A stretch of 64,000 nt of DNA from an uncultured Verrucomicrobiae bacterium (GCA_963749035.1 CAVVKW010000004.1:396717-460716); one strand, 5' to 3'; numbered from the stretch's first letter, positions 1-64,000 are shown. Numbers and translations: made by a program. Notes: generated by a model not told the origin, from the letters alone.

Positions 1-790
1 AAGGCGACCAGGCGTCGCTGGAAGGTGCCAAAGCACCGCTCGATCTTGCCCTTGGCCTGAGGGGTGGGAGCCACGAGGTGGGCGGAACCCAGTCCCAGCA
101 TGGCTCGTTGGAACTCGCTTTTGGGATCGCTATGGTCGTCGGTGGAACTCGGTCCGAAGAGGCTCAGGCCGTCGGTGTAGAGGATCTCGGGAAGCCCCCA
201 GCGGGTGAAGGCTTCGCGGAAGTGCTCGAAGTGATTCCAAGTGGTGTCCGATCCGACGAAACGGCCCGCCAGATTGAGTCCGGAGGCGTCGTCCACGGTG
301 AGTAGGAGGGTCTGCTTGGAACTGGCCGGCCACCACTGGTGGATGGAGCTGTCGTGTTGCCAAAGCTCTCCGATGTGCTCGCGGCGGAAGCGTCGGTAAA
401 CCCGGGGTTTGCGGGCCGCAGCGGGCACCAGATGCGCGTAGTGCGCTTTGACGTGGGCCTCGACCGTGGAGCGCGCCCGGCGAAACCCGCAGAGGCGCTC
501 GAGTTCGTCGGCAACGAGCTGGTAGTTGGGCGGATTTTGAAGGGGAAGGAACTCCTCGAGCAGGCATCGCGTCTTGGCTGGCCAGTCCCCCAATCGGTCT
601 CCCCCGCTGGTCTTCGGCCCGTAGTTGGCGCGCTCCGACAGGAAGACTCCGCGCATTTCGTAGAGCCGGGAGCGGCTCACTCCCAGATGCGCAGCTGCCG
701 TGACCGCGTCGAGGGTGCCTGCGTTGAAGTCTTCGAGCGTGCGTCGAACGAATCCGGCGGGATGACGGTGGGCTAACTGCTTTTTTTCAT
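1..790 (-). CDS. DDE (rve/integrase-core) transposase, 3'-truncated by the window edge, with a start-region frame problem
   Basis: My own translation of the minus strand (not in the ORF track because it runs off the edge): ..QLAHRHPAGFVRRTLEDFNAGTLDAVTAAAHLGVSRSRLYEMRG.. (HTH) then ..HQWWPASSKQTLLLTVDDASG.., ..ILYTDGLSLFG.., ..AKGKIERCFGTFQRRLVA (D, D, E-type motifs). ATG at 790-788 followed by A7 is in a different frame. Confidence 0.6.
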
Positions 791-966
791 CGCGGGATCA
801 TCATCCAAGCCAGACGCCCAAGAAAGCAAAGCTGCCTTCTGCTACGAAGGGTTCTCGAACGCCATCCACCCACCAAGCGCGCCAGCGCGGGAAGCGCCTC
901 TCCGTCGGCCTCCGCTACGCTCCGGCCTCCTCCGAGGCGCTTCCCGCGCTGTTTCCAACACCCCAG

Positions 967-1030
967 TCCGGTTTTGAACCGTCTCCTATTCCGGTTTTGC
1001 TCCGTCTCTTTCCGGTTTTGCTCCGGCCCC
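967..1030. repeat. Three direct repeats (spacing 23 and 21 bp) with core TCCGGTTTTG(A/C)(A/T)CCG; possible transposase binding sites
   Basis: tccggttttgaaccgtctcc (967), tccggttttgctccgtctct (990), tccggttttgctccggcccc (1011), read directly. Confidence 0.6.
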
Positions 1031-1191
1031 GACAGTCCTTTCTGGTTGGGAGGGACTGACGAACTTTCGGCGACGGAGAGGAGAGAATTGGTATCGGCAT
1101 TGGGGCGGTTTTCTGGCGGGACGATGACGCGGGTCGTGGCTTGACAGAAAATCGTTGGGAGCCTATCGAAAATGGCGAACCGAGCAGCAGC

Positions 1192-1770
1192 ATGAAAAGT
1201 ATCGTTAACAGCGCGGCAACAATGATGGCCGTTGCAGCCGTGGGTGTGTCCGGTTGCTCCAACCTGACTCCCGGGGAGAATTCCGCCTTGGCCGGGGGAA
1301 TCACGGGGCTGGCTGTCGGGATTCCTTTGGCAGCTTCCGGGGTCAGCTCGAACATCACGGTTCCGGTCACGCTCGGGGCGGCGGCATTGGCGGCGGGTGG
1401 AGCCTACCTTTACGCCAAGCACCAGGCGGATCAGGAACAGCGGCGAATCGCGGAAGCGAGAGCGCGCCTTTACCTAGCAGAGAGAGCGAAGCGGGAGCGG
1501 GAGGAAGCGGCGCGTCGAACGGCCTCGGCGTCGAGTTCATCGTCATCGACATCTTCGACGACCAAGAAGGCTCCGAAGAAAGAGGCGCGCTACATCGCGG
1601 TGGATACGGAGAAGCGCGACGGCTACCAGGGTGAGAAAGCCGTGATGATCTACGACACCGAGTCCGAGCGGTTGGTCGGCAACGACGTTTACGACGTGAA
1701 GAAGCCAAAGGTAGGCCAAGTCGCCAAATACGATTCGGTTCAGGCCGAATACGTCGCGGACGGGATCTAA
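1192..1770 (+). CDS. Hypothetical lipoprotein with a Ser/Lys-rich linker
   Basis: The internal ATG at 1192 gives MKSIVNSAATMMAVAAVGVSGCSN (signal peptide plus lipobox VSGC). The rest has no recognisable family. Confidence 0.55.
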   Translation: MKSIVNSAATMMAVAAVGVSGCSNLTPGENSALAGGITGLAVGIPLAASGVSSNITVPVTLGAAALAAGGAYLYAKHQADQEQRRIAEARARLYLAERAKREREEAARRTASASSSSSSTSSTTKKAPKKEARYIAVDTEKRDGYQGEKAVMIYDTESERLVGNDVYDVKKPKVGQVAKYDSVQAEYVADGI

Positions 1771-2010
1771 GTTGTCCGCTTCACCGAGGTGAGGCCGACG
1801 GCCGTCAGCGATGCCGGTTAAAGATGCCGGTTGGTCAACTTGCGGCTAAGAGGTCGTGAGATGAGTGCCAATCCCGGTCTTTTCACGGGAAAACGACGCC
1901 CCGCGGCGTTGCGTCTCGGTTCCATGTCGCAGCGGACGAGCGGCCTTGCAGCGTTCTTCGGGTCGTCATTTTTGCTTGAAATCGAAGGATCGTCACTTTT
2001 TTCCCACGCT

Positions 2011-3054
2011 CTACGAAGTGACCACTTTCGCGGTCAGCGCATTCAGCGGGAGAAGTCTGAGCAGTTTAGAGGAGAAGCGCGGGTGGAGGCTGGCTTGGCG
2101 GGCGAGTTGGTTCACCCAAAGCCGGCCGCGATACATGGCGCGGTGGGCGCGGCGGTAGTCGGCTTCCGGGGTGGGCGAGTGGACGAGTGCATTGGCGGCG
2201 AGTTCACCGGAGCGCATGGCGTAGGTGATGCCTTCGCCGGTGAAGGGTTCGACCACGCGGGCGGCGTCGCCGAGGAGATAGAGGCCGTCAGCAGCGAGGG
2301 GGGCGGAGTCGGCTCGGGTGAGTGGGGTGATCGAGCGCCAAGTGGTGGTCGGGGGAAGGCCGAATTCGGTTTCGGCGAAGGCCCGGAGGTAGGGAAGGCG
2401 GGGGGCGCGGGCGACGAGGCAGACGTTCATCGTCGAGTCGCCGATGCGAGCGAGGCCACCGTAGCCGTCGGCGTGGAAGATCATCCGGATGGTATTCCCG
2501 AGGTCGGGGGCGAGCGGGGCGTGCGTCTGGATGGCGACGCGGTCGGGTTTGGTGCGACCGAGTCGGTCGGTCTGGCGGGCGATCGTGGAGTTGCGACCGT
2601 CGGCGGCGAGGACGGTGGGTGCGCGGAATTCGCCGTCGGACGTGTGGAGGGTCCAGCGGTCGGCGTGTCGTTCGACGCGGGTGACGGTGATGCCATCGCG
2701 GAAGTCGGCGCCGAGTGCCGTGGCGCGATCGATGAGTAGGGTGTCGAGATCGCGGCGGGCGATCATGAGTTCGCCGTGGGGTGTGGACGGAGACGGGACG
2801 TGGACGCGTTGGCCGTCGGCTCCGAGGAATTCAACGGCGTCGGCGCGGGCGTGCGGGAGAGTGAGGATGCGCTCGTGAAGATCGAGCCGGGTGAGGAGCG
2901 GCCAGACGAGCGGATTCAGGCAATCGCCGCAGACCTTGTGACGGGGGAATTTGGTTTTCTCGAGGACGATCACGCGACGTCCGGCGCGGGCAAGGTGGGC
3001 GGCAGCCACGGAGCCAGCCGGACCGGCACCGACGATGAGAACGTCGAAGTTCAA
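2011..3054 (-). CDS. NAD(P)/FAD-dependent oxidoreductase, geranylgeranyl-reductase-like family
   Basis: 347 aa. N-terminal dinucleotide fold MNFDVLIVGAGPAGSVAAAHLARAGRRVIVLEK. 4-nt overlap with the stop of the upstream waaA gene. Confidence 0.75.
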   Translation of the reverse strand: MNFDVLIVGAGPAGSVAAAHLARAGRRVIVLEKTKFPRHKVCGDCLNPLVWPLLTRLDLHERILTLPHARADAVEFLGADGQRVHVPSPSTPHGELMIARRDLDTLLIDRATALGADFRDGITVTRVERHADRWTLHTSDGEFRAPTVLAADGRNSTIARQTDRLGRTKPDRVAIQTHAPLAPDLGNTIRMIFHADGYGGLARIGDSTMNVCLVARAPRLPYLRAFAETEFGLPPTTTWRSITPLTRADSAPLAADGLYLLGDAARVVEPFTGEGITYAMRSGELAANALVHSPTPEADYRRAHRAMYRGRLWVNQLARQASLHPRFSSKLLRLLPLNALTAKVVTS

Positions 3055-4355
3055 GCGGCGTGGTGTTCGATTAGGTCGCAGGTCCGGTCGGTGGCTCCGA
3101 GGTGGCGAGCGACGATGGGTTGGCCATTGGCAACGAGTTCACGGCGGCGGTCAGGGTCGGCGGCGAGATCGGTGAGGGCGGGCACGAGCGCGTCGGCGTC
3201 GGGGAGCTGGACGGCTCCGTCGTGGCGAACGAGGTCGCGGACGAGGACCTGGAAGTTTTGCATGTGAGGACCGAAAAGGACGGGGCGGTCGGCTTGGATG
3301 GCTTCGGCGGGATTCTGGCCGCCCTTCGCGAGGAAGCTCTTTCCGACGACGACGAGGGTCGCGCAGGAATACCAGTCGCGGAGTTCGCCGGTGGTGTCGA
3401 CGATGATTACATCGAGTTGAGAGTTGAGAGTTGAGGATTGAGAGTTGATTTCCGAACGGAGTTGGACTTGGAGGTCGAGGGACTTGAGGTCGGTGAGAAT
3501 TTCCGGGGTGCGTTCGACGTGGCGGGGGACGCAGATGTAGAACCAGTCGGGGTTCTTCTGGCGGAGAGCGAGGAGGGTTTTGCCGAGGAGCTTTTCTTCA
3601 CCGGGGTGGGTGCTGGCTCCGAGGAGGATGGGGGCGTCGGGTTGGATGCCGAGCTGGTCGAGGAGGGGGCGGAAGTCGCGTTCGGAGGGGGCGGTGGGGT
3701 TGTCGAACTTGATGCTGCCGGTGACGTGAATTTTCTCGCGGCGAACGCCGAGTGACTGCCAGCGGTCGAGGTCCTCGGGGTCGGGCACGCCGATGGCGTC
3801 GAGCTGATTGAAGATGGGGGCGGTGATCCAGCGGGCGCGGCGGTAGCGAGACTCCGAGCGCGGGGAGAGGCGGGCGTTGACGAGCAGGACGCTGGAACCG
3901 GTGGCGCGGACGCCGGCGACAAGGTTCGGCCAGACTTCGGCTTCAATGAGGATGAGCTGGAGCGGGCGAATGAGCGCGATGGCGCGGCGGGTGAAGAGGA
4001 CGAAATCGAGCGGATTGTAAACGGGCTCCAGCCACTCGGAGCGGTTGTCGTTCGCGAGGGCGAATCCGGTCGAGGTGGTGGTCGAGAGAACGAAGGCGCG
4101 GTCGGGGTCGCGCTCGCGGAGGCGGTCGATGAGTTTGAGCGCAATGAGGACTTCGCCGACGCTGACGGCGTGGACCCAGGTGCGACGGCGGGCCGCGAGG
4201 CGGGTGCGGACGTTGGTGGAATAGACGGCGAAACGCTGGCCGAATTTATGCCGGTATTTTCCCCGGCGCAGCATCTTCCAGATGAGCCCGGGGAGCATGA
4301 GGATGACGGCGATCGGGTAGAGCGCGTTGTAGAAAAAGCGGATGATGACGGTCAT
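3051..4355 (-). CDS. waaA: 3-deoxy-D-manno-octulosonic acid (Kdo) transferase
   Basis: 434 aa. N-terminal membrane anchor, WVHAVSVGEV motif, GT30-like C-terminal half (GKSF..GGQNPAEA). Confidence 0.8.
   Translation of the reverse strand: MTVIIRFFYNALYPIAVILMLPGLIWKMLRRGKYRHKFGQRFAVYSTNVRTRLAARRRTWVHAVSVGEVLIALKLIDRLRERDPDRAFVLSTTTSTGFALANDNRSEWLEPVYNPLDFVLFTRRAIALIRPLQLILIEAEVWPNLVAGVRATGSSVLLVNARLSPRSESRYRRARWITAPIFNQLDAIGVPDPEDLDRWQSLGVRREKIHVTGSIKFDNPTAPSERDFRPLLDQLGIQPDAPILLGASTHPGEEKLLGKTLLALRQKNPDWFYICVPRHVERTPEILTDLKSLDLQVQLRSEINSQSSTLNSQLDVIIVDTTGELRDWYSCATLVVVGKSFLAKGGQNPAEAIQADRPVLFGPHMQNFQVLVRDLVRHDGAVQLPDADALVPALTDLAADPDRRRELVANGQPIVARHLGATDRTCDLIEHHAA
3414..3448. repeat. Heptamer tandem repeat (GAGTTGA)x5 inside waaA
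   Basis: gagttga gagttga gagttga ggattga gagttga. Encodes ..NSQSSTLNSQL.. in WaaA. Confidence 0.85.
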
Positions 4356-4909
4356 CGCGGGACGAGGAACGTGACGGCGGCATCGCCGTAGGTTTTGTGG
4401 CGCAGGGATTTCCAGGCGGTGGCGGAGAGGTCGGGGAGGGGGTGTGCGGAGTGGCTTTCGAGAATGAAAGTGCCGGTCGGGGTGAGGGCGAGGGGAAGGG
4501 CGGGGTCGGCGAGAAGCTCGGCGACGAAATCGCGGTCGGCGTCGGACTTGGTGTAAGGCGGGTCGGCGAAGATGAGTTCGAACGAGCCGGGCGGGGCGTA
4601 GAGCGGGAGGAAGCGGGTGACGTCCATGGCCTGCACGCTGCCGGTGAGTTTCGTCTTGGCGAGATTGCGGCGGATCGTGGCGACGGCGGAGGAGTCGGAA
4701 TCGACGAAGGTGGCGGTGGCGGCACCGCGGCTGAGGGCCTCGATGCCGAGCGCGCCGGAGCCGGCGTAGAGGTCGAGGACGCGGGCGTCGGGGACGGCGT
4801 CACCGAGGCTGGAAAATACGGCGGCGCGCACCTTGTCCATGGTGGGGCGCGTGGTGCGAGGGGGAGGGAGGAGGGGGACGCCTCCGGCGGAACCGGCGAT
4901 CACTCGCAT
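4352..4909 (-). CDS. rsmD: 16S rRNA (guanine966-N2)-methyltransferase RsmD-like
   Basis: The internal Met gives MRVIAGSAGG..RPTMDKVRAAVFSSLG..LDLYAGSGALGIEALSRGA..IFADPPY. The longer N-terminal extension in the ORF track is probably not translated. Confidence 0.75.
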   Translation of the reverse strand: MRVIAGSAGGVPLLPPPRTTRPTMDKVRAAVFSSLGDAVPDARVLDLYAGSGALGIEALSRGAATATFVDSDSSAVATIRRNLAKTKLTGSVQAMDVTRFLPLYAPPGSFELIFADPPYTKSDADRDFVAELLADPALPLALTPTGTFILESHSAHPLPDLSATAWKSLRHKTYGDAAVTFLVPR

Positions 4910-4919
4910 CGAACTGAAG

Positions 4920-6398
4920 CTAAGAGCCGTCCTCTTTGGCGGAGGGGTTGTGCTGGGAGCCGCGTTCCTCCGGGACGTCGGGGGCTTTGAACATGCCTTT
5001 GAGGAAGCCGCCGAGGTATTTTCCAACGGTCTCGCCGAGAACGCGCTCGGCGAGGTCGGTTTCCGGTCGGGACGTTTTGCCGGTGATGGCGAAGGCGACC
5101 TGTTTGTAACCGGCGTTTTCGGAGGCGGTGAAATTTTCGTTGAGGAGACCGCGGAGGCCGCGCTGGATTTTCTCGTTCACGAGGAGACGGCCGTCGAGGT
5201 CGAGGTCGCCGTCGAAATCGACCGGGCCTTTCGCGATGATGATGAGGTTGTCGGTCTGGAGGGTGAGGTCGTTGATCCAGATTTTTTCGTCGCGAATGTC
5301 GAGGCGGAGGTCGGCGAGCTGGAGGTCGAGGGTCTGGAGTTCGTCGATGCGAAGGACGTTGCCGATCTGCCGGATGAAATCGAGTGGCTTGAGCTTGCCG
5401 TCGGTCAGCGAGAATTGGCCGTCGCCGTCGTAGGTGGATTTGTCATCGGGACTGCCCTTGAGACGGAACTCGCCTTGGAGGGTGCCGCGGGCGCCGTTGC
5501 CGTCGCCGTGAGCTTCGGAGATGAGTTCGGGAACGGAGACGTCGTCAAGGCGAAGCTGGAGGTCGAACTCGGGAGCGCCGCGGCGGGGAGTGACGAAGAA
5601 AAATTCACCGCGGATCGCGCCGCCGGCGAGGGCGCTCTTGATCTCGGTGACGGCGAGGCGGTCGTTTTCGCGGACGAATTCCGCGCGGAGCTTGCGGGGG
5701 TGGAGGCGGTCGGCGAAGGCGAGTTTGTCGATGCGGATCTCGCCGGAGATCTTTTGGGTGCCGGGTTCCATCCCGCCTTCGATGCGGACGTCCTCGAGTC
5801 GGACGACGGGGCTGCCGCGGCGATCGGTGAGAAGGATTGCGCCCCGGCGGATCGAAAAATTGCGGAGTTCCACGGTGTAGGCGGGCGCTTCGGGAGCTGG
5901 CTTGGCGCGACCGGGGTCGCCGCTGGCCGTCGCGTTTGCCGGATCGTTTGGATTCGTCGCGGGACGAGTCTTGGGCGCGGGGGGCGGCTCGGGGTTTTCC
6001 TGGATCAGCGTGGGGGGCGGCGCGACAACCCACTGCTCGTCGTCGGTCTGGCGGAGAACGAACGTGGGATCGGTGAGGTTGATTTCGCTGATGACGAAGC
6101 GGCGCTGGAGGAGGGGAAAGAACTCGAAGCGGACGGAAAATTTCGAAGCCTCCATCATCTTGGCGTTCGGGAGCATGGGGTCGGCGACGGAGAGGCCGGA
6201 GAGGCTGAGACCAGACCAAGGCGTGTAGAGGGTGCTGCTCACCTCGACGGGCGACCCGAAGGCCTGCGCGGTCGCCTCGCGGATACGCGTCTGCACGGTG
6301 GCGGACTGCAAGTAGATATTGACACCGACCAGAACGAGGATCAGTAGTCCAATGACACCCGCGAGACCGCCGAGAAAAACCTTGGCAATTCGCTTCAC
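4920..6398 (-). CDS. AsmA-family / AsmA-like outer-membrane biogenesis protein
   Basis: 492 aa. N-terminal TM (MKRIAKVFLGGLAGVIGLLILVLVGV), then a beta-rich repetitive body and a C-terminal AsmA_2-like segment (family call from memory). Confidence 0.55.
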   Translation of the reverse strand: MKRIAKVFLGGLAGVIGLLILVLVGVNIYLQSATVQTRIREATAQAFGSPVEVSSTLYTPWSGLSLSGLSVADPMLPNAKMMEASKFSVRFEFFPLLQRRFVISEINLTDPTFVLRQTDDEQWVVAPPPTLIQENPEPPPAPKTRPATNPNDPANATASGDPGRAKPAPEAPAYTVELRNFSIRRGAILLTDRRGSPVVRLEDVRIEGGMEPGTQKISGEIRIDKLAFADRLHPRKLRAEFVRENDRLAVTEIKSALAGGAIRGEFFFVTPRRGAPEFDLQLRLDDVSVPELISEAHGDGNGARGTLQGEFRLKGSPDDKSTYDGDGQFSLTDGKLKPLDFIRQIGNVLRIDELQTLDLQLADLRLDIRDEKIWINDLTLQTDNLIIIAKGPVDFDGDLDLDGRLLVNEKIQRGLRGLLNENFTASENAGYKQVAFAITGKTSRPETDLAERVLGETVGKYLGGFLKGMFKAPDVPEERGSQHNPSAKEDGS

Positions 6399-6434
6399 GC
6401 CCGCAACCTACGCGTCCAATTCCTTTTGTGAAGC

Positions 6435-7322
6435 TTGAATAAAACTCTCATCATTTTGAACCCCGCGGCCCGCGGGGAGCGCGCTAAATCCAAGGGATCG
6501 GCCATTGATGACCTCTCTAAACGCGTGGTCGTGCGCGAGACTAAGGCGGCCGGCGATGGCGAGACCATGGCCAAGCTGGCGATCGAGGAGGGGTTTGAAA
6601 CGATCATCGCGGCGGGTGGCGACGGGACGATCAACGAGGTCGTGAATGGGATCGGTGAATCGGAGGTGACGTTCGGGATTTTGCCGGTCGGGACGATGAA
6701 CGTTTTTGCGCTCGAGCTCGGAATTCCCGTGAACGATTTGGAGAAGGGATGGGAGGTTGTGGAAGCTGGTCACACGCGGGACATCGACTTGCCGCGGGCG
6801 AACGACGAATTCTTCGTGCAACTGGCGGGCGTCGGACTCGATGCGGAGGTGGTCGGGCAGGTGACGCCGGATCAGAAGAAAGTCCTGGGTCCGGTGAGTT
6901 ACGTGTTGTCGCTGGCGCAGGTCGCGGCTCGGAAGCCGCCGCTGATCCACCTGCGCGCGGGCGACGGGACGGAGCGCGAGGGGTGTTTTTTGTTGGTGGG
7001 GAACGGTCGGTTTTACGGCGGGCCCGTGGAGTTGTTTCCGGACGCGAAGCCGGACGATGGGCTCTTGGACGTGGTCTTGTTCAAAAATCAAAGTCACTGG
7101 GACGTGCTGCGGTATCTGCACGCGATCGCGTTTGGCTCGCATCCGGAGCTGCCGGACGTCGAGTATTTTCAGACGGCGGGATTGCAGGTTTCTTCGGAGA
7201 CGGACGTGCCGGTGGAGTTGGACGGAGACCTGGCGGGTTCGGTGCCGTTCGAGTTTGGATTTGCGAAGCGGAAACTGCGCGTCCTCGCGCCGCCCGTGGA
7301 TTACGAGAGAAACGACGACTAG
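6435..7322 (+). CDS. Diacylglycerol-kinase-family lipid kinase (YegS/BmrU-like)
   Basis: 295 aa. ILNPAARGERA.., AAGGDGTINEVVNG motif. Confidence 0.8.
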   Translation: MNKTLIILNPAARGERAKSKGSAIDDLSKRVVVRETKAAGDGETMAKLAIEEGFETIIAAGGDGTINEVVNGIGESEVTFGILPVGTMNVFALELGIPVNDLEKGWEVVEAGHTRDIDLPRANDEFFVQLAGVGLDAEVVGQVTPDQKKVLGPVSYVLSLAQVAARKPPLIHLRAGDGTEREGCFLLVGNGRFYGGPVELFPDAKPDDGLLDVVLFKNQSHWDVLRYLHAIAFGSHPELPDVEYFQTAGLQVSSETDVPVELDGDLAGSVPFEFGFAKRKLRVLAPPVDYERNDD

Positions 7323-7333
7323 TGTTCCCGCGC

Positions 7334-8221
7334 ATGCACCCGGACCTCCGCGCGAACGAGGCGCGGGCGACTAAGGCTCTCGTTCTCATCAATTGCGCGA
7401 TCTACCTGCTGGGATCGCTGCTGACGCCGCGCGCGCAGTATTTGATCGACCTTCAATACGGGCTGAGCGGCGCGGGGATGCAAGCTGGGTATTACTGGCA
7501 GTTGGTCACCCATCAATTTCTGCACGGCAATTTGCTGCACCTGATGCTGAACATGGTCGGGCTTTGGTTTGCCGGGCGAGAACTGGAACGGGTCGTGGGG
7601 ACGAAGGTCTTCCTGGCGTTGTATTTTGCCGGCGGGATCGTGGGCGGACTGGCGCAATTGGTCTTCGTGCCGTCCACGCCGTTGCTGATCGGGGCATCGG
7701 GCGCGGTTTACGCGGTGTTGATCGCGCTGACTGCGATCTTCCCGAACCTGCCGATCACGGCGTTGATCTTTTTCGTCCTGCCGTTGCGGATGCGCGCCAA
7801 GTATCTGGGGATCGGGATCGTGGCCGCGACCGTCGTGATGTGGGTCTTCGGCTACGAAGCGAACGTCGGTCACGCGGCTCATCTGGGCGGGGCGTTGATG
7901 GGTTATCTTTTTGGACGGGGATACGCGCTTTGGGAGCGGAAGCAGGGTCGATCGCTGGAGCCCGACGCGGATTCAGTATTCGGCGTGGCGCGGAGGATGG
8001 AGTCGGCCGATGGGCGTCGACGTTACCGTGGAGCCCGGGGGTCGAGCAGCACGGAGGCGGTGTTCGAGGTGATCGACCCGAGTTCGCGACCGAGCGTGGA
8101 TGAGATCCTCGACAAAGTATTACGCGAAGGGATCGACTCCTTGTCACGCGCGGAGCGGGAGGTGCTGGAGGAGGCGCGCGGCACCCGGCGCCGCCGGGGT
8201 TTCGCGCGGGGAGGGGATTGA
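7334..8221 (+). CDS. Rhomboid-family intramembrane serine protease
   Basis: The internal ATG at 7334 gives MHPDLRANE... Multi-TM. Catalytic GASGAVYAVL (GxSG) and HLGGALMGY histidine motif. The long upstream extension in the ORF track overlaps the lipid kinase gene and was rejected. Confidence 0.8.
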   Translation: MHPDLRANEARATKALVLINCAIYLLGSLLTPRAQYLIDLQYGLSGAGMQAGYYWQLVTHQFLHGNLLHLMLNMVGLWFAGRELERVVGTKVFLALYFAGGIVGGLAQLVFVPSTPLLIGASGAVYAVLIALTAIFPNLPITALIFFVLPLRMRAKYLGIGIVAATVVMWVFGYEANVGHAAHLGGALMGYLFGRGYALWERKQGRSLEPDADSVFGVARRMESADGRRRYRGARGSSSTEAVFEVIDPSSRPSVDEILDKVLREGIDSLSRAEREVLEEARGTRRRRGFARGGD

Positions 8222-8432
8222 GGTCTCGGTTGTCAGTCGTTAGTTATTAGTCGAGAGGCTGGGTGCGGGCGGCGGATGGTGGCCCGGGTGACGTCGCGGT
8301 TGCGTAGGGTCTTGGAAGTCGAAATCGGCGGATTCGTCGAACCGCGCCCGGCCGGAGGCTTCTCGCGGCGTCAGTGGTCTCGCCCTTGTTTGGGCCGCGC
8401 GGCCGGTCGGCTGAACGCGGGAAAGCCGAAAT

Positions 8433-8461
8433 GGGCCGAATCCGCAGGTCGAATTCGGCCC
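8433..8461 (-). terminator. Candidate intrinsic terminator for the small minus-strand gene
   Basis: GGGCCGAAT..ATTCGGCCC, a 9-bp perfect inverted repeat. In minus orientation it is followed by ATTTCGGCTTT (weak U-tract). Confidence 0.35.
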
Positions 8462-8507
8462 GGATCCGGGTCACATTAATGGTGAGAAACGAGTTCTCGG
8501 ACGGCTC

Positions 8508-8759
8508 TTAGACCTCGTCGGCCTTCCGCGAGAGCCGGTTCGACAGAATGAAGAAGCTCGGGACCCAGAGGCCGATGAAAATTCCGAAGCGCTCGCCGTA
8601 GGCACGGTTCTCCCGCGAGGCGGTGAACCACGTGATGATCGAGGCGATGATCGAAACGAATCCCAGATAAAGACAGATGTCCGACACGAGCTTGAGATTC
8701 TCGCGGGTCACCATGTCGACGGGCTGATTGAGATAGTCCTGAATTTCGGCTTTTTTCAT
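8508..8759 (-). CDS. Small hypothetical membrane protein (2 TM)
   Basis: Internal Met MKKAEIQDYLNQ.. then two hydrophobic helices (ICLYLGFVSIIASIITWF, FGIFIGLWVPSFFIL). Divergent from the next gene. Confidence 0.5.
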   Translation of the reverse strand: MKKAEIQDYLNQPVDMVTRENLKLVSDICLYLGFVSIIASIITWFTASRENRAYGERFGIFIGLWVPSFFILSNRLSRKADEV

Positions 8760-8847
8760 ACGGTTTTGATACGTAGCTGAGCGCCAAGCTGGAGGCAACG
8801 GATTGTTGCTCGACACGAGGGAAAACGCGTCGGACAGTTCGCGGCGA

Positions 8848-10539
8848 ATGAAAAAGGTAATCGTCGTTCTTGTCATTTTGGCCGTCCTCATCGGAGGTGC
8901 GGCCTGGTTTTTGCTCAGTCGTTACGGAGTGACCGATGGGGCCCGGCTGACTCCGGCCGACACGGTGGCTTTCTTGTCGCTGCCGGACGTGGCGCGCACG
9001 CGCGAGCGTTGGAAACAGACGGCTTTGGCGAGGATCGCGGCGGATCCGGCGGTGAAGGCTTTTTTGGAGAAACCTCTGACGTTGCTCGATGGCGAGGGCG
9101 GGAGTGAAGCGGCGGGTATTCTCGAGGAACTCAAACCCGGGAGACTTTTTGTCGCCGTACCGTCGGTCAGCGAGAATGAGGTCGAGGTGCTGGTCGGATT
9201 TCAGTATTTCGGCAGCAAGGACGATCTGAAGTCGGCGATGGACCGGATGCACGCCGAGCTTCAGAAGCAATTTCCCGTGGCCACGAAGTCGACGTCCGAC
9301 TACGAGGGCGACGAGGTCACGGCGATGGCGACGCCGAACGGAACCCTCTACAGCTCATCGCATTCGTCGTGGGCGTTCCTGGCGTTGGCCGAGAAGACAC
9401 TACACGCCGCGCTGGATCGCACGGCTGACCGGGCGACAGACGGCGCACTGGTGGATGATGAAACGTTTGCCGAGGTGATGGGCAACCTCGCGGAGGATCC
9501 CGAAGTCCGCTGGTTTGCCCGACCGGGGCCGCTCGTTCAGGAAATGAAGAAATACGCCGAGCAGTCCGGTGGCGACGTGAGTTCGATGCAGGTCGAGCAG
9601 ATCGAGAAAATTGACGCCTTGGGAGGTTCGCTGATTTTCGACGGACTCGATCAGAAAGAGCGGTTCTTTGCGTTTACCCCGGAGGAGGCTCATGAGTATC
9701 CGAAGCTCGACCATTCCACGATCGATCTGACGACGCCAAATACGACGATCTATTTCGCGAGCATTCAGGATTGGTCGGCGGTCGCAGAGCCCGACTACGT
9801 CGAGTCGCTGCCGGAGGAGGTGCAGACATTTCTAACGGAAAACGACCTTGATCTGGCGAAGGTGCCGGAGTGGTTGGGCGGTGATTCCGCGCTCTCGGTC
9901 ACGTGGGGAGCGAACGCGATGGTGCCGAATGCGATTCTCGCGCTCTCGATCCGGGACCGGGCCGCGGTCAACTCGTTGGTTGACCGCGTCATGGCCGGGA
10001 TGAGTCTCAATCTGCAATCGACGGAGGCCGGCGGCGCGCGGGTGATCAAGCTCCCGGAGATGGAGATTCAGCTCGTTGATCCGGTCATCGCGATCAGCGA
10101 CGATTACCTGTTTCTATCGCTGACCGAGCAGGAACTCAGCCGGGTGCTGACGGCAGGGGGTGGGGACGAGAAAACACTCGTGGACGCGGGTGCGTTCGAA
10201 CCTGCAAAGGCCGCTTACGACACGCCGGCGCAGGCGTTCGGTTACATCGACTCGAAGGTGATTTTCGAACGGATTTACAACCAACTCCGACCGGTGATCC
10301 TGATTGGTGCGGCGATGTCACCGGGAGCGTCTGACGTCGTCGACGTGAGCAAGTTGCCCGAGACGGAGACGATTTCGGGATACCTTCGGCCGGTGGTTTA
10401 CAATCAGCGTCAGACGGAGGATGGCTGGTTGATGGAGAGTTCGGGGCCGATCACGATGACGCAGGGTGGACTCGTCCTCGGTGGCGCGCTTGCAGCCGCA
10501 ATGCTGAACGGAATGGCGGAGCCTCCCGCCGGACCGTAG
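8848..10539 (+). CDS. Membrane-anchored hypothetical protein (DUF3352-like by general architecture)
   Basis: The internal Met gives MKKVIVVLVILAVLIGGAAWFLL (TM anchor), ~560 aa, with a C-terminal hydrophobic tail. The family assignment is from memory only. Confidence 0.45.
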   Translation: MKKVIVVLVILAVLIGGAAWFLLSRYGVTDGARLTPADTVAFLSLPDVARTRERWKQTALARIAADPAVKAFLEKPLTLLDGEGGSEAAGILEELKPGRLFVAVPSVSENEVEVLVGFQYFGSKDDLKSAMDRMHAELQKQFPVATKSTSDYEGDEVTAMATPNGTLYSSSHSSWAFLALAEKTLHAALDRTADRATDGALVDDETFAEVMGNLAEDPEVRWFARPGPLVQEMKKYAEQSGGDVSSMQVEQIEKIDALGGSLIFDGLDQKERFFAFTPEEAHEYPKLDHSTIDLTTPNTTIYFASIQDWSAVAEPDYVESLPEEVQTFLTENDLDLAKVPEWLGGDSALSVTWGANAMVPNAILALSIRDRAAVNSLVDRVMAGMSLNLQSTEAGGARVIKLPEMEIQLVDPVIAISDDYLFLSLTEQELSRVLTAGGGDEKTLVDAGAFEPAKAAYDTPAQAFGYIDSKVIFERIYNQLRPVILIGAAMSPGASDVVDVSKLPETETISGYLRPVVYNQRQTEDGWLMESSGPITMTQGGLVLGGALAAAMLNGMAEPPAGP

Positions 10540-10642
10540 GGAGCGGTTGCGGATTTGAGAGTTCGGATTTTGGATTTCGGGTTGTGGAATCAGCTTGCAA
10601 TCGAAGAAGCCGCCCGTATTCTCGCGCGCTCCACGTGACAAT

Positions 10643-10715
10643 GGCTGGATAGCTCAGTTGGTAGAGCAGAGGATTGAAAATCCTCGTGTCGGGGGTTCGA
10701 TTCCCTCTCCAGCCA
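10643..10715 (+). tRNA. tRNA-Phe (anticodon GAA)
   Basis: ggctgga/ta/gctc-agttggta-gagc/a/gagga-ttGAAaa-tcctc/gtgtc/ggggg-ttcgatt-ccctc/tccagcc/a folds as a canonical 73-nt cloverleaf. CCA is not encoded. Confidence 0.92.
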
Positions 10716-10820
10716 CATTTTTCCATTCGGGGAAGGGGGATCGCGCGAAGGCGCGGGAGTTTCAGCGGCCTTCCGATGCTCTAGCTCAAGGTGGCCTGAG
10801 GCAGGCTCCGGTGCGAGTGC

Positions 10821-12125
10821 CTATTTCCGCGGGATCGTCAAGCGATGGGCTTGCGCGATCCGATTCTGCCAGTCGGATGAGAGTCTCGCGAGCGTCGCAA
10901 ACTTGGGCCAAAGTTCCACTGCGGCGCGGACCTCGTTCACGATCGTCTCTGCCCGGCCTCGCTTCATGACCGCGGCTTTTGCGCAAGCTTCGAAATCCTG
11001 GAGGGAAAACCCGTCACGCTTCCCGTTGAGGGTCATCTGGTGGGAGGCGGTCCAAGACCCGGAGGGGTTGAAACTGTAGGTCACGTCAAATGCCGGTGAG
11101 AGGGACCACTCGCCGCGTTTGTTCATGAGAAAAGCGATATTCTTCACGTGGTCGTCTTGATTTCGCGCGACGACGTTGAAAACCATCCGGCGGAACTGTT
11201 CCTCTACGGCCGACATCGGCAGTTTGAGCTGACGAATGGCTAGCAGGGCCTGTTCATAGGAGTAAGCTCCCGCTCGATTGAAGTCGTAGTGCGCCAACGC
11301 GCAGAGTGACTGCACGTGGAGCTTGCCCCCTTCTTCCGTGCGATCGAAGCGCCTCGTCATGAAGTGCCGTCGGCCATTCTCTTCGAGGAGCCGACATTCG
11401 CTCATCGAGATGCCCGCGGCTTTCGCCATCAGGTAGTAGGCATACTCGATGGAGCCGTAGCCCTCGGGGTCCTCCAGCTCCTTGTCCTTGTTTCCTCCGA
11501 CACCGTCGAATTTGAGTAGCCAGTAGTCGAATCCTTTCCCCGCCGTGATCTGACCCGAGCGGACTTCTTCGGTTTCCTGGTTCCACGCAATCAACGCCTT
11601 GGCCCGAGCCCCGCCGGCCGACGTGCCAACTCGGAGGATCTCACGGAGGGTCTCCGCTTGATCCGGGTTGTGAAAGCGCGCCCGAAGGTCGCTGCGGTGG
11701 GAAAGGACCTCGCTGGCCAGGCGGACGAGTGCATCGACTTCGATTTTGGCTGCCTTTCGCGATTTTGGTCCGATTGCGGGGACAAATTCCAGCGCGCCCA
11801 TGCCGCGGGCTCCGGTGTAGCAGAGGCGCTCCACCGCGCGGAAACTTGCCGAGGTGCGACCTTGCGTCGCCAGCCAGGCGTCAATCAGTGCGTTGCCGAA
11901 TTTGTCCGGCAACGAATCCGCCAGCAACCCGGGCAGACCGTGAAACGTCTCTTGTGGGAGTGCCGGGAATTGGTAGATTTGTTCGCTCAACGGCATCCTG
12001 AAAGGCGAAATCTCAATGCCACTCCGGACGAACTCCGGGTCGTATTGAAACGCCGCGACCTTGTCGCTCTCAGCGAGGGAGGCGGCGCCAATGGTTCGAC
12101 CCCAGAGCTGGACTTCGACAATCAC
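10821..12125 (-). CDS. hipA: Type II toxin-antitoxin system HipA-family kinase toxin
   Basis: 434 aa. The N-terminal coupling domain matches the family pattern (MIVEVQLWGRTIGA..). Catalytic loop VARNQDDHVKNIAFL. Confidence 0.85.
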   Translation of the reverse strand: MIVEVQLWGRTIGAASLAESDKVAAFQYDPEFVRSGIEISPFRMPLSEQIYQFPALPQETFHGLPGLLADSLPDKFGNALIDAWLATQGRTSASFRAVERLCYTGARGMGALEFVPAIGPKSRKAAKIEVDALVRLASEVLSHRSDLRARFHNPDQAETLREILRVGTSAGGARAKALIAWNQETEEVRSGQITAGKGFDYWLLKFDGVGGNKDKELEDPEGYGSIEYAYYLMAKAAGISMSECRLLEENGRRHFMTRRFDRTEEGGKLHVQSLCALAHYDFNRAGAYSYEQALLAIRQLKLPMSAVEEQFRRMVFNVVARNQDDHVKNIAFLMNKRGEWSLSPAFDVTYSFNPSGSWTASHQMTLNGKRDGFSLQDFEACAKAAVMKRGRAETIVNEVRAAVELWPKFATLARLSSDWQNRIAQAHRLTIPRK

Positions 12126-12475
12126 GATTCGTCACCCCAGGTCCAGTCGCCACGCCGGTCGGGGGTCGATTTCGCGCCCGATGCCCGTTGGCGCTTGTGG
12201 CCTCGGTTTTTGAGCTGCTCCATTGGACCGGGGAGTACTTCGGGAACGAGGTCATTAAAGCGTTCGAGCAATTCGAGAGCGCGGCACACGCGGAGGAATC
12301 CCGACATCTGGGTGGCCACCTGACCGGATTCGAGTCGTTCCACCGTTCGCTTCGACACGCCTGCTCGTTCAGCGAGCGCGGCTTGGGTCAGATTACGAGC
12401 CAGGCGGAGATCGGACAGACGGTTTCCCATTTCCAGAAGAATGCTCCCATCGGTCAGGTCTCCAGTGATTGTCAT
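12122..12475 (-). CDS. hipB: XRE-family HTH antitoxin (HipB-like)
   Basis: 117 aa. LRLARNLTQAALAERAGVSKRTVERLESG. 4-nt overlap with the hipA start. Confidence 0.8.
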   Translation of the reverse strand: MTITGDLTDGSILLEMGNRLSDLRLARNLTQAALAERAGVSKRTVERLESGQVATQMSGFLRVCRALELLERFNDLVPEVLPGPMEQLKNRGHKRQRASGAKSTPDRRGDWTWGDES

Positions 12476-12589
12476 AATGCGTCAAATGTGGCGAAATAGG
12501 CTGATAAAGCGATATAAAACGTCATCGGTGGCGAATAGAGCGAGCACTCGTGCATTGCTGGTTCCAAGCGATGACGAAGCTGGAGAGGC

Positions 12590-12970
12590 TGGATTGTAAA
12601 GTTGGTCGACCTGCGAACTGAAGATCCTCAAGTGCTTTTTCGAATGCTTCTCCAGACTTTATTTCTCTCCACGTGGTCGCTCGACTTACCCCGACTGCAC
12701 AGGTGCTCAACGAGTTCCCGGTTGCCGTAGATGGCGGTGTGGGGATGGCGGAACTGCTTGAGTGACGCCAACTCGGCCTCGGCTTAGCGCGGGTTGAATT
12801 CACGCACCTTGGCGTCGAGTAGGTTGTCGAAGAAAAAGCGAACGGTTCTTTATACGTTCGGCGGGCGGCACAACCGAATCCAACCCCGGGCCGCTGTTCG
12901 GCGTCCTCGCGGGATCCAAGCGTCCAACCGATGGCCTCGCCGGACTTGAGGACACTTTTCTCGAGCGCGC
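12590..12970 (-). pseudogene. Decayed fragment resembling the N-terminus of a restriction-enzyme R subunit (HsdR-type)
   Basis: Minus-strand pieces in different frames, broken by stops: LEKSVLKSGEAIGWTLGSREDAEQRPG.., ..FFDNLLDAKVREFNPR*, AEAELASLKQFRHPHTAIYGNRELVEHL... The order and spacing recall HsdR N-terminal regions. Weak, memory-based. Confidence 0.3.
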
Positions 12971-13161
12971 AAGCGAGCTCCAAAACGGCTACTCATCCGA
13001 GTCCTACGTCAAACCCTGGTGACATCGTCGCCTACGGCGGCAAGGAACTGAGCGAGACTTCCGTCGCAGCGACCTCTGTCCCTGCGGCCCTAACCGGCGG
13101 TTTAATAGACTGCTGCCTGCGTTCCGGTCGGCACGAAGGATCGCTCCGCGATCACTCTTCG

Positions 13162-13253
13162 TAGGGAGTAGGGTGAGTGGCTGACCGTTTGGCCTCGAAG
13201 GCGGGCGGCCGATGCCTTTAGCTTTGCGCAGTCAAGAAAGATCGGCTGACCCC
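13162..13253. repeat. Copy A of a local repeat family (deletion derivative of copy B)
   Basis: tagggagtagggtgagtggctgaccgtttgg..gcgggcggccgatgccttta|gctttgcgcagtcaagaaagatcggctgacccc aligns with both ends of 14199-14463. Confidence 0.7.
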
Positions 13254-13255
13254 AT

Positions 13256-13726
13256 TCACACACGGAGGCCTTTGATTGGTATGAACGGCGAGGAAACGCG
13301 GGAGCGAATGCCGAGGTCTTGTGGACAGATGAGCTCCACCTGCGGGAAGTAGGTTCGGTAGCGGGCGATGTCGCGCGTGAGGATGGGCAGCTCGGAGGCA
13401 GCGGCGTGGGCGCCGATGAAGAAATCCGAGAGCGGCGCCGATTTGGTTCCCCCGCGCTGCCGGTAGGTCCGGAACGCCTGCGCGGCGAGAAACAGGGCTC
13501 GACGCGGCAGTTCCTCGTAGCGGAGACCAAGCGACAGGAGGATAAAGTCGACGTCGTCCGCGTCCCCCGCCTCGTAGCAAAGTTCGGTGTAGATCAGCGA
13601 GTTAACGACCAACCGGGTCGCGTGGCGCTCCATCTGGTCCGTCGACCAAGATGCCCACCGCTCGTCCTGCTCGGTGACGTCGAGCAACACGTTGGTATCG
13701 ACGATCACGTCCGGAGGTTCAGTCAT
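13256..13726 (-). CDS. vapC: PIN-domain ribonuclease toxin VapC
   Basis: 156 aa. VIVDTNVLLDV.. acidic PIN residues. ..RYRTYFPQVELICP looks like the usual family C-terminus, followed by a ~20-aa tail that runs up to repeat copy A. Confidence 0.8.
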   Translation of the reverse strand: MTEPPDVIVDTNVLLDVTEQDERWASWSTDQMERHATRLVVNSLIYTELCYEAGDADDVDFILLSLGLRYEELPRRALFLAAQAFRTYRQRGGTKSAPLSDFFIGAHAAASELPILTRDIARYRTYFPQVELICPQDLGIRSRVSSPFIPIKGLRV

Positions 13727-13979
13727 CGCCTCGGATCTCGCTCATGATCTCGTCGGTGCTGCGGCCTCCCGCACGATCTTTCCAGATGCCCCGCACCGCA
13801 AGTAGCCGGTCTCGCATTTCCGCAGCGTTGCGTGGTGGCTCGATCGTTCCCTCAGCGAGGCCACGTGCCAGCAGATCCCGGGCTTCGGCCTCCATCGAGC
13901 GTTGGTTACGCGCAGCCTGTTCGCGAAGCGCCTGCTTTACCGCCACGTCGAGATTGCGAATGGTCAACGTGGTGCTCAT
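13719..13979 (-). CDS. vapB: VapB/FitA-like ribbon-helix-helix antitoxin
   Basis: Internal Met MSTTLTIRNLDVAVKQALREQAARNQRSMEAEARDLLARGL... 8-nt overlap with vapC. Confidence 0.75.
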   Translation of the reverse strand: MSTTLTIRNLDVAVKQALREQAARNQRSMEAEARDLLARGLAEGTIEPPRNAAEMRDRLLAVRGIWKDRAGGRSTDEIMSEIRGDD

Positions 13980-13986
13980 GGCTTTG

Positions 13987-14005
13987 AATGCTAGCATTGC
14001 ATGCA
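13987..14005. promoter_or_regulatory. Overlapping palindromes just upstream of vapB; candidate VapBC operator
   Basis: AATGCTAGCATT (13987-13998, perfect 12-bp palindrome) overlapping TGCATGCA (13998-14005), 8 bp upstream of the vapB ATG. Confidence 0.45.
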
Positions 14006-14090
14006 TTGCAGTCAATCGGGGATGGAAGGTGCCTGACCGATCCAAGACGGTCGGGCTCCACTTAGAACCGTATCAGATTAAGCTGTCGGA

Positions 14091-14164
14091 CTGTAGCCAC
14101 GCCGGCTCTCCGGCGTTTGAGCACTACATGTGATACGGACGGCGGAGGACCGCCGTGGCTACAG
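14091..14164. other. 74-nt palindromic/structured element (long closing stem plus two 6-bp hairpins)
   Basis: CTGTAGCCACG (14091-14101) is the exact reverse complement of CGTGGCTACAG (14154-14164). Internal hairpins are CGCCGG-ctct-CCGGCG (14100-14115) and CGGCGG-agga-CCGCCG (14140-14155). Confidence 0.5.
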
Positions 14165-14198
14165 GTTGCTCTCCGGCCTGCATGGGTTGAAAATGCTC

Positions 14199-14463
14199 TA
14201 GGGAATTAGAGTGAGTGGCTGACCCTTTAGCGTCGCCGGCGGGCGGGCCGGAGCCTTTCGCACGGCGATGGCAACCTTTCTTGGGTCACTTCCTTTCAGC
14301 ACTCGTGAGTCGGATTTGGTTCGCGCCGCGTCACGGAGAGCCTGGATGACGAAGGTTTCTGCGAGGTCTCCGACCCGATTCTGGTCTTGATCACTCAATC
14401 GGTAATCGCGATTGGGAGGTCGAACGACGCTTTGCGCAGTCAAGAATGATCGACTGACCCCGG
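14199..14463 (-). pseudogene. Copy B of the local repeat family; carries a gene remnant (transposase-like C-terminal fragment?)
   Basis: Minus-strand reading GVSRSFLTAQSVVRPPNRDYRLSDQDQNRVGDLAETFVIQALRDAARTKSDSRVLKGSDPRKVAIAVR.. has no credible N-terminus. Both ends match copy A. Confidence 0.4.
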
Positions 14464-14548
14464 TTTCCGGTTTAACACGAGAATGATCGACTGACCCCGG
14501 TTTAACACGTCACAGTCAAGAATGATCGACTGACCCCGGTTTAACACG
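14444..14548. repeat. Three tandem copies (37-39 bp period) of GAATGATCGACTGACCCCGGTTTAACACG
   Basis: Unit starts at 14444, 14481 and 14520. The first copy has an internal CCGGTTT duplication. Confidence 0.8.
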
Positions 14549-14849
14549 TCATCAGCCGCTGATTGGCAAGATTCCCCGCCGTGACGCTGACACTCAGTCG
14601 TTCGATGGATTGGTCCGCCGCCGGAACCAGGCTTGCCCGATGAGACTCGCTGCACTAAAGTCCTCACGCGCGATGAAAATCGCCCGATTCTTCCCGGAAC
14701 CCTCTTTCTGAAAGGGGGTTCGAGACCAAGCCATCTCCGACTACGAAATTCGCGGATGGATGCCAGGAACGCCTTGGTCAACCCCATGGGTGGTCGATCA
14801 ACCGCGTGCGCGCTCCAGCCTGATCGCAGCAATTCAACCTTCCAAAGAT

Positions 14850-16088
14850 ATGTCTGAATCCAAGCACATCTCCCGACGCCGCCAAGTTTCGACCGGTCCG
14901 TTGATCCTGGTCGCTCTCATCAAACTTTCCCTGATCACCAACCTGATCGGGAATCTTGCGACCTCCCCCGATGATTCGAAGGACGTTCGAGAATCCTTCA
15001 CCCCGCAGCTCACGGCAGAGCACCCACTTGGGCTGATCGATTCATCGGCACGGCGGGAGATTTCTCATTGGGAGGCCGACGCCCCGCTGAAATCGGAGAA
15101 TCTGGTTCTCATTCACGCCCACGCCTCCCCCGAAGACATCAGCCCGGCCATGCCCGCACTCGAGCTGCACCTTCACGAAAGTCTCCCGGACACCGCAGAA
15201 GCCAGACTGCAGGTCAGCTACACGCGAGGAAATGGCGACCGCCCTTCCCGCGTAACCGAGCAAGACAGCGTACAAATTCCCCGCGACGGCGGCTTCCGGT
15301 CGATCCAGGGGCGCACCTGGGAGATTCACCAAGACCCGGACTTCCTGGCAGAAATTGCGGATCACGGGTTCTTCGGCGGTGACGCCGTCCTGACGTTCAG
15401 GTCCAGCGAATCGGGTGCCGAGGAAACGATCCGTTTCCGGATCGGGGGCGAGAATCCCCGCGACGAGATCTGCAAGGAGTTCATCCGCGAATTCCCGGAA
15501 ACCTCCTCCGGCCAAAAGCTCGATTTCATGAATGCGATCGCCAAGCACGAGTCGAAAGCCAAAAATCGTGACCGAGTTTACTACAACCAGTTCCTGCACC
15601 TGGACACCCACCCGAACGACGGAGGATTGCCAGCTTGGAACAACGACGGTGGGCTGACTCCCGGCGGCTACGGAGTCTTTCAGGTGACCGGCACCGCGGT
15701 TGATGCCCAGGAGAACATCGGCCGCGATGAGATCTGGAATTGGCAGAGCAACGTCCAAGCCGCCTTCCGAATCATGACGCATCAGATCAAGGGCTCGCTC
15801 GCCAAACGCTACTTCACGAAAATCAAAGAAGACGTCGAGGACGCCGAGATTCTTTTCGATCTCTGTCCCCCGCCCAAAATCCGCACCGGTGGGGAGATAT
15901 TCACCGCGAAGCAAGCCGTCTGGATCACCGCCTACAACGGCTGGGGAGGCCCGATCAAAAACCGGTTCATCTTCTCGGAGGACTTCCCCTGCGGACTTGG
16001 TCCCGACAAGCGCTGGAACTGGAAGCCCCCCGTGAAACCCAGTGGAAAAACCTACCTCGAACTCGTCGCCGAAGAGATGGAAAACTGA
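14850..16088 (+). CDS. Membrane-anchored protein with a C-terminal lysozyme-like / lytic-transglycosylase-like domain
   Basis: The ATG at 14850 gives MSESKHISRRRQVSTGPLILVALIKLSLITNLIG (TM). The C-terminus has AIAKHESKAKN (E-S), GGYGVFQVT and WNWQSNVQAAFRIM, which resemble SLT motifs I-III. Confidence 0.5.
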   Translation: MSESKHISRRRQVSTGPLILVALIKLSLITNLIGNLATSPDDSKDVRESFTPQLTAEHPLGLIDSSARREISHWEADAPLKSENLVLIHAHASPEDISPAMPALELHLHESLPDTAEARLQVSYTRGNGDRPSRVTEQDSVQIPRDGGFRSIQGRTWEIHQDPDFLAEIADHGFFGGDAVLTFRSSESGAEETIRFRIGGENPRDEICKEFIREFPETSSGQKLDFMNAIAKHESKAKNRDRVYYNQFLHLDTHPNDGGLPAWNNDGGLTPGGYGVFQVTGTAVDAQENIGRDEIWNWQSNVQAAFRIMTHQIKGSLAKRYFTKIKEDVEDAEILFDLCPPPKIRTGGEIFTAKQAVWITAYNGWGGPIKNRFIFSEDFPCGLGPDKRWNWKPPVKPSGKTYLELVAEEMEN

Positions 16089-16272
16089 TCGGGATCATCA
16101 CCTTCCCTCCCGGTCCTGGCCGCCGCCCCACCGAGTGAATGGGGTCAGGCGGTTGCGTGCGATGGCCCCGTCATAATGGCTCAGTAGCTCGACCTCCACC
16201 GCTCGGATGAATTTCGAGCGGCCCTCATCGGGAATATCCTCTTTGCTCGCGAATCCATGATTCCGCTGCGAC

Positions 16273-19200
16273 TTACGCCCCTTGATATTTCTTGAAGTTC
16301 TCCGCCTGCTCGAAGATCTCCTTGTAAACCTCATCGTGGGTGATCGGCGGGTAGCCGTTCTCGGCGAGGAGAATGATGAGGTCGACTTTCAGCTCGGCCT
16401 TGATGTCGGCGCGTTGGCTCCAGTCGGTGTATTTGGCTTTGTCGTCGACGACTTCCTTCACCGCCTTGGCTAGCTTGATCAGCTTGTCCTCGGAGTAGGC
16501 GAAGTCGTATTTGACCGAGATGGCTTTGAGGATGTCATAAAAGGACTTTTCTTCGAAATCGATCCCCATCTCGCCGAAGGATTCCTTCTCCCGTTTCAAG
16601 GCGTGGTAGAGGTCGACAATTTCTCCGGCGAAGTCGTCCAGCACGTTGCTGACGAGGACATCCTGCTCGTCGCGCTCGTTGTATTTGCTCACCAACGCCT
16701 GGAACTGCTTCGTAAAATCAACGCCTTTCATCTTGTTGACCTTCTGGAAGTCCTCAATGGCACGTTTCAGCAACTGCTGCAGGAGCTTAATCTTGGTATT
16801 AGGCAGTTTGATCCTCTCAATCTTGGCGAGGTAGTCATCGCCGAAGATGTCGATCTCCGTCGCACCATTCTCGCCGAGTTTGAAAATTTCCTCGATCCCG
16901 TCACTCTGCAGAGCTGCTGAGATCATCTCCCGCACCTTGGCGTTCATCTGGGCGCTGTCGGGGGCTTCGCCCTTGGTCAGCTTGGCGACGATGGAGCGCA
17001 CGGCGAGGTAGAAGTGAATGTGGTCGCGCTCCTGCTGGGTGAAGGCATCGCTGCCGCTGCAGATGTCGTAGGCGGCTTTCAGGCGCTTCACGAGGAACAT
17101 GACCCGCTTCTCGATCTTCTCGGTGAGCTGCACGAACTCCGCGGCCAAGTTCAGGCAGTGCAGTTGCTCGACGGGCGATCCGCTGAAGTAGGGCGTGGTG
17201 TCGAACTGATGGAAAATCCGCGCCAGCAGGTCGAGGTGATCCCGCACCACGATGATGGACGCCTCGATCTCTTCGATGCTGCCACTGTCCGCCTTGGAGT
17301 AGTGTGCCAGCGCTAGGTTCATCTGCTTCTTGATGCCGATGTAGTCGACGACGAGGCCCTTCTTCTTGTTCTCAAACTTCCGGTTCACCCGCGAGATCGT
17401 CTGGATCAGGTTGTGGCGCTGGACCGGCTTGTCGATGTAGATGGTGTCGAGGAAGGGCACGTCAAAGCCCGTCAGCCACATGTCCACCACAATGGCGATT
17501 TTGAAGTTGGATTCGGCCTTCTTGAACTGGGTGTCGAACTTCTTGCGCTCGTCCTTGTTGCCGAGCAGGTCGTAGAGCGCTTTCTCGTCGTCCTTGCCCC
17601 GCGTCATCACCATCTTGAGGCGCTCCATGGGGAGGATTTCTTTCTTCTGCTGGTCGCTCAGCTCCACGCCATCGGCGCAGACCCGCACCTCGGCCCACGC
17701 GGGGCGCAGCTTGATGACTTCCTGGTAAAAGGCGTAGGCGATCTGGCGACTGCTGCTGACAAAGATAGCCTTACCCGCCACGGTGGAGCCTTCCTCGACG
17801 CGCTTCTCGTAGTGCTCTACGAAATCCGCCGCCAGAGCCTCGATGCGTTGTGGATCACCGAGGATCGCGCCCATGTTGGCCATGGTTTTCTTGCTGTCTT
17901 CGATCGCGTAGTAGCTCGCTCCGGCGTCGGCGCATTTGTCGTAGTATTTCTCGATCTCCTCCAGCTTGCTGTTGTCGAGGATGACCTTGGCGGCGCGGCC
18001 TTCGTAAACGATGGGCACGGTGATCTCGTCGGCGACCGACTCGGTCATGGTGTAGCTGTCCACCACCTCGCCGAAGACATCCAGCGTCGCATCGATGGGC
18101 GTGCCAGTGAAGCCCACGTAGGTCGCGTTCGGCAGCGAGTCGTGCAGGTATTTGGCGAAGCCAAAGGTCCGCTTCACCCCGTCTTCGGTGATCCGGAGCT
18201 TCTGGTCCAGATTCACCTGGCTGCGGTGCGCCTCGTCCGAGATACAGATCACGTTGGTGCGATCAGTCAGCCGTTCGGTGTCCTCGGTGAACTTGTGAAT
18301 GGTGGTGAGAAAGACCCCGCCGCTGTTGCGTCCTTTCAAGAGCTCCCGCAGGTGATTGCGGCTCTCCACGCTGATGACCGACTCATCGCCGATGTAGCCC
18401 TTGCCATTGGTGAACAAGCCCGAGAGCTGATCATCCAGATCGGTGCGGTCGGTGATCAGGACCAGGGTCGGGCTGGAGAGAGCCACGCTCTTCATCAGCA
18501 GCCGGGCTAGGAAGAGCATGGTGTAGCTTTTGCCGCAGCCCGTCGCCCCAAAGTAGGTGCCGCCCTTGCCATCGCCTTCCGGCTTCCGATGCTGGAGGAT
18601 GTTCCGAGACAGCTTGGTCGCCGCGTAGTATTGCGGGTAGCGGCAGAGGATCTTCTCCTCCTTGCGCGAGGTGTCGGGCAGATAGACAAAGTTTCGGATG
18701 ACATCCAACAGCCGAGTCTGGTGAAACAGCCCCTTGACCATGGTATCGAGAGATTTAATCCCTTCCGCCTCCTTGAGCTCGCTGCCGTCTGTCTTCCGCC
18801 AGGCATAGAAAAATTCATAGGGAGCGAAGAACGATCCGGATTTTGTGTTCGCCCCATCTGAGATCACACAAACCGCGTTGTATTTGAACAGTTCCGGAAT
18901 ATCCCGCTTGTAACGAGTCGTGAGCTGCACGTAAGCCTCGTGGATTCTGATCTCCTCGCGGATTGCGCTCTTGAATTCAAACACCACCAGGGGCAGGCCG
19001 TTGATGTAGAGGATGCCGTCCGGGACGCGCTTTTCGTAGCCGACGATCTCCAACTGACTGACGATCTTAAAAATGTTGCCGCTCGCTCCGTAGGTCGCCG
19101 CGTCCTCCGCCACGATGGAGGGCACCTCGCCGGGCTCCGGTTCGCGAAAGGCAGCCAGCTCCGAGTAATCGATCAGCTGAATGTAGAGATCCTTCTGGGT

Positions 19201-19491
19201 GTGGTCTTCCCGCTTCAGGAGGAAGCCGTCCGAGACCAGCTTCATGATCGCCTTATTGCTCTCGTAGAGATCCGCCGCCGTGTAGGCTTCGAGCTGCTTG
19301 ATGACCGCCTCGATTTCCTGCGGCGTGATGTGGTCGGCGGAGTATTGCTTGGCGAGGAAGGAGCGGAGGTCGGCTTTGATGAGAACTTCCTGCGGCTGAC
19401 GCTCAATCGCCTCGCCCAACACGTGCGGATATCCCTCGGCTCCGAGAAGCTTGATGATCGCAGATTCGAGTTGGGCTTCGGTGAATTTCAT
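16273..19491 (-). CDS. hsdR: Type I restriction enzyme R subunit
   Basis: Start at MKFTEAQLES (the ATG overlaps the abiEii stop, ATGA). PD-ExK nuclease motif PDGILYINGLPLVVFEFKS, Walker A GATGCGKSYTM, DEAH box ICISDEAHRSQ, long helical C-terminus. Confidence 0.9.
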   Translation of the reverse strand: MKFTEAQLESAIIKLLGAEGYPHVLGEAIERQPQEVLIKADLRSFLAKQYSADHITPQEIEAVIKQLEAYTAADLYESNKAIMKLVSDGFLLKREDHTQKDLYIQLIDYSELAAFREPEPGEVPSIVAEDAATYGASGNIFKIVSQLEIVGYEKRVPDGILYINGLPLVVFEFKSAIREEIRIHEAYVQLTTRYKRDIPELFKYNAVCVISDGANTKSGSFFAPYEFFYAWRKTDGSELKEAEGIKSLDTMVKGLFHQTRLLDVIRNFVYLPDTSRKEEKILCRYPQYYAATKLSRNILQHRKPEGDGKGGTYFGATGCGKSYTMLFLARLLMKSVALSSPTLVLITDRTDLDDQLSGLFTNGKGYIGDESVISVESRNHLRELLKGRNSGGVFLTTIHKFTEDTERLTDRTNVICISDEAHRSQVNLDQKLRITEDGVKRTFGFAKYLHDSLPNATYVGFTGTPIDATLDVFGEVVDSYTMTESVADEITVPIVYEGRAAKVILDNSKLEEIEKYYDKCADAGASYYAIEDSKKTMANMGAILGDPQRIEALAADFVEHYEKRVEEGSTVAGKAIFVSSSRQIAYAFYQEVIKLRPAWAEVRVCADGVELSDQQKKEILPMERLKMVMTRGKDDEKALYDLLGNKDERKKFDTQFKKAESNFKIAIVVDMWLTGFDVPFLDTIYIDKPVQRHNLIQTISRVNRKFENKKKGLVVDYIGIKKQMNLALAHYSKADSGSIEEIEASIIVVRDHLDLLARIFHQFDTTPYFSGSPVEQLHCLNLAAEFVQLTEKIEKRVMFLVKRLKAAYDICSGSDAFTQQERDHIHFYLAVRSIVAKLTKGEAPDSAQMNAKVREMISAALQSDGIEEIFKLGENGATEIDIFGDDYLAKIERIKLPNTKIKLLQQLLKRAIEDFQKVNKMKGVDFTKQFQALVSKYNERDEQDVLVSNVLDDFAGEIVDLYHALKREKESFGEMGIDFEEKSFYDILKAISVKYDFAYSEDKLIKLAKAVKEVVDDKAKYTDWSQRADIKAELKVDLIILLAENGYPPITHDEVYKEIFEQAENFKKYQGA

Positions 19492-20387
19492 GTTGTCGCG
19501 GGGAGCCGTCGCCAATTTTCCGAGGGAACCCAGCGATGATCGGTGACGTCTCCCTTGATCACGGGTGAGAGGAACGCTGAGAGATCGCTGACGACTTCAG
19601 CGAGCGGCGTGGGATTGAGCTTTCCTTTGCGCAGGAAGGCATTCCACTGTAGAAGCTTTTGCTGATTCGTGCTGAACCTCTCGGTGAAAGCCACGGGAGG
19701 TGCTTTGGGAATATTTGCCCCCCGCCGTTCGAAGGTATTGATGACGGCTTCTGTGAGATCGTTCCCGTCGAATTCAGTGTGAGACTGAAGCCAGTGCAGG
19801 TCGAAGAAATCCTTCATCCGGCTGTTGTCGATCCCAAGAGAAACAGCCGCCTCCAGCTTCTCCGCGACTACCGTTTCGGGAGGATACACAAGCAGGCTGG
19901 CACTGGGGAAATCGAGAAGCTCGTGCCATTCCTTTTCCTCCGCAGCCGGCGTAATGGCATCGCCGAATCCCACATCGATCTGAATACCGAGGCGGGCTCC
20001 CGCGAGTCCAACGCCCACCCTGGCCCGGATCCCTCCGTATTCCATCTCTTCACGAATCGGTGCCACGGCAACCTCTTCCCACTCGAGACCATCGTCGGGA
20101 TCGATATCCATCTGAAGCAGCCCGGTGAAGATCGTGTGAATCGCCTCCTCGGTGGGTTCCCCGTATCCGAGAAGGTCCAGATCACGGGTGGGCCGATGTT
20201 CCTCCACCCCCCAAATCCGGAACAGTTGCGCCCCTTTCAACACAAAACGTTCCCGATACTCGCTCTGCGCGAGGCGATAGAGAAAGCGCCCGGTCGCATA
20301 CTGCTCCAGCAAGGCACTCAAAGGCTCTCCCTCTGCACGGGAAAGGTTGAGAAGCCTGGCGCGAACGGAAGCAGCGACGTTTTTCAT
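19488..20387 (-). CDS. abiEii: AbiEii/AbiGii-family nucleotidyltransferase toxin (type IV TA)
   Basis: 299 aa. MKNVAASVRARLLNLSRAEG.., NTase motif RPTRDLDLLGY. Confidence 0.85.
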   Translation of the reverse strand: MKNVAASVRARLLNLSRAEGEPLSALLEQYATGRFLYRLAQSEYRERFVLKGAQLFRIWGVEEHRPTRDLDLLGYGEPTEEAIHTIFTGLLQMDIDPDDGLEWEEVAVAPIREEMEYGGIRARVGVGLAGARLGIQIDVGFGDAITPAAEEKEWHELLDFPSASLLVYPPETVVAEKLEAAVSLGIDNSRMKDFFDLHWLQSHTEFDGNDLTEAVINTFERRGANIPKAPPVAFTERFSTNQQKLLQWNAFLRKGKLNPTPLAEVVSDLSAFLSPVIKGDVTDHRWVPSENWRRLPATT

Positions 20388-20989
20388 ATCATCGCCTCCA
20401 GATAGGGTCTCATCATTTTGCCGACCCGCAGAAGCCGGGCCATTTCGCTGATCTCGCTGAGCTTTGCTTTCCGTTCGTTCAGAGTCTCACGAAGCGCCTC
20501 CACGCAGACGTCGATTCCCAGCTTGTTGCGGTGTTTGAAGCAATCCGCCACCGTCCGTGCCGGGGTCGTGACGGCGACACTGGTGCCGCCGAGCGGGTGG
20601 TGTTCGACCCCCTCTGCTTCGAGCGCTTTCACCCGGGTTCGGATCACCCGGATCGGGGGCCAGTCGATCTTCGGAACCCGCGTCTGCGCCGGGAGTTGAA
20701 TCCAAATCTCATGAGGCGATTGGGTGCCAATCTCGTGAAAACGGAGCGCACTGATCAGCACGACCACAGCCCGCGGGGCGCTCTTGGTGATCTGGATCAG
20801 ATCGTGATGCTCACTGATGGCACTCTCCGGATGTTCATAAATCCCGCGCCGCACCCGAACCAGCGTTCCCTTTTCAACCAGTCGGGAAATACTCCGGTCG
20901 GAAACGCCGGCATCCAGAAGCTGCCGCGTCGTCAGCACCTCATTGGCAGAGGCGAGCGCGGAAAGCTTTTTCTGGAGCGTGGACGTCAT
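20384..20989 (-). CDS. abiEi: AbiEi-family antitoxin / transcriptional regulator
   Basis: 201 aa. N-terminal winged HTH (VLTTRQLLDAGVSDRSISRLVEKGTLVRVRRGIY). 4-nt overlap with abiEii. Confidence 0.8.
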   Translation of the reverse strand: MTSTLQKKLSALASANEVLTTRQLLDAGVSDRSISRLVEKGTLVRVRRGIYEHPESAISEHHDLIQITKSAPRAVVVLISALRFHEIGTQSPHEIWIQLPAQTRVPKIDWPPIRVIRTRVKALEAEGVEHHPLGGTSVAVTTPARTVADCFKHRNKLGIDVCVEALRETLNERKAKLSEISEMARLLRVGKMMRPYLEAMI

Positions 20990-20994
20990 TACGA

Positions 20995-21040
20995 TGTCGG
21001 AAATCGTTATACATTCTCATACATTGTACGACAATTGGCA
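20995..21040 (-). promoter_or_regulatory. Candidate abiE promoter/operator with repeated ATACATT heptamers
   Basis: cgttATACATTctcATACATTgtacgacaattg lies 10-45 bp upstream of the abiEi ATG. An AT-rich patch in an otherwise GC-rich spacer. Confidence 0.3.
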
Positions 21041-21102
21041 ACAGTAAGCCCGACGTCTTTGGTGGGCGCAAAGCGCGCCGAACCCATACTGGCAGCGGAC
21101 GA

Positions 21103-21471
21103 CACTTCGCCAGGCTCCGGCTCGCGAAAGGCAGCCAGCTCCGATTAATCGATCAACTGGATGTAGAGATCCTTCTGGGTGTGGTCCTCGCGCTTGAGGA
21201 GGAAGCCATCCGAGACCAGCTTCATGATCGCCTTGTTGCTCTCGTAGAGATCGGCGGCGGAGTAGGCTTCGAGCCGCTTGATGACCGCCGCGATTTCCTG
21301 CGGCGTGATGTGGTCGGCGGCATATTGCTTGGCGAGGAAGGCCCGCAGGTCGGCTTTGATGAGAACTTCTTGCGATTGGCGCTCAATCGCCTCGCCCAAC
21401 ACGTGCGGGTAGCCCTCGGCTCCGAGGAGCTCGATGATGGCTGATTCGAGTTGGGCTCCGGAGAATTTCAT
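21103..21471 (-). pseudogene. Duplicated 5' fragment of hsdR (first 108 codons, then an in-frame TAA)
   Basis: MKFSGAQLESAIIELLGAEGYPHVLGEAIERQSQ..LYIQLID* matches HsdR residues 1-108 at 99/108 positions. Homology continues about 14 codons past the stop and ends near 21103. Confidence 0.85.
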
Positions 21472-22340
21472 TTTTTCGGATCAACGGAGACTTCTCCGAG
21501 TTTTCGGTCATGCTTCCGTCCAGACTCGAACGCAGTGAAGCCGGGGCGCGGAGTCGTGTTTCGACTGCTGTCATAGTAAACGCTAAGAACGCCTGTTAGG
21601 AGAAACTGAAGAGCCATGTGGTTCTCTTCATCATCGTGCTCTAGCAAAACGAATTCGGCCTTGTCACATTTTCCATTGGGCCTCCGCTTGAAGATGCTCC
21701 AGTCATTGAAGCAGCCCAAGTAACCTACTAAATCCTCAAATCCACTCTGATCTCCGTATACTTCTTGGAGCTTTTCAAAAATCCAATCCTTCGTGTCCTT
21801 TTCCTTCTTTTCGATAAGCGAGGTCATCGAGATCAGGCCCAAATATGGCCGTCTTACCGATTGGCCTCCGCTATCGAAATGAACGCACAGCTCTGAAACA
21901 CGCTTCAATGCCGAGCACTCCTTTACAATATCACCGTCCCGCAGATTCTTCTTTATGGAGAAAACCGCTACCACGCCCTCTGGAGGAACTATCGCGTTTT
22001 TCTCGAAGCGTTGATAGACGGGGAATTTCGATGATTCATATACGATGATATCGAGCTGGCTGGAATGCGCGTCGTTTTCATCCTTTCGAGACCTTCCATT
22101 CAGCCCAGTTTTGACTGCTGGGCGAAGAATGAAACCAGTTAGGATTTCGAGCTCCTTAGGAAGGAACTTTCTCAGGTAAGCAGTAATCAATGACTCTACA
22201 TATCTTCCATCTTCACCTGAGTGAGCGGACCCGGATGTCTCCTTACTTGGAATCAAGATCTGAAATTGACGGTATGTGGCAAGAAGAGCCTCTATCTCAT
22301 TTGAAAAATATTCTCTTATTCGTTTTCCATCCATAGTCAT
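21468..22340 (-). CDS. Hypothetical PD-(D/E)xK-like (DUF6602-style) putative nuclease, partner of the RT
   Basis: 290 aa. GEDGRYVESLITAYLRKFLPKE .. SSQLDIIVYES .. PPEGVVAVFSIKKNL fits the restriction-endonuclease-like pattern (E .. D .. S-x-K variant). The stop overlaps the hsdR-fragment ATG (ATGA). Lower GC than the flanks. Confidence 0.55.
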   Translation of the reverse strand: MTMDGKRIREYFSNEIEALLATYRQFQILIPSKETSGSAHSGEDGRYVESLITAYLRKFLPKELEILTGFILRPAVKTGLNGRSRKDENDAHSSQLDIIVYESSKFPVYQRFEKNAIVPPEGVVAVFSIKKNLRDGDIVKECSALKRVSELCVHFDSGGQSVRRPYLGLISMTSLIEKKEKDTKDWIFEKLQEVYGDQSGFEDLVGYLGCFNDWSIFKRRPNGKCDKAEFVLLEHDDEENHMALQFLLTGVLSVYYDSSRNTTPRPGFTAFESGRKHDRKLGEVSVDPKK

Positions 22341-22408
22341 TTTTCGAATCAGAATTTGGTGAATTTGAAATTCTGTTTTTTTAGGTCAGCCAGAAAAGCT
22401 TGGCCGTT

Positions 22409-23914
22409 TCAGCGCAAGTCCGCGTCACTCCAGATTGTGTATATCAGGAGCCACTGGGCATCCTGATCTTGTTTCTCTTGGCTCTTTAGATTGTTCGCTC
22501 GTGTTCGTAGCCACTTCTTGACTTTGGTAAGACTCTTTCGGGTGGCGTATTCCCAGAGGAGGACATTACTCAGGCAGTCGTCGATCTGAATGATTGCCTT
22601 AAGTTCGTCTTCCGTGAGGTTGATTTCAAAGTCGTGTTCGATCGCGAAGTAGAGAGCGTGGGCGACCGAGTCTGGCTGAATCTTTTCAATCCCAATTTTG
22701 ATTAACTCGTTTCCAAGATCTTCGATCTGGTCATCCGTTTCGGGGTTTCGATGCTTCACGAACGCGCACTCCTCCATGATGGGAGCGAGATACGGATAGG
22801 CGAGGCAGAGGTTGGTGCCCTCAGCGGTGAACAGGCGCTTCGCTCGATCATTCAACCGCTTTGGCACCATCTTGATTGCATAGTTCAAGACAGCCGAAGT
22901 GCCATGTTGCCTGCTCAATTCGAGGGCGAGATCCAAGAATGAGCGAACAGTCGAAAAGCGAATTTCTTCTTCGGGAAACGTGAATCGATTGAGCTCGTTC
23001 ACCCAGCTAGCAGATACCGGCTGGGGAAGCTCAACGATCTGTGTTTTCTTTTCGTTGAGGTAGAGCTCATATTCGCGGAGCGCCAAATTCAGGTCTCGAA
23101 CAAACGTTTCTGCCTCCTGGTGGCTCGTTGCGTAGAACGTGTAATCGTCGATGTGGCGAGTGAGGCGGGTATAGTCCTTTTTCAGCAGAGTTTCATCAAT
23201 CCTCGTGAGGATGATTTCAGAAATCACGTTTGAAGAATGAGGGCCAATCGCTAAGCCATTGGTTTGATTGTCGGAGAGAATCTGACACGACCTATCGAGT
23301 AGATTTCCCTCCAGGAGGAGGTCGCGATTTCTCTTCGCATTGGCTTTCCCATGAATCGCCCAAGGAATTGAATGGGTGTAGATGCTCGGAAAGCACTTGG
23401 AAATATCAGCCTTAACCAAATGGGTTGCCCCGGTTTGATAGCCGATTTCATCTTCCTCCACCTCGAAGCGTTCCAAGCCTTTGTAGTTCATCTTGAAGAC
23501 GCGGTCTTTGCTCGTTTGCCGAACGAAGATGCGGCTGATCGGCTTTGAGGGCTTGGCGCAATGAGTTTTGATTTTCTGCCAGCACCTCTTGATTGCAAGG
23601 CAGTGCGCTAAGTAACTTTCCGGGTGGGGTATCGCTAAATGGCGAGGAATATTGATGTCTCGCAACGACTGGTATCGGATCTGTGAATGAATGACTTTCT
23701 CAAAGTGTTCTTTGAGCTGATTCGAGTCAGTTTCTGTTTCGATCTTTGCCAGAGCTGCATTGACGTGAGCTGACAGGCCTTCCGAGGTGAAGCACGGCGG
23801 GATCTTCTCAGCGAACAGACCGAATTCGGTGAGTCCTTCAAAGACTCCCTCTGCGCTTAAGTCGCGCCCGGTCGTTTGGCGAAGAATCGCCGAAAAGTTC
23901 AAGGTGGGACTCAT
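22409..23914 (-). CDS. Abi/UG-type (defence-associated) reverse transcriptase with a helical C-terminal domain
   Basis: 501 aa. RT motifs: INIPRHLAIPHPESY (1/2), LVKADISKCFPSIYTHSI (A), NGLAIGPHSSNVISEIIL (B), LTRHIDDYTFYATS (C, xxDD), YELYLNEKKTQI (D). About 200 aa of helical C-terminal region. No En/X/maturase features. The ATG overlaps the hsdS stop (ATGA). Confidence 0.8.
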   Translation of the reverse strand: MSPTLNFSAILRQTTGRDLSAEGVFEGLTEFGLFAEKIPPCFTSEGLSAHVNAALAKIETETDSNQLKEHFEKVIHSQIRYQSLRDINIPRHLAIPHPESYLAHCLAIKRCWQKIKTHCAKPSKPISRIFVRQTSKDRVFKMNYKGLERFEVEEDEIGYQTGATHLVKADISKCFPSIYTHSIPWAIHGKANAKRNRDLLLEGNLLDRSCQILSDNQTNGLAIGPHSSNVISEIILTRIDETLLKKDYTRLTRHIDDYTFYATSHQEAETFVRDLNLALREYELYLNEKKTQIVELPQPVSASWVNELNRFTFPEEEIRFSTVRSFLDLALELSRQHGTSAVLNYAIKMVPKRLNDRAKRLFTAEGTNLCLAYPYLAPIMEECAFVKHRNPETDDQIEDLGNELIKIGIEKIQPDSVAHALYFAIEHDFEINLTEDELKAIIQIDDCLSNVLLWEYATRKSLTKVKKWLRTRANNLKSQEKQDQDAQWLLIYTIWSDADLR

Positions 23915-25323
23915 CCGGCCACATCCTCAACTAGTTCGCTTGTGTCGGAAAGGCGGATTTCCTTGGAGATAAGTTTCGGGAGGAGGGTGTCGCGGAGCTT
24001 TGTGAGGGTTTCTGTAGAGAGTCGGTTCTCGTAACCTCGCGAATAGATTGAGGAAACAGCTCTATTGAATCGGTCAAGCAGCGTCGCGGTCGGCTTGAAG
24101 ACCATGAGTCGCTTCATGTCACCGGCTGTGAAATGCCCGAGCCCCGTGGTTTGTTTGTCCCTGGCAAGCTCCGCGAAGGTGGAGCGGAGATACTTGAGCT
24201 GATAGTAGACGAAGTAGCGTTCGGACTCGTCGTGGAGACGGACGTTGAAGATGTGCTGATTAAGATAGCCGGGGCCGTTTGTCCAAATGAACGTGTCGAT
24301 GGAGGTGTCGGGGTTGCCTGACCAAGAAAGCAGGATGTCACCATCTTCGACTCTGTATTTGTCGCCTTTGTTGTTCGTAGTAAACTTGGTTTGGCCTGTG
24401 ATTCCCGCTTTTACCTCCGCAATTTTAATGACTGGTAAAGCAGCCTCAGCGTCAGAGAAGTCTGCTCCCTTGTAAGCAGCTCCGTTGACGAAATCCGCGA
24501 TGTCGTAGAGAGGCTGAGTTTCCCAGCCTTCCGGGATCGGGCCAAGTTCATCGTAGTATTCAAACGCGGCAGGGAAGAGGGATTGGGGATCAGACAGGGT
24601 TGGGTGGTCGACGGAACCCTGTTGGGTGGTGCCGTTGGCGAGGGCTTTCTTTCGGACTTCGGCGCGGGAGGCGAGTTCGTCGGGGATGGGATTGCCGGCG
24701 GCGAGGGCATTGTCGATCACCGGGTCAAGGTCCACAAACCAGCTTTTGAAGAGCGCCTGCGCCATCCCTTCCAGCGTCGCATTCATCCGCCGATTCAACT
24801 CAATCTTGTCATCCAAGGTGCCCAAGATGTGAGCGATCGCTTTCTGCTCGGGGAGGGGTGGGAGGATGAATGGGACTGCGGAAAGAATGCTCGTATTCAG
24901 GTTAGGCATCGTAGCGCCGATAGCGTGCCGAACGATCCACTCCCGACACTGAGCGCCTCCCAATTGGAATGATGCATACTCCGGATCTACCAATTCTTTG
25001 TCGAATCGAATGCGTAAGCAGCCCGTCCCGCAAAGCCACCCGTCTTCGGCTTCTCTAACCAATGCACGTCGCTCAACATCACCTCGTCTGCTGTAAACGA
25101 CATCTCCAGGTTCGACTCGGTACTTTGAAAGTCGCTCTGCGTCTTCCTCACTGATTCGCGCGATGCTCTCGGTTGTGATCCGGTTGTCGGCGATATTGAC
25201 GGGCATTATCGACGGGATGCCTTCCTCGACATAATCCGACTTATGGAGCTGGCTTCCAAAAGGACCAGTTTGGACGCTTAGAGAAGCATCTGCGAGGGTC
25301 ACCTCTTGCCGCTCACTTCCCAT
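23911..25323 (-). CDS. hsdS: Type I restriction enzyme specificity subunit
   Basis: 470 aa. Two target-recognition halves separated by conserved helical spacers (..LPPLPEQKAIAHILGTLDDKIELNRRMN.. and ..LRDTLLPKLISKEI..). Confidence 0.88.
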   Translation of the reverse strand: MGSERQEVTLADASLSVQTGPFGSQLHKSDYVEEGIPSIMPVNIADNRITTESIARISEEDAERLSKYRVEPGDVVYSRRGDVERRALVREAEDGWLCGTGCLRIRFDKELVDPEYASFQLGGAQCREWIVRHAIGATMPNLNTSILSAVPFILPPLPEQKAIAHILGTLDDKIELNRRMNATLEGMAQALFKSWFVDLDPVIDNALAAGNPIPDELASRAEVRKKALANGTTQQGSVDHPTLSDPQSLFPAAFEYYDELGPIPEGWETQPLYDIADFVNGAAYKGADFSDAEAALPVIKIAEVKAGITGQTKFTTNNKGDKYRVEDGDILLSWSGNPDTSIDTFIWTNGPGYLNQHIFNVRLHDESERYFVYYQLKYLRSTFAELARDKQTTGLGHFTAGDMKRLMVFKPTATLLDRFNRAVSSIYSRGYENRLSTETLTKLRDTLLPKLISKEIRLSDTSELVEDVAG

Positions 25324-25432
25324 ACCCCATGCCCTCCAGGTTTTTCCGAATCACTTCATCCAGCTTTGCCGACTCCTCCATTTGCGCGATTAGCGTCTGG
25401 CTCAGCTCGGTCATTTTAGTCTCAAAGGAAAT
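25313..25432 (-). pseudogene. Duplicated 3' end of hsdM (last ~38 codons) preserved immediately upstream of hsdS
   Basis: SFETKMTELSQTLIAQMEESAKLDEVIRKNLEGMGYGK* versus the intact HsdM C-terminus PFETKMTELSQTLYGQMEESAKLDEVIRKNLEGLGYGK* (34/38). Keeps the ATGGGAAGTGA stop/start junction with hsdS. Confidence 0.85.
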
Positions 25433-25440
25433 CGATCGGT

Positions 25441-26127
25441 TCATGGTTTTGGCCACTTGTTCAGAATTTGATCAATCCACGGCTGCAATCCGGCCTGTCG
25501 GATCGCAACGAATCGGTCGAGGACCGTCGTGAAGTCTTTCAGCTTTGGAGACATCCATTCAATCACATCGAGAATACTTTGATGGCGTTGATCCAGGTCT
25601 TGCCAGTGAGGGATCCGCTCATGATGGAAAACCCGGTTGCGCAGATCGCGAATGTCCTTCCAGCGTCGGTCCAGTTTGTTTTGCACTTGCTCAGTACTTA
25701 GGGCGTGGGGAAATGCCCTCCTTGATAGGAATGCTCCAATACCAGTCCGGGCATGGGCGTTGTTGAAGAATCCAGTCCAGAATCCGAAGTTGAGCTCAGC
25801 GACAATTCTTCCCGGGGTAAGTGGCTTCGTGAGTCTGCTCAAGGTGCGCTTGGCTTCGTCCAGCTTGTCCTGTTGCCAATAGGTGAGTCGTGCTTGGGGC
25901 GAGTCGTACCAGGCATCGGTTCCACACCGTGCAGACAGCTCACGATGCACCGCGTTTCGGAGGGCGATTTCCGAGAATTGGAGTGTAGGGTAGAGGGCCC
26001 CGCTGAGGGCCATATTCAGCAAATAGCGTCCAAGAGTAGTTTTTTCATCCGCCCCATCTTGGCGATAGGCGTCAATCCGCTCTGTATGCAGATTCCCTTC
26101 GACTTCCTTGAAAAAATCGGGATTCAC
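25441..26127 (-). CDS. Abi_2 (AbiD/AbiF-like) HEPN-domain abortive-infection protein
   Basis: 228 aa. EIALRNAVHREL and the HEPN R-x4-H motif in IRDLRNRVFHHERI. Architecture typical of Abi-like proteins inserted in Type I R-M loci. Confidence 0.7.
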   Translation of the reverse strand: MNPDFFKEVEGNLHTERIDAYRQDGADEKTTLGRYLLNMALSGALYPTLQFSEIALRNAVHRELSARCGTDAWYDSPQARLTYWQQDKLDEAKRTLSRLTKPLTPGRIVAELNFGFWTGFFNNAHARTGIGAFLSRRAFPHALSTEQVQNKLDRRWKDIRDLRNRVFHHERIPHWQDLDQRHQSILDVIEWMSPKLKDFTTVLDRFVAIRQAGLQPWIDQILNKWPKP

Positions 26128-26277
26128 AAGCTACTCCTTTCCATGGCTGCTATACGGAATCGTATGCAAAAAGTTTGACGGATAGCCCCTCTGATAGCAA
26201 AGTGTCTCCGTTGACCCCGGGATCCCTTCCTTCGCCGCTCGCGGCTTAGAGGCCCCGGGGTTTCTTTTTGGACGGAA

Positions 26278-27759
26278 TCACTTCCCATACCCCAAGCCCT
26301 CCAAGTTTTTCCGAATCACTTCATCCAGCTTCGCGGATTCCTCCATCTGCCCGTAGAGCGTCTGGCTCAGCTCGGTCATCTTGGTTTCGAACGGAATTCC
26401 GTCGTCCTCCAACGTCGCCGCGCCCACATAGCGTCCGGGAGTGAGCACGAAGTCGTGCTTGCGGATGTCTTCGAGGGTGGCGGATTTGCAGTAGCCTGCC
26501 ACGTCGGCATAGGCCTCGGTGGAGTTTTCAGTGTTCAGTTTTGAGTTTTCAGTTGGAGTTTGGCTTCGCCAGTTGTGGTAAGTCCTTGCGATGTGCTCGA
26601 TATCTTCTGCTGAGAGTTCCTTCTGCGTCCGGCTGATCATGGCGCCGATCTTGCGGGCATCGATGAAGAGGGTCTCGCCTTCGCGGTTGCGATAGTCGCG
26701 TTCGTTGTTGGCCTTTTTGTTTTTGGTCAGGAACCAGAGGCAGACGGGGATCTGGGTGGTGTAGAAGAGTTGGCCGGGCAGGGCGATCATGCAGTCGACG
26801 AGGTCGTTCTCGACGAGTTTTTGGCGGATCTCGCCTTCGCCCTTGGTGTTGGTGGACATGGAGCCGTTGGCGAGGACGAAGCCGGCGACCCCGTTTTCCG
26901 AGAGTTTGCTCACCATGTGGAGAATCCAGGCGTAGTTGGCATTGCCGGTGGGCGGGGTGTCGTAGCCGTTCCAGCGTCCGTCGTGGACGAGTTCGTCGGG
27001 GCCGCGCCAGTCCTTCAGGTTGAAGGGGGGATTGGCCATGATGTAGTCGGCCTTGAGGTCGGGGTGTTGATCCTTGAAGAAAGTGTCGGCGGGGACTTCG
27101 CCGAGGTTGGCGGAGAGCCCGCGCACGGCGAGGTTCATCTTGGCCAGCTTGTAGGTGGTGGCGGCAGACTCCTGCCCGTAGACGGAGATGTCCTTCTTGC
27201 TGCCGTGGTGGCTTTCGACAAACTTGATCGACTGGACGAACATGCCGCCGGAGCCGCAGCAGGGGTCGTAGATCTTGCCTTTGTAGGGCTCGATCATTTC
27301 GGCAATGAGATTGACGACGCACTTCGGGGTGTAGAACTCGCCCCCGAGCTTGCCCTCGGAGGCAGCGAATTTGCCGAGGAAGTATTCATAGACCCGGCCG
27401 ACGGTGTCCTCCTCCTTGTCCTCGACGGTGTCGATGTTGTTGATGGCATCGATGAGGGCGGAGAGCTTGCTGCCATCGAGCCCGAGGCGGGAGAAGTAGT
27501 TGTCGGGCAAGGCGCCCTTGAGCGAGGCATTACTCGCCTCCACGTCGGTGAGGGCGGAGTCGATCTTGATGGCGATGTCGCCCTGCTTGGCATGCTGCTG
27601 GATGTAGGACCAGCGGGAGGTCTCCGGCAGGTAGAAGACATTCTGCATGGTGTAGAACTCGACCATGTCGAGGTAGTCGTCCTTGCCCTCGGCCACGAGC
27701 TCGGCCCGGCGCTCCTCGAAGGATTTGGTGGATTTCTTGATTGGTGTCGGGTTTGACAT
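26278..27759 (-). CDS. hsdM: Type I restriction enzyme methyltransferase subunit
   Basis: Start at MSNPTPIKKST (ATG 27759), 493 aa. AdoMet motif IYDPCCGSGGMF, catalytic IMANPPFN. The upstream extension in the ORF track is a repeat-derived reading. Confidence 0.9.
   Translation of the reverse strand: MSNPTPIKKSTKSFEERRAELVAEGKDDYLDMVEFYTMQNVFYLPETSRWSYIQQHAKQGDIAIKIDSALTDVEASNASLKGALPDNYFSRLGLDGSKLSALIDAINNIDTVEDKEEDTVGRVYEYFLGKFAASEGKLGGEFYTPKCVVNLIAEMIEPYKGKIYDPCCGSGGMFVQSIKFVESHHGSKKDISVYGQESAATTYKLAKMNLAVRGLSANLGEVPADTFFKDQHPDLKADYIMANPPFNLKDWRGPDELVHDGRWNGYDTPPTGNANYAWILHMVSKLSENGVAGFVLANGSMSTNTKGEGEIRQKLVENDLVDCMIALPGQLFYTTQIPVCLWFLTKNKKANNERDYRNREGETLFIDARKIGAMISRTQKELSAEDIEHIARTYHNWRSQTPTENSKLNTENSTEAYADVAGYCKSATLEDIRKHDFVLTPGRYVGAATLEDDGIPFETKMTELSQTLYGQMEESAKLDEVIRKNLEGLGYGK
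26522..26563. repeat. Heptamer-periodic tract (6 units) inside hsdM
   Basis: gagtttt cagtgtt cagtttt gagtttt cagttgg agtttgg. Encodes ..TENSKLNTENSTE... Confidence 0.8.
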
Positions 27760-27845
27760 GTCGGGATATAAAATTTGGTGAAATGGGCCGCGGGATCGCC
27801 GCCGCAGTGCATCCCCGTCTGGCGCCGTTCGGGGTAGCTTGCTAA

Positions 27846-27919
27846 CCACAGATTGCGCAGATGGGCTCGGATAAAGAACTTCAGAAAAACATCTGTGTTC
27901 ATCTGTGAAATCAGTGGTT
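27846..27919. repeat. Inverted, diverged copy of the CACGGATG-type sub-repeat (CACAGATG) upstream of hsdM
   Basis: The minus strand reads aaccactgatttcacagatgaacacagatg, parallel to aaccacggatgacacggattttcacggatg at 30457-30487. Confidence 0.6.
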
Positions 27920-28236
27920 GAACTCCTTGGTGCTTGAAAATTTTGGCGAGGGCCTTGATCAGCATTTTGGCACCCGGATCGGCAGAGGCGTGAGTCGATG
28001 GGGGAGGCCAGCGCATGCAAAACTTGGAGGGTGCCTAATCTGATGCGGAAAGTGAAGTTGATCAGGTGGCGCACGCCTGCTGGGTGTCAGTTTGGGGGCT
28101 GCGGTCGGTCATTGCGGGGTGGAGTTGGGCAGTTCGGGACTCCTGCTTTTGGCGTTGCCGGGGAAGACCTGCGGCGTCGCGGCTCACCCCACGGTGTGGA
28201 TTTGACTCCGTTGGCTGGAAAAGCGATTGCTGGGGG

Positions 28237-28797
28237 GTGCAGGTTTTGGCGCGGTGGTTTGACAGTTTGGCGTTGGCGTCCGGGCGTTCCGGGGCTGTTG
28301 GCTTAGCGGGGCTGCTGGTGGCGGTCGGGCTGACGGGGTGCGCGTTGCCGCCGGTCGAGTTGTCGACGCAGGAGCCGTTGGCGGTGGACATCAACATGCG
28401 GATCGACGTTTACCAATACGACGAGGGCGAGAAGCCCAAGCCAATCGCGACGCCGACTCCGGTGCCGAGTGGGGACGTGGCGACGCGGCAGGAGGATCGG
28501 GCGGCGGACGTGCAGGTCTTCAAGAATAGTCGGCTGGTCGGGGAGGGCGCGGATGGGTTGCTCGCGATCCTCGCGGAGACGCAGGGGGATTACGGGGATT
28601 TTGTCCGGGACACGGTGCGGGCGGAGAACGCGGACCGGATGACGCTGATGAAGTCCATCGCCGAAAAGGAACGGAAGTCGCTGACGGAAGTGCAGAAAAA
28701 TCAGGCTGAGCTCTGGCGCAATCGCTCGTTTTCGGGAGAATACATTCAGGTGCCCGGTGCGGGTGGCGATTTGACGTGGAAGCAGAAGGAAGAATGA
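28237..28797 (+). CDS. YdbL-like (DUF1318) periplasmic lipoprotein
   Basis: Lipobox LLVAVGLTGC. The C-terminal half (..LVGEGADGLLAIL.., ..ENADRMTLMKSIAEKE..EVQKNQAELWRN..) is YdbL-like. The start codon is uncertain (GTG 28237 or TTG 28246). Confidence 0.5.
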   Translation: MQVLARWFDSLALASGRSGAVGLAGLLVAVGLTGCALPPVELSTQEPLAVDINMRIDVYQYDEGEKPKPIATPTPVPSGDVATRQEDRAADVQVFKNSRLVGEGADGLLAILAETQGDYGDFVRDTVRAENADRMTLMKSIAEKERKSLTEVQKNQAELWRNRSFSGEYIQVPGAGGDLTWKQKEE

Positions 28798-30368
28798 GTT
28801 TGGTTCGGATTGCCCGCAAAAATTTGTGGAGAGAGTGGCTGGCTGTCTCGCTGCGCTCGGCTTCGGATTTCGGATTTCGGATTGTTGTGGTTTTGGTGGC
28901 TTTGGGTGGGGTCGTGCACGCGGGGGAGGACGGGGTGGCCTTGGAGCTGACTTACTCGAAGGCGATTCAGATGGCGCTGGCGAAGAACTTCGACATTCAG
29001 ATCGAAAAATTTAATCCGGTGATCGCCCGGGCGGAGACGGTGAGCGAGGAGGGGCGGTTCGATCCGCGGGTGGAGGTCGAGTATTCGTACGAGGAGAGTC
29101 GACGGGATCTGACGTCTTTGGATCCGACGCTGGATTCCGGGTCGCCGGAGCGGAGTGGGTTGGCGAGATTTGCGCGGGAGAGTGGGACGGAGGGACGCGC
29201 GGGGGTCGCGGGGGTGACGCCGCTGGGGACGCGGTATGATTTTGGTGCGTCGGTGGATCGGGATACGGATACGCGGAGCGCGATCGATCAGCGTTACAAC
29301 ACGTTCGTGGGCGGGACGATCACGCAGCCGCTGCTGCGGGGGTTCGGACCGGACGTGAATCTGGCGCAGATCCGGATCGCGCGGGCGGATCAGGCGATTT
29401 CGGCCTGGGCACTGCGGGATCGGATCATCGACGTGGTGACGGACACGGCGCTGATCTACAACGACCTGTTTTTTCAGATTCAAAATTTGGCGGTGCAGAT
29501 TCGGTCGAGGGATTTGGCGGAGCGGACGCTGCGGGACAACGAGCGGCGGGCGGAGATCGGCGTGATGTCGCCGCTGGACGTGGTGCAGGCGCAGGCGGAC
29601 GTGGCGGCCCGAGAGGAAAGGGTGCTGGTGGCGGAGCGGGCGGTGGCGGACAACCAGAATTTTCTGAAACAGCTCGTGACGGACGAGATCGCGGACGTCT
29701 TGCGGACGCCGGTGCGGATTGCTCCGCCGCCGCTGGATCGGGACGTGGCGGTGGATCTGGAGACGGATCTCGAGCGGGCGTTTGAGATTCGGCCGGATTA
29801 CCGTCAGGCCCTCCTCGACCTACAGAAGCGGAACATCAACGTGGTCTTCAACCGGAATCAGGCGCTGCCGCGGCTGGATCTGGTGGGGAGTCTGGGGCTG
29901 AACGGGATCGAGACGGAGGTCGGCGAGAGTGTGTCGCAATTAACGGTGCCGAGCAATCTGGCGGGGAGTCTGGGGGCGATCTTCAGTCTGCCGATTCCGA
30001 ACCGGGAGGCGCGGGGTCAGTTGCAGGTGTCGAAGCTGGAGGTGGCGCGGGCGTTGGTCGGGCTTAAGCAGGCGGAGCAGAGTATCTTCGTGGAGGCGGA
30101 CAACGCGGCGGGGCAGATCGACACGACGCGGCAGCGGATCCAGACGACACGGGCGGCGCGGGTGTTCGCGGAGCGGACGCTGGAAGCGGCGCAGGCGCGG
30201 TTGGCGTCGGGGACGGCGACGACGTTCGAGGTGCTGCAATTTCAGCGGGATCTCGCGGAGGCGGAGGTGGCGGAAATGCGGGCGCTGACGGATCATCAGA
30301 AGGCGATCGCGGAATACGCGCGGACGGTCGGGACGACGCTGGAGGCGAATTACATTTCGCTGGAATAG
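28794..30368 (+). CDS. TolC-family outer-membrane efflux protein
   Basis: About 524 aa. LTYSKAIQMALAKNFDIQIEK.. with two repeated OEP halves. The ATG overlaps the preceding stop (ATGA). Confidence 0.8.
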   Translation: MSLVRIARKNLWREWLAVSLRSASDFGFRIVVVLVALGGVVHAGEDGVALELTYSKAIQMALAKNFDIQIEKFNPVIARAETVSEEGRFDPRVEVEYSYEESRRDLTSLDPTLDSGSPERSGLARFARESGTEGRAGVAGVTPLGTRYDFGASVDRDTDTRSAIDQRYNTFVGGTITQPLLRGFGPDVNLAQIRIARADQAISAWALRDRIIDVVTDTALIYNDLFFQIQNLAVQIRSRDLAERTLRDNERRAEIGVMSPLDVVQAQADVAAREERVLVAERAVADNQNFLKQLVTDEIADVLRTPVRIAPPPLDRDVAVDLETDLERAFEIRPDYRQALLDLQKRNINVVFNRNQALPRLDLVGSLGLNGIETEVGESVSQLTVPSNLAGSLGAIFSLPIPNREARGQLQVSKLEVARALVGLKQAEQSIFVEADNAAGQIDTTRQRIQTTRAARVFAERTLEAAQARLASGTATTFEVLQFQRDLAEAEVAEMRALTDHQKAIAEYARTVGTTLEANYISLE

Positions 30369-30376
30369 TGGGGGAT

Positions 30377-30489
30377 CACGCGAAGGCGCGAAGGCGCGAA
30401 GGAAATATCGGATTCTCACGCAGAGCCGCAGAGGCGCAGAGAATGTGGATGCTACTAACCACGGATGACACGGATTTTCACGGATGGGG
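30377..30489. repeat. Composite intergenic repeat: (CGCGAAGG)x3, (CGCAGAG-N)x3, (CACGGAT-N)x3
   Basis: cacgcgaaggcgcgaaggcgcgaagg .. tctcacgcagagccgcagaggcgcagaga .. aaccacggatgacacggattttcacggatgg. Confidence 0.8.
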
Positions 30490-30531
30490 TGGGGCCGCGA
30501 ATGGGGTGATTCGGCCGGTCAGCTCATGACT

Positions 30532-30559
30532 CTCAACTACAAACTATAAACTAGCAACT
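30532..30559. repeat. Heptamer-periodic tract (NNCAACT)x4 upstream of the fpg-like gene
   Basis: ctcaact acaaact ataaact agcaact (complement orientation of the GAGTTGA family). Confidence 0.75.
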
Positions 30560-30564
30560 GACTC

Positions 30565-31383
30565 ATGCCTGAACTAGCGGAGGTCGATCACGCTCGGAAA
30601 TTGTGGGACGTGGGGGTGGGGGCGAAGGTGCTGGAGGTGATGGTGCCGAAGCCGGCGGTTCGGGTGCTGCGGGGGACGGACGTCGATGCGTTGACGGCGG
30701 GCCTGACGGGGCGGGTGCTGGCGGAGTCGGAGGCGAGTGGGAAGCAGATGGTTTTCCGCTTTGGGGCCAAGCGGGACCGGTGGCTTGGGGTTCATTTGGG
30801 GATGCGGGGGCGGCTGCGGGTGGAGCCGGAGGATGCGGAGCTGGAGAAGCACGATTATCTGGCACTGCGGCAGCGGGGGCGGATGTTGGTTTTCAACGAC
30901 GCGCGGGTTTTTGGTCGATTGCTCTATCACGAAGGGGTGGATGCTCCGGAGTGGTGGGCGAAGCTGCCGCCGTCGATTTTCTCGGCGGCGTTTTCGCGCG
31001 AGGCGGTGGGGGCGTTTTTGGAGCGGCGGAAGCGGACGCCGTTGAAGCCGTTGTTGCTGATGCAGGAGCGATTTCCGGGGGTGGGGAATTGGATGGCGGA
31101 CGAGATTCTCTGGCGGGCGCGGCTGCACCCGCGTCGGCTGGCGGGTGGCATGTCGACGAAGGAGATCGGGGCGCTCTGGCGGACGGTGCGGGACGTTTGC
31201 GTGAAGTCGGTGGAGCAGATCGATGACGATTGGCAGTATCCGCGCACCTGGCTCTTCCCACACCGGTGGACGGATGGCGGGACGTGTCCGCGTTGTCGCG
31301 GTGGGCTGGAGCGGGCGGTGATCGGGGGACGGCGGACGTGTTGGTGTCCGGGGTGCCAGGGGGTGGGGGGAGTTGAGTGTTGA
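30565..31383 (+). CDS. Fpg/Nei-family DNA glycosylase/AP lyase
   Basis: 272 aa. N-terminal MPELAEV (Pro2/Glu3), H2TH region, C-terminal zinc finger CPRCRGGLERAVIGGRRTCWCPGCQ. Confidence 0.85.
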   Translation: MPELAEVDHARKLWDVGVGAKVLEVMVPKPAVRVLRGTDVDALTAGLTGRVLAESEASGKQMVFRFGAKRDRWLGVHLGMRGRLRVEPEDAELEKHDYLALRQRGRMLVFNDARVFGRLLYHEGVDAPEWWAKLPPSIFSAAFSREAVGAFLERRKRTPLKPLLLMQERFPGVGNWMADEILWRARLHPRRLAGGMSTKEIGALWRTVRDVCVKSVEQIDDDWQYPRTWLFPHRWTDGGTCPRCRGGLERAVIGGRRTCWCPGCQGVGGVEC

Positions 31384-31397
31384 GTGTTGAGTGTTGA
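31370..31397. repeat. Heptamer tandem repeat (G(A/T)GTTGA)x4 across the fpg-like stop codon
   Basis: gagttga gtgttga gtgttga gtgttga. Confidence 0.85.
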
Positions 31398-31438
31398 GTG
31401 GGTTGCCGCAGCGAGTTGAGATTCGTAGAGTGCGCGTG

Positions 31439-32485
31439 ATGAAGTGGCGATTGGCGGTTGGGATGATGGTGATGGGCGCGGCCGGGGCGGCTGAGGACGC
31501 GGCGCTGGTGACGGTTGCTGAAGTCGAGCGGGGTGAGGTGGCGGAGGAGGTCAGCCTGACGGGGACGGTGACGCCGGAACGCCGGGCTTCGCTGTCCGCG
31601 CGGACGGCGGGGTTGATTTCTTCGGTCGCCGTGGATGCCGGGAGTCGAGTGGAGAAGGGGGAGGTGATCCTGGAGCTGGACGCGACTCTGGCGGGGTTGG
31701 CGTTGGAAGGGACGACGGAGGCGGTGGGTGAGGCGACGGCTCAGCTGACGGAAACGCGACGGCTCTACGAGGAGGGGACGGTGCTGGCGAAGTCGGGTGG
31801 GCTGCCGACGACGGAAGCGGCGGCGCGGGCGGCTGCGTTGCGGGTGCAACGGGCGGCGGTGAAGCAGTTGGACATTGGTCGGCGGGAGCAGGCGGAGATC
31901 GTGGCGCGGCATCGCTTGGTCGCGCCGTTTGCCGGGGTGATCAGCGAGAAGCTGGCTGAGGTCGGTGAGTGGGTGGAGACGGGGGTGCCGGTCCTGGAAT
32001 TGGTGGAGGTCGACGCGGTGCGGTTCGACGTGCAGGCGCCGCAGGAGTTTTACGGTTCGCTGGCGGAGGGCGATGGCGCGACGGTGCGGTTGGACTCCAT
32101 GCCGGGGGAAGAATTCCCGGCGACAATCGCGGTGCGGGTCCCGGTGAAAGATGCGGTGACGCGGACGTTCTTGATTCGCCTGGACGTCGACGCCGGGCAG
32201 GAGGTGATGGCGCCGGGGGTCTCGGGGACGGCGGAGTTTCGACTGGCGAGTGGACGTGAGGCGGTGACGGTCCCGCGCGACGCGATCGTGCGGCAACCGG
32301 ACGGATCGGTCGGGGTGTGGATTGTGGTGGACGGGAAGGCGGAGTCACGCTCGGTCGAGGTGGGCTCGCGGATGGGGGAGACGGTGGAAGTGCGGTCGGG
32401 ACTGAAGGGTGGCGAGCGGGTGGTGGTGCGGGGGAATGAATCGCTGCAGGCGGGGCAGGCGGTCGAGGTGGTCGGTGGAGAGTGA
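31439..32485 (+). CDS. Efflux RND transporter periplasmic adaptor (MFP) subunit
   Basis: Internal Met MKWRLAVGMMVMGAAGA (signal). Biotinyl-lipoyl-like and coiled-coil hairpin segments, ..LVAPFAGVISEK... Confidence 0.8.
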   Translation: MKWRLAVGMMVMGAAGAAEDAALVTVAEVERGEVAEEVSLTGTVTPERRASLSARTAGLISSVAVDAGSRVEKGEVILELDATLAGLALEGTTEAVGEATAQLTETRRLYEEGTVLAKSGGLPTTEAAARAAALRVQRAAVKQLDIGRREQAEIVARHRLVAPFAGVISEKLAEVGEWVETGVPVLELVEVDAVRFDVQAPQEFYGSLAEGDGATVRLDSMPGEEFPATIAVRVPVKDAVTRTFLIRLDVDAGQEVMAPGVSGTAEFRLASGREAVTVPRDAIVRQPDGSVGVWIVVDGKAESRSVEVGSRMGETVEVRSGLKGGERVVVRGNESLQAGQAVEVVGGE

Positions 32486-32503
32486 CGGGTGGAATGAGCT
32501 GGG

Positions 32504-35500
32504 ATGATTGAGTTTTTGGTCAGGCGCGGGACGCTGCTGACGGTGGGGGTTTTCATCATCCTGCTGTTCGGGATTCTGGCGGCGTTTCAGGTGCCGGTGC
32601 AGATGATTCCGGACCTGGACGTGCGGACGATCACGATCCAGACGCAGTGGCCGGGGGCGACGCCGCAGGACGTCGAGAAGGAGATCGTGATCGAGCAGGA
32701 GGAATACCTGCGCAACCTGCCGGGGCTGCAGCGGATGATCTCCGACGCGACGACGGGTGAGGCGGTGGTCGAGCTGGAGTTTCCCTTCGGCACCGACATC
32801 AACGAGGCGCTGATCCGGGTGAACAACGCGCTGAGCCAGGTGCCGGCTTACCCCGAGAACGTGGACGAGCCGGTGTTGTTCACGAATTCGTTTTCCGAGA
32901 ACGCGTTTTTGTATTTTTCGGTTACGCCGCGGGAGGGGAATCCGCGGGATCTGGACATGAACATGATGCGGGACTTCGTGGACGACGAGGTGCGGACGCG
33001 GATGGAGCGGGTGCCGGGGGTGTCGCAGGTCGAGTTGTGGGGGGAGCTGAGCGGCAGATTCAGATTCTGATCGATCCGGCGAAGTTGGCGCAGCGGGGTG
33101 TGACGTTGACGGAGCTCCGGGATGCGATCCGGGCGCGGAACCGGGACGTTTCGGGTGGTGACGTCGATAGCGGGAAGCGACGGTATCTGCTGCGAACGGT
33201 GGGGAGGTTCGATTCCGTGGAGCAATTTGAGCAATTGATTTTGCGGCGGGACGGGGACGCGATCACGCGGTTGGGTGACGTGGCGACGGTGGAGCTTGGG
33301 CACTTTGAAATCCGGTCGAGATCGTCCTCGGCGGGAAAGCCTTCGATGACACTGGCGGTGCGGCGGGAGACGGGGTCGAACGTGGTGGCGATCCGCGAGG
33401 CGGTCCTGCCGGTGGTCGATCGGTTGCAGTTGGAGGTATTAGCGCCGGCGGGGCTGGAAATTTCGCTGACCAGTGACGACGTGCGCTACGTCGAGGCGTC
33501 GGTGGCCAACGTGTGGCAAAATCTGGCGATCGGGGCGGTGCTGGCGACGGCGGTGATGTTCCTCTTTCTGCGCTCGGTGCCGGCGACTTTGGTGGGGATG
33601 GGCGGGATCCCGATCTGCACGGTCGCGGCGTTCATTGGGCTGTTGGTCGCGGGGCGGACGATCAACGTGATCTCGCTGGCGGGAGTGGCGTTTGCGATCG
33701 GGATGACGCTGGATAACACGATCGTGGTGCTGGAAAACATCGAGCGCGAGCGATCGAAGGGGAAGCGGGGCTTCGAGGCGGCGCTGGCGGGGGTTCACGC
33801 CGTGTGGCCGGCGGTGCTGGCGTCGACGTTGACGACGGTCTTCGTCTTCGCGCCGGTGTTGTTCGTGGAGCAGGAGGCGGGTCAACTTTACTCCGACATC
33901 GCGATTGCGATCTCGGCGGCGATCCTGATGTCGCTGCTGACCGCGATCACGGTGGTGCCGGCGGCGTGTGCGCGTTTGCCCGTCCGAGATCAGAATCAGG
34001 GCGGGGAGGCTTGGGCACCCTTCAAGAAACCGATTTTGGCCTTCGTGGTCTGGTTGGTCGGGTCGGCCTGGCGCCGGGTGGCGTGCCTGGTTTTAACGAT
34101 CGCGGCGACCGTGGGAGCGATTGTTTTCCTGACGCCGCCCGCCGAGTATCTGCCGGAGGGCGAGGAGGCGAAGACGTTCGCGATGCTGATCGCACCGCCG
34201 GGATACAGTCTCGCCGAGATGGGTGGGATCGCGGATGAGATCGAGGCCGGACTCGTGCCGTATCTCGACGATGATCCGGAGGAGTTTGCCAATGGCGAGA
34301 CCGAGGTGCCGGCGTTGTTGATGTTGATCGTGAGTGCGGGGCCGCAATCGCTGCGGGTGATCTCGGAGACGAAGGATCCGGGGCAGATCGATGCGCTGAT
34401 GAAGATCCTGACCGAGCGCTTCAAACGGTATCCGGGGATGCGGGCCTTTGCGTCGCGGGGATCGATCATTTCCAGTAACGACGGGGGGACGCGGAGCGTG
34501 AATCTGGACATCAGCGGGCCGGAGCTTGCGCCGATCTACGAGACGGCGTTGACGGCGTATCGGCGGGCGGGGGAAGCGATCGACGGGCCGCAGATTAATT
34601 CCGAGCCGTCGTCGTTGGTGTTGGGTCAGCCTTTGATCGAGGTGCGTCCGCGGTGGGACCGGGCAGCGGAGTTGGGATTCACGGCGGAGGAGATCGGTTA
34701 CGCGGTGGCGGCGTTGAGTGACGGGGCTTACGTCGACGAGTTCTTTTTGGCGGACGACAAGATCGACGTGTTCGTTTACAGCGCGGCGCGGACGAATCAG
34801 GAGCTGTCGCGGCTGGCGGATCTGCCGGTGGCGACTCCGGCGGGCGCGGTCGTGCCGGTGCGCTCGGTCGCGGATCTGATCGAGACGGTCGATACGGACG
34901 CGATCCGGCGGGTGAACGGACGACGAACGGTCACGCTCAACGTCATCCCGCCCCGCTCGGTGGCGTTGGAAACGGCGGTTGGGTTGATCCAACGGGACGT
35001 CGTCGACGCGATGCGGACGGACGGGGAGATTCCGGATGGGGTGAGTATCGACATCTCGGGGGCGAGCGATCAACTGACGGCGACGCGGGAGGCGCTAGGC
35101 GGGAATTTCTTGGTCTCGGTCGTGCTGAGCTACCTGCTTTTGGTCGTGATCTTCCGGCATTGGGGCTATCCGTGGATCATCATGGCGACGGTGCCGCTGG
35201 GGATCGCGGGAGGCATCTTCGGGCTGTGGGCGATGAACGCGGTGGGGATCAATCAGCCCTTCGACATGATCACGATGCTGGGATTTTTAATCCTGCTGGG
35301 GACGGTGGTGAACAATCCGATCCTGATCGTGGATTTGGCGCTGGAGAATTATCGAGCGGAGGGGATGAGTGCGACGGACGCGGTGCGGGAGGCGGTGGAG
35401 GCGAGGCTGCGACCGATCCTGATGACGACGATTACAACGATCTGCGGGTTGTCGCCGCTGGTGTTTATTCCAGGTGCGGGGACGGAGCTTTACCGCGGGG

Positions 35501-35631
35501 TTGGGGCGATTGTGTTGTTTGGTCTGCTGTTTTCCACGGTGGTGGCGCTGACGTTTTTGCCGGCTTTGCTGACGCTGGTGCTGGTGTGGTTGACGAAGAG
35601 AAAGGCGCCGGCCAGCGAGGCGATGGCTTGA
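32504..35631 (+). pseudogene. Efflux RND permease (AcrB-like) split by a -1 frameshift in a G6 run
   Basis: ORF 32504-33070 (..VPGVSQVELWGELSGRFRF*) and ORF 33037-35631 (GGAERQIQILIDPAKLAQRGV..) are contiguous parts of one RND permease. The junction is the run GGGGGG at 33039-33044. One more G restores ..VELWGGAERQIQ... Confidence 0.8.
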
Positions 35632-35666
35632 CGCTGAGGGGCGAAAAGCGTGGGTATGCGGTCAAG

Positions 35667-36092
35667 ATGGCGATGAAAAGTTTTCGTGAAGAATTGTGGT
35701 TCGACGTGCCGACTCGGCGGGAGATGCGAAACGTCACGCCGGAGGTGGAGCGGTGTCTGCGGGCGAGCGGGATTCGGGAGGGCCTCTGCCTCGTGAATGC
35801 GATGCACATCACGGCCAGTGTCTTCATCAACGACGATGAAGCGGGTTTGCACGAGGACTTCGAGCGGTGGCTGGAGGACCTGGCTCCCGAGAAACCGCAC
35901 TCGCAGTATCGCCACAATCGTACGGGCGAAGACAACGCGGACGGGCACCTGAAACGGACGATCATGGGGCGGGAGGTCGTGGTGGCCGTGACGGATGGTC
36001 GGCTTGATTTCGGACCTTGGGAGCAGATTTTTTACGCGGAATTCGACGGGCTTCGGCGAAAGCGGGTGCTGGTGAAGATCATCGGTGAGTGA
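35667..36092 (+). CDS. yjbQ: YjbQ/UPF0047-family protein (secondary thiamine-phosphate synthase-like)
   Basis: 141 aa. ..[55 protein letters not shown]... Confidence 0.8.
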
Positions 36093-36156
36093 GTGGGGGG
36101 TTGAGTGTTTATGGTTGAGAGTTGAGTGGGGTGAAGGGGTGTGGGACGGTTGGGGG

Positions 36157-37134
36157 ATGAAGTCGCGGGAGTTTGCTGGTGGGTGTGAGGTGTCTGAGAT
36201 CGGGTTGGGGTGTTGGCAACTTTCGGGGAGCGATTGGGGGGCGGTGGACGAGGAGAGGGCGATGGAGATTCTGGACACGGCGGTGGGGGCCGGGGTGACG
36301 TTTTTGGACACGGCGGACGTTTACGGGGGCGGACGGAGTGAGGAGTTGATCGGGAGATTCTTGGCCGGGCGCGGTGAGGATTTGTTCGTGGGGACGAAGC
36401 TGGGGCGGGGTGGGATGTATCCGGATGGGTATTCGGAGGCGGGGGTGCGGGCGGCGACGGAAGCGTCGTTGGGGCGGCTCGGGGTGGATTCGCTGGATCT
36501 GACTCAGTTGCATTGCGTGCCGCACGAGGTGCTGCGGCGAGGGGAGATCTTCGACTGGTTGCGGGCGATGCAGCGGGACGGCTTGGTTCGGCGGTGGGGG
36601 GCGAGCGTGGAGTCGATGGCGGAGGCGCGCACGTGTCTGGAGGCGGAGGGATGCGCGTCGTTGCAGATCATCTTCAACGTTTTTCGGCAGAAGCCGATCG
36701 CGGAGCTGTTCGACGCGGCGAGGGAGCGCGGGGTTTCGATCATCGTGCGGCTGCCGCTGGCGAGTGGGTTGTTGACGGGGAAGTTTGAGAGGGAGACGGA
36801 GTTTGGTGAGGAGGATCATCGGAACTACAACCGCGATGGCGGGGCGTTTAACGTTGGTGAGACGTTTGCGGGTTTGCGATTCGAGACGGGGGTGGCGCTG
36901 GCGGATGAATTGAAAGAGTGGGTGCCGGAGGGTTGGTCGATGGCGTACTTTGCTCAGCGTTGGATTTTGGACCACGAGGCGGTGACGACGGTGATCACGG
37001 GTGCGAGTCGGCCGGAACAGGCGCGGGCGAACGCAGCGGTTTCGAGATTGGAGCCGCTGGATGAAGCGACGCACGCGGCAGCCAGAAAATTTTACGAGGA
37101 ACGGGTGGCTGCCGAGGTCCGGGGGCCATATTGA
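36157..37134 (+). CDS. Aldo/keto reductase
   Basis: MKSREFAGGCEVSEIGLGCWQLSG..GVTFLDTADVYGGGRSEELIG..LDLTQLH... Confidence 0.85.
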   Translation: MKSREFAGGCEVSEIGLGCWQLSGSDWGAVDEERAMEILDTAVGAGVTFLDTADVYGGGRSEELIGRFLAGRGEDLFVGTKLGRGGMYPDGYSEAGVRAATEASLGRLGVDSLDLTQLHCVPHEVLRRGEIFDWLRAMQRDGLVRRWGASVESMAEARTCLEAEGCASLQIIFNVFRQKPIAELFDAARERGVSIIVRLPLASGLLTGKFERETEFGEEDHRNYNRDGGAFNVGETFAGLRFETGVALADELKEWVPEGWSMAYFAQRWILDHEAVTTVITGASRPEQARANAAVSRLEPLDEATHAAARKFYEERVAAEVRGPY

Positions 37135-37205
37135 CGGAAGGTTAGTGTCGCAGGGGGCGGCGTTGGAGATTGGTCGATCGATGCGGGGCGCATATTTATC
37201 AAGGT

Positions 37206-37442
37206 ATGCCATACGTTCATTTGCAGATCACGAAGGGTGCGACGCGGATTCAAAAGAAGAAGATTGTGGAAGAGTTCACTGCTTCGCTCGTGAGAAATCT
37301 GGGAAAGGAGCCGGAGCACATCCACGTCGTGATCGATGAGATCGCGGAGGAGAACTGGGGCTTCGCCGGGATGCTGACGGATGATTACCGACGCGACCGT
37401 CGCGCAACCGACGGCGCTTCCGGATCGGGTGGCGCTGGGTAA
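37206..37442 (+). CDS. 4-oxalocrotonate tautomerase-family protein
   Basis: MPYVHLQITKGATRIQKKKIVEEFTASLVRNLGKEPEHIHVVIDEI.. (catalytic Pro1 after Met). Confidence 0.75.
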   Translation: MPYVHLQITKGATRIQKKKIVEEFTASLVRNLGKEPEHIHVVIDEIAEENWGFAGMLTDDYRRDRRATDGASGSGGAG

Positions 37443-37504
37443 CGGGGAATTGATGGTTATCAGTTGAGGTTGAGTGGGGTGCGGTGATGTGGGACTTTAA
37501 GGGG

Positions 37505-38263
37505 ATGAAAGCACTATTCTTGGCAGCGTTGGTTTGGGTTGGGGTTGCTGGTTTGGCGGGGGCGCAGCCGAAGGTGCTGATGGTGCTCTCCAATCACGGT
37601 GAGCTGGGTGACACGGGGAAGGATACGGGATTTTACCTGTCGGAGGCGGCGCATCCGTTTGAGGTTTTTCGCGACTCGGGTTTTGACGTGGTGTTGGCAA
37701 GCCCGGAGGGCGGTTTTGCGCCCGTGGATCCGAAGAGTCTCGAGCTGGAAGACCCAGGTAACGCGGCATTCTGGAAGGAATTCGGCGCGGAGGAGGACGG
37801 AGTGAAGGGCGTGAAGGACACGATGGGGTTGGCCGCCGCGAAGGTGGGGGACTACGACGCAATTTTTCTGGCGGGCGGTCACGGGACGATGTGGGATTTC
37901 CCGGACTCGGAATCGGTGAAGTCGGCGGTGGCGGGGGTTTACGATTCGGGCGGACTGGTGGCGGCCGTGTGCCATGGCCCGGCGGCGCTGGTCAACGTGA
38001 AGCTGAAGGACGGGGAAATGCTGGTGGAAGGTAAGCGGGTTGCGGCGTTTACCAACGCGGAGGAAGAAGCGGTGGAGCTGACGGACGCGATGCCGTTCCT
38101 GCTGCAGGACCGGCTGGAAGAGGCGGGTGCGACGGTGGAGACGGGTGAAAATTTTTCCGAGAAGGTCGTGACGGACGAACGGCTGATCACGGGTCAGAAC
38201 CCGGCGTCGGCCCGGGCAACGGCGATGGCGGTAACAAAGGCGATCCTGGCGCGGCAGGAGTAG
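37505..38263 (+). CDS. DJ-1/PfpI-family (type 1 glutamine amidotransferase-like) protein, secreted
   Basis: Signal peptide MKALFLAALVWVGVAGLAGAQP. Nucleophile elbow AAVCHGPAAL. The start choice (37484/37487/37505) is uncertain. Confidence 0.75.
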   Translation: MKALFLAALVWVGVAGLAGAQPKVLMVLSNHGELGDTGKDTGFYLSEAAHPFEVFRDSGFDVVLASPEGGFAPVDPKSLELEDPGNAAFWKEFGAEEDGVKGVKDTMGLAAAKVGDYDAIFLAGGHGTMWDFPDSESVKSAVAGVYDSGGLVAAVCHGPAALVNVKLKDGEMLVEGKRVAAFTNAEEEAVELTDAMPFLLQDRLEEAGATVETGENFSEKVVTDERLITGQNPASARATAMAVTKAILARQE

Positions 38264-38274
38264 TCCTTCAACTA

Positions 38275-38303
38275 GACAGGATTAACAGGATTGGCAGGAT
38301 TTT
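38275..38303. repeat. Three direct repeats of (A)CAGGATT at 9-10 bp spacing, upstream of the TetR gene
   Basis: gACAGGATTaACAGGATTggCAGGATTtt, read directly. Confidence 0.7.
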
Positions 38304-38364
38304 GTGAGTTGTTGACTCTGAGTTAGTAATTGACCCGGAGTTTTATCTGGTTGAGTTGTTGGGG

Positions 38365-39096
38365 ATGGTGACTCGAAAAGAGCGGGCATTTGCAGAGCGG
38401 GAGCGGTTGATTGTGGAGACGGCTGACGGGATGCTGTGGAGGGCGGGGTATCTGGGGTTGAATCTGGATGAGCTGGCGGAGCGGGTGGAGTATTCGAAGG
38501 CCACGCTCTACAATCATTTTCAAAGCAAGGAGGACCTCGTCCTCGCGGTGGTCACGCGGCAGATGGAGCGCCGGGTGGACTTTTTTACCCGGGCGGTTCG
38601 CTACGATGGCCGGACGCGGGAGCGGATCTTTGCCATTGGATTGAGTGATTGGTTGTTGAGTCGGCTCATCCCGCACGGCTTTCCGCTGGTCCAGTTGGTG
38701 CGGTCAGATTCGATCTGGGGGAAGTGCTCCGAGGGGAGGCGGGAGCGGATGCAAGCGATCAACGATCAGTGCTTCCGGCTGGGGATGGACGTGGTCGATG
38801 CTGCGGGAGCGGCTGGTGATCTCGACGAGGGGAGACCGAGCTCCGGGGAGGTTGTGTGGGGTCTGGTAAGCTTGTCGAAGGGCGCTCATTTGCTGGCTGA
38901 CGACCGCATCATCCAAGCGGGGGTGGCGATGGGGGGATCGCCGATGGATTGCTTGATCGAGAACTATCACCGTTACTTGGACGGCTGCGGGTGGCGGCCG
39001 TTCTGGCGAGAGTTTGACTACGAGGCGAGTCGGAAGCGGATCGAGATGGAGCTGTTTGCCGAAGAGTTCGCGGAGCTGGAGGCGGGGGCGAAATGA
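38365..39096 (+). CDS. TetR/AcrR-family transcriptional regulator
   Basis: ..GLNLDELAERVEYSKATLYNHFQSKEDLVLAV.. HTH. The stop overlaps the ATG of the adaptor gene (ATGA). Confidence 0.85.
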   Translation: MVTRKERAFAERERLIVETADGMLWRAGYLGLNLDELAERVEYSKATLYNHFQSKEDLVLAVVTRQMERRVDFFTRAVRYDGRTRERIFAIGLSDWLLSRLIPHGFPLVQLVRSDSIWGKCSEGRRERMQAINDQCFRLGMDVVDAAGAAGDLDEGRPSSGEVVWGLVSLSKGAHLLADDRIIQAGVAMGGSPMDCLIENYHRYLDGCGWRPFWREFDYEASRKRIEMELFAEEFAELEAGAK

Positions 39097-40187
39097 GGGC
39101 GGTGAAGGTGGTTCTTGGAGTGGCGGCGGCCGTTTTGGCGGGTTGTGGTGGTGGCGAGGACGGTGAGCCGGAGGGGACGCGGGTGCCGGTCGCTGTCGTG
39201 GAGTTGGTGAAAGAGCGCGGCTATTCGGTGGTGGAGAAATTTGTCGGGGTGGTGGAAGCGCGGCGGCGGGCGCGGTTGGCCTTTGAAATTGCCGGGACGG
39301 TGCAGGAGGTCGCGCGGGACGAAGGGGAGCGGGTCGAAGAGGGGGAGCGTCTGGCGGTGATCGGGACGGAGCGCTTGGAGGCGCAGCGGGCGGAGCTGCG
39401 GGCAACGATCAAGCAGGCGGAGGCGACGTTGGCTCTGGCGAAGTCGGGGTTTGAACGGAATCGCGAACTCCGGAAATCGCAGGTCATCGCGGAGCAGGAA
39501 ATGGACGCGGCGGAGGAGCGGTATCGAACGACGGCGGCGAATTTGCGGAGGACTCAGGCGCAGTTGGACACCGTCGAAGTCGATCTGGCGAAGAGTTCGT
39601 TGGTGGCGCCGTTCGCGGGGACGATCGCGAGGCGGATGATCGACGAAGGTGCGGTGGTGTCGCCGAACGAGCCGGTCTTTGAGCTGCTGGAGGCAAACGT
39701 GCTCGAGGTGCGGGCGGCGATGGCGGCGGATGCGTTGGCTGGTGTGGAGGTCGGGGACGTCCTGACGGTCGAGGTGAATGAGGAGGGGCGCGAATGGTCG
39801 GTGAGTCGGATTTTGCCTTCGAGAGATGAGCGAACGCAGACCGTCGACGTGATCCTGGCGGTGCCGGACGGGTCGGGTCTGCGGGACGGGGATCTGGTGA
39901 CAGTGCGGCGCGACCGAACCGTGGAAGACGAGGGTTTTTCTCTGCCTTTAGACAGTCTGACGGAGAGCTCGCGAGGCCTGTGGGCCTGCTACGTGGTGGA
40001 AGATCGGGATGGGGATCTGCTTTTGGATCGACGAGACGTCGAGGTGGTGCACGCGGGAGTTGAAGAGGTGTTCGTTCGGGGTTCGGTGAGGGCTGGTGAG
40101 AAGGTTGTCTCCGGAGGGTTGCAGAAGGTCGCGGTCGGTCAGCGGGTGCGGATCGCGGGTTCGGTGTCAGAGCAATCGGCACCATGA
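39093..40187 (+). CDS. Efflux RND transporter periplasmic adaptor (MFP) subunit
   Basis: 364 aa. Lipobox-like AAAVLAGCGG, coiled-coil hairpin, ..LVAPFAGTIARR... Confidence 0.8.
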   Translation: MRAVKVVLGVAAAVLAGCGGGEDGEPEGTRVPVAVVELVKERGYSVVEKFVGVVEARRRARLAFEIAGTVQEVARDEGERVEEGERLAVIGTERLEAQRAELRATIKQAEATLALAKSGFERNRELRKSQVIAEQEMDAAEERYRTTAANLRRTQAQLDTVEVDLAKSSLVAPFAGTIARRMIDEGAVVSPNEPVFELLEANVLEVRAAMAADALAGVEVGDVLTVEVNEEGREWSVSRILPSRDERTQTVDVILAVPDGSGLRDGDLVTVRRDRTVEDEGFSLPLDSLTESSRGLWACYVVEDRDGDLLLDRRDVEVVHAGVEEVFVRGSVRAGEKVVSGGLQKVAVGQRVRIAGSVSEQSAP

Positions 40188-43100
40188 GCGAGGTGGAAGG
40201 CGGTCAGTCGGCGGGTTCGCGGTGGGTGGGAATATTCTTCGACAACAAGTATCTGCTGGTTCTGACGCTGATCGTGTCGTTGGTGGCGGGCGCGTCGGCT
40301 TTGGTCAACCTGCCGCGGCTCGAAGATCCGGTGATCACGAATCGGAATCCGCTGGTGCTGACGATTTTTCCGGGCGCGTCGGCGGATCGAGTCGAGGCGT
40401 TGGTCACGGAGAAGATCGAGACCGAGCTGGATGACATCGACGAGATCAAGAACGTGAGCAGCACCTCGCGGGCGGGGATTTCGGTGGTGAGCGTCGAATT
40501 GAAAGACGCCGTGGGGAAGGGAGACGTCAGCGCAATCTCGTCGGAGATCCGCGACGCGTTGTCGGACGCGGCGGCGACGTTTCCGCCGGAAGTGCGTGCT
40601 CCGGTGTTCGACGATAAGCGGAATCCGGTGGCCTACACGTTGATCGTGGCGTTGCGGTGGGCGGACGCGGAGAAGGGCGCCGAAAGTCTGGGGATCTTGT
40701 CGCGGCGGGCGGAGGAGTTGGCGGACGAGCTGCGGAACGTGGGTGGGACGGAATTGGTCCGGCTATACGGGGCGCCGATGGAAGAGATCCTGGTGTCGGT
40801 GGACTCTGCGGCGTTGGCGCAGCGTGGTCTCACGGCGGCGGCGGTGGCGGAGGGGCTACGGCGGGCGGACGTGAAGGTGCCAGCGGGGCAGTTGCGCGGG
40901 AAGGGATCGACGCTGCTGGTGGAGGTGGCGGGAAAGCTCGACGCATTGGAACGGGTGCGGGAAGTGATCGTTCAGCAGGGCGACGCCGGGCGAACGGTGC
41001 GGGTCGGAGACGTGGCGGTGGTGGAGCGGACGTGGCGTGACCCGCCGTCGCAGGTGGCGGTGACGGACGGACAGCGGGCGGTCTTCGTGGCGGCGCGCGT
41101 GGCGGAGTCGGAGCGGGTGGACGTGTGGGACGCGGGGGCGGGGAGGGTGTTGGACGACTTTCGGACCGAGACTGGGAACGCGATTTCGACGGAGGTGGTG
41201 TTTCGGCAGAACGAATACACGTCGGCGCGGTTGGCGGAGCTGGCGGTGAATCTCGCGCTGGGTGCGGGGGTGGTGCTCCTCGTGATCCTGCTGACGATGG
41301 GGTGGCGGCGGTCGCTGATCGTCAGCGCGGCGTTGCCGTTGACGGCGGCGGTGACGCTGTTCGTGATCTCGCTGCAAGGGGGGAAGCTGAATCAGATGTC
41401 GATCTTCGGCATGATTATCGCGATGGGTCTCTTGATCGATACGGCGATCGTGGTGACGGATGAGATCCGAATCTATCTCGAGCGAGGGATGGGGCGGCGG
41501 GAGGCGGTGGTGGGGGCGCTGCGACATTTATTTGTGCCGCTGCTTTCATCGACGCTGACCTCGGTGCTGGCGTTTTTGCCGATTCTGTTGCTGCCCGGTG
41601 GGGCGGGGGATTTCGTGGGGGCGATCGGCGGGAGCGTGATCGTGGCACTGGTGGTCTCGTTTGGATTGTCGATGACGGTGATCGCGGCGCTGGCAGGACT
41701 GTTGGCGGAGGCGCCGGGGAAGGGAGGTAGGACTCCTCGATGGCTGCGGGAGGGGGTGGAGGCGAGATGGTTCGTTCGGCCGATGGGGGCGGTGGTCGAA
41801 TTGGGCGTGCGACGACCGTGGCTGGGGGTGGCGATGGGAGTGGCGCTTCCGGTCGTCGGGTTCGTAATCGCGCCGATGCTGGGTAGTCAATTTTTTCCGA
41901 GGACGGATCGGGACATGTTTACCGTGGAGGTGACGCTGCCGTCGGTCAGCGCGATCGGGGAAACGGTGAAGTTGACGCGGGAGGTGGAGCGCGTGATCCG
42001 GTCGGAAGGTGGCGTGGAGCGGGTCCACTGGTTGGCCGGCGCGACGTTTCCGCCCGTCTATTACAACTTGGTCGAGAACCGGGACAATTCGCCGGAATAC
42101 GCGATGGGGGTGATCGACGTGGACAATTTCGAGACGACGAGTCGATTGGTCCCGAAGTTGCAGCGGGAACTGGCGGAGGCGTTTCCGCAGGCGCGGGTGC
42201 AGGTGGAGAAATTCGCTCAAGGTCCACCGGCGAGTGCGGACGTCGAGTTTCGGCTGCGCGGGCCGAGCGTCGACGAGTTGCAGCGGCTGGGGGACGCGGT
42301 GCAACGGAGGCTGGGTGAGCAGCCGGGGATCACGAATGCGGAATCCACGCTGACGCGGGGCGAGCCGAAGCTGTGGTTTGCAACGGACGAGGCGGCGGCG
42401 CGGGCGGCGGGACTGGATCCGGGGGCCGTGGCGGAGCAACTGGAGGCCGGGCTGGAAGGGGTCGCGGGGGGGAGTCTGATCGAGGGTGTGGAGGAATTGC
42501 CCGTGAGGGTGCGGGTGCCCGACGAGGGGCGGGACTCGGTGGCGGCGATTGCGGATCTCAGGTTGGTGGGGAGCGGGGGTGAGCGGGTGCCTCTGCGGGC
42601 GCTGGGGAAATTTGAGTTGCGACCGGAATCGGGGGCGATCACGCGGCGTAACGGCGAGCGGGTGAACAACGTGCGCGGATTCGCGGAAGCGGGCTCGCTG
42701 CCGATCGACATCACGGAACGGGTGCGGTCGGAGCTGGCGGAAGCGGGGTTTGAGTTGCCGTCGGGTTACGGGCTGGAGTTGGGTGGGGAGTCGGAGAACC
42801 AGGCTGACGCGGTGGGGAATTTGCTGCTGTATTTGCCGGTGATCGTGACGCTGACGATTGCGACGCTGGTGTTGTCGTTCAAGAGTGTGCGGATTGCGTT
42901 GATCTTGCTGGCGATCGCGCCGTTGACGACGGGTTTTGGTCTGCTGGCGACGGGCGCGATGGGATTTCCGGTGAGCTTCAACACGATCCTTGGCTGCATC
43001 GGGTTGGTGGGGTTGGCGTTCAACGACAATATCGTGGTGCTGGCGGCGATCCGGGCGAACGCGAAGGCGCGGGCGGGGGACTGGGAGGAGATCGTGAAGG

Positions 43101-43318
43101 AGGTGAGGGGATGCGGGCGGCATCTGGTCAGCACGACGTTGACGACGATCGGAAGTTTTCTGCCGCTGTTGATTCTGGTGGGCGGACAGTTCTGGCCGCC
43201 GCTGGCGATCGTTCTGGCTGGCGGGGTGGGCGGGGCGACGTTTTTGGCGGCGGTGTTCACTCCCGCAGCGTACCGGCTGCTGGTGGCGCGGGGTGAGGAC
43301 GCGACGGCTGCGGCTTGA
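40184..43318 (+). CDS. Efflux RND transporter permease (AcrB/AcrD/AcrF family)
   Basis: 1044 aa, 12-TM two-lobe architecture, typical motifs (..GMIIAMGLLIDTAIVVTDEI.., ..GLVGLAFNDNIVVL..). Confidence 0.88.
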   Translation: MSEVEGGQSAGSRWVGIFFDNKYLLVLTLIVSLVAGASALVNLPRLEDPVITNRNPLVLTIFPGASADRVEALVTEKIETELDDIDEIKNVSSTSRAGISVVSVELKDAVGKGDVSAISSEIRDALSDAAATFPPEVRAPVFDDKRNPVAYTLIVALRWADAEKGAESLGILSRRAEELADELRNVGGTELVRLYGAPMEEILVSVDSAALAQRGLTAAAVAEGLRRADVKVPAGQLRGKGSTLLVEVAGKLDALERVREVIVQQGDAGRTVRVGDVAVVERTWRDPPSQVAVTDGQRAVFVAARVAESERVDVWDAGAGRVLDDFRTETGNAISTEVVFRQNEYTSARLAELAVNLALGAGVVLLVILLTMGWRRSLIVSAALPLTAAVTLFVISLQGGKLNQMSIFGMIIAMGLLIDTAIVVTDEIRIYLERGMGRREAVVGALRHLFVPLLSSTLTSVLAFLPILLLPGGAGDFVGAIGGSVIVALVVSFGLSMTVIAALAGLLAEAPGKGGRTPRWLREGVEARWFVRPMGAVVELGVRRPWLGVAMGVALPVVGFVIAPMLGSQFFPRTDRDMFTVEVTLPSVSAIGETVKLTREVERVIRSEGGVERVHWLAGATFPPVYYNLVENRDNSPEYAMGVIDVDNFETTSRLVPKLQRELAEAFPQARVQVEKFAQGPPASADVEFRLRGPSVDELQRLGDAVQRRLGEQPGITNAESTLTRGEPKLWFATDEAAARAAGLDPGAVAEQLEAGLEGVAGGSLIEGVEELPVRVRVPDEGRDSVAAIADLRLVGSGGERVPLRALGKFELRPESGAITRRNGERVNNVRGFAEAGSLPIDITERVRSELAEAGFELPSGYGLELGGESENQADAVGNLLLYLPVIVTLTIATLVLSFKSVRIALILLAIAPLTTGFGLLATGAMGFPVSFNTILGCIGLVGLAFNDNIVVLAAIRANAKARAGDWEEIVKEVRGCGRHLVSTTLTTIGSFLPLLILVGGQFWPPLAIVLAGGVGGATFLAAVFTPAAYRLLVARGEDATAAA

Positions 43319-43334
43319 GTCGCGGAGGATTCTT

Positions 43335-43396
43335 TACGCAAACACGCGAAGGGGGTTCTCACGCAGAGGCGCGGAGACGCAGAGACGCGAAGAGGG
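43335..43396. repeat. Second copy of the CGCGAAGG / CGCAGAG composite repeat
   Basis: acgcaaacacgcgaagggggttctcacgcagaggcgcggagacgcagagacgcgaagaggg. Confidence 0.75.
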
Positions 43397-43425
43397 AGAG
43401 ATTTTTAGCGATCGGCTTTGCCCCT

Positions 43426-43446
43426 TCTCAACTCTCAACTCTCAAC
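43426..43446. repeat. Heptamer tandem repeat (TCTCAAC)x3 at the MMPL gene 3' end
   Basis: tctcaac tctcaac tctcaac. Encodes the C-terminal ..KLRVES*. Confidence 0.85.
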
Positions 43447-45812
43447 TTGCTCCGCTGCAGCCAGACCCAGAGTTGGGGGAGGAGGAAGATGGCGATGAGG
43501 GTGTTGGCGGCGAAGCCGAGGGCGCAGACTCGTCCGAGGCTGGCGAGGCCTTCGCTGGCGGCCCAGGCGATGGAGGCGAAGCCGGTGGTGGTCGTGATGC
43601 CGCAGAGGAGGAGGGCGGTGCCGACGGTTCGTTGAGTCAGGAGGAGGTCGCCGTGGGTTTCGCGGAGCGAGCGGATCACGTGGATGCTGAAGTCGACGCC
43701 GGTGCCGAGGAGGAGGAGGGCGGAGGCGATGTTCATGAAGTTCCAGGTGAAGCCGAGCAGGGTCATTCCGCCGAGGAGCGTAAGGCAGTTCAGCGCGAGG
43801 ATACCGATGGCGAAGACGACGTCGAACGCGTTGCGGAAGGCGAGGGTGAGCATGACGACGAGGACGGTGGAGAAGATGGCGAGGGGGAGGATCATCTCCC
43901 GGGCGGCGAAGCGGGCGAGTTCGGCGCCGAGCAGGGGCCAGGAGAGGAGGGTGATGCCGGGGGCGTTGATGTGGGCGGGGAGCGTAGCGTATTCGGTGTC
44001 GGTGAGGGTGGCGGTGGGTTCGACGGCGCCCATGGCGGAGTCGGGTTCGTGAATGGCGCGGCGGAGAATCCAGCGGGAGTATTCGTCGGTCGGCCAGAGC
44101 GGAAGCGGCTGGGCGCTGGCTTCGGACCAGCGGGTGAGGAGGTCATCGGTGAGGGCGAAGGCTTCGGGGGTGAAGCCGGCGGTGTCGAGGGCGGCGGCGA
44201 GTTCGTTGCGGCTTTCGATGGCGGGCTGGATGGCGGCGAGGTTGGTGCGCTGGGCGTCGGCGTTGGGCCAAAAGGCGGTGGGGAGGAGGGTGCTCGTGAT
44301 GAGGCCTTCCTGCTGGAGGGTTTCGAGTCGGCCGGCGGCGGTGAGGAGACGGTCGCGGATCTGGGAGGGATTGTCGCCGGTGACGAGGAGGCTGAGGGTG
44401 CGGGGGGAGTTGGCGAGTTTCTCGTAGATGCGGTTGACGGTTTCGTAGGCGAGTGAGTTGCGGGGCTGGAGGGCCTTGGCGGAGGATTCGAGGGCGGGGA
44501 GACCGCGGATGAGGAGGGTGGCGGTCGCGGCCAGGACGAGGGCGGTCGTGAGGAGGGCACCGACTTTGAGGAGGGGAGCTGTGATCGGTGATCGGTGGCT
44601 CGTGGGTTGTGGTTTGGCGAATCGGTGGACGGCTCGAGTGAAGAGCGTGAGCATGAGGAAGGCGCCGGCGGCGACGCCGAGGGCAACGAGGGTGCCGAGC
44701 TGGGCGAGGCCGGGGACGCCGGAGAAATTTAGCGAAGCGAAGGCGGCGGCGGTGGTGGCGGCGGCCCAGGCGATGCCGGGCAGGCAGCGGCGGCGGAGAA
44801 CGTCGGGGGGTTCGCGGTGGGCGAGGTAGGTCTGGTAGATGATGAGGCCGTAGTCGACGTTGATGCCGACGAGGATGGAGGCGAACCCGGCGCTGATGAT
44901 GGTGATGCCCTTATCGAGAAATCCGGCGACCGAGAGGGCGATGAGAAAGCTGAGTCCGAGGAGGCCGATGAGGATGGCGAGGGTGAGGAGGCGGCGGTAA
45001 ACGGCGAAGAAGATGAGTCCGACGATGGCGACGGTGACGACGCCGGATTGGCGCATCTCGCTTTCCATGCCGGTGGAGAGTTCCGACATGAAGGCCGGGT
45101 CGCCCGCGATGCCGATCTGGAGGGGCGGATCGATTGGGGGCTGGGTTGTTCGCCAGGCGGCGATGCGGGACTTGATGGCGGTGATCCAGTCGGTGGCGAG
45201 ACGGTAGTCGGTCAGGTCCGGGGTGGCGGTGACGTAGAGGGCGCGAAACGTGCCGTCGGCGGAAACGAATTCGGACTTTTGGGGTTCGGTCGATTCCGCG
45301 GCGTTTGGCGCGATCGCCTGGAGGTGGGGGAGGAGGCGGTAGGGGTCGTAGCTGAGGAGGGCGATCTCTTCGCCGGAGAGGGTGGTGGCGAGAGTGGCGG
45401 CGGTGTTGGTGGCTCGGGTGGTCGCGGTGGTGGGATCAAGGGCGGAGACGATGGGGGCGAATTGGTCGGGGGGGAGGTTGAGCGCGGTGTAGGCGGCGAG
45501 GCCGCCGAGGTTCTCGGGGGAGGATTCCCAGAGGGGCTGGGCGACGACGAGCCGGACGAGGTCGGGGGTGGCGAGGAGGTGCTCGGCGAGCGAAAGGGTG
45601 GCGGCTTCGGTGCGGGCGGAGTCGGGGGATTCGACCGTGACGATGAGTTCGTTCGGGAGGCCGAAATCGGCGAGGACGCGGGCGAGGCCTTCGGCCTGCT
45701 CGATGTCGGGGGGGAGGAGGTCGAGGATCTCGACGTTAAAGCTGATTCGCGAGAGACCGATCGCGAGGGTCACGATCGCTGCGGCGAGGAGGAGAATTCT
45801 GAGGGATCTCAA
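43428..45812 (-). CDS. MMPL/RND-superfamily exporter (lipid-type, HpnN-like architecture)
   Basis: 794 aa. Two 6-TM bundles with two periplasmic domains. ..GINVDYGLIIYQ.. and ..GTGVDFSIHVI.. motifs. Confidence 0.75.
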   Translation of the reverse strand: MRSLRILLLAAAIVTLAIGLSRISFNVEILDLLPPDIEQAEGLARVLADFGLPNELIVTVESPDSARTEAATLSLAEHLLATPDLVRLVVAQPLWESSPENLGGLAAYTALNLPPDQFAPIVSALDPTTATTRATNTAATLATTLSGEEIALLSYDPYRLLPHLQAIAPNAAESTEPQKSEFVSADGTFRALYVTATPDLTDYRLATDWITAIKSRIAAWRTTQPPIDPPLQIGIAGDPAFMSELSTGMESEMRQSGVVTVAIVGLIFFAVYRRLLTLAILIGLLGLSFLIALSVAGFLDKGITIISAGFASILVGINVDYGLIIYQTYLAHREPPDVLRRRCLPGIAWAAATTAAAFASLNFSGVPGLAQLGTLVALGVAAGAFLMLTLFTRAVHRFAKPQPTSHRSPITAPLLKVGALLTTALVLAATATLLIRGLPALESSAKALQPRNSLAYETVNRIYEKLANSPRTLSLLVTGDNPSQIRDRLLTAAGRLETLQQEGLITSTLLPTAFWPNADAQRTNLAAIQPAIESRNELAAALDTAGFTPEAFALTDDLLTRWSEASAQPLPLWPTDEYSRWILRRAIHEPDSAMGAVEPTATLTDTEYATLPAHINAPGITLLSWPLLGAELARFAAREMILPLAIFSTVLVVMLTLAFRNAFDVVFAIGILALNCLTLLGGMTLLGFTWNFMNIASALLLLGTGVDFSIHVIRSLRETHGDLLLTQRTVGTALLLCGITTTTGFASIAWAASEGLASLGRVCALGFAANTLIAIFLLPQLWVWLQRSKLRVES

Positions 45813-45884
45813 ATGAGGATGCGGTTTGTCCGCAGATTAAGCAGAGGGACGCAGATTTTTTCGTAGGTTTTTGAGCGGGCGTTT

Positions 45885-46511
45885 TTAGGGGGTTTCGAAG
45901 ACCGACTTTGGGAGATTCGGCTGGTTGACTTTGACGTGGGTGAAGTTGGTTTCGAGTCCGCCGCCGTTGGTGAGTTCGACGTTGAAGTTCGAGAGGATGC
46001 CGGAGGCGGTCTGATATTCGAGGTTGATCCGCTTGACGTTTTTGCGGAAGTCGGCGGCGCGGGGGACGAGGTCGAGTTCGGTGGTCTTTCCTTTTTCCTC
46101 CATGCGGGTGACGTCGAAGAGCTCGCGGAACTCTTCGATCGATCCGGTGATCGGGAAGCGCATGAGGAGGAGTTGGCGGCTGTCGGGGCCGGTGGCGCTT
46201 TCGTCGATGGTGCGGGTGGTGCCTTGGCGCTTGTCGATCAGTGTGACGGTGGTGCCTCCGTCGCGGATGGCGATGGTCTCAGGGGGATCGCCGAGTTGAA
46301 AACGGAACCGGCCGTCGGACTGGAACCAGATCTTTCCGGGCTGGCGGGAGGGGACGCGGAGGGTGGGGAGGCGACGGGTCTGGGTGAAGTCGGCTTCGAG
46401 ATTGCGGACGGTCTGCTGGCGTTCGATCCAGGACTCGAGGGCGGCCCAATCGGGCTCGGCGTGAAGGCCGGTGGTGGCGAGGGTGAGGAGGGCGGTGAGG
46501 GCGATTCGCAT
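45885..46511 (-). CDS. LolA-like outer-membrane lipoprotein carrier family protein
   Basis: Internal Met MRIALTALLTLATTGLHA (signal). ..LEADFTQTRRLPTLRVPSRQPGKIWFQSDGRFRFQLGDP.. resembles the LolA fold signature. Upstream of, and co-oriented with, the MMPL gene. Confidence 0.65.
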   Translation of the reverse strand: MRIALTALLTLATTGLHAEPDWAALESWIERQQTVRNLEADFTQTRRLPTLRVPSRQPGKIWFQSDGRFRFQLGDPPETIAIRDGGTTVTLIDKRQGTTRTIDESATGPDSRQLLLMRFPITGSIEEFRELFDVTRMEEKGKTTELDLVPRAADFRKNVKRINLEYQTASGILSNFNVELTNGGGLETNFTHVKVNQPNLPKSVFETP

Positions 46512-46646
46512 GGTGGGTCGGGTGGCGGACGATACTGCGGAGCTCGAAGTGGGGCAATAGCCGGGGGTGGATGAGGGATCGGTGAGAATCAACGCTCGGG
46601 CAATCTTGGTCCTTCCGATTCGGACGGAAAAGCTGGAAGCTGGGGC

Positions 46647-49600
46647 ATGATCAAACTCTCCCCCGTGTGGATCTGGATCGTTGTCGTTGGGTGCGTGCTG
46701 GGGAGGTTGGGCGCAGTCCCGGAAGGCGGGAGCCCGGGGGACCCGCGGACGATCCCGGCGCCGTTGGCGACTTGGGAGGATTGGGCGACGTGGGATCTGG
46801 TTCATCGCGATTGCCCGACGCCATACGGGGACGCGGAGACGCATCTGTGTTTCTGGCCGTCGAGGTTGGGGTTGGATTTGAACGAGACGGGCGGGAGTTT
46901 TGCGATCGGGGTGACGGCTTACGGACCGACGTGGGTGCCGCTGCCGGGGGGTGATGAGCATTGGCCACTGGGGGTGACGGTCGGTGGGGTGGCGGTCCCG
47001 GTGGTGGTGCACCACGGGGCGCCGTCGGTGCAGCTGGCGGCGGGGGAGCACGAGTTGGCGGGGCGTTTTGATTGGGCCGAGCTACCACCGAGTCTGCGGC
47101 TGCCGACGGCGGTCGGAATTTTGGATCTCCGCGTCGGGGGAGCGGCGGTTGAGCTGCCGTCGTGGGAGGCGGACGGACGGCTGTGGCTGAAGCGAGACGC
47201 GGCGTCGCAGGAGGCGGAGCGGGATTTCTTGTCGGTGAAGGTTTACTCGCTGCTGGAGGATGGGATTCCGCTTTGGCTGCGGTGCGAGGTCGAGTTGATC
47301 GTGGCGGGGAAGAGTCGGGAGGAGGAGATCGGCGGCGTGTTGCCGGAAGGCTGGAAGCTGGCGTCGGTGGAGAGCGAGATTCCGGTGGCGGCGGATGATG
47401 CGGGGCGGATGAAGGCGCAGGTGCGGGCGGGGAAGTGGACGGTGCGGCTGGCGGCGTTTCGGCTGGATGACGTGCGGGAGTTTGGTTTTGCGGAGGGGGT
47501 GGAGCCGGCCGTGGGGGATGAGTTGGTGGCGGTGCGGGCGGCTCCGCATTTCCGGATGATCGACGTGGTCGGGGCGCCGTCGGTCGACGTTTCGCAGACG
47601 ACGATACCGGACGCGTGGCGGCAGTTGCCCGTGTATCGGTGGGAGACGGACGGGCCGTTTACGATCGAGGAGCGGATGCGGGGGATGGGGGAGCAGGCGG
47701 CGGAGGGGCTCACGATTGGCCGGACTTGGTGGCTGGATGAAGACGGGGCGGCAATGACGTTTCAGGACGAGATCGAGGGGGAGCGACAGCGGATCTGGCG
47801 GCTGGACGCGGCGGAGGGTCAGGATCTGGGATCGGTGCGGAGCGGGGGGGAGGGTCAACTCATCACGCGGAATCCGGTGAACGGCGCGGTGGGGGTGGAA
47901 GTCCGGACGCGGGATTTGGATTTGTCGGCGACGGGGCGAATGGATCGAACGGCGAGTCTGTCGGCAACGGGTTGGGAGGCGGACGCGGGGAAGGTGGACG
48001 TGACGTTGCACCTGCCGCCGGGGTGGCGATTGTTCGCGCTGTTTGGCGCGGACTGGGTGCGGGGTGATTGGTTGACGGCGTGGACGCTGTTGGATTTGTT
48101 TCTGCTGCTGTTGTTCACGCTGGCGGTGCGAAAGCTGTGGGGCTGGGTGCCGGCGGCGGTTGCGTTCCTGGCGTTTGGAATTTCGTACCACGAGCCGGAT
48201 GCGCCGCGGTTTCTGTGGTTGGCGTTGCTGGTGCCGCTGGCGCTGCTGCGGGTGGTTCGGCCGGGCGAGGGGCTGGGGAGGAAGTTGCTGATGACGTGGA
48301 AGTGGCTGGCGGTGGGGGCGTTGGTGCTGGCGTTGGTGCCGTTCGTCGCGGGGCAGGTGCAGCAGGCGATCTTCCCGCAGCTCGAGAGCGGGGTGTTTCC
48401 GGGCTACGGGCGAGCTGGTGCGGAGGTGATGGTTTACGAAGAGGCGAGTGACGCGCTGGCACCGGAGCCGATGGACCGAACGAGATCGAGCTGGTCGAAG
48501 TCAGGGTCGAAGATGGAATTGTCCGCACCGGGTGCGCCGCAGGAGGCGTCGAAGGCGAACAGGAATCTGCTCTATGAGTCGAAGGCGCGGATCCAGACGG
48601 GGCCGGCGGTGCCAGACTGGACGTGGCGGTCGGTGGCGTTTGGTTGGAACGGTCCGGTGCAGGCGAGTCAGGAGGTGCGATCGATTTTGATTCCGCCACT
48701 GGTCGAACGGACGCTTTCGATTTTGCGAGTCGTGTTGCTGGCGAGTTTGGCGTTGGTGTTGCTGCGGTCGGGGCGGTGGGCGTGGCGCGGTGGTCGCACG
48801 GTGGCAATCGCATTGGTTTTGATGGGATGGAGCTCGGCGGTGCGGGCGGAGTTCCCGGACGAGGCGATGCTCGAAACGTTGCGGGAGCGGCTGACGAAGC
48901 CATCGGAGGCGTATCCGCACGCGGCGGACATCCCGTCGGCGTCGCTGGAGCTGGCGGGCCGTCGGCTGACCATGGAGGTCACGGTGCACGCGGCGATCGA
49001 GACGGCGGTGCCGTTGCCGGGCCGCTTGCCGACGTGGTCGCCGGTGTCGGTGACCGTCGATGGAATCGGCGCGGCTTCGGTGCGGCGCGACGATGGATTT
49101 CTGTGGGTCGTGGTGCCAGCGGGGGTTCACACGGTGAGGGTGGAGGGAACGTTGAGCGAGGCCGCGGAGTGGCAGTGGACGTTTGGCCTGGTGCCGAGGC
49201 GGGTCGAGATCGTGGCGCCGGATTGGAACGTCACGGGAGTGGACAAGAGCGGGGTGCCGGAGGCGCAGGTGTTCTTTGGGTTGAAGCAAGAGTCGACGGG
49301 TGACAGCGCGAGTTACGATCAGCAAACGCTGCAGACGGTGGCGGCGGTCGAGCGTGATTTGGAACTGGGTTTGGTGTGGCAGGTCCGCACAACCGTGAGG
49401 CGGTTGTCGTCGGAGGCGAAGGCGGTTTCGTTGCGGGTGCCTTTGCTGCCCGGAGAGAACGTGATCTCGTCGAACGTCACGCCGGAAGGTGGCGCGGTGG
49501 ACGTGCGTCTGGGGGCGGGGGACGCGAGTTTTTCCTGGACGAGCGAGTTGACCCCCAGTGGGTCGTTAGCGCTGGTGACACGGGAAGGGGATCCTTGGGT

Positions 49601-50681
49601 GGAGCGATGGAGTCTGGTGGTGTCGCAGGTGTGGAACGTGGCGTTCGCCGGATTAGCCCCGACGTTCGAGCCGGAGAGTGATCAGCTGGTCCCGGTCTGG
49701 CGCCCGTGGCCGGGCGAGTCGGTGGAACTGGGGATCGAACGGCCGGAGGCGATCGCTGGAGCGACGGTGACCGTCAATGACGTGAACCACGAAGTCGAAT
49801 TGGGGCGGCGCCAGCGGGTCTCGTCGCTGGATCTGAGTTTGCGGTGCAGCCTGGGGGAGGATTTTTTGGTCGGTCTGCCGGAAGGAGTGGCGGTGACGAA
49901 TCTGGAACTCGATGGTCGGCCGTTGCCGGTGAGGATGGACGGCCCGAAGGTGATGGTGCCGTTGAGTCCAGGGGAGCGGGCGGTGTCCCTGAGTTGGAAG
50001 ACGGAGGTTGGACTGGGGCTCACGGCTTCCGCTGGCGAGGTGACGCTTCCGGTCGAGAGCGCGAACGTGCGGACGTCAGTCCGGGTTCCGAATGACCGAT
50101 GGACGCTTTGGGCGCACGGGCCGATGCGGGGTCCGGCGGTTCGATTCTGGGTGGTGTTAGTTTGTTCGGTGCTGGCGGCGGCACTGCTGGCGCGGTTGCC
50201 AGGATCGCCGCTGCGGACGGTCGATTGGGTCTTGTTGTCGATTGGGTTGACGCAGGTGCCGCTGCTTGCGGCGCTGTGCGTGGTGGCGTGGTTGTTCTTG
50301 TTGGCGTGGCGTGGCGGCGATGCGTTTCAGAGGCTGCCAGCGGTCGGGCACAACCTCGTGCAGATCGCGATCATCGGGAGCACGGTCGTGGCGTTGGGGG
50401 TTCTCTTCACGGTGGTCGGCACGGGGCTGTTGGGGAATCCGGACATGTTCGTCTTGGGCAATGGGTCGTCGAAGTGGACCTTCAATTGGTTTTTGGCACG
50501 GAGCGGGATGGAGTTGCCCGAGCCGGGAGTCGTGACCGTATCGATCTGGTGGTATCGCCTCTTGATGCTTGGCTGGGCACTTTGGCTCGCGGCGGCGTTG
50601 ATCCGCTGGCTGAGGTGGGGATGGGAGCAGTTTTCGCGGGGCGGGGTGCTGCTCGTGCCGATTCGGCCGAAGTCGAATTAG
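46647..50681 (+). CDS. Very large (1344 aa) hypothetical multi-pass membrane protein with two related extracytoplasmic modules
   Basis: Consistent GC3-rich coding frame. N-terminal signal/TM, a TM cluster at about aa 470-590 and 690-720, and a C-terminal cluster of ~6 TM. No recognisable catalytic motif. Confidence 0.7.
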   Translation: MIKLSPVWIWIVVVGCVLGRLGAVPEGGSPGDPRTIPAPLATWEDWATWDLVHRDCPTPYGDAETHLCFWPSRLGLDLNETGGSFAIGVTAYGPTWVPLPGGDEHWPLGVTVGGVAVPVVVHHGAPSVQLAAGEHELAGRFDWAELPPSLRLPTAVGILDLRVGGAAVELPSWEADGRLWLKRDAASQEAERDFLSVKVYSLLEDGIPLWLRCEVELIVAGKSREEEIGGVLPEGWKLASVESEIPVAADDAGRMKAQVRAGKWTVRLAAFRLDDVREFGFAEGVEPAVGDELVAVRAAPHFRMIDVVGAPSVDVSQTTIPDAWRQLPVYRWETDGPFTIEERMRGMGEQAAEGLTIGRTWWLDEDGAAMTFQDEIEGERQRIWRLDAAEGQDLGSVRSGGEGQLITRNPVNGAVGVEVRTRDLDLSATGRMDRTASLSATGWEADAGKVDVTLHLPPGWRLFALFGADWVRGDWLTAWTLLDLFLLLLFTLAVRKLWGWVPAAVAFLAFGISYHEPDAPRFLWLALLVPLALLRVVRPGEGLGRKLLMTWKWLAVGALVLALVPFVAGQVQQAIFPQLESGVFPGYGRAGAEVMVYEEASDALAPEPMDRTRSSWSKSGSKMELSAPGAPQEASKANRNLLYESKARIQTGPAVPDWTWRSVAFGWNGPVQASQEVRSILIPPLVERTLSILRVVLLASLALVLLRSGRWAWRGGRTVAIALVLMGWSSAVRAEFPDEAMLETLRERLTKPSEAYPHAADIPSASLELAGRRLTMEVTVHAAIETAVPLPGRLPTWSPVSVTVDGIGAASVRRDDGFLWVVVPAGVHTVRVEGTLSEAAEWQWTFGLVPRRVEIVAPDWNVTGVDKSGVPEAQVFFGLKQESTGDSASYDQQTLQTVAAVERDLELGLVWQVRTTVRRLSSEAKAVSLRVPLLPGENVISSNVTPEGGAVDVRLGAGDASFSWTSELTPSGSLALVTREGDPWVERWSLVVSQVWNVAFAGLAPTFEPESDQLVPVWRPWPGESVELGIERPEAIAGATVTVNDVNHEVELGRRQRVSSLDLSLRCSLGEDFLVGLPEGVAVTNLELDGRPLPVRMDGPKVMVPLSPGERAVSLSWKTEVGLGLTASAGEVTLPVESANVRTSVRVPNDRWTLWAHGPMRGPAVRFWVVLVCSVLAAALLARLPGSPLRTVDWVLLSIGLTQVPLLAALCVVAWLFLLAWRGGDAFQRLPAVGHNLVQIAIIGSTVVALGVLFTVVGTGLLGNPDMFVLGNGSSKWTFNWFLARSGMELPEPGVVTVSIWWYRLLMLGWALWLAAALIRWLRWGWEQFSRGGVLLVPIRPKSN

Positions 50682-50828
50682 AAGTCGGTTGGCTGGTGAG
50701 GGGTGATCGCTTTTCGGCGTGGCGAGCGTCGGTGCAATCGGGGGCGACGGATGGGTCAGGCGGGCGGGATCGGCGGATTCGTAGGGCCCCGGAGGTGGTG
50801 AGTTGCGAATAGAGTCGGAATCAGGACC

Positions 50829-53108
50829 ATGGCAGAGAAATTGAAGAAGATAGCGTTCGTGGGGGATTACCAACCTCGGCAGTGTGGGATCGCGACCTTC
50901 ACGACGGATTTATGCACCGCGCTGTCGTCGCGGTTCCCGGAGACGGAGTGCCTGGTCGTGGCTTTGAACGATCGACCGGAGGGTTACGACTACCCGGAGT
51001 CGGTGAAGTTCGAGATTCAGGAACGAAACCTGGAGGATTATCGGCGAGCGGCAGAGTTCTTGAACTTCAGCAACGTCGACGTGGTGTGCGTGCAGCACGA
51101 GTTCGGGATCTATGGCGGGGTAGCGGGTAGTCATTTGCTGACGCTTCTCAACGAGCTGCGGATGCCGGTGGTGACGACGTTACACACGATCTTGAAGGAT
51201 CCGAATTCGGAGCAGCGGGAAGTTTTGAACCAGATCGTGGAGGCGTCGGCTCAGGTTGTCGTGATGACGGAGAAGGGAAAGGAGCTGCTGCGGGAAGTTT
51301 ACGACGTGCCGGAGGAGAAGATCGCTTTGATCGCGCACGGGATACCGGATTGTCCGCGCGGGGATTCCGAGGATTCGAAGGAGCAATTCGGGCTGGACGG
51401 ACAAACGGTGCTTTTGACCTTCGGGCTGCTCTCTCCCGGCAAGGGGATCGAGCACGTGATCGAGGCGCTGCCGTCGATCATCGAGAACCACGAGGACGTG
51501 ATCTACGTGGTGCTGGGAGCAACGCATCCGAATTTGCGGAAGCGCGAAGGCGAGGCGTATCGGCTGTCGCTCCAGCGGCTGGCGGAGGCGCGGGGGGTGG
51601 CGGAGAACGTGCGCTTTTACGACCAGTTCGTTTCGTTGGACCAACTGCTCGAATTTCTGGGCGCGACGGACATTTACATCACGCCTTATTTGAACGAGGC
51701 GCAGATCACGTCGGGAACCCTGGCTTACGCGTTCGGCTCGGGAAAACCGGTGGTCTCGACACCCTACTGGCACGCGAAGGAACTACTCGCGGACGGTCGC
51801 GGGAGTCTGGTGCCGTTCAGCGATCCGAGCGGGATCGCGGGTGCGGTGAGAACCTATTTGGACGATGACGAGTTGCTGCAGAAGACCCGGGACGCGGCTT
51901 ACGAGCTTGGTCGGGAGATGATCTGGCCGCGGGCGGCGGAGCGTTACCTCGACGTGTTTTCGGCGGCGGGCTCGCCGACGAGTCCGCGGCGGGAGGTGGC
52001 GGTCATCGAGGCGCGGCGGCGATACGCGTTGCCGCCGTTGAACCTCAATCACGTGCACACGATGACGGACAGCACGGGAATCCTGCAGCATGCCATCTAC
52101 ACGGTGCCGCGATACGGCGAGGGACACACGACGGACGACAACTCGCGGGCGTTTATTCTGACCCACTGGTTAGCGGAGACGAGTGGCGAGGAGACGGGGG
52201 AGCTGGCGCGCCACGCGTCGCGATACCTCGCGTTTTTGTGGGAAGCGTTCGACCAGAAGTCGGGGCTCTTTTGGAATTTCATGTCTTACGATCGGCGTTG
52301 GCTCGACCTGCCGGGGACGTCGGACGACGCGGGTGGTCGAGCACTGTGGGCACTGGGAACGGCTCTCGGACGACGCGGGGAGAACGAGGGATTTCGGCAG
52401 TTGGCGCTCGAGCTCTGGAAGCAAGCGCTGCCGAAGAGTGAGGAATTCACTTCTCCGCGGGCCTGGGCGTTTGCTTTGCTGGCGATCCACGAGTATTTGC
52501 GGACATTCTCGGGGGACGCGGTGGCCTACGACCTTCGTCATGAATTCACGGCGAGGCTGGTGGATTTATACGAACGGGTTGCGGACAACGACTGGCAGTG
52601 GTTCGAGACGGAAGCGACCTACGACAACGCGGTGATCTCGCACGCATTGGTCCTGAGTGGGCGGTGGACCAATCACGCTCGGGCATTTGAGATCGGGCTC
52701 GAGTCGCTGCGGTGGCTGGCCAAGGTGCAGACGTCGGAGAGCGGGTGCTTTTCACCGATCGGCTCGAACGGATTTTTCACGCGAGGCGGGCGGAAGGCGC
52801 AATTCGATCAGCAACCGTTGGAAGCGCAGTCGATGATCTCGGCGTGCTTGGAGGCGGAGCGCGTGACGAAAGACGCGTTTTGGCAGGGTGAGGCGAAGCG
52901 GGCGTTCGAATGGTTCCTGGGGCGGAACGACCTGGGGGTGTCGCTCTATGATTCGTCAACGGGGGGGTGCCGAGATGGATTGCACGAGGATCGCGCGAAC
53001 GAGAATCAGGGCGCGGAGTCGACGGTGGCGTTCCATTTGGCTCTGGCCGAAATGCGACAGGCATCGGTCGGAATAGCGCTGTCTGAAGCGGTTGAATTCG
53101 AGCTATAA
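50829..53108 (+). CDS. Glycosyltransferase family 4 fused to a C-terminal ~350-aa helical (alpha/alpha-barrel-like?) domain
   Basis: 759 aa. The N-terminal half is GT4-like (..HEFGIYGG.., ..LLTFGLLSPGKGIE.., ..EAQITSGTLAYAFGSGKPVVSTP..). The C-terminal half is W-rich and helical, of unknown function. Confidence 0.7.
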   Translation: MAEKLKKIAFVGDYQPRQCGIATFTTDLCTALSSRFPETECLVVALNDRPEGYDYPESVKFEIQERNLEDYRRAAEFLNFSNVDVVCVQHEFGIYGGVAGSHLLTLLNELRMPVVTTLHTILKDPNSEQREVLNQIVEASAQVVVMTEKGKELLREVYDVPEEKIALIAHGIPDCPRGDSEDSKEQFGLDGQTVLLTFGLLSPGKGIEHVIEALPSIIENHEDVIYVVLGATHPNLRKREGEAYRLSLQRLAEARGVAENVRFYDQFVSLDQLLEFLGATDIYITPYLNEAQITSGTLAYAFGSGKPVVSTPYWHAKELLADGRGSLVPFSDPSGIAGAVRTYLDDDELLQKTRDAAYELGREMIWPRAAERYLDVFSAAGSPTSPRREVAVIEARRRYALPPLNLNHVHTMTDSTGILQHAIYTVPRYGEGHTTDDNSRAFILTHWLAETSGEETGELARHASRYLAFLWEAFDQKSGLFWNFMSYDRRWLDLPGTSDDAGGRALWALGTALGRRGENEGFRQLALELWKQALPKSEEFTSPRAWAFALLAIHEYLRTFSGDAVAYDLRHEFTARLVDLYERVADNDWQWFETEATYDNAVISHALVLSGRWTNHARAFEIGLESLRWLAKVQTSESGCFSPIGSNGFFTRGGRKAQFDQQPLEAQSMISACLEAERVTKDAFWQGEAKRAFEWFLGRNDLGVSLYDSSTGGCRDGLHEDRANENQGAESTVAFHLALAEMRQASVGIALSEAVEFEL

Positions 53109-53122
53109 AATATACCAATCTG

Positions 53123-54583
53123 ATGAAAAACGGGGAAAAGTCACTGGGGCTCAAACGAACGGGAAATATTCTGCGCCCGCAGAGCAAGCGGGTATTGGTG
53201 CGGCCCTTTTTGGTCACGGATGGTCAGCGAGTGCGGAGCCTGATGGAGCGGCTCGCGACGCTGAGCAACGAAGAGGTGAAGGAGGCTCTCGACGAGGCGC
53301 TTCACGATTTCGCGTCGCGGCACGCGGACATGCCGACCATTTTGCGGCGGCATTACGAGCGGGCGAGGGTTCACCTGGACGGATGGCCGGACATTTCGGA
53401 GGAGCGGCAGATGCTGGCCGGGGCTTACTTTACGAGCGAATACGCGCTGGAGTCTGCGGCGTTGTTCAATCCATCGATCGTGCCGGCACCCAACCAGGAC
53501 GGCGTCGCCGAGGGCGATCTGCGGTTTGTGATAAGTTTGAGAGCGACCGGCGAGGGGCACATTTCGTCGATTGAATTCCGGGAGGGCGTCGTGGATGCCA
53601 AGGGAAAGATCACGATGGAGGAAGCGGGCTCGATGGTGACGGAGCCGGAACGCGTCGACGCGGCGGCTTACGAGCGAGAACTTTTTGCCCGGAAGTTGGC
53701 GGAGATCGGCTTGGAGAGCGACTACAGCTGGTCGGTGTTGAATGCTTTGGAGGAACGGTTCACCATCGCGGAACTACGTCGGGCGTTGGACACGGTGGAC
53801 TCGCGGGGGGGCGGGGTGGATATCGATCGCGTGAAGACGGGTATGGAGATGCTGGCGGAATCGAATTACGAGACGCAGTTTTCGTCCGGTCAGAGGGTCG
53901 AAGAGCGGATCATTTTTCCATCGTCGCCGAGCGAGCGGAACGGGATCGAAGATGCACGATTCGTGGCGTTTCGGAGGGACGATGGGTCGGTGATTTATTA
54001 CGCGACCTACACGGCTTACGACGGGCGGGTCATTTTGCCGCAGTTGATCGAGACCGAGGATTTTCTTTATTTCAAGATCCGGACGTTGAACGGCCCAGCG
54101 GCGCAGAACAAGGGGATGGCGTTGTTCCCGAGGTTGATCGGGGGGCGTTACGCGATGATCTCGCGACAGGACAACGAGAACGTCTTCCTGATGTTTTCGG
54201 ATCATCCCCACTTTTGGAATGACTACGAGCCGCTCTTCCAGCCAAAGCAGGCGTGGGAGCTGGTGCAGATGGGGAACTGCGGGTCGCCGATCGAGACGGA
54301 GGAGGGTTGGCTCGTTTTGACGCACGGGGTGGGTCCAATGCGGAAATACTGTATCGGCGCGATTCTTTTGGACTTGGAAGATCCGCGGAAGGTGATCGGT
54401 CGACTGCCGGAGCCGCTGCTGACGCCGGACGCGAACGAGCGTGAGGGTTACGTCCCCAACGTGGTTTATACCTGCGGCGCGATGGTTCACGCCGGACGGT
54501 TGATCCTGCCTTACGCCATGAGTGACTATGCGACCGGGTTCGCGACGGTTGACCTCGCCAAGCTGCTCGGTCGACTTCGATGA
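53123..54583 (+). CDS. GH130-family (beta-mannoside phosphorylase/glycosidase-like) protein with a ~190-aa N-terminal extension
   Basis: 486 aa. The C-terminal 290 aa has NGIEDARFV.., YATYTAYDG.., NKGMALFP.., GSPIETEEGWLVLTHGV.., YCIGAILLDLEDP.., VPNVVYTCG.. which are typical GH130 blades. Confidence 0.7.
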   Translation: MKNGEKSLGLKRTGNILRPQSKRVLVRPFLVTDGQRVRSLMERLATLSNEEVKEALDEALHDFASRHADMPTILRRHYERARVHLDGWPDISEERQMLAGAYFTSEYALESAALFNPSIVPAPNQDGVAEGDLRFVISLRATGEGHISSIEFREGVVDAKGKITMEEAGSMVTEPERVDAAAYERELFARKLAEIGLESDYSWSVLNALEERFTIAELRRALDTVDSRGGGVDIDRVKTGMEMLAESNYETQFSSGQRVEERIIFPSSPSERNGIEDARFVAFRRDDGSVIYYATYTAYDGRVILPQLIETEDFLYFKIRTLNGPAAQNKGMALFPRLIGGRYAMISRQDNENVFLMFSDHPHFWNDYEPLFQPKQAWELVQMGNCGSPIETEEGWLVLTHGVGPMRKYCIGAILLDLEDPRKVIGRLPEPLLTPDANEREGYVPNVVYTCGAMVHAGRLILPYAMSDYATGFATVDLAKLLGRLR

Positions 54584-55593
54584 CGGGTTTAAGGGTGGCG
54601 ATGTTAGCGCCGATTGCCTGGCGGGTGCCGCCGCGCCGCTACGGTCCGTGGGAGCTGGTGACGTCGTTGTTGACGGAGGGACTCGTGGCGAAGGGCGTGG
54701 AAGTGACGTTGTTCGCGACGGGGGATTCGGTTACGGAGGCACGGCTGGAGTCGGTGGTGCCGCGATCGTATTCGGAAGATCCGGAGTTGGACGCGAAAGT
54801 GGGCGAGTGTCTGCACGTCGCGCATTGCTTCGAGCGGTCGGAGGATTTCGACGTCATTCACAACCAGTTCGATTTTTTGCCGCTGACTTACTCGGAGTTG
54901 GTGTCGACGCCTTTGGTGACGACGATTCACGGGTTTTCTTCGGAGAGGATCGTGCCGGTGTATGAGCGTTACAATGATTCGAACCATTACGTTGCGATCA
55001 GCGAGAGCGATCGACATCCGAAGTTGGATTACGCGGCGACGATCCACCATGGAATTCGGGTCGATGAGTTTCCGTTTGTCGAGTCGCCGGACGATTACCT
55101 GTTGTTTTACGGTCGGATCCATCCCGACAAGGGCGCGGCGGAGGCGATCGAGGTGGCGAAGCACTCGGGCCGGCGGTTGATCATGGCGGGATTGATTCAG
55201 GACATTGCCTATCACGAGGAGCGGGTCGCGCCGCACGTGGACGGAGATCGGGTGGAGTTCTTGGGCGAAGTGGGGCCGGACCGGCGAGGCGAGCTGCTGG
55301 GGCGGGCGAGCGGTTTATTACACCTCATCAATTTCGACGAGCCGTTTGGGTTGAGCGTTGTCGAAGCGATGGCGTGTGGAACGCCGGTGATCGCGATCGA
55401 GCGAGGATCGATGCCGGAATTGATCGCGGATGGGGAAACGGGGTGCCTGGTCCGGTCCGTTGATGAAGCGGTGTCGGCAGTCGGTCGTCTCGAGGACCTG
55501 AATAGGGAGAGGGTCCGGGAGGTGGCGAGAGAGCGTTGGTCCGTGGAGCGAATGGTGGACGACTACCTGCGGGTTTACGCGGAGATCGTCTGA
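54580..55593 (+). CDS. Glycosyltransferase family 4
   Basis: 337 aa. ..FYGRIHPDKGAAEAI.., ..EPFGLSVVEAMACGTPVIA.. (E-x7-E region). ATGA overlap with the GH130 gene. Confidence 0.8.
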   Translation: MTGLRVAMLAPIAWRVPPRRYGPWELVTSLLTEGLVAKGVEVTLFATGDSVTEARLESVVPRSYSEDPELDAKVGECLHVAHCFERSEDFDVIHNQFDFLPLTYSELVSTPLVTTIHGFSSERIVPVYERYNDSNHYVAISESDRHPKLDYAATIHHGIRVDEFPFVESPDDYLLFYGRIHPDKGAAEAIEVAKHSGRRLIMAGLIQDIAYHEERVAPHVDGDRVEFLGEVGPDRRGELLGRASGLLHLINFDEPFGLSVVEAMACGTPVIAIERGSMPELIADGETGCLVRSVDEAVSAVGRLEDLNRERVREVARERWSVERMVDDYLRVYAEIV

Positions 55594-55669
55594 ATTTCGC
55601 GCGAAGACGCGAAGGAGTCGGAGCGGACCGACAGCTGAAGGGGACGCGGAAAATTACGGGGTGGTGACC

Positions 55670-56257
55670 TCACACGCGGGGATTTGCGAGGGTGGGGAGG
55701 ATGCCGCCCTTCACGTAGAGGGTGCCGGAGTCGACCTTGTACTCGTATTCGTAGAGGCCGCGCGGGGGCGGGCCGGCGGCGTAGGAGCCATCCTGGTAGT
55801 AGGCCCCTCCGTGGCAGGGGCAGAGAAACAGCTTCGACTCTTCAAACCAGCGGACGGGGCATCCGAGGTGGGCGCAGTTGATGGCGAAGACTTGGAATTT
55901 CTCGTCGCCGTCAGCTTGGAAACGTCGGACCCAGCAGGGGAGTTGGGCGGTCTCGCCGTCCCAGGTCCGGGAATTGGGATTCTCGTAGGTGGCGAGGCGG
56001 GTGGTGTCCATCGGGAATTTGTCGATGGAACCGAGTGCGATCCATTCGAGCGGCATTTTGCGGACGAAGCTGGAAAAGACGTAGCCGAGGATCGGGATGC
56101 CGATCATGGCGCCGGCGACGACGTTGAGACCGACGCCGATTTTGAGCATGAGCTCGCGGCGAGTCGATTTCTCCGGTGCGACCGGAGCACCTTGGCCGTC
56201 GCAGGCGCAGGGCTGGGTCGGGTCGCTTTCAGGTTTGGGTGGGTCTTCCGGTATCAT
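55670..56257 (-). CDS. Rieske [2Fe-2S] protein (Tat-exported, bc/b6f-type iron-sulfur subunit-like)
   Basis: 195 aa. Tat-like STRRELMLKIG plus TM. Cluster ligands CAHLGCPV .. CPCHGG. Confidence 0.85.
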   Translation of the reverse strand: MIPEDPPKPESDPTQPCACDGQGAPVAPEKSTRRELMLKIGVGLNVVAGAMIGIPILGYVFSSFVRKMPLEWIALGSIDKFPMDTTRLATYENPNSRTWDGETAQLPCWVRRFQADGDEKFQVFAINCAHLGCPVRWFEESKLFLCPCHGGAYYQDGSYAAGPPPRGLYEYEYKVDSGTLYVKGGILPTLANPRV

Positions 56258-57009
56258 TCGGCGGTCGGAGTCTGAGTTGGCACGGGCATCGGTGGGTTGG
56301 AGGGCATCGGGTCCGCCCCTTCCGGTTCGGTGGACGGAGGTCGGTGGGAAGCGATCCAGGCAGTGACGTCGGACACTTCGGTCGGCGTAAGTTGGGGGGC
56401 GGGCATACCGAGGTCGGGTCGGCCGACGACGTTGATGGTTCGGAGGTATTGGTCACTGACGATTCCGAGGTAGGCGGGATCGAGGATGGAGCCCGCCGTT
56501 CCGCCGTGGCCGTCTGGGCCGTGGCAGGAGGCGCAGTGGGTCGAATAGGCGGTGCCGCCCGCCGCAACGTCGCCGAGCGGGGCGGAATACGGAGGATGAT
56601 CGACGGAAACTTTGGTGCCGGTGTCCCAGGCGATGATGCCGGCGACGAGGACCTTGATTTGCTCGGTGGTGAGGGGGCCGCCATTGGAGTCGGCAAAACC
56701 GGGCATGGGCGTGCCGGGGACGCCATTGGCAATGACCTCGTGAAGCTTCGCAACGGGAATGAAGCGGAGATATTCCGGGAAATTCATCGGGATGGAAGCG
56801 GACGTGGTGCTTCCATCGCTGTGGCAAGCGAGGCAATTCTCGCGGTAGAGGTCGGTGAAGTCGGTGAGCGAGGATTCCGGGTGCCACTTATCGCTCGCCT
56901 TCGGAGCGCCGGGCATCCAATCGCAGCCGACGAGAAGAGCGAGGAGGGTGAGCCCGGAACAGGCGAGAACGATTTGGCGATTTTGCCATTTTTTGAGGTT
57001 CGGAGTCAT
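56254..57009 (-). CDS. Dihaem c-type cytochrome lipoprotein
   Basis: Start MTPNLKKWQNRQIVLACSGLTLLALLVGC (lipobox). Two CxxCH motifs (CLACH, CASCH). 4-nt overlaps on both sides. Confidence 0.8.
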   Translation of the reverse strand: MTPNLKKWQNRQIVLACSGLTLLALLVGCDWMPGAPKASDKWHPESSLTDFTDLYRENCLACHSDGSTTSASIPMNFPEYLRFIPVAKLHEVIANGVPGTPMPGFADSNGGPLTTEQIKVLVAGIIAWDTGTKVSVDHPPYSAPLGDVAAGGTAYSTHCASCHGPDGHGGTAGSILDPAYLGIVSDQYLRTINVVGRPDLGMPAPQLTPTEVSDVTAWIASHRPPSTEPEGADPMPSNPPMPVPTQTPTAE

Positions 57010-57842
57010 TTTTTCTCCTCCAGGCGGTGGGCTTCGACGCCGAGGCGTTCCGCCATTGACCAGCTTTGCATCGTGTCGATTTTGCCGGATTTGAAGACGA
57101 CGAATCCAGCGGTCATCCCGAAGGCGACCTGACAGATGACGAACCAGATCCAGTCGATCCGATCGGAGAGTGCGGGATCGATGATACCGAGAACCGGAAA
57201 GAGGAGGCCGGTCCAGATGAGAGGCATGATGATGCCGCCCCAGAACCACTGTTTACGGTCGGGGAGCATGGGAAGAATCGTCGTGTAGAGGAGGCCGATG
57301 AGGATGGAGATCGCGCCGTGGGAGACGATGGCAACGATGAGGCCGATGAGGCTGAAGCTCCGGAGGGTTTCGAGGTCGGCGGCGGCGAGGCTGCTGACGC
57401 CGGCGGCGGCGAGGAGATTGATCGGATACCAAATGCTGCCTTGAGCGACGAGGCCGTAGGCCATGGCCAGGACGGCCATGACAACTCCGCCAACGAGTCC
57501 GCCGAAGGCGCCAGCGGTGTAGGGGTGAACTTCGATCGGGATGTGGGAACGGTGGCCGTGTTTGCCGATCTGGAGGTGGCCAACGGAGCGGCCGGAGGTC
57601 TTGATGGCTTCCGGTCGCTCGCCGGGCGGGCGGATGGGGAAGGGTTCGTGGGCGGCGTGCGGGAGGCAGTCGCGGAACCAGCCAACGGCTCCGAAGAGTC
57701 CGCAGATGAGGCCAACCGCACTGACGAAGAGGCTGGTGACGAGTCCGGCGAAGATGAGGGCGAGTCCAAACGCGGTGATCATCGGCCACGCGGTCGGCGT
57801 GGGCATGTCGATATGGTGCTCGTGGCGGTGCGGATCGTTCAT
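57006..57842 (-). CDS. Hypothetical polytopic membrane protein of the oxidase operon, with a His-rich loop
   Basis: Start MNDPHRHEHHIDMPTPTAWP.., ~7 TM. Loop GHLQIGKHGHRSHIPIEVHPY. No family recognised. Confidence 0.6.
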   Translation of the reverse strand: MNDPHRHEHHIDMPTPTAWPMITAFGLALIFAGLVTSLFVSAVGLICGLFGAVGWFRDCLPHAAHEPFPIRPPGERPEAIKTSGRSVGHLQIGKHGHRSHIPIEVHPYTAGAFGGLVGGVVMAVLAMAYGLVAQGSIWYPINLLAAAGVSSLAAADLETLRSFSLIGLIVAIVSHGAISILIGLLYTTILPMLPDRKQWFWGGIIMPLIWTGLLFPVLGIIDPALSDRIDWIWFVICQVAFGMTAGFVVFKSGKIDTMQSWSMAERLGVEAHRLEEKK

Positions 57843-57846
57843 CGGT

Positions 57847-58479
57847 CTAGAATTTGATGAGCCCGGTGCTGATGACGTAAACGACGAGTAGGACAACGAC
57901 CCAGATCGCGTCGACGAAGTGCCAATACCACGAGATCATCTGGATGCGCTCGAATTGGTCGGAGCGGACGTGGCCCAGGACGCTGAGAATCCAGACGATC
58001 GAGAGCAGGATCAGCCCGACAATGACGTGCGAAGCGTGGAGTCCGACGAGGGCATAAAAGGTCGAGCCGAAGGTGTTCGACTGAATGGTGAGGTTCTCGT
58101 GGACGATGAGGTCATACCATTCGTAGGCGGTGAACCCGATGAAGAAGAGGCCGAGCAGGATGGTGACGCCCCACCAGAGGTGAAAGGTCGGGAGTTTGCC
58201 GCGGTGGAAGGCTTTCTCGGCGACGACGACGGTGACGCTGCTGGCGAACAGGGCGATCGAGGCGAGGAACGGGAAGTGAAGGACGTCCTCGGGGTAGGGG
58301 CCGTTGAGGCTCTTGCCGATGTAGAAGAGGTAGGCGACGACGAAGATCGTGAAGAGCGCGGACTCCGTGAAGATGAGCGAGAGGATGCCGACTTTGCGGT
58401 GGGAGGGAAGCACCCACGGGGTGACGTCAGACGGCTCCGTCGAGTCGTTGATCATTTGCTCGTTCGTCGACTCAATCAT
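57847..58479 (-). CDS. ctaE: Cytochrome c oxidase subunit III
   Basis: Start MIESTNEQ... ..FHLWWGVTILLGLFFIGFTAYEW.., ..FYALVGLHASHVIVG.., ..YWHFVDAIWVVV... Confidence 0.88.
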   Translation of the reverse strand: MIESTNEQMINDSTEPSDVTPWVLPSHRKVGILSLIFTESALFTIFVVAYLFYIGKSLNGPYPEDVLHFPFLASIALFASSVTVVVAEKAFHRGKLPTFHLWWGVTILLGLFFIGFTAYEWYDLIVHENLTIQSNTFGSTFYALVGLHASHVIVGLILLSIVWILSVLGHVRSDQFERIQMISWYWHFVDAIWVVVLLVVYVISTGLIKF

Positions 58480-60172
58480 ACTTCCAATCCGGGTCGTCGG
58501 GGTGTTTGAGGTCCCAGAGGGGGCGGCGTGAGCGGATCTCGGGGAGGTTTTCGAAGTTGTAATCGGCGGGCGGCGAGGTGGTGGTCCACTCGAGCGTCCA
58601 GGCGTCCCACGGATCGTCACCGGCGTGGTGTCCTTTGAAGTAGGACCAGATCAGGTTGAACACGAAGACCGCGATGCCCGCGATTTGGAAAAAGACGCCG
58701 ACGGTCGAGATGAAGTTCCACAATTCCCACCCGCGTCCGGCCTCGTAGGTGAAGATCCGGCGGGGCATGCCGAGGATGCCGGAGACGTGTTGGGGGGCAA
58801 AGGTGACGGTGAAGCCGATAACGAAAAGCCAAAAGTGCCAGTGGCCGAGGCGGACGCTGAGCATCCGGCCGAACGCCTTCGGATACCAGTAGTAGATGCC
58901 GGCGAAGAGGGTGAAGAGGAGGCCGCCGATGAGGACGTAGTGAAAATGCGCGACGACGAAGTAGGAATCGCTGAGCTGCCAGTCGAACGGGGCGACCGCG
59001 AGCATGACACCGGTGAGGCCGGCGATGAGGAATTGAAAAAGAAACGCGATGCAGAACATCATCGGCGGCTCGAGGCGGATCTTTCCTCCATACATGGTGC
59101 CGAGCCAGTTGAAGATTTTGATGCCGGTCGGGACGGCGATGATCATCGTCGAGATCGCGAAAAAGGTGTTGCCGATCGAGGTCATTCCCACGGTGAACAT
59201 GTGGTGCGCCCAGACGCCGAGGGAAATGAATCCGATCATGATCGTGGCGGCGACCATGATGGGGTAGCCAAAGATCGGTTTGCGGGAAAAAACGGGGATG
59301 ACCTCGGAGGCGATCGCGAAGCCGGGGACCATGAGGATGTAAACTTCGGGGTGTCCGAAGATCCAGAAGAAGTGCTGCCAGAGGACGGCATCGCCGCCGG
59401 CCTGGGTGTCGAAGAATTTCGCGTCGAGGTAGCGGTCCAGCGTGAGCATGATCTGGCACGCGGACAGCGACGGCATGGCGATGAGGATGAGGAAGGCGGT
59501 AACGAACCACATCCAGACGAAGAGGGGCATGCGGCCGAGGGTCATGCCTTTGCAACGCATGCAGATGATGGTGACGACGATGTTAAGCGCCGTGGCGATG
59601 CTGCCGATCCCGCTGACCAGGAGGCTGAGGGTCCAGTAGTCGGTCGAGTGGCCGCGCGAGAAGGCTTTGGCGGTGAGGGGGGAGTAGGCGAACCAGCCGA
59701 CGTCGGGCGCGGAACCGGCTCCGTAGAGGCCCTCGGCGCCGAGGTAGCTGAAGTAGAAGAGCGCGCCGCTAAACGCAAACATCCAGAAGCCGAAGGCGTT
59801 CAGACGCGGGAACGCCATGTCGCGGGCTCCGATCATGAGCGGAACGAGGTAGTTCGCGAAGCCGATGATGATGGGCATGCCGACGAAGAACACCATGGCG
59901 GTGCCGTGCATGGTGAAGAGTCGGTTGAAGACGTCGGGCTCGAGAAAATCGTTCTTGGGAAGAGCGAGTTGGATGCGGATCAGGGTCGCCATCAGGCCCG
60001 CGACGACGAAGAAGAAGAGGCCACTGCCGATATACATCAGCCCGAGCTTCTTGTGGTCGACCGTGTAAATCAGCGACTGGAAGATGCCGGTGAGCGTCCC
60101 GGGTTCCTCGCCGGGGCGGGCGGGCGTGATCGGAATCTCGCGAGAGTCGTGGGCTGAGGTCGTGCTGGGCAC
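58472..60172 (-). CDS. ctaD: Cytochrome c oxidase subunit I
   Basis: 566 aa. ..DHKKLGLMY.., ..FWIFGHPEVYIL.., ..WAHHMFTVGM.., ..HFHYVLIGG... Confidence 0.95.
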   Translation of the reverse strand: MPSTTSAHDSREIPITPARPGEEPGTLTGIFQSLIYTVDHKKLGLMYIGSGLFFFVVAGLMATLIRIQLALPKNDFLEPDVFNRLFTMHGTAMVFFVGMPIIIGFANYLVPLMIGARDMAFPRLNAFGFWMFAFSGALFYFSYLGAEGLYGAGSAPDVGWFAYSPLTAKAFSRGHSTDYWTLSLLVSGIGSIATALNIVVTIICMRCKGMTLGRMPLFVWMWFVTAFLILIAMPSLSACQIMLTLDRYLDAKFFDTQAGGDAVLWQHFFWIFGHPEVYILMVPGFAIASEVIPVFSRKPIFGYPIMVAATIMIGFISLGVWAHHMFTVGMTSIGNTFFAISTMIIAVPTGIKIFNWLGTMYGGKIRLEPPMMFCIAFLFQFLIAGLTGVMLAVAPFDWQLSDSYFVVAHFHYVLIGGLLFTLFAGIYYWYPKAFGRMLSVRLGHWHFWLFVIGFTVTFAPQHVSGILGMPRRIFTYEAGRGWELWNFISTVGVFFQIAGIAVFVFNLIWSYFKGHHAGDDPWDAWTLEWTTTSPPADYNFENLPEIRSRRPLWDLKHPDDPDWKYD

Positions 60173-60174
60173 TC

Positions 60175-60202
60175 TAGTTGAGAGGTGGGAGTTGAGAGTT
60201 GA
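60175..60202. repeat. Heptamer-periodic tract between ctaC and ctaD
   Basis: agttgag aggtggg agttgag agttgag. Confidence 0.8.
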
Positions 60203-60235
60203 GGGAGCGGGCGGCTCGCTGGCGCTTTGACGGGA

Positions 60236-61294
60236 TCATTTGAGCGTCTCCAGGTAGTCGACGATGTGGTCGATGTCGGAGTCGACGAGTTTCATGGCGG
60301 GCATGAGCGAACCGGGCTTCATGTGCGGACTTTGGGGGTCTTTGATCCAGTCGACGAGAGTTTGGCGGTCGTTCGGCAGAGAGCCGCCGGCGATGGTGGT
60401 TCGGGTGGCGAGCTTGGTGAGGTCGGGGCCGAAGACGATCTCGGTGAGGCTTCCGTCAACGATGTGGCAATTGATGCAGGCGTTGCTGGCGAAAGTTTGG
60501 CGGCCGAGGGCGACGGCGGGGTCCTCGACCGGCGGCGCGGCCTGGTTGCGAGCCCAGGCTTGGTAGTCGTCCGGTTCGTCGACGAAGACGCGGAGAAGCA
60601 TGTTGGCGTGTTGGGTGCCGCAATATTCGGCGCAATTGCCGAGGAAGAGGCCGGTTTCGCTGGGCTCGAGCCAAAGTTCGTTCCGGCGGTTGGGGACGAG
60701 GTCGGTTTTGCCATTGAGCTGGGGCACCCAGAAGCTGTGAATGACGTCGGCGGACTCGAGGAGGACGCGGGTGGGGCGGGGATTCTCGTCGGTGCTGAGA
60801 GGGATGTGGATTTCGTTGGCGACGATGAACTCGGTCTGGCCCTCGGCGTCGAGGTAGTGAACTTCCCACCACCACTGATGCCCAATGACCTTGATGGTGA
60901 GAGCGCTTTCGGGCAGCCGGGCGTTCTGGATGTCGGCGATCGTGCGCGCAGTGACGAGGACGAGGACGATGGTGATGAGGATGGGGAGGACGGTCCAAGC
61001 GAGCTCGATTTGGGTGCTGCCGTAAACCTGGGGAGGTTCCTCGTCGTTGTCGCCGGGACGACGGCGGAATTTGAGGACCGTGTAGATCAGCAGGCTGGTG
61101 ACGATGACGAAGATGATCGTGCAGATGAGAAGAACGAGGAGGGAAACCTCGTGAATCATGAGCGCGGGTTTCGACTTCGGGTCGAACATGTTGGCGACCG
61201 CGTGAAGCTTCGGGTCGTCGGATTGAGCGAGCGCCGTAAAAGGCGCGGCCAACGCGGACGCTATCCAGAGTGAGAGTTGGGATTTCCCGCGCAC
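60236..61294 (-). CDS. ctaC: Cytochrome c oxidase subunit II fused to a C-terminal cytochrome c domain (caa3-type)
   Basis: 352 aa. CuA site HSFWVPQL..CAEYCGTQHANM. C-terminal CINCH haem-binding motif. Confidence 0.9.
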   Translation of the reverse strand: MRGKSQLSLWIASALAAPFTALAQSDDPKLHAVANMFDPKSKPALMIHEVSLLVLLICTIIFVIVTSLLIYTVLKFRRRPGDNDEEPPQVYGSTQIELAWTVLPILITIVLVLVTARTIADIQNARLPESALTIKVIGHQWWWEVHYLDAEGQTEFIVANEIHIPLSTDENPRPTRVLLESADVIHSFWVPQLNGKTDLVPNRRNELWLEPSETGLFLGNCAEYCGTQHANMLLRVFVDEPDDYQAWARNQAAPPVEDPAVALGRQTFASNACINCHIVDGSLTEIVFGPDLTKLATRTTIAGGSLPNDRQTLVDWIKDPQSPHMKPGSLMPAMKLVDSDIDHIVDYLETLK

Positions 61295-61400
61295 GTTCGG
61301 TCTTGGATAACAGGCAGACCAGAGATTTCAAACTCTAGTTGTCCTCTTGATGTTTTGCGAGTTGGTCGACAGGGTGGCCTGACCAAATCTCTGGTTGAAC

Positions 61401-63026
61401 ATGCACCGAATCCTCTTGCTGACTTCGAACGATGGGGTCACTTCCCGTGTCGCGTCGCTGCTGGCGGCACGTTTGAAGAATCATTTTTTGATGAAGACGG
61501 CGGAGGGGGTGAGGTCGGGGTCGGTCCCGCTGATCAACGAACGGGCGCCGGACGTTGTCTTGGTGGACTTGCCGCCGCAGGACGAAAACCCTGAGCAGCT
61601 GCTGGCGCTGTCGTTGGAAATGGTGGCTGGCTTGCCTTTGATCGCGCTCCTGAGCGTCGAGGATCCGGAATTGGAACTCCAGGCACTGAAGGGTGGGGCG
61701 CAGGATTGTCTTTTGCTGCCCGAGCTGACGGCGCGGTCACTGGCGCGGTCGATTCGGCACGCGATGGAGCGGGCCGTGATCGAACGCCGCTTGGCGAGGG
61801 AGCAAGAGATGCTCAACAACCTGTTGGATCAATTGCCGGACCGAATTTACTTCAAGGACTTGAAGAGCCGGTTCATTCGGGTGAACAAGGCAATGCTGGA
61901 ACTCTTTCGGGCGCGGGATTCGTCGGCGTTGATCGGGAAGACGGACCACGATTTTTTCACGGTCGAGCACGCCAAGCCCGCTTACAAGGACGAGCAGGGA
62001 ATCATGGAGACGGGGTCGCCGATCATCAACAAGCTCGAGCGGGAGACGCTCCCGGACGGCGAGGTTCGCTGGGCACTGACGTCGAAGCTGCCGCTCAGGG
62101 GGCGGGACGGCGAGATCACCGGGACGTTTGGGATCTCCCACGACATCACGCAGATGAAGCTGTTGGAGGAAGCGGTGGACGCTGAGCGGTTGAGATTCAA
62201 GCTGCTGTCGGAGGAATTGCAGGAGCGTAATTTGCAGCTCGAGCAGGATTTGGTAATGGCGAAGGGGATTCAGGAGGCGCTGTTGCCGGAGGCCGTCGTG
62301 ATGTATCCGGGCGGGGTGGGGGAAGGTGATGACCGCGTGCGGATTTCTTCCGTGTATCGTCCGGCGTCGGCGGTCGGGGGGGACTTTTTCACGATTGTCC
62401 CGATCGACGCGCAGCGCGTGGGTGTCTTGATCTGCGACATCATGGGGCACGGGTTGCGAGCCGCTTTGGGGACGGCGATCGTGCGGGGGTTGGTCGAGCA
62501 GTTGCAGAGTGATGCGGAGATTCCCGACGCGTTTTTGACCAGCTTGAACCGGGGGCTGCGCGCCATTCTGAGAAACATCGACGAGCCTCTACTCGTGACC
62601 GCGTTCTATCTGGTGGCGAACGTGGAAACGGGGGCGATCTCGTTCGGGACGGCGGGCCATCCGGGACCCGTAATCTGTGATCGTCAGTCGGGTGAGGTTC
62701 GCGAGTTGCCGCTGGAGAAGGCCAAGCGAGGACCGGCGCTGGCGCTCTTCGACGACGCGACTTACGGCCGGGAGGAGTATGAGCTGGAGGAGGGCCGGGT
62801 GTTACTTTTGTTCACCGATGGGGCCATCGAATTGAGCGACCCTACGGGTCGCGTGATCGGGATCGAGTGCTTCTTGGAGAGCGCGCATTCGCACGTTGCC
62901 CTGCCGGCCGACGAATTGTGTCGGAACGTTCTGGCCGACATCCAGGAAACGGCGGGCGGAGCGGAGTTTGACGACGACGTCTGTCTCGTGGCGTTGGAGC
63001 GAGGGTCGCGTGTCGGGGTGGGTTAG
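61401..63026 (+). CDS. Receiver-like domain / PAS / PP2C (SpoIIE/RsbU-type) phosphatase signalling protein
   Basis: N-terminal REC-like (..DVVLVDLPPQ..LPLIALLS..). PAS (..IYFKDLKSRFIRVNKAM..GISHDITQ..). PP2C (..AVGGDFF..VLICDIMGHGLRAA..LLLFTDGAIE..DDVCLVAL). Confidence 0.8.
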   Translation: MHRILLLTSNDGVTSRVASLLAARLKNHFLMKTAEGVRSGSVPLINERAPDVVLVDLPPQDENPEQLLALSLEMVAGLPLIALLSVEDPELELQALKGGAQDCLLLPELTARSLARSIRHAMERAVIERRLAREQEMLNNLLDQLPDRIYFKDLKSRFIRVNKAMLELFRARDSSALIGKTDHDFFTVEHAKPAYKDEQGIMETGSPIINKLERETLPDGEVRWALTSKLPLRGRDGEITGTFGISHDITQMKLLEEAVDAERLRFKLLSEELQERNLQLEQDLVMAKGIQEALLPEAVVMYPGGVGEGDDRVRISSVYRPASAVGGDFFTIVPIDAQRVGVLICDIMGHGLRAALGTAIVRGLVEQLQSDAEIPDAFLTSLNRGLRAILRNIDEPLLVTAFYLVANVETGAISFGTAGHPGPVICDRQSGEVRELPLEKAKRGPALALFDDATYGREEYELEEGRVLLLFTDGAIELSDPTGRVIGIECFLESAHSHVALPADELCRNVLADIQETAGGAEFDDDVCLVALERGSRVGVG

Positions 63027-63733
63027 CCGCCCCAGCGTCCATTGACCGAGATCGTTCCGGTCGTGGAGATGCGCGAGTAATCGGTCTTGCCGACGGCACC
63101 GATCATTTTCTTTCCGGTCGCTTTTTTCCAGGCCTTGCTGAAGCTCTCGGCGGTGTGGCACCCCCAGCTTTTGATGTGGGCGTCCTTCGTGAAGATGCCG
63201 CGCTTGATCGCGCGGAGTTCGTCTTCGTGCAGCCAGGACTTGGACGCGGAATCGATCTGGTTGCTGTAGTCGAACATGAAGGCCTTGCTGTTCGAGTGGC
63301 CGTAGAAGTCGAAGCTCGCGACCTTGACCTGCCTTCGAGGTAAGCCTTGATTGAGGTAGCCGATGACTTCGGCACCTTCCTCGAACCAGACGAGGTTGAC
63401 GCCGTATTTATCGCGAACGGAGACGATGTTGCTGATGAGGTTTTCGTTGTCCTGGCGATTGCCGCGACGGGCGTAGCTGGAGCGGTGGACGAGCCAGGTG
63501 ATGCGGGCGCTCGGCCCGTGTGCCTTGCGGAGTTCCTGGATGCGAATGCGCGCTGAGCGGATGAAGTTGCCCCACCACCGGTCGTGCGGGGCGGCCTTGT
63601 ATTTCTCCCATTCGTGGAGCGACGGTCCGCCGCTGAGGATGATGTATTCGCGATTGGCGGCTTGGGCTTGGGCCTCGGCGAATGGCGTGGCGACGAGGGT
63701 CAGGAGGAGAAGAAAGGCAAAGTGGGCGCGCAT
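63023..63733 (-). CDS. Hypothetical secreted protein
   Basis: Internal Met MRAHFAFLLLLTLVATPFAEAQA (signal peptide). No family recognised. Confidence 0.5.
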   Translation of the reverse strand: MRAHFAFLLLLTLVATPFAEAQAQAANREYIILSGGPSLHEWEKYKAAPHDRWWGNFIRSARIRIQELRKAHGPSARITWLVHRSSYARRGNRQDNENLISNIVSVRDKYGVNLVWFEEGAEVIGYLNQGLPRRQVKVASFDFYGHSNSKAFMFDYSNQIDSASKSWLHEDELRAIKRGIFTKDAHIKSWGCHTAESFSKAWKKATGKKMIGAVGKTDYSRISTTGTISVNGRWGG

Positions 63734-63789
63734 AAGGTCGGGAAGGGGCGGGTGTTGTCGGTAGTTAGTTATTATTGATTTGCGTTTGG

Positions 63790-64000
63790 TCAATGGCGAG
63801 ATTTCGCAACTGCGGGATGATTTGTAGTGAGTCCGTCGAATCCGATCTCGTTACAATGAGCCATTTCGCAGGGGGAATTCACGGTAAACGTGTAGGCGAT
63901 TTTGGAAACTTCGCGTTCGATTTGCGTGTCGTTGAGGGAAGGTGAGTAGCGGAGGTCAAAGCCGTCAAGGTGGCGGATGCGGCTCGAAAGATCGGCGGGG
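63790..64000 (-). CDS. C-terminal part of a glycerophosphodiester-phosphodiesterase-like protein (5' end outside the window)
   Basis: My translation of the minus strand: ..IAYTFTVNSPCEMAHCNEIGFDGLTTNHPAVAKSRH*. The ..G(F/V)DG(L/I)(T/I)T(N/D)xP ending is GDPD-like. Confidence 0.4.
   Translation of the reverse strand, partial: PADLSSRIRHLDGFDLRYSPSLNDTQIEREVSKIAYTFTVNSPCEMAHCNEIGFDGLTTNHPAVAKSRH

Follow-up and report, generated by a model that had tools for sequence, protein, structure and literature searches.

A HEPN-type AbiF-like cassette between two copies of the hsdM 3' end in a Type I restriction-modification operon of an uncultured Verrucomicrobiae bacterium

The operon and its genes

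The window, a stretch of 64,000 nucleotides from an uncultured Verrucomicrobiae bacterium (GCA_963749035.1 CAVVKW010000004.1:396717-460716), contains a Type I restriction-modification (R-M) operon, as the domains of HsdM, of HsdS with its two Methylase_S halves and of HsdR were all found. The gene hsdM (26278-28074, minus strand; longest open reading frame 598 residues) was assigned by the Pfam domains N6_Mtase (E = 1.3e-104) and HsdM_N and by similarity to PDB entry 3khk_A (E = 8e-128). Alignments with homologs and PDB relatives begin at about residue 112, so that its start probably lies near 27759. The gene hsdS (23911-25323, minus strand; 470 residues) matches Pfam Methylase_S in two stretches, and its TRDs have been swapped, since similarity to relatives is confined to the conserved central and C-terminal regions. 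The functional copy of hsdR (16273-19491, minus strand) was found by Pfam, with the domains HSDR_N, SWI2_SNF2 and T1RH-like_C, and by PADLOC, as were abiEi (20384-20989) and abiEii (19488-20387) ahead of it. Upstream of abiEi-abiEii lies an hsdR 5' remnant (21097-21478, minus strand) that is stopped by a TAC to TAA change and aligns over 382 bp with 19117-19498 (344 identical positions, 90%). Within the same operon AbiE is hence bracketed by copies of a gene end in the same way as the cassette that is the subject of this study, as a preliminary description of the locus had proposed. The block between this remnant and the hsdM remnant described below includes hsdS, DRT4 and DUF6602 and is contiguous; the GC profile does not separate it informatively from its flanks, and GC is low only in DRT4 and DUF6602. 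Pfam and PADLOC domain scans detected no recombinase domain in the operon or in its hsdM-side flank.

Behind hsdM lies a gene for an Abi_2/AbiF-like HEPN protein of 228 residues (25441-26127, minus strand), which starts with GTG after AAAGGAG. The Pfam Abi_2 match (E = 8.7e-5) scores 23.3 bits, below the curated cut-off of 25.6, and PADLOC assigns the protein to PD-T4-5 (E = 2.3e-14). Among 525 homologs many, at 65-82% identity, carry a precomputed PF07751 match, and the HEPN R-x4-H motif (RNRVFHH, residues 163-169) is invariant in 20 homologs. Because a sequence search of the PDB with the Abi_2 profile gave no real match, a fold search was used: with an AF2 model (pLDDT 90.9) Foldseek returned as top match PbAbiF (8vz6_A; probability 1.00, TMq 0.64), all others having a TMq of 0.23 or less. 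As judged by the predicted model, the protein has the AbiF fold.

A conserved structured element (26200-26274, minus strand), a candidate AbiF-type antitoxin RNA, starts 4 nt past the hsdM stop. In an alignment of 20 sequences (mean identity 81%) it forms 18 pairs, with 87% of cells paired and compensatory changes in 7 pairs, values that 0 of 500 shuffles reached. The covariance model R1 scores 86.9 bits on the window element, which occurs as a single copy in the genome. An element with covariation was also found upstream of those Abi_2 homologs that were aligned or pattern-scanned. An Rfam scan of 25200-26500 at E ≤ 1 gave no match, including to the abiF motif RF03085. From an ATG inside the GYGK-stop end of hsdM a bridging ORF of 54 codons (26124-26288, minus strand; no match in a Pfam search) runs to the Abi_2 start, which it overlaps in GTGA. 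In 21 of 26 loci the equivalent frame stays open over 43 codons or more, as against about 11 of 26 for the other two frames. The bridging ORF may be just an open frame, since the GC-rich spacer often leaves every frame open, which makes the evidence for selection weak. A scan of the cassette for promoters and terminators found none. Genomes of the same genus and family contain no close ortholog of the locus and also lack the structured element; the locus is accessory.

Two hsdM ends flank the cassette

In local alignment the direct repeats 25313-25433 and 26278-26399 share 121 aligned bases with one 1-nt gap, of which 106 are identical (88-89%), and at the protein level 35 of 39 residues agree. 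The repeats are 965-966 bp apart and enclose a unique insert of 844 bp (25434-26277), which begins right after the hsdM stop and consists of the structured element of about 75 nt and the Abi_2 gene. Both copies end in GGGTATGGGAAGTGA and thus contain ATGGGAAGTGA; beyond the TGA, 3' in gene direction, they are unrelated (25280-25312 versus 26245-26277 in local alignment). A genome-wide search found the repeat in two copies only, the second with E = 1.1e-35 and the next best match with E = 0.2. The preliminary description had placed an insertion of about 850 bp exactly at the hsdM stop between two hsdM 3' ends, with the hsdM-stop/hsdS-start junction in each and homology breaking off right after the TGA. 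All of this is borne out by the pairwise alignment, in which the similarity is clear; the homology of 120 bp with 34 of 38 identical codons also stands, with the counts adjusted to the values given above.

The left, upstream copy (26278-26399, minus strand) is, by alignment and genome search, the true hsdM C-terminal tail, reading IPFETKMTELSQTLYGQMEESAKLDEVIRKNLEGLGYGK before the stop and ending in ATGGGAAGTGA, and hsdM tails from empty metagenomic operons match it at 88-95% identity. The right copy is contained in a remnant or relay ORF (25313-25444, minus strand) encoding MNRSISFETKMTELSQTLIAQMEESAKLDEVIRKNLEGMGYGK, delimited by the alignment and by its overlaps. This ORF had been read as 31 codons and is better taken as 43 codons from the ATG at 25444-25442, which overlaps the Abi_2 TGA (ATGA at 25444-25441); weak homology to the hsdM codons for DDGIPFE extends up to this ATG. 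At its other end the TGA overlaps the hsdS ATG, which sits inside the remnant's Y-G codons, in the junction ATGGGAAGTGA at 25313-25323. In empty relatives the identical ATGGGAAGTGA joins hsdM straight to hsdS, so that the remnant does recreate the native overlap, as had been suggested. The right copy also holds the hsdS Shine-Dalgarno (SD) sequence GGAGGG, read from the sequence, 9 nt ahead of the hsdS ATG; with a strong SD of its own, hsdS perhaps does not need the relay.

At most of the 17 sites that differ between the copies in the window, the right copy has a common variant of working hsdM alleles. Its specific changes comprise 6 synonymous and 4 nonsynonymous ones (P about 0.03 versus neutral decay, a hand-calculated binomial based on about 10 changes). 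By sequence, the right copy has the appearance of a functional hsdM allele and not of a decaying pseudogene, which points to recombination with other hsd operons. A second hsd operon that might have been the donor was looked for in the genome and none was found.

Relatives of the locus and other cassettes

How old is this arrangement? The metagenome contig L097 is collinear with the window over 1125 nt (82%), has the same junction, nearly the same repeat spacing (965 vs 966) and an intact orthologous 43-codon ORF. The sequence comparison identifies it as an ortholog; the repeat layout is inherited and not a fresh local duplication. Moreover, the ATGA junction between the Abi_2 stop and the remnant start is common to the Abi_2 family. 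A fresh duplication in situ was ruled out by the junction shared with L097 and by the allelic variants in the right copy. The identity matrix with L097 yields a star tree, which would also fit a single duplication not long before the two diverged and faster subsequent drift of the right copies.

The closest Abi_2 relatives (L049, L050 and L045) keep only the last 30 nt of the tail plus a spacer. This piece is 93-100% identical to the window, its flanks 75-84%. The linker of L045 has no ATG-initiated ORF in the tail frame, and in L040 hsdS follows Abi_2 directly with no remnant. As relatives keep 30 nt or nothing, the constraint acts on the hsdS initiation region and not on the peptide. The region is rich in GC, which makes open frames weakly informative. 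Of the proposal that the remnant preserves the coupling signals of hsdS, the constraint on the initiation region therefore holds, whereas the long remnant is dispensable.

Matching Abi_2 layouts beside hsdM ends were found in about 15 other loci, and among operons 80-98% identical in hsdM there are some with an empty hsdM/hsdS junction. Within this hsdM lineage the slot also takes other cargo, namely a type-2 Abi_2 in L052 and L085 and KilA-N in L056 and L076. Analogous flanking repeats of 30-66 nt (54-66 nt where measured) accompany DUF1016 (L088, 66 nt, 95%), IVP-like (L058, 65 nt, 93%), ORF6N (L081, 54 nt, 81%), KilA-N and AlbA_2 cassettes, the AlbA_2 cassette of L057 being flanked by an hsdM-tail repeat. 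These repeats are independent and vary in their 5' edges, but on the 3' side all of them end at the hsdS start. The window, L058, L088, L081 and L097 each have a directly repeated 3' end of the upstream gene, the downstream copy of which abuts the start of the next gene. In L034 and L039 cassettes are stacked, a tail copy following each and the ORFs being chained by ATGA overlaps. Insertions inside remnants, with lengths of 30 or 48 nt, are in frame. Some loci have a right remnant that shares 89-94% identity with the remnants of other loci but only 56-69% with the hsdM tail of its own operon, which shows exchange between operons. Of the recurrent, recombination-based loading of cassettes that had been proposed, the recurrence is upheld by these Abi_2 loci and the unrelated cassettes, and recombination itself is suggested by the sequence patterns. 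A literature search found no description of duplicated or truncated hsdM ends at cassette borders.

Origin and role of the repeats

The overlap of hsdM and hsdS and their translational coupling have been described (PMC3510504), and the C-terminal 43 or so residues of HsdM are required for assembly with HsdS (PMC2647291). In this operon family the stop of hsdM and the start of hsdS overlap, and the ribosome-binding site of hsdS lies within the last 25 nt or so of hsdM. For an AbiF-like cassette of structured RNA element and Abi_2 HEPN gene to be nested directly behind the hsdM stop with both genes left unbroken, the hsdM 3' end would have to occur twice, because hsdM needs its own end and hsdS needs an SD and an ATG. 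We consider it probable, at roughly 65%, that the two hsdM ends bracket the cassette for this reason, the right copy being kept or refreshed by recombination and serving hsdS initiation. The left copy would complete HsdM, its last 43 or so residues presumably being the HsdS-binding helix, and the right copy would provide the hsdS initiation region; ribosomes leaving Abi_2 could pass via the short open frame into hsdS. As to the origin, the junction would be old, being common to the Abi_2 family, and the repeats would not stem from a fresh in-situ duplication. Rather, tails of other hsdM alleles may have maintained or renewed the right copy through homologous recombination, for instance when hsdS was swapped. 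As portable homology, the conserved tails could let related operons exchange, stack or lose cassettes and hsdS alleles. Recombination intermediates or recent excision products were not seen.

It could further be imagined, although only tentatively, that the hsdM tail with its helix codons and the hsdS SD and ATG constitutes a recombinase-free cassette-array system. A tail copy, delivered with or acquired by each nested defence gene, would be both the initiation region of the next gene and a homology arm, allowing insertion, stacking, swapping and clean excision of cassettes and hsdS alleles. Optionally, a free 43-residue peptide would bind HsdS and couple the Abi toxin to the R-M complex.

Alternatively, the right copy could encode a functional small protein, a free HsdM C-terminal helix that binds the HsdS coiled-coil and tunes M2S1 assembly or links the Abi_2 toxin to the state of the R-M system, comparable to PrrC in EcoprrI. 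The ORF does match the tail of about 43 residues through which HsdM binds HsdS (PMC2647291); both the window and L097 have it intact, with changes biased to synonymous ones, and many orphan tails start at the same domain boundary (PFEEKM). Furthermore, in some long Abi_2 proteins (P0052, L027, L033) the C-terminus is a fused tail piece, ESAKREQAIKANLRGLSYGG. Type IB systems carry the helix on HsdS (PMC3510504), and L022 has its remnant fused to hsdS. Such a protein is nevertheless unlikely, as only the last 9-10 codons are left in the closest relatives, L040 dispenses with the remnant, remnants tolerate REP-like insertions of 10-16 residues in the middle of the helix, and the 5' half varies more than that of true tails and is scrambled in L097.

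Another possibility is that the repeats are debris of two fused hsd operons. A block hsdM_B-hsdS-DRT4-DUF6602-hsdR_B would have landed in or beside an operon with Abi_2 and AbiE, and deletions would have left the last 121 bp of hsdM_B and the first 430 bp or so of hsdR_B, with boundaries of no functional reason. Both remnants in the window do differ from the working genes by about 10%, with synonymous sites predominating, they enclose a contiguous block, and the right copy resembles natural alleles. We regard this origin as improbable, however, since the ATGA junction is common to L097 and distant Abi_2 loci and so predates the present composition of the operon; in addition, the remnant 3' ends coincide exactly with the hsdS start in independent cassettes, reading frames are preserved, and L049 and L050, with different TRDs and neighbours, partly show the same junction with an unrelated hsdS-to-hsdR block. 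Finally, that the repeats are target-site duplications made by a transposase, integrase or RAYT inserting at the hsdM/hsdS junction might be surmised from the direct repeats flanking the inserts, from RAYT (Y1_Tnp) genes and REP-like hairpins near tails in L034, L075 and L089 and from a cassette swap in L056 whose end coincides exactly with the structured element's 3' edge, but is most improbable, given that the window's operon lacks the make-up of a transposon- or integron-type mobile cassette, having no recombinase gene in or beside it, that the repeats measure 30 to 239 nt and differ by event, that the copies are 81-96% identical and hence not the same, and that the structured element is absent from most cassettes with tail repeats.

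Comparison with known systems

AbiF proteins are controlled by a cis-encoded RNA antitoxin (PMC12737573; bioRxiv 10.1101/2025.04.15.648962). PbAbiF-AbiFr (PDB 8VZ6) and RCd22-AbiFCd of C. difficile resemble the window protein in fold, 8vz6_A being its sole meaningful PDB match. It also has the R-x4-H HEPN motif of these type III toxin-antitoxin systems and, directly upstream of its gene, a conserved structured non-coding element. In contrast to them, the window cassette is nested in an operon, a promoter or terminator of its own was not detected, and the element is one hairpin unit instead of two motifs and does not match RF03085. The protein is a putative toxin, known here from its sequence and predicted fold.

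Defence genes embedded in Type I R-M operons, such as PrrC in EcoprrI, have been catalogued (Payne et al., bioRxiv 10.1101/2024.01.29.577857), and the HEPN-type Abi gene, the DRT4 reverse transcriptase, the DUF6602 nuclease and AbiE are likewise nested on the same strand, co-oriented, among hsdM, hsdS and hsdR. In the text that was searched this survey does not describe duplicated gene ends at the borders or preserved hsdS initiation; there 'recombination' is absent and 'duplicat' occurs once in an unrelated sense. Coupled hsdM-hsdS genes and Type IB systems (Roberts et al., 2012, PMC3510504) share the stop/start overlap and the HsdM tail as a separable module beside the HsdS N-terminus; in L022 the remnant is joined in frame to hsdS. 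The window differs in having the tail twice, on HsdM and as a free-standing short ORF before hsdS, with a foreign cassette between. Campbell-type integration or homology-facilitated illegitimate recombination also places an insert between direct repeats of host sequence with different allelic variants, and recombination between the window repeats would restore the empty site; a circular intermediate, a donor or an excision product was, however, not observed, and the boundaries in the window are inherited across lineages. Integron attC arrays likewise consist of promoter-less cassettes in one orientation with a fixed entry point and a short repeat after each, as in L034, L039 and L056. Here, in contrast, there is neither an integrase nor an attC-like site, the repeated sequence is the coding end of a gene and doubles as the initiation region of the gene behind it, and any exchange would depend on general homologous recombination.

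The embedding of defence genes in R-M, BREX and similar operons now serves the discovery of immune systems. To our knowledge, how genes enter and leave tightly coupled operons without breaking them has so far had no explanation. The structured element adds a new RNA candidate tied to an AbiF-fold toxin in Verrucomicrobiota. Gene-end repeats would offer a concrete and testable answer to the question of entry and exit, as they duplicate the overlap, preserve the downstream initiation signals and provide homology for the exchange of cassettes and specificity genes, and orphan hsdM tails may serve as a sequence signature for finding embedded or relocated cassettes.

Repeats at the borders of the cassette

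All operon genes discussed here are annotated on the minus strand of the window and are transcribed in the order hsdM (28074/27759..26278), a spacer of 150 nt, the Abi_2 gene (26127..25441), a short remnant ORF (25444..25313) and hsdS (25323..23911). A DRT4 reverse transcriptase and a DUF6602 nuclease follow 3' of hsdS and, 3' of the nuclease, a 5' fragment of hsdR, abiEi and abiEii, and hsdR itself. Local alignment pairs the stretch before hsdS (25313-25433, the right copy) with the true 3' tail of hsdM (26278-26399, the left copy) over 121 aligned bases with one gap and 88-89% identity. Both copies end in ..GGGTATGGGAAGTGA, are unrelated 3' of the TGA and are separated by 844 bp of unique DNA. 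Since the repeats, the shared end and the break after the TGA were all found, the preliminary description of a cassette bracketed by duplications of the hsdM 3' end was correct. A whole-genome search of the 3.79-Mb assembly found two copies of the tail repeat only (second copy E=1.1e-35, next match E=0.2). The remnant ORF, originally put at 31 codons, is better described as 43 codons (MNRSISFETKMTELSQTLIAQMEESAKLDEVIRKNLEGMGYGK*), starting most plausibly at the ATG at 25444 that overlaps the Abi_2 TGA (ATGA), and similarity to the ..DDGIPFE.. codons of hsdM is still visible in its opening codons. The AbiE insertion, proposed to be built alike with a duplicated gene terminus of about 90% identity, indeed shows this design: two copies of the 5' end of hsdR, 382 bp long (21097-21478 and 19117-19498, 90% identical), lie on either side of abiEi-abiEii, the upstream one being closed by TAC>TAA. 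Divergence of this hsdR 5' remnant, about 10% and mostly synonymous, is at the same level as that of the hsdM tail repeat.

An AbiF-like protein and a structured element

What has been inserted between hsdM and hsdS? The 228-aa protein matches Pfam Abi_2 just under threshold and PADLOC PD-T4-5 at 2e-14, and it has more than 500 homologs, chiefly in Verrucomicrobiota. Its RNRVFHH motif is invariant across 20 homologs. The sole meaningful PDB neighbour of an AlphaFold model with 20 homologs as input (pLDDT 90.9) is PbAbiF with bound ncRNA (8vz6_A, probability 1.00, TMq 0.64); the remaining fold matches reach TMq ≤0.23. Homologs of 300-318 aa (proteins P0020, P0036, P0052 and P0091; L027:1477-2433 and L039:1217-2173, L-handles denoting compared loci from other genomes or metagenomes) have an extra C-terminal domain of about 75 aa (..GHRWGGDV..LDVMNEYVVFLKAE..), and an ending resembling ..EYVTFLKA.. 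is also found at the C-terminus of a DUF1016/YhcG protein (L066).

A structured RNA encoded in cis is reported to neutralise AbiF/Abi_2 toxins (PMC12737573; bioRxiv 10.1101/2025.04.15.648962). Directly 3' of the hsdM stop lies an element of about 75 nt (26200-26274, minus strand) that is present in every homologous locus aligned or pattern-scanned (the window, L021-L041, L045, L049, L050, L052, L085 and L097). Its conservation exceeds that of the protein (81% mean nucleotide identity), and its fold consists of an outer stem of 7 bp plus an inner hairpin, with 87% of cells paired, compensatory changes in 7 pairs and 0 of 500 shuffles reaching the observed values. The element matches no Rfam family, is single-copy in the source genome and was detected in no more than 4 of 141 related genomes. 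It is a candidate for a new AbiF-associated antitoxin RNA of Verrucomicrobiota, and the insert is interpreted as a type III toxin-antitoxin cassette resembling AbiF, in which the protein has the AbiF fold and the RNA would act as antitoxin.

Orphan copies of the element without an adjacent Abi_2 or hsd gene exist (L072:1500-1575, L073:1500-1575, L074:1500-1575), two of them just past the end of an unrelated gene. In L056 (3298-3400) and L052 (reverse-oriented copy, 4173-4260) one element variant is followed by Abi_2 or by KilA-N, depending on the locus. The outer stem's 3' edge is precisely where homology between the two stops, a hint that this edge is a preferred breakpoint. Furthermore, a 54-codon ORF (26124-26288, minus strand) runs from an ATG inside the hsdM tail through the element to a GTGA overlapping the Abi_2 start; an equivalent frame is open in 21 of 26 loci, in differing register relative to the element.

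Recurrence of the arrangement

A search with the Abi_2 protein recovered 24 genome loci, 21 of which encode full-length relatives, and in most of the latter a complete hsdM, or at minimum a decayed hsdM tail, lies directly upstream of the element. Abi_2 genes flanked by hsdM C-terminal fragments, which the preliminary description proposed to look for, were found: seven loci have a separate tail-derived ORF 3' of Abi_2 (L021, L022, L024, L026, L028, L034, L039), and the longer Abi_2 of L027 and of L033 has a short stretch of the tail fused onto its C-terminus. The remnant ORFs start at an ATG overlapping the Abi_2 stop and end in G-Y-G-x* codons that contain the ATG of the next gene. Remnants can be serial, as in L039 (Abi_2, R1, R2 joined through ATGA, then hsdS), and the stack in L034 comprises two Abi_2 paralogs together with three remnants. 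L097, a contig from a metagenome, matches the window at 82% identity over 1125 nt, with the same junction, a repeat spacing of 965 (966 in the window) and an intact remnant ORF (MSRLFPDKISVSEMSQTLHGQMEESAKLDRVIRKNLEGLGYGK*). It is an ortholog of the window arrangement, and because junction, spacing and intact ORF are shared, the duplication predates the lineage of the source genome. In L022 (4683-5166) a 1-nt shift puts the tail remnant in frame with hsdS, and the fusion product carries an N-terminal HsdM-tail helix, similar to a Type IB HsdS. In a related operon, L045 (3084-4787), an OLD-like AAA_15/TOPRIM gene lies between hsdS and hsdR where the window has DRT4, DUF6602 and AbiE; the same slots thus hold different cargo.

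The suggested recurrent loading of cassettes into hsd operons is borne out by tail repeats around unrelated cargo. When the tail profile was run against 401 genomes of the phylum, the family was found in 88, with about 20 further matches in short ORFs. L058 has hsdM, an IVP-like four-helix gene that starts from an ATG within the hsdM tail, a remnant ORF that overlaps the genes on either side, and hsdS, with repeats of 65 nt (93% identical). In L057 a remnant lies after an AlbA_2/HATPase gene and has the lineage-specific ..EQQA.AAKLDAAIAANLK.. in common with its own hsdM, and L056 has the order element, KilA-N, tail fragment, linker, hsdS. In L061, L066 and L062, away from any hsdM, DUF1016/YhcG and IVP-like genes take their start codon from orphan tails. 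In addition, a metagenome scan with a 23-nt initiation-region pattern returned 41 loci, about 12 of them empty junctions, in which hsdM directly joins hsdS (for example L084, L087, L090, L091, L104, L114, L115), with the operon HsdM 80-98% identical to that of the window. Filled junctions contain DUF1016 (L088, repeats of 66 nt, 95%, with a cassette protein that has MAGE at its N-terminus, as HsdS does, and the tail at its C-terminus), ORF6N (L081 and L093; 54 nt, 81%), KilA-N with a HEPN/NTase_sub_bind gene (L076, L082) or a Gp49/HTH pair (L102), and L103 has a 239-nt tandem repeat at the junction. The right copy has a 5' edge that varies by case (about 121, 99, 80, 66, 54, 35 and 30 nt) and a 3' end that is the hsdS start in every case. 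Such a pattern would be expected of many separate events, or of progressive trimming, filtered by the need for hsdS initiation. An hsdM fragment in L054 (2221-2448, residues ~528-564) ends in ..DDGEPFE, the usual starting point of tail remnants, which makes this linker a possible recurrent breakpoint.

Constraint on the right copy and its origin

The closest Abi_2 relatives are those of L049 (87%), L045 (82%) and L050 (79%), and the hsdM tails of L045 and L050, the two of these three with the hsdM end on the contig, are window-like. In all three the right copy is reduced to ATGA, a CATCATTCA-rich spacer of about 45 nt and the last 30 nt, AACTTGGAGGGCTTGGGGTATGGGAAGTGA. This terminal 30-mer contains the SD (GGAGG) and the hsdS ATG and is 93-100% identical to the window, versus 75-84% for the surrounding DNA. 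The reduced linker unit occurs twice in L050, once behind hsdM and once behind Abi_2. In L067 a linker ORF of this kind lies between hsdM and hsdS without any cassette, and in L040 the remnant is absent. Since the closest relatives keep the 30-mer alone and L040 lacks a remnant, the invariant piece is the hsdS initiation region and the long helix-coding part is dispensable. Moreover, REP-like insertions, 30 or 48 nt long and always in frame, lie within remnants elsewhere (L021:4693-4857, L022, L024:4711-4875, L039:2148-2434, L034:4699-4863). Because these insertions break the helix and keep the frame, they favour the view that an open frame up to the hsdS start, rather than a peptide, is maintained. 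They translate as HVRRSLGAGG or SLLSRWERPGEGAC, and RAYT (Y1_Tnp) genes adjoin hsdM tails in L034, L075 and L089.

Is the right copy a pseudogene decaying in place? It does not behave like one, judging by the following comparisons. Comparison of 13 hsdM tails (12 from empty junctions, one from the filled L085) at the 17 sites at which the window copies differ shows that most right-copy states are common natural hsdM variants and that the left copy is the odd one at two sites; truly right-copy-specific changes are few (an ACT third position, and CTA-ATC, which leads to Y>I). A count relative to L097 and the alleles gives 6 synonymous and 4 nonsynonymous nucleotide changes specific to the right copy, for which a hand-calculated binomial P of about 0.03 against neutral decay comes from few sites in related sequences. 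Four-way identities between window and L097 (left-left 93, within-locus 88-90, right-right 84) are star-like, the right copies evolving faster without a shared right-copy branch. At other loci the hsdS-adjacent remnant shares 89-94% identity with remnants from elsewhere and only 56-69% with its own hsdM tail, and the hsdS TRDs differ among close relatives. Taken jointly with the hsdR parallel, these observations suggest that the right copy, which resembles the tail of a functional hsdM allele, was imported or renewed through recombination. A likely occasion for this is an hsdS allele swap with a crossover in the tail.

A working model for the locus

Type I R-M operons with nested defence genes have been described before (PrrC; Payne et al. 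2024). Abi_2/HEPN genes are no surprise in such operons, and AbiF and its RNA have also been described. The literature searched contains no description of duplicated gene ends at cassette borders or of a 3' end held constant at the start codon that follows, and relay ORFs and tail-delimited cassette stacks are likewise undescribed in it. No recombinase gene is found in or beside the window operon. Locus geometry, overlaps, SD position, conservation of the terminal 30 nt and the occurrence of empty, filled and differently filled alleles are plain from the sequences. HsdM and HsdS are translationally coupled via the gene overlap (PMC3510504), and the last ~43 residues of HsdM form the HsdS-binding tail (PMC2647291). 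The left copy would complete HsdM, and the right copy would preserve hsdS initiation and relay ribosomes from Abi_2. The tails could provide homology for insertion, by Campbell-like or one-sided homologous events, and the same homology may serve the stacking of cassettes and the exchange of hsdS, while recombination between the repeats would lead to clean loss of the cassette.
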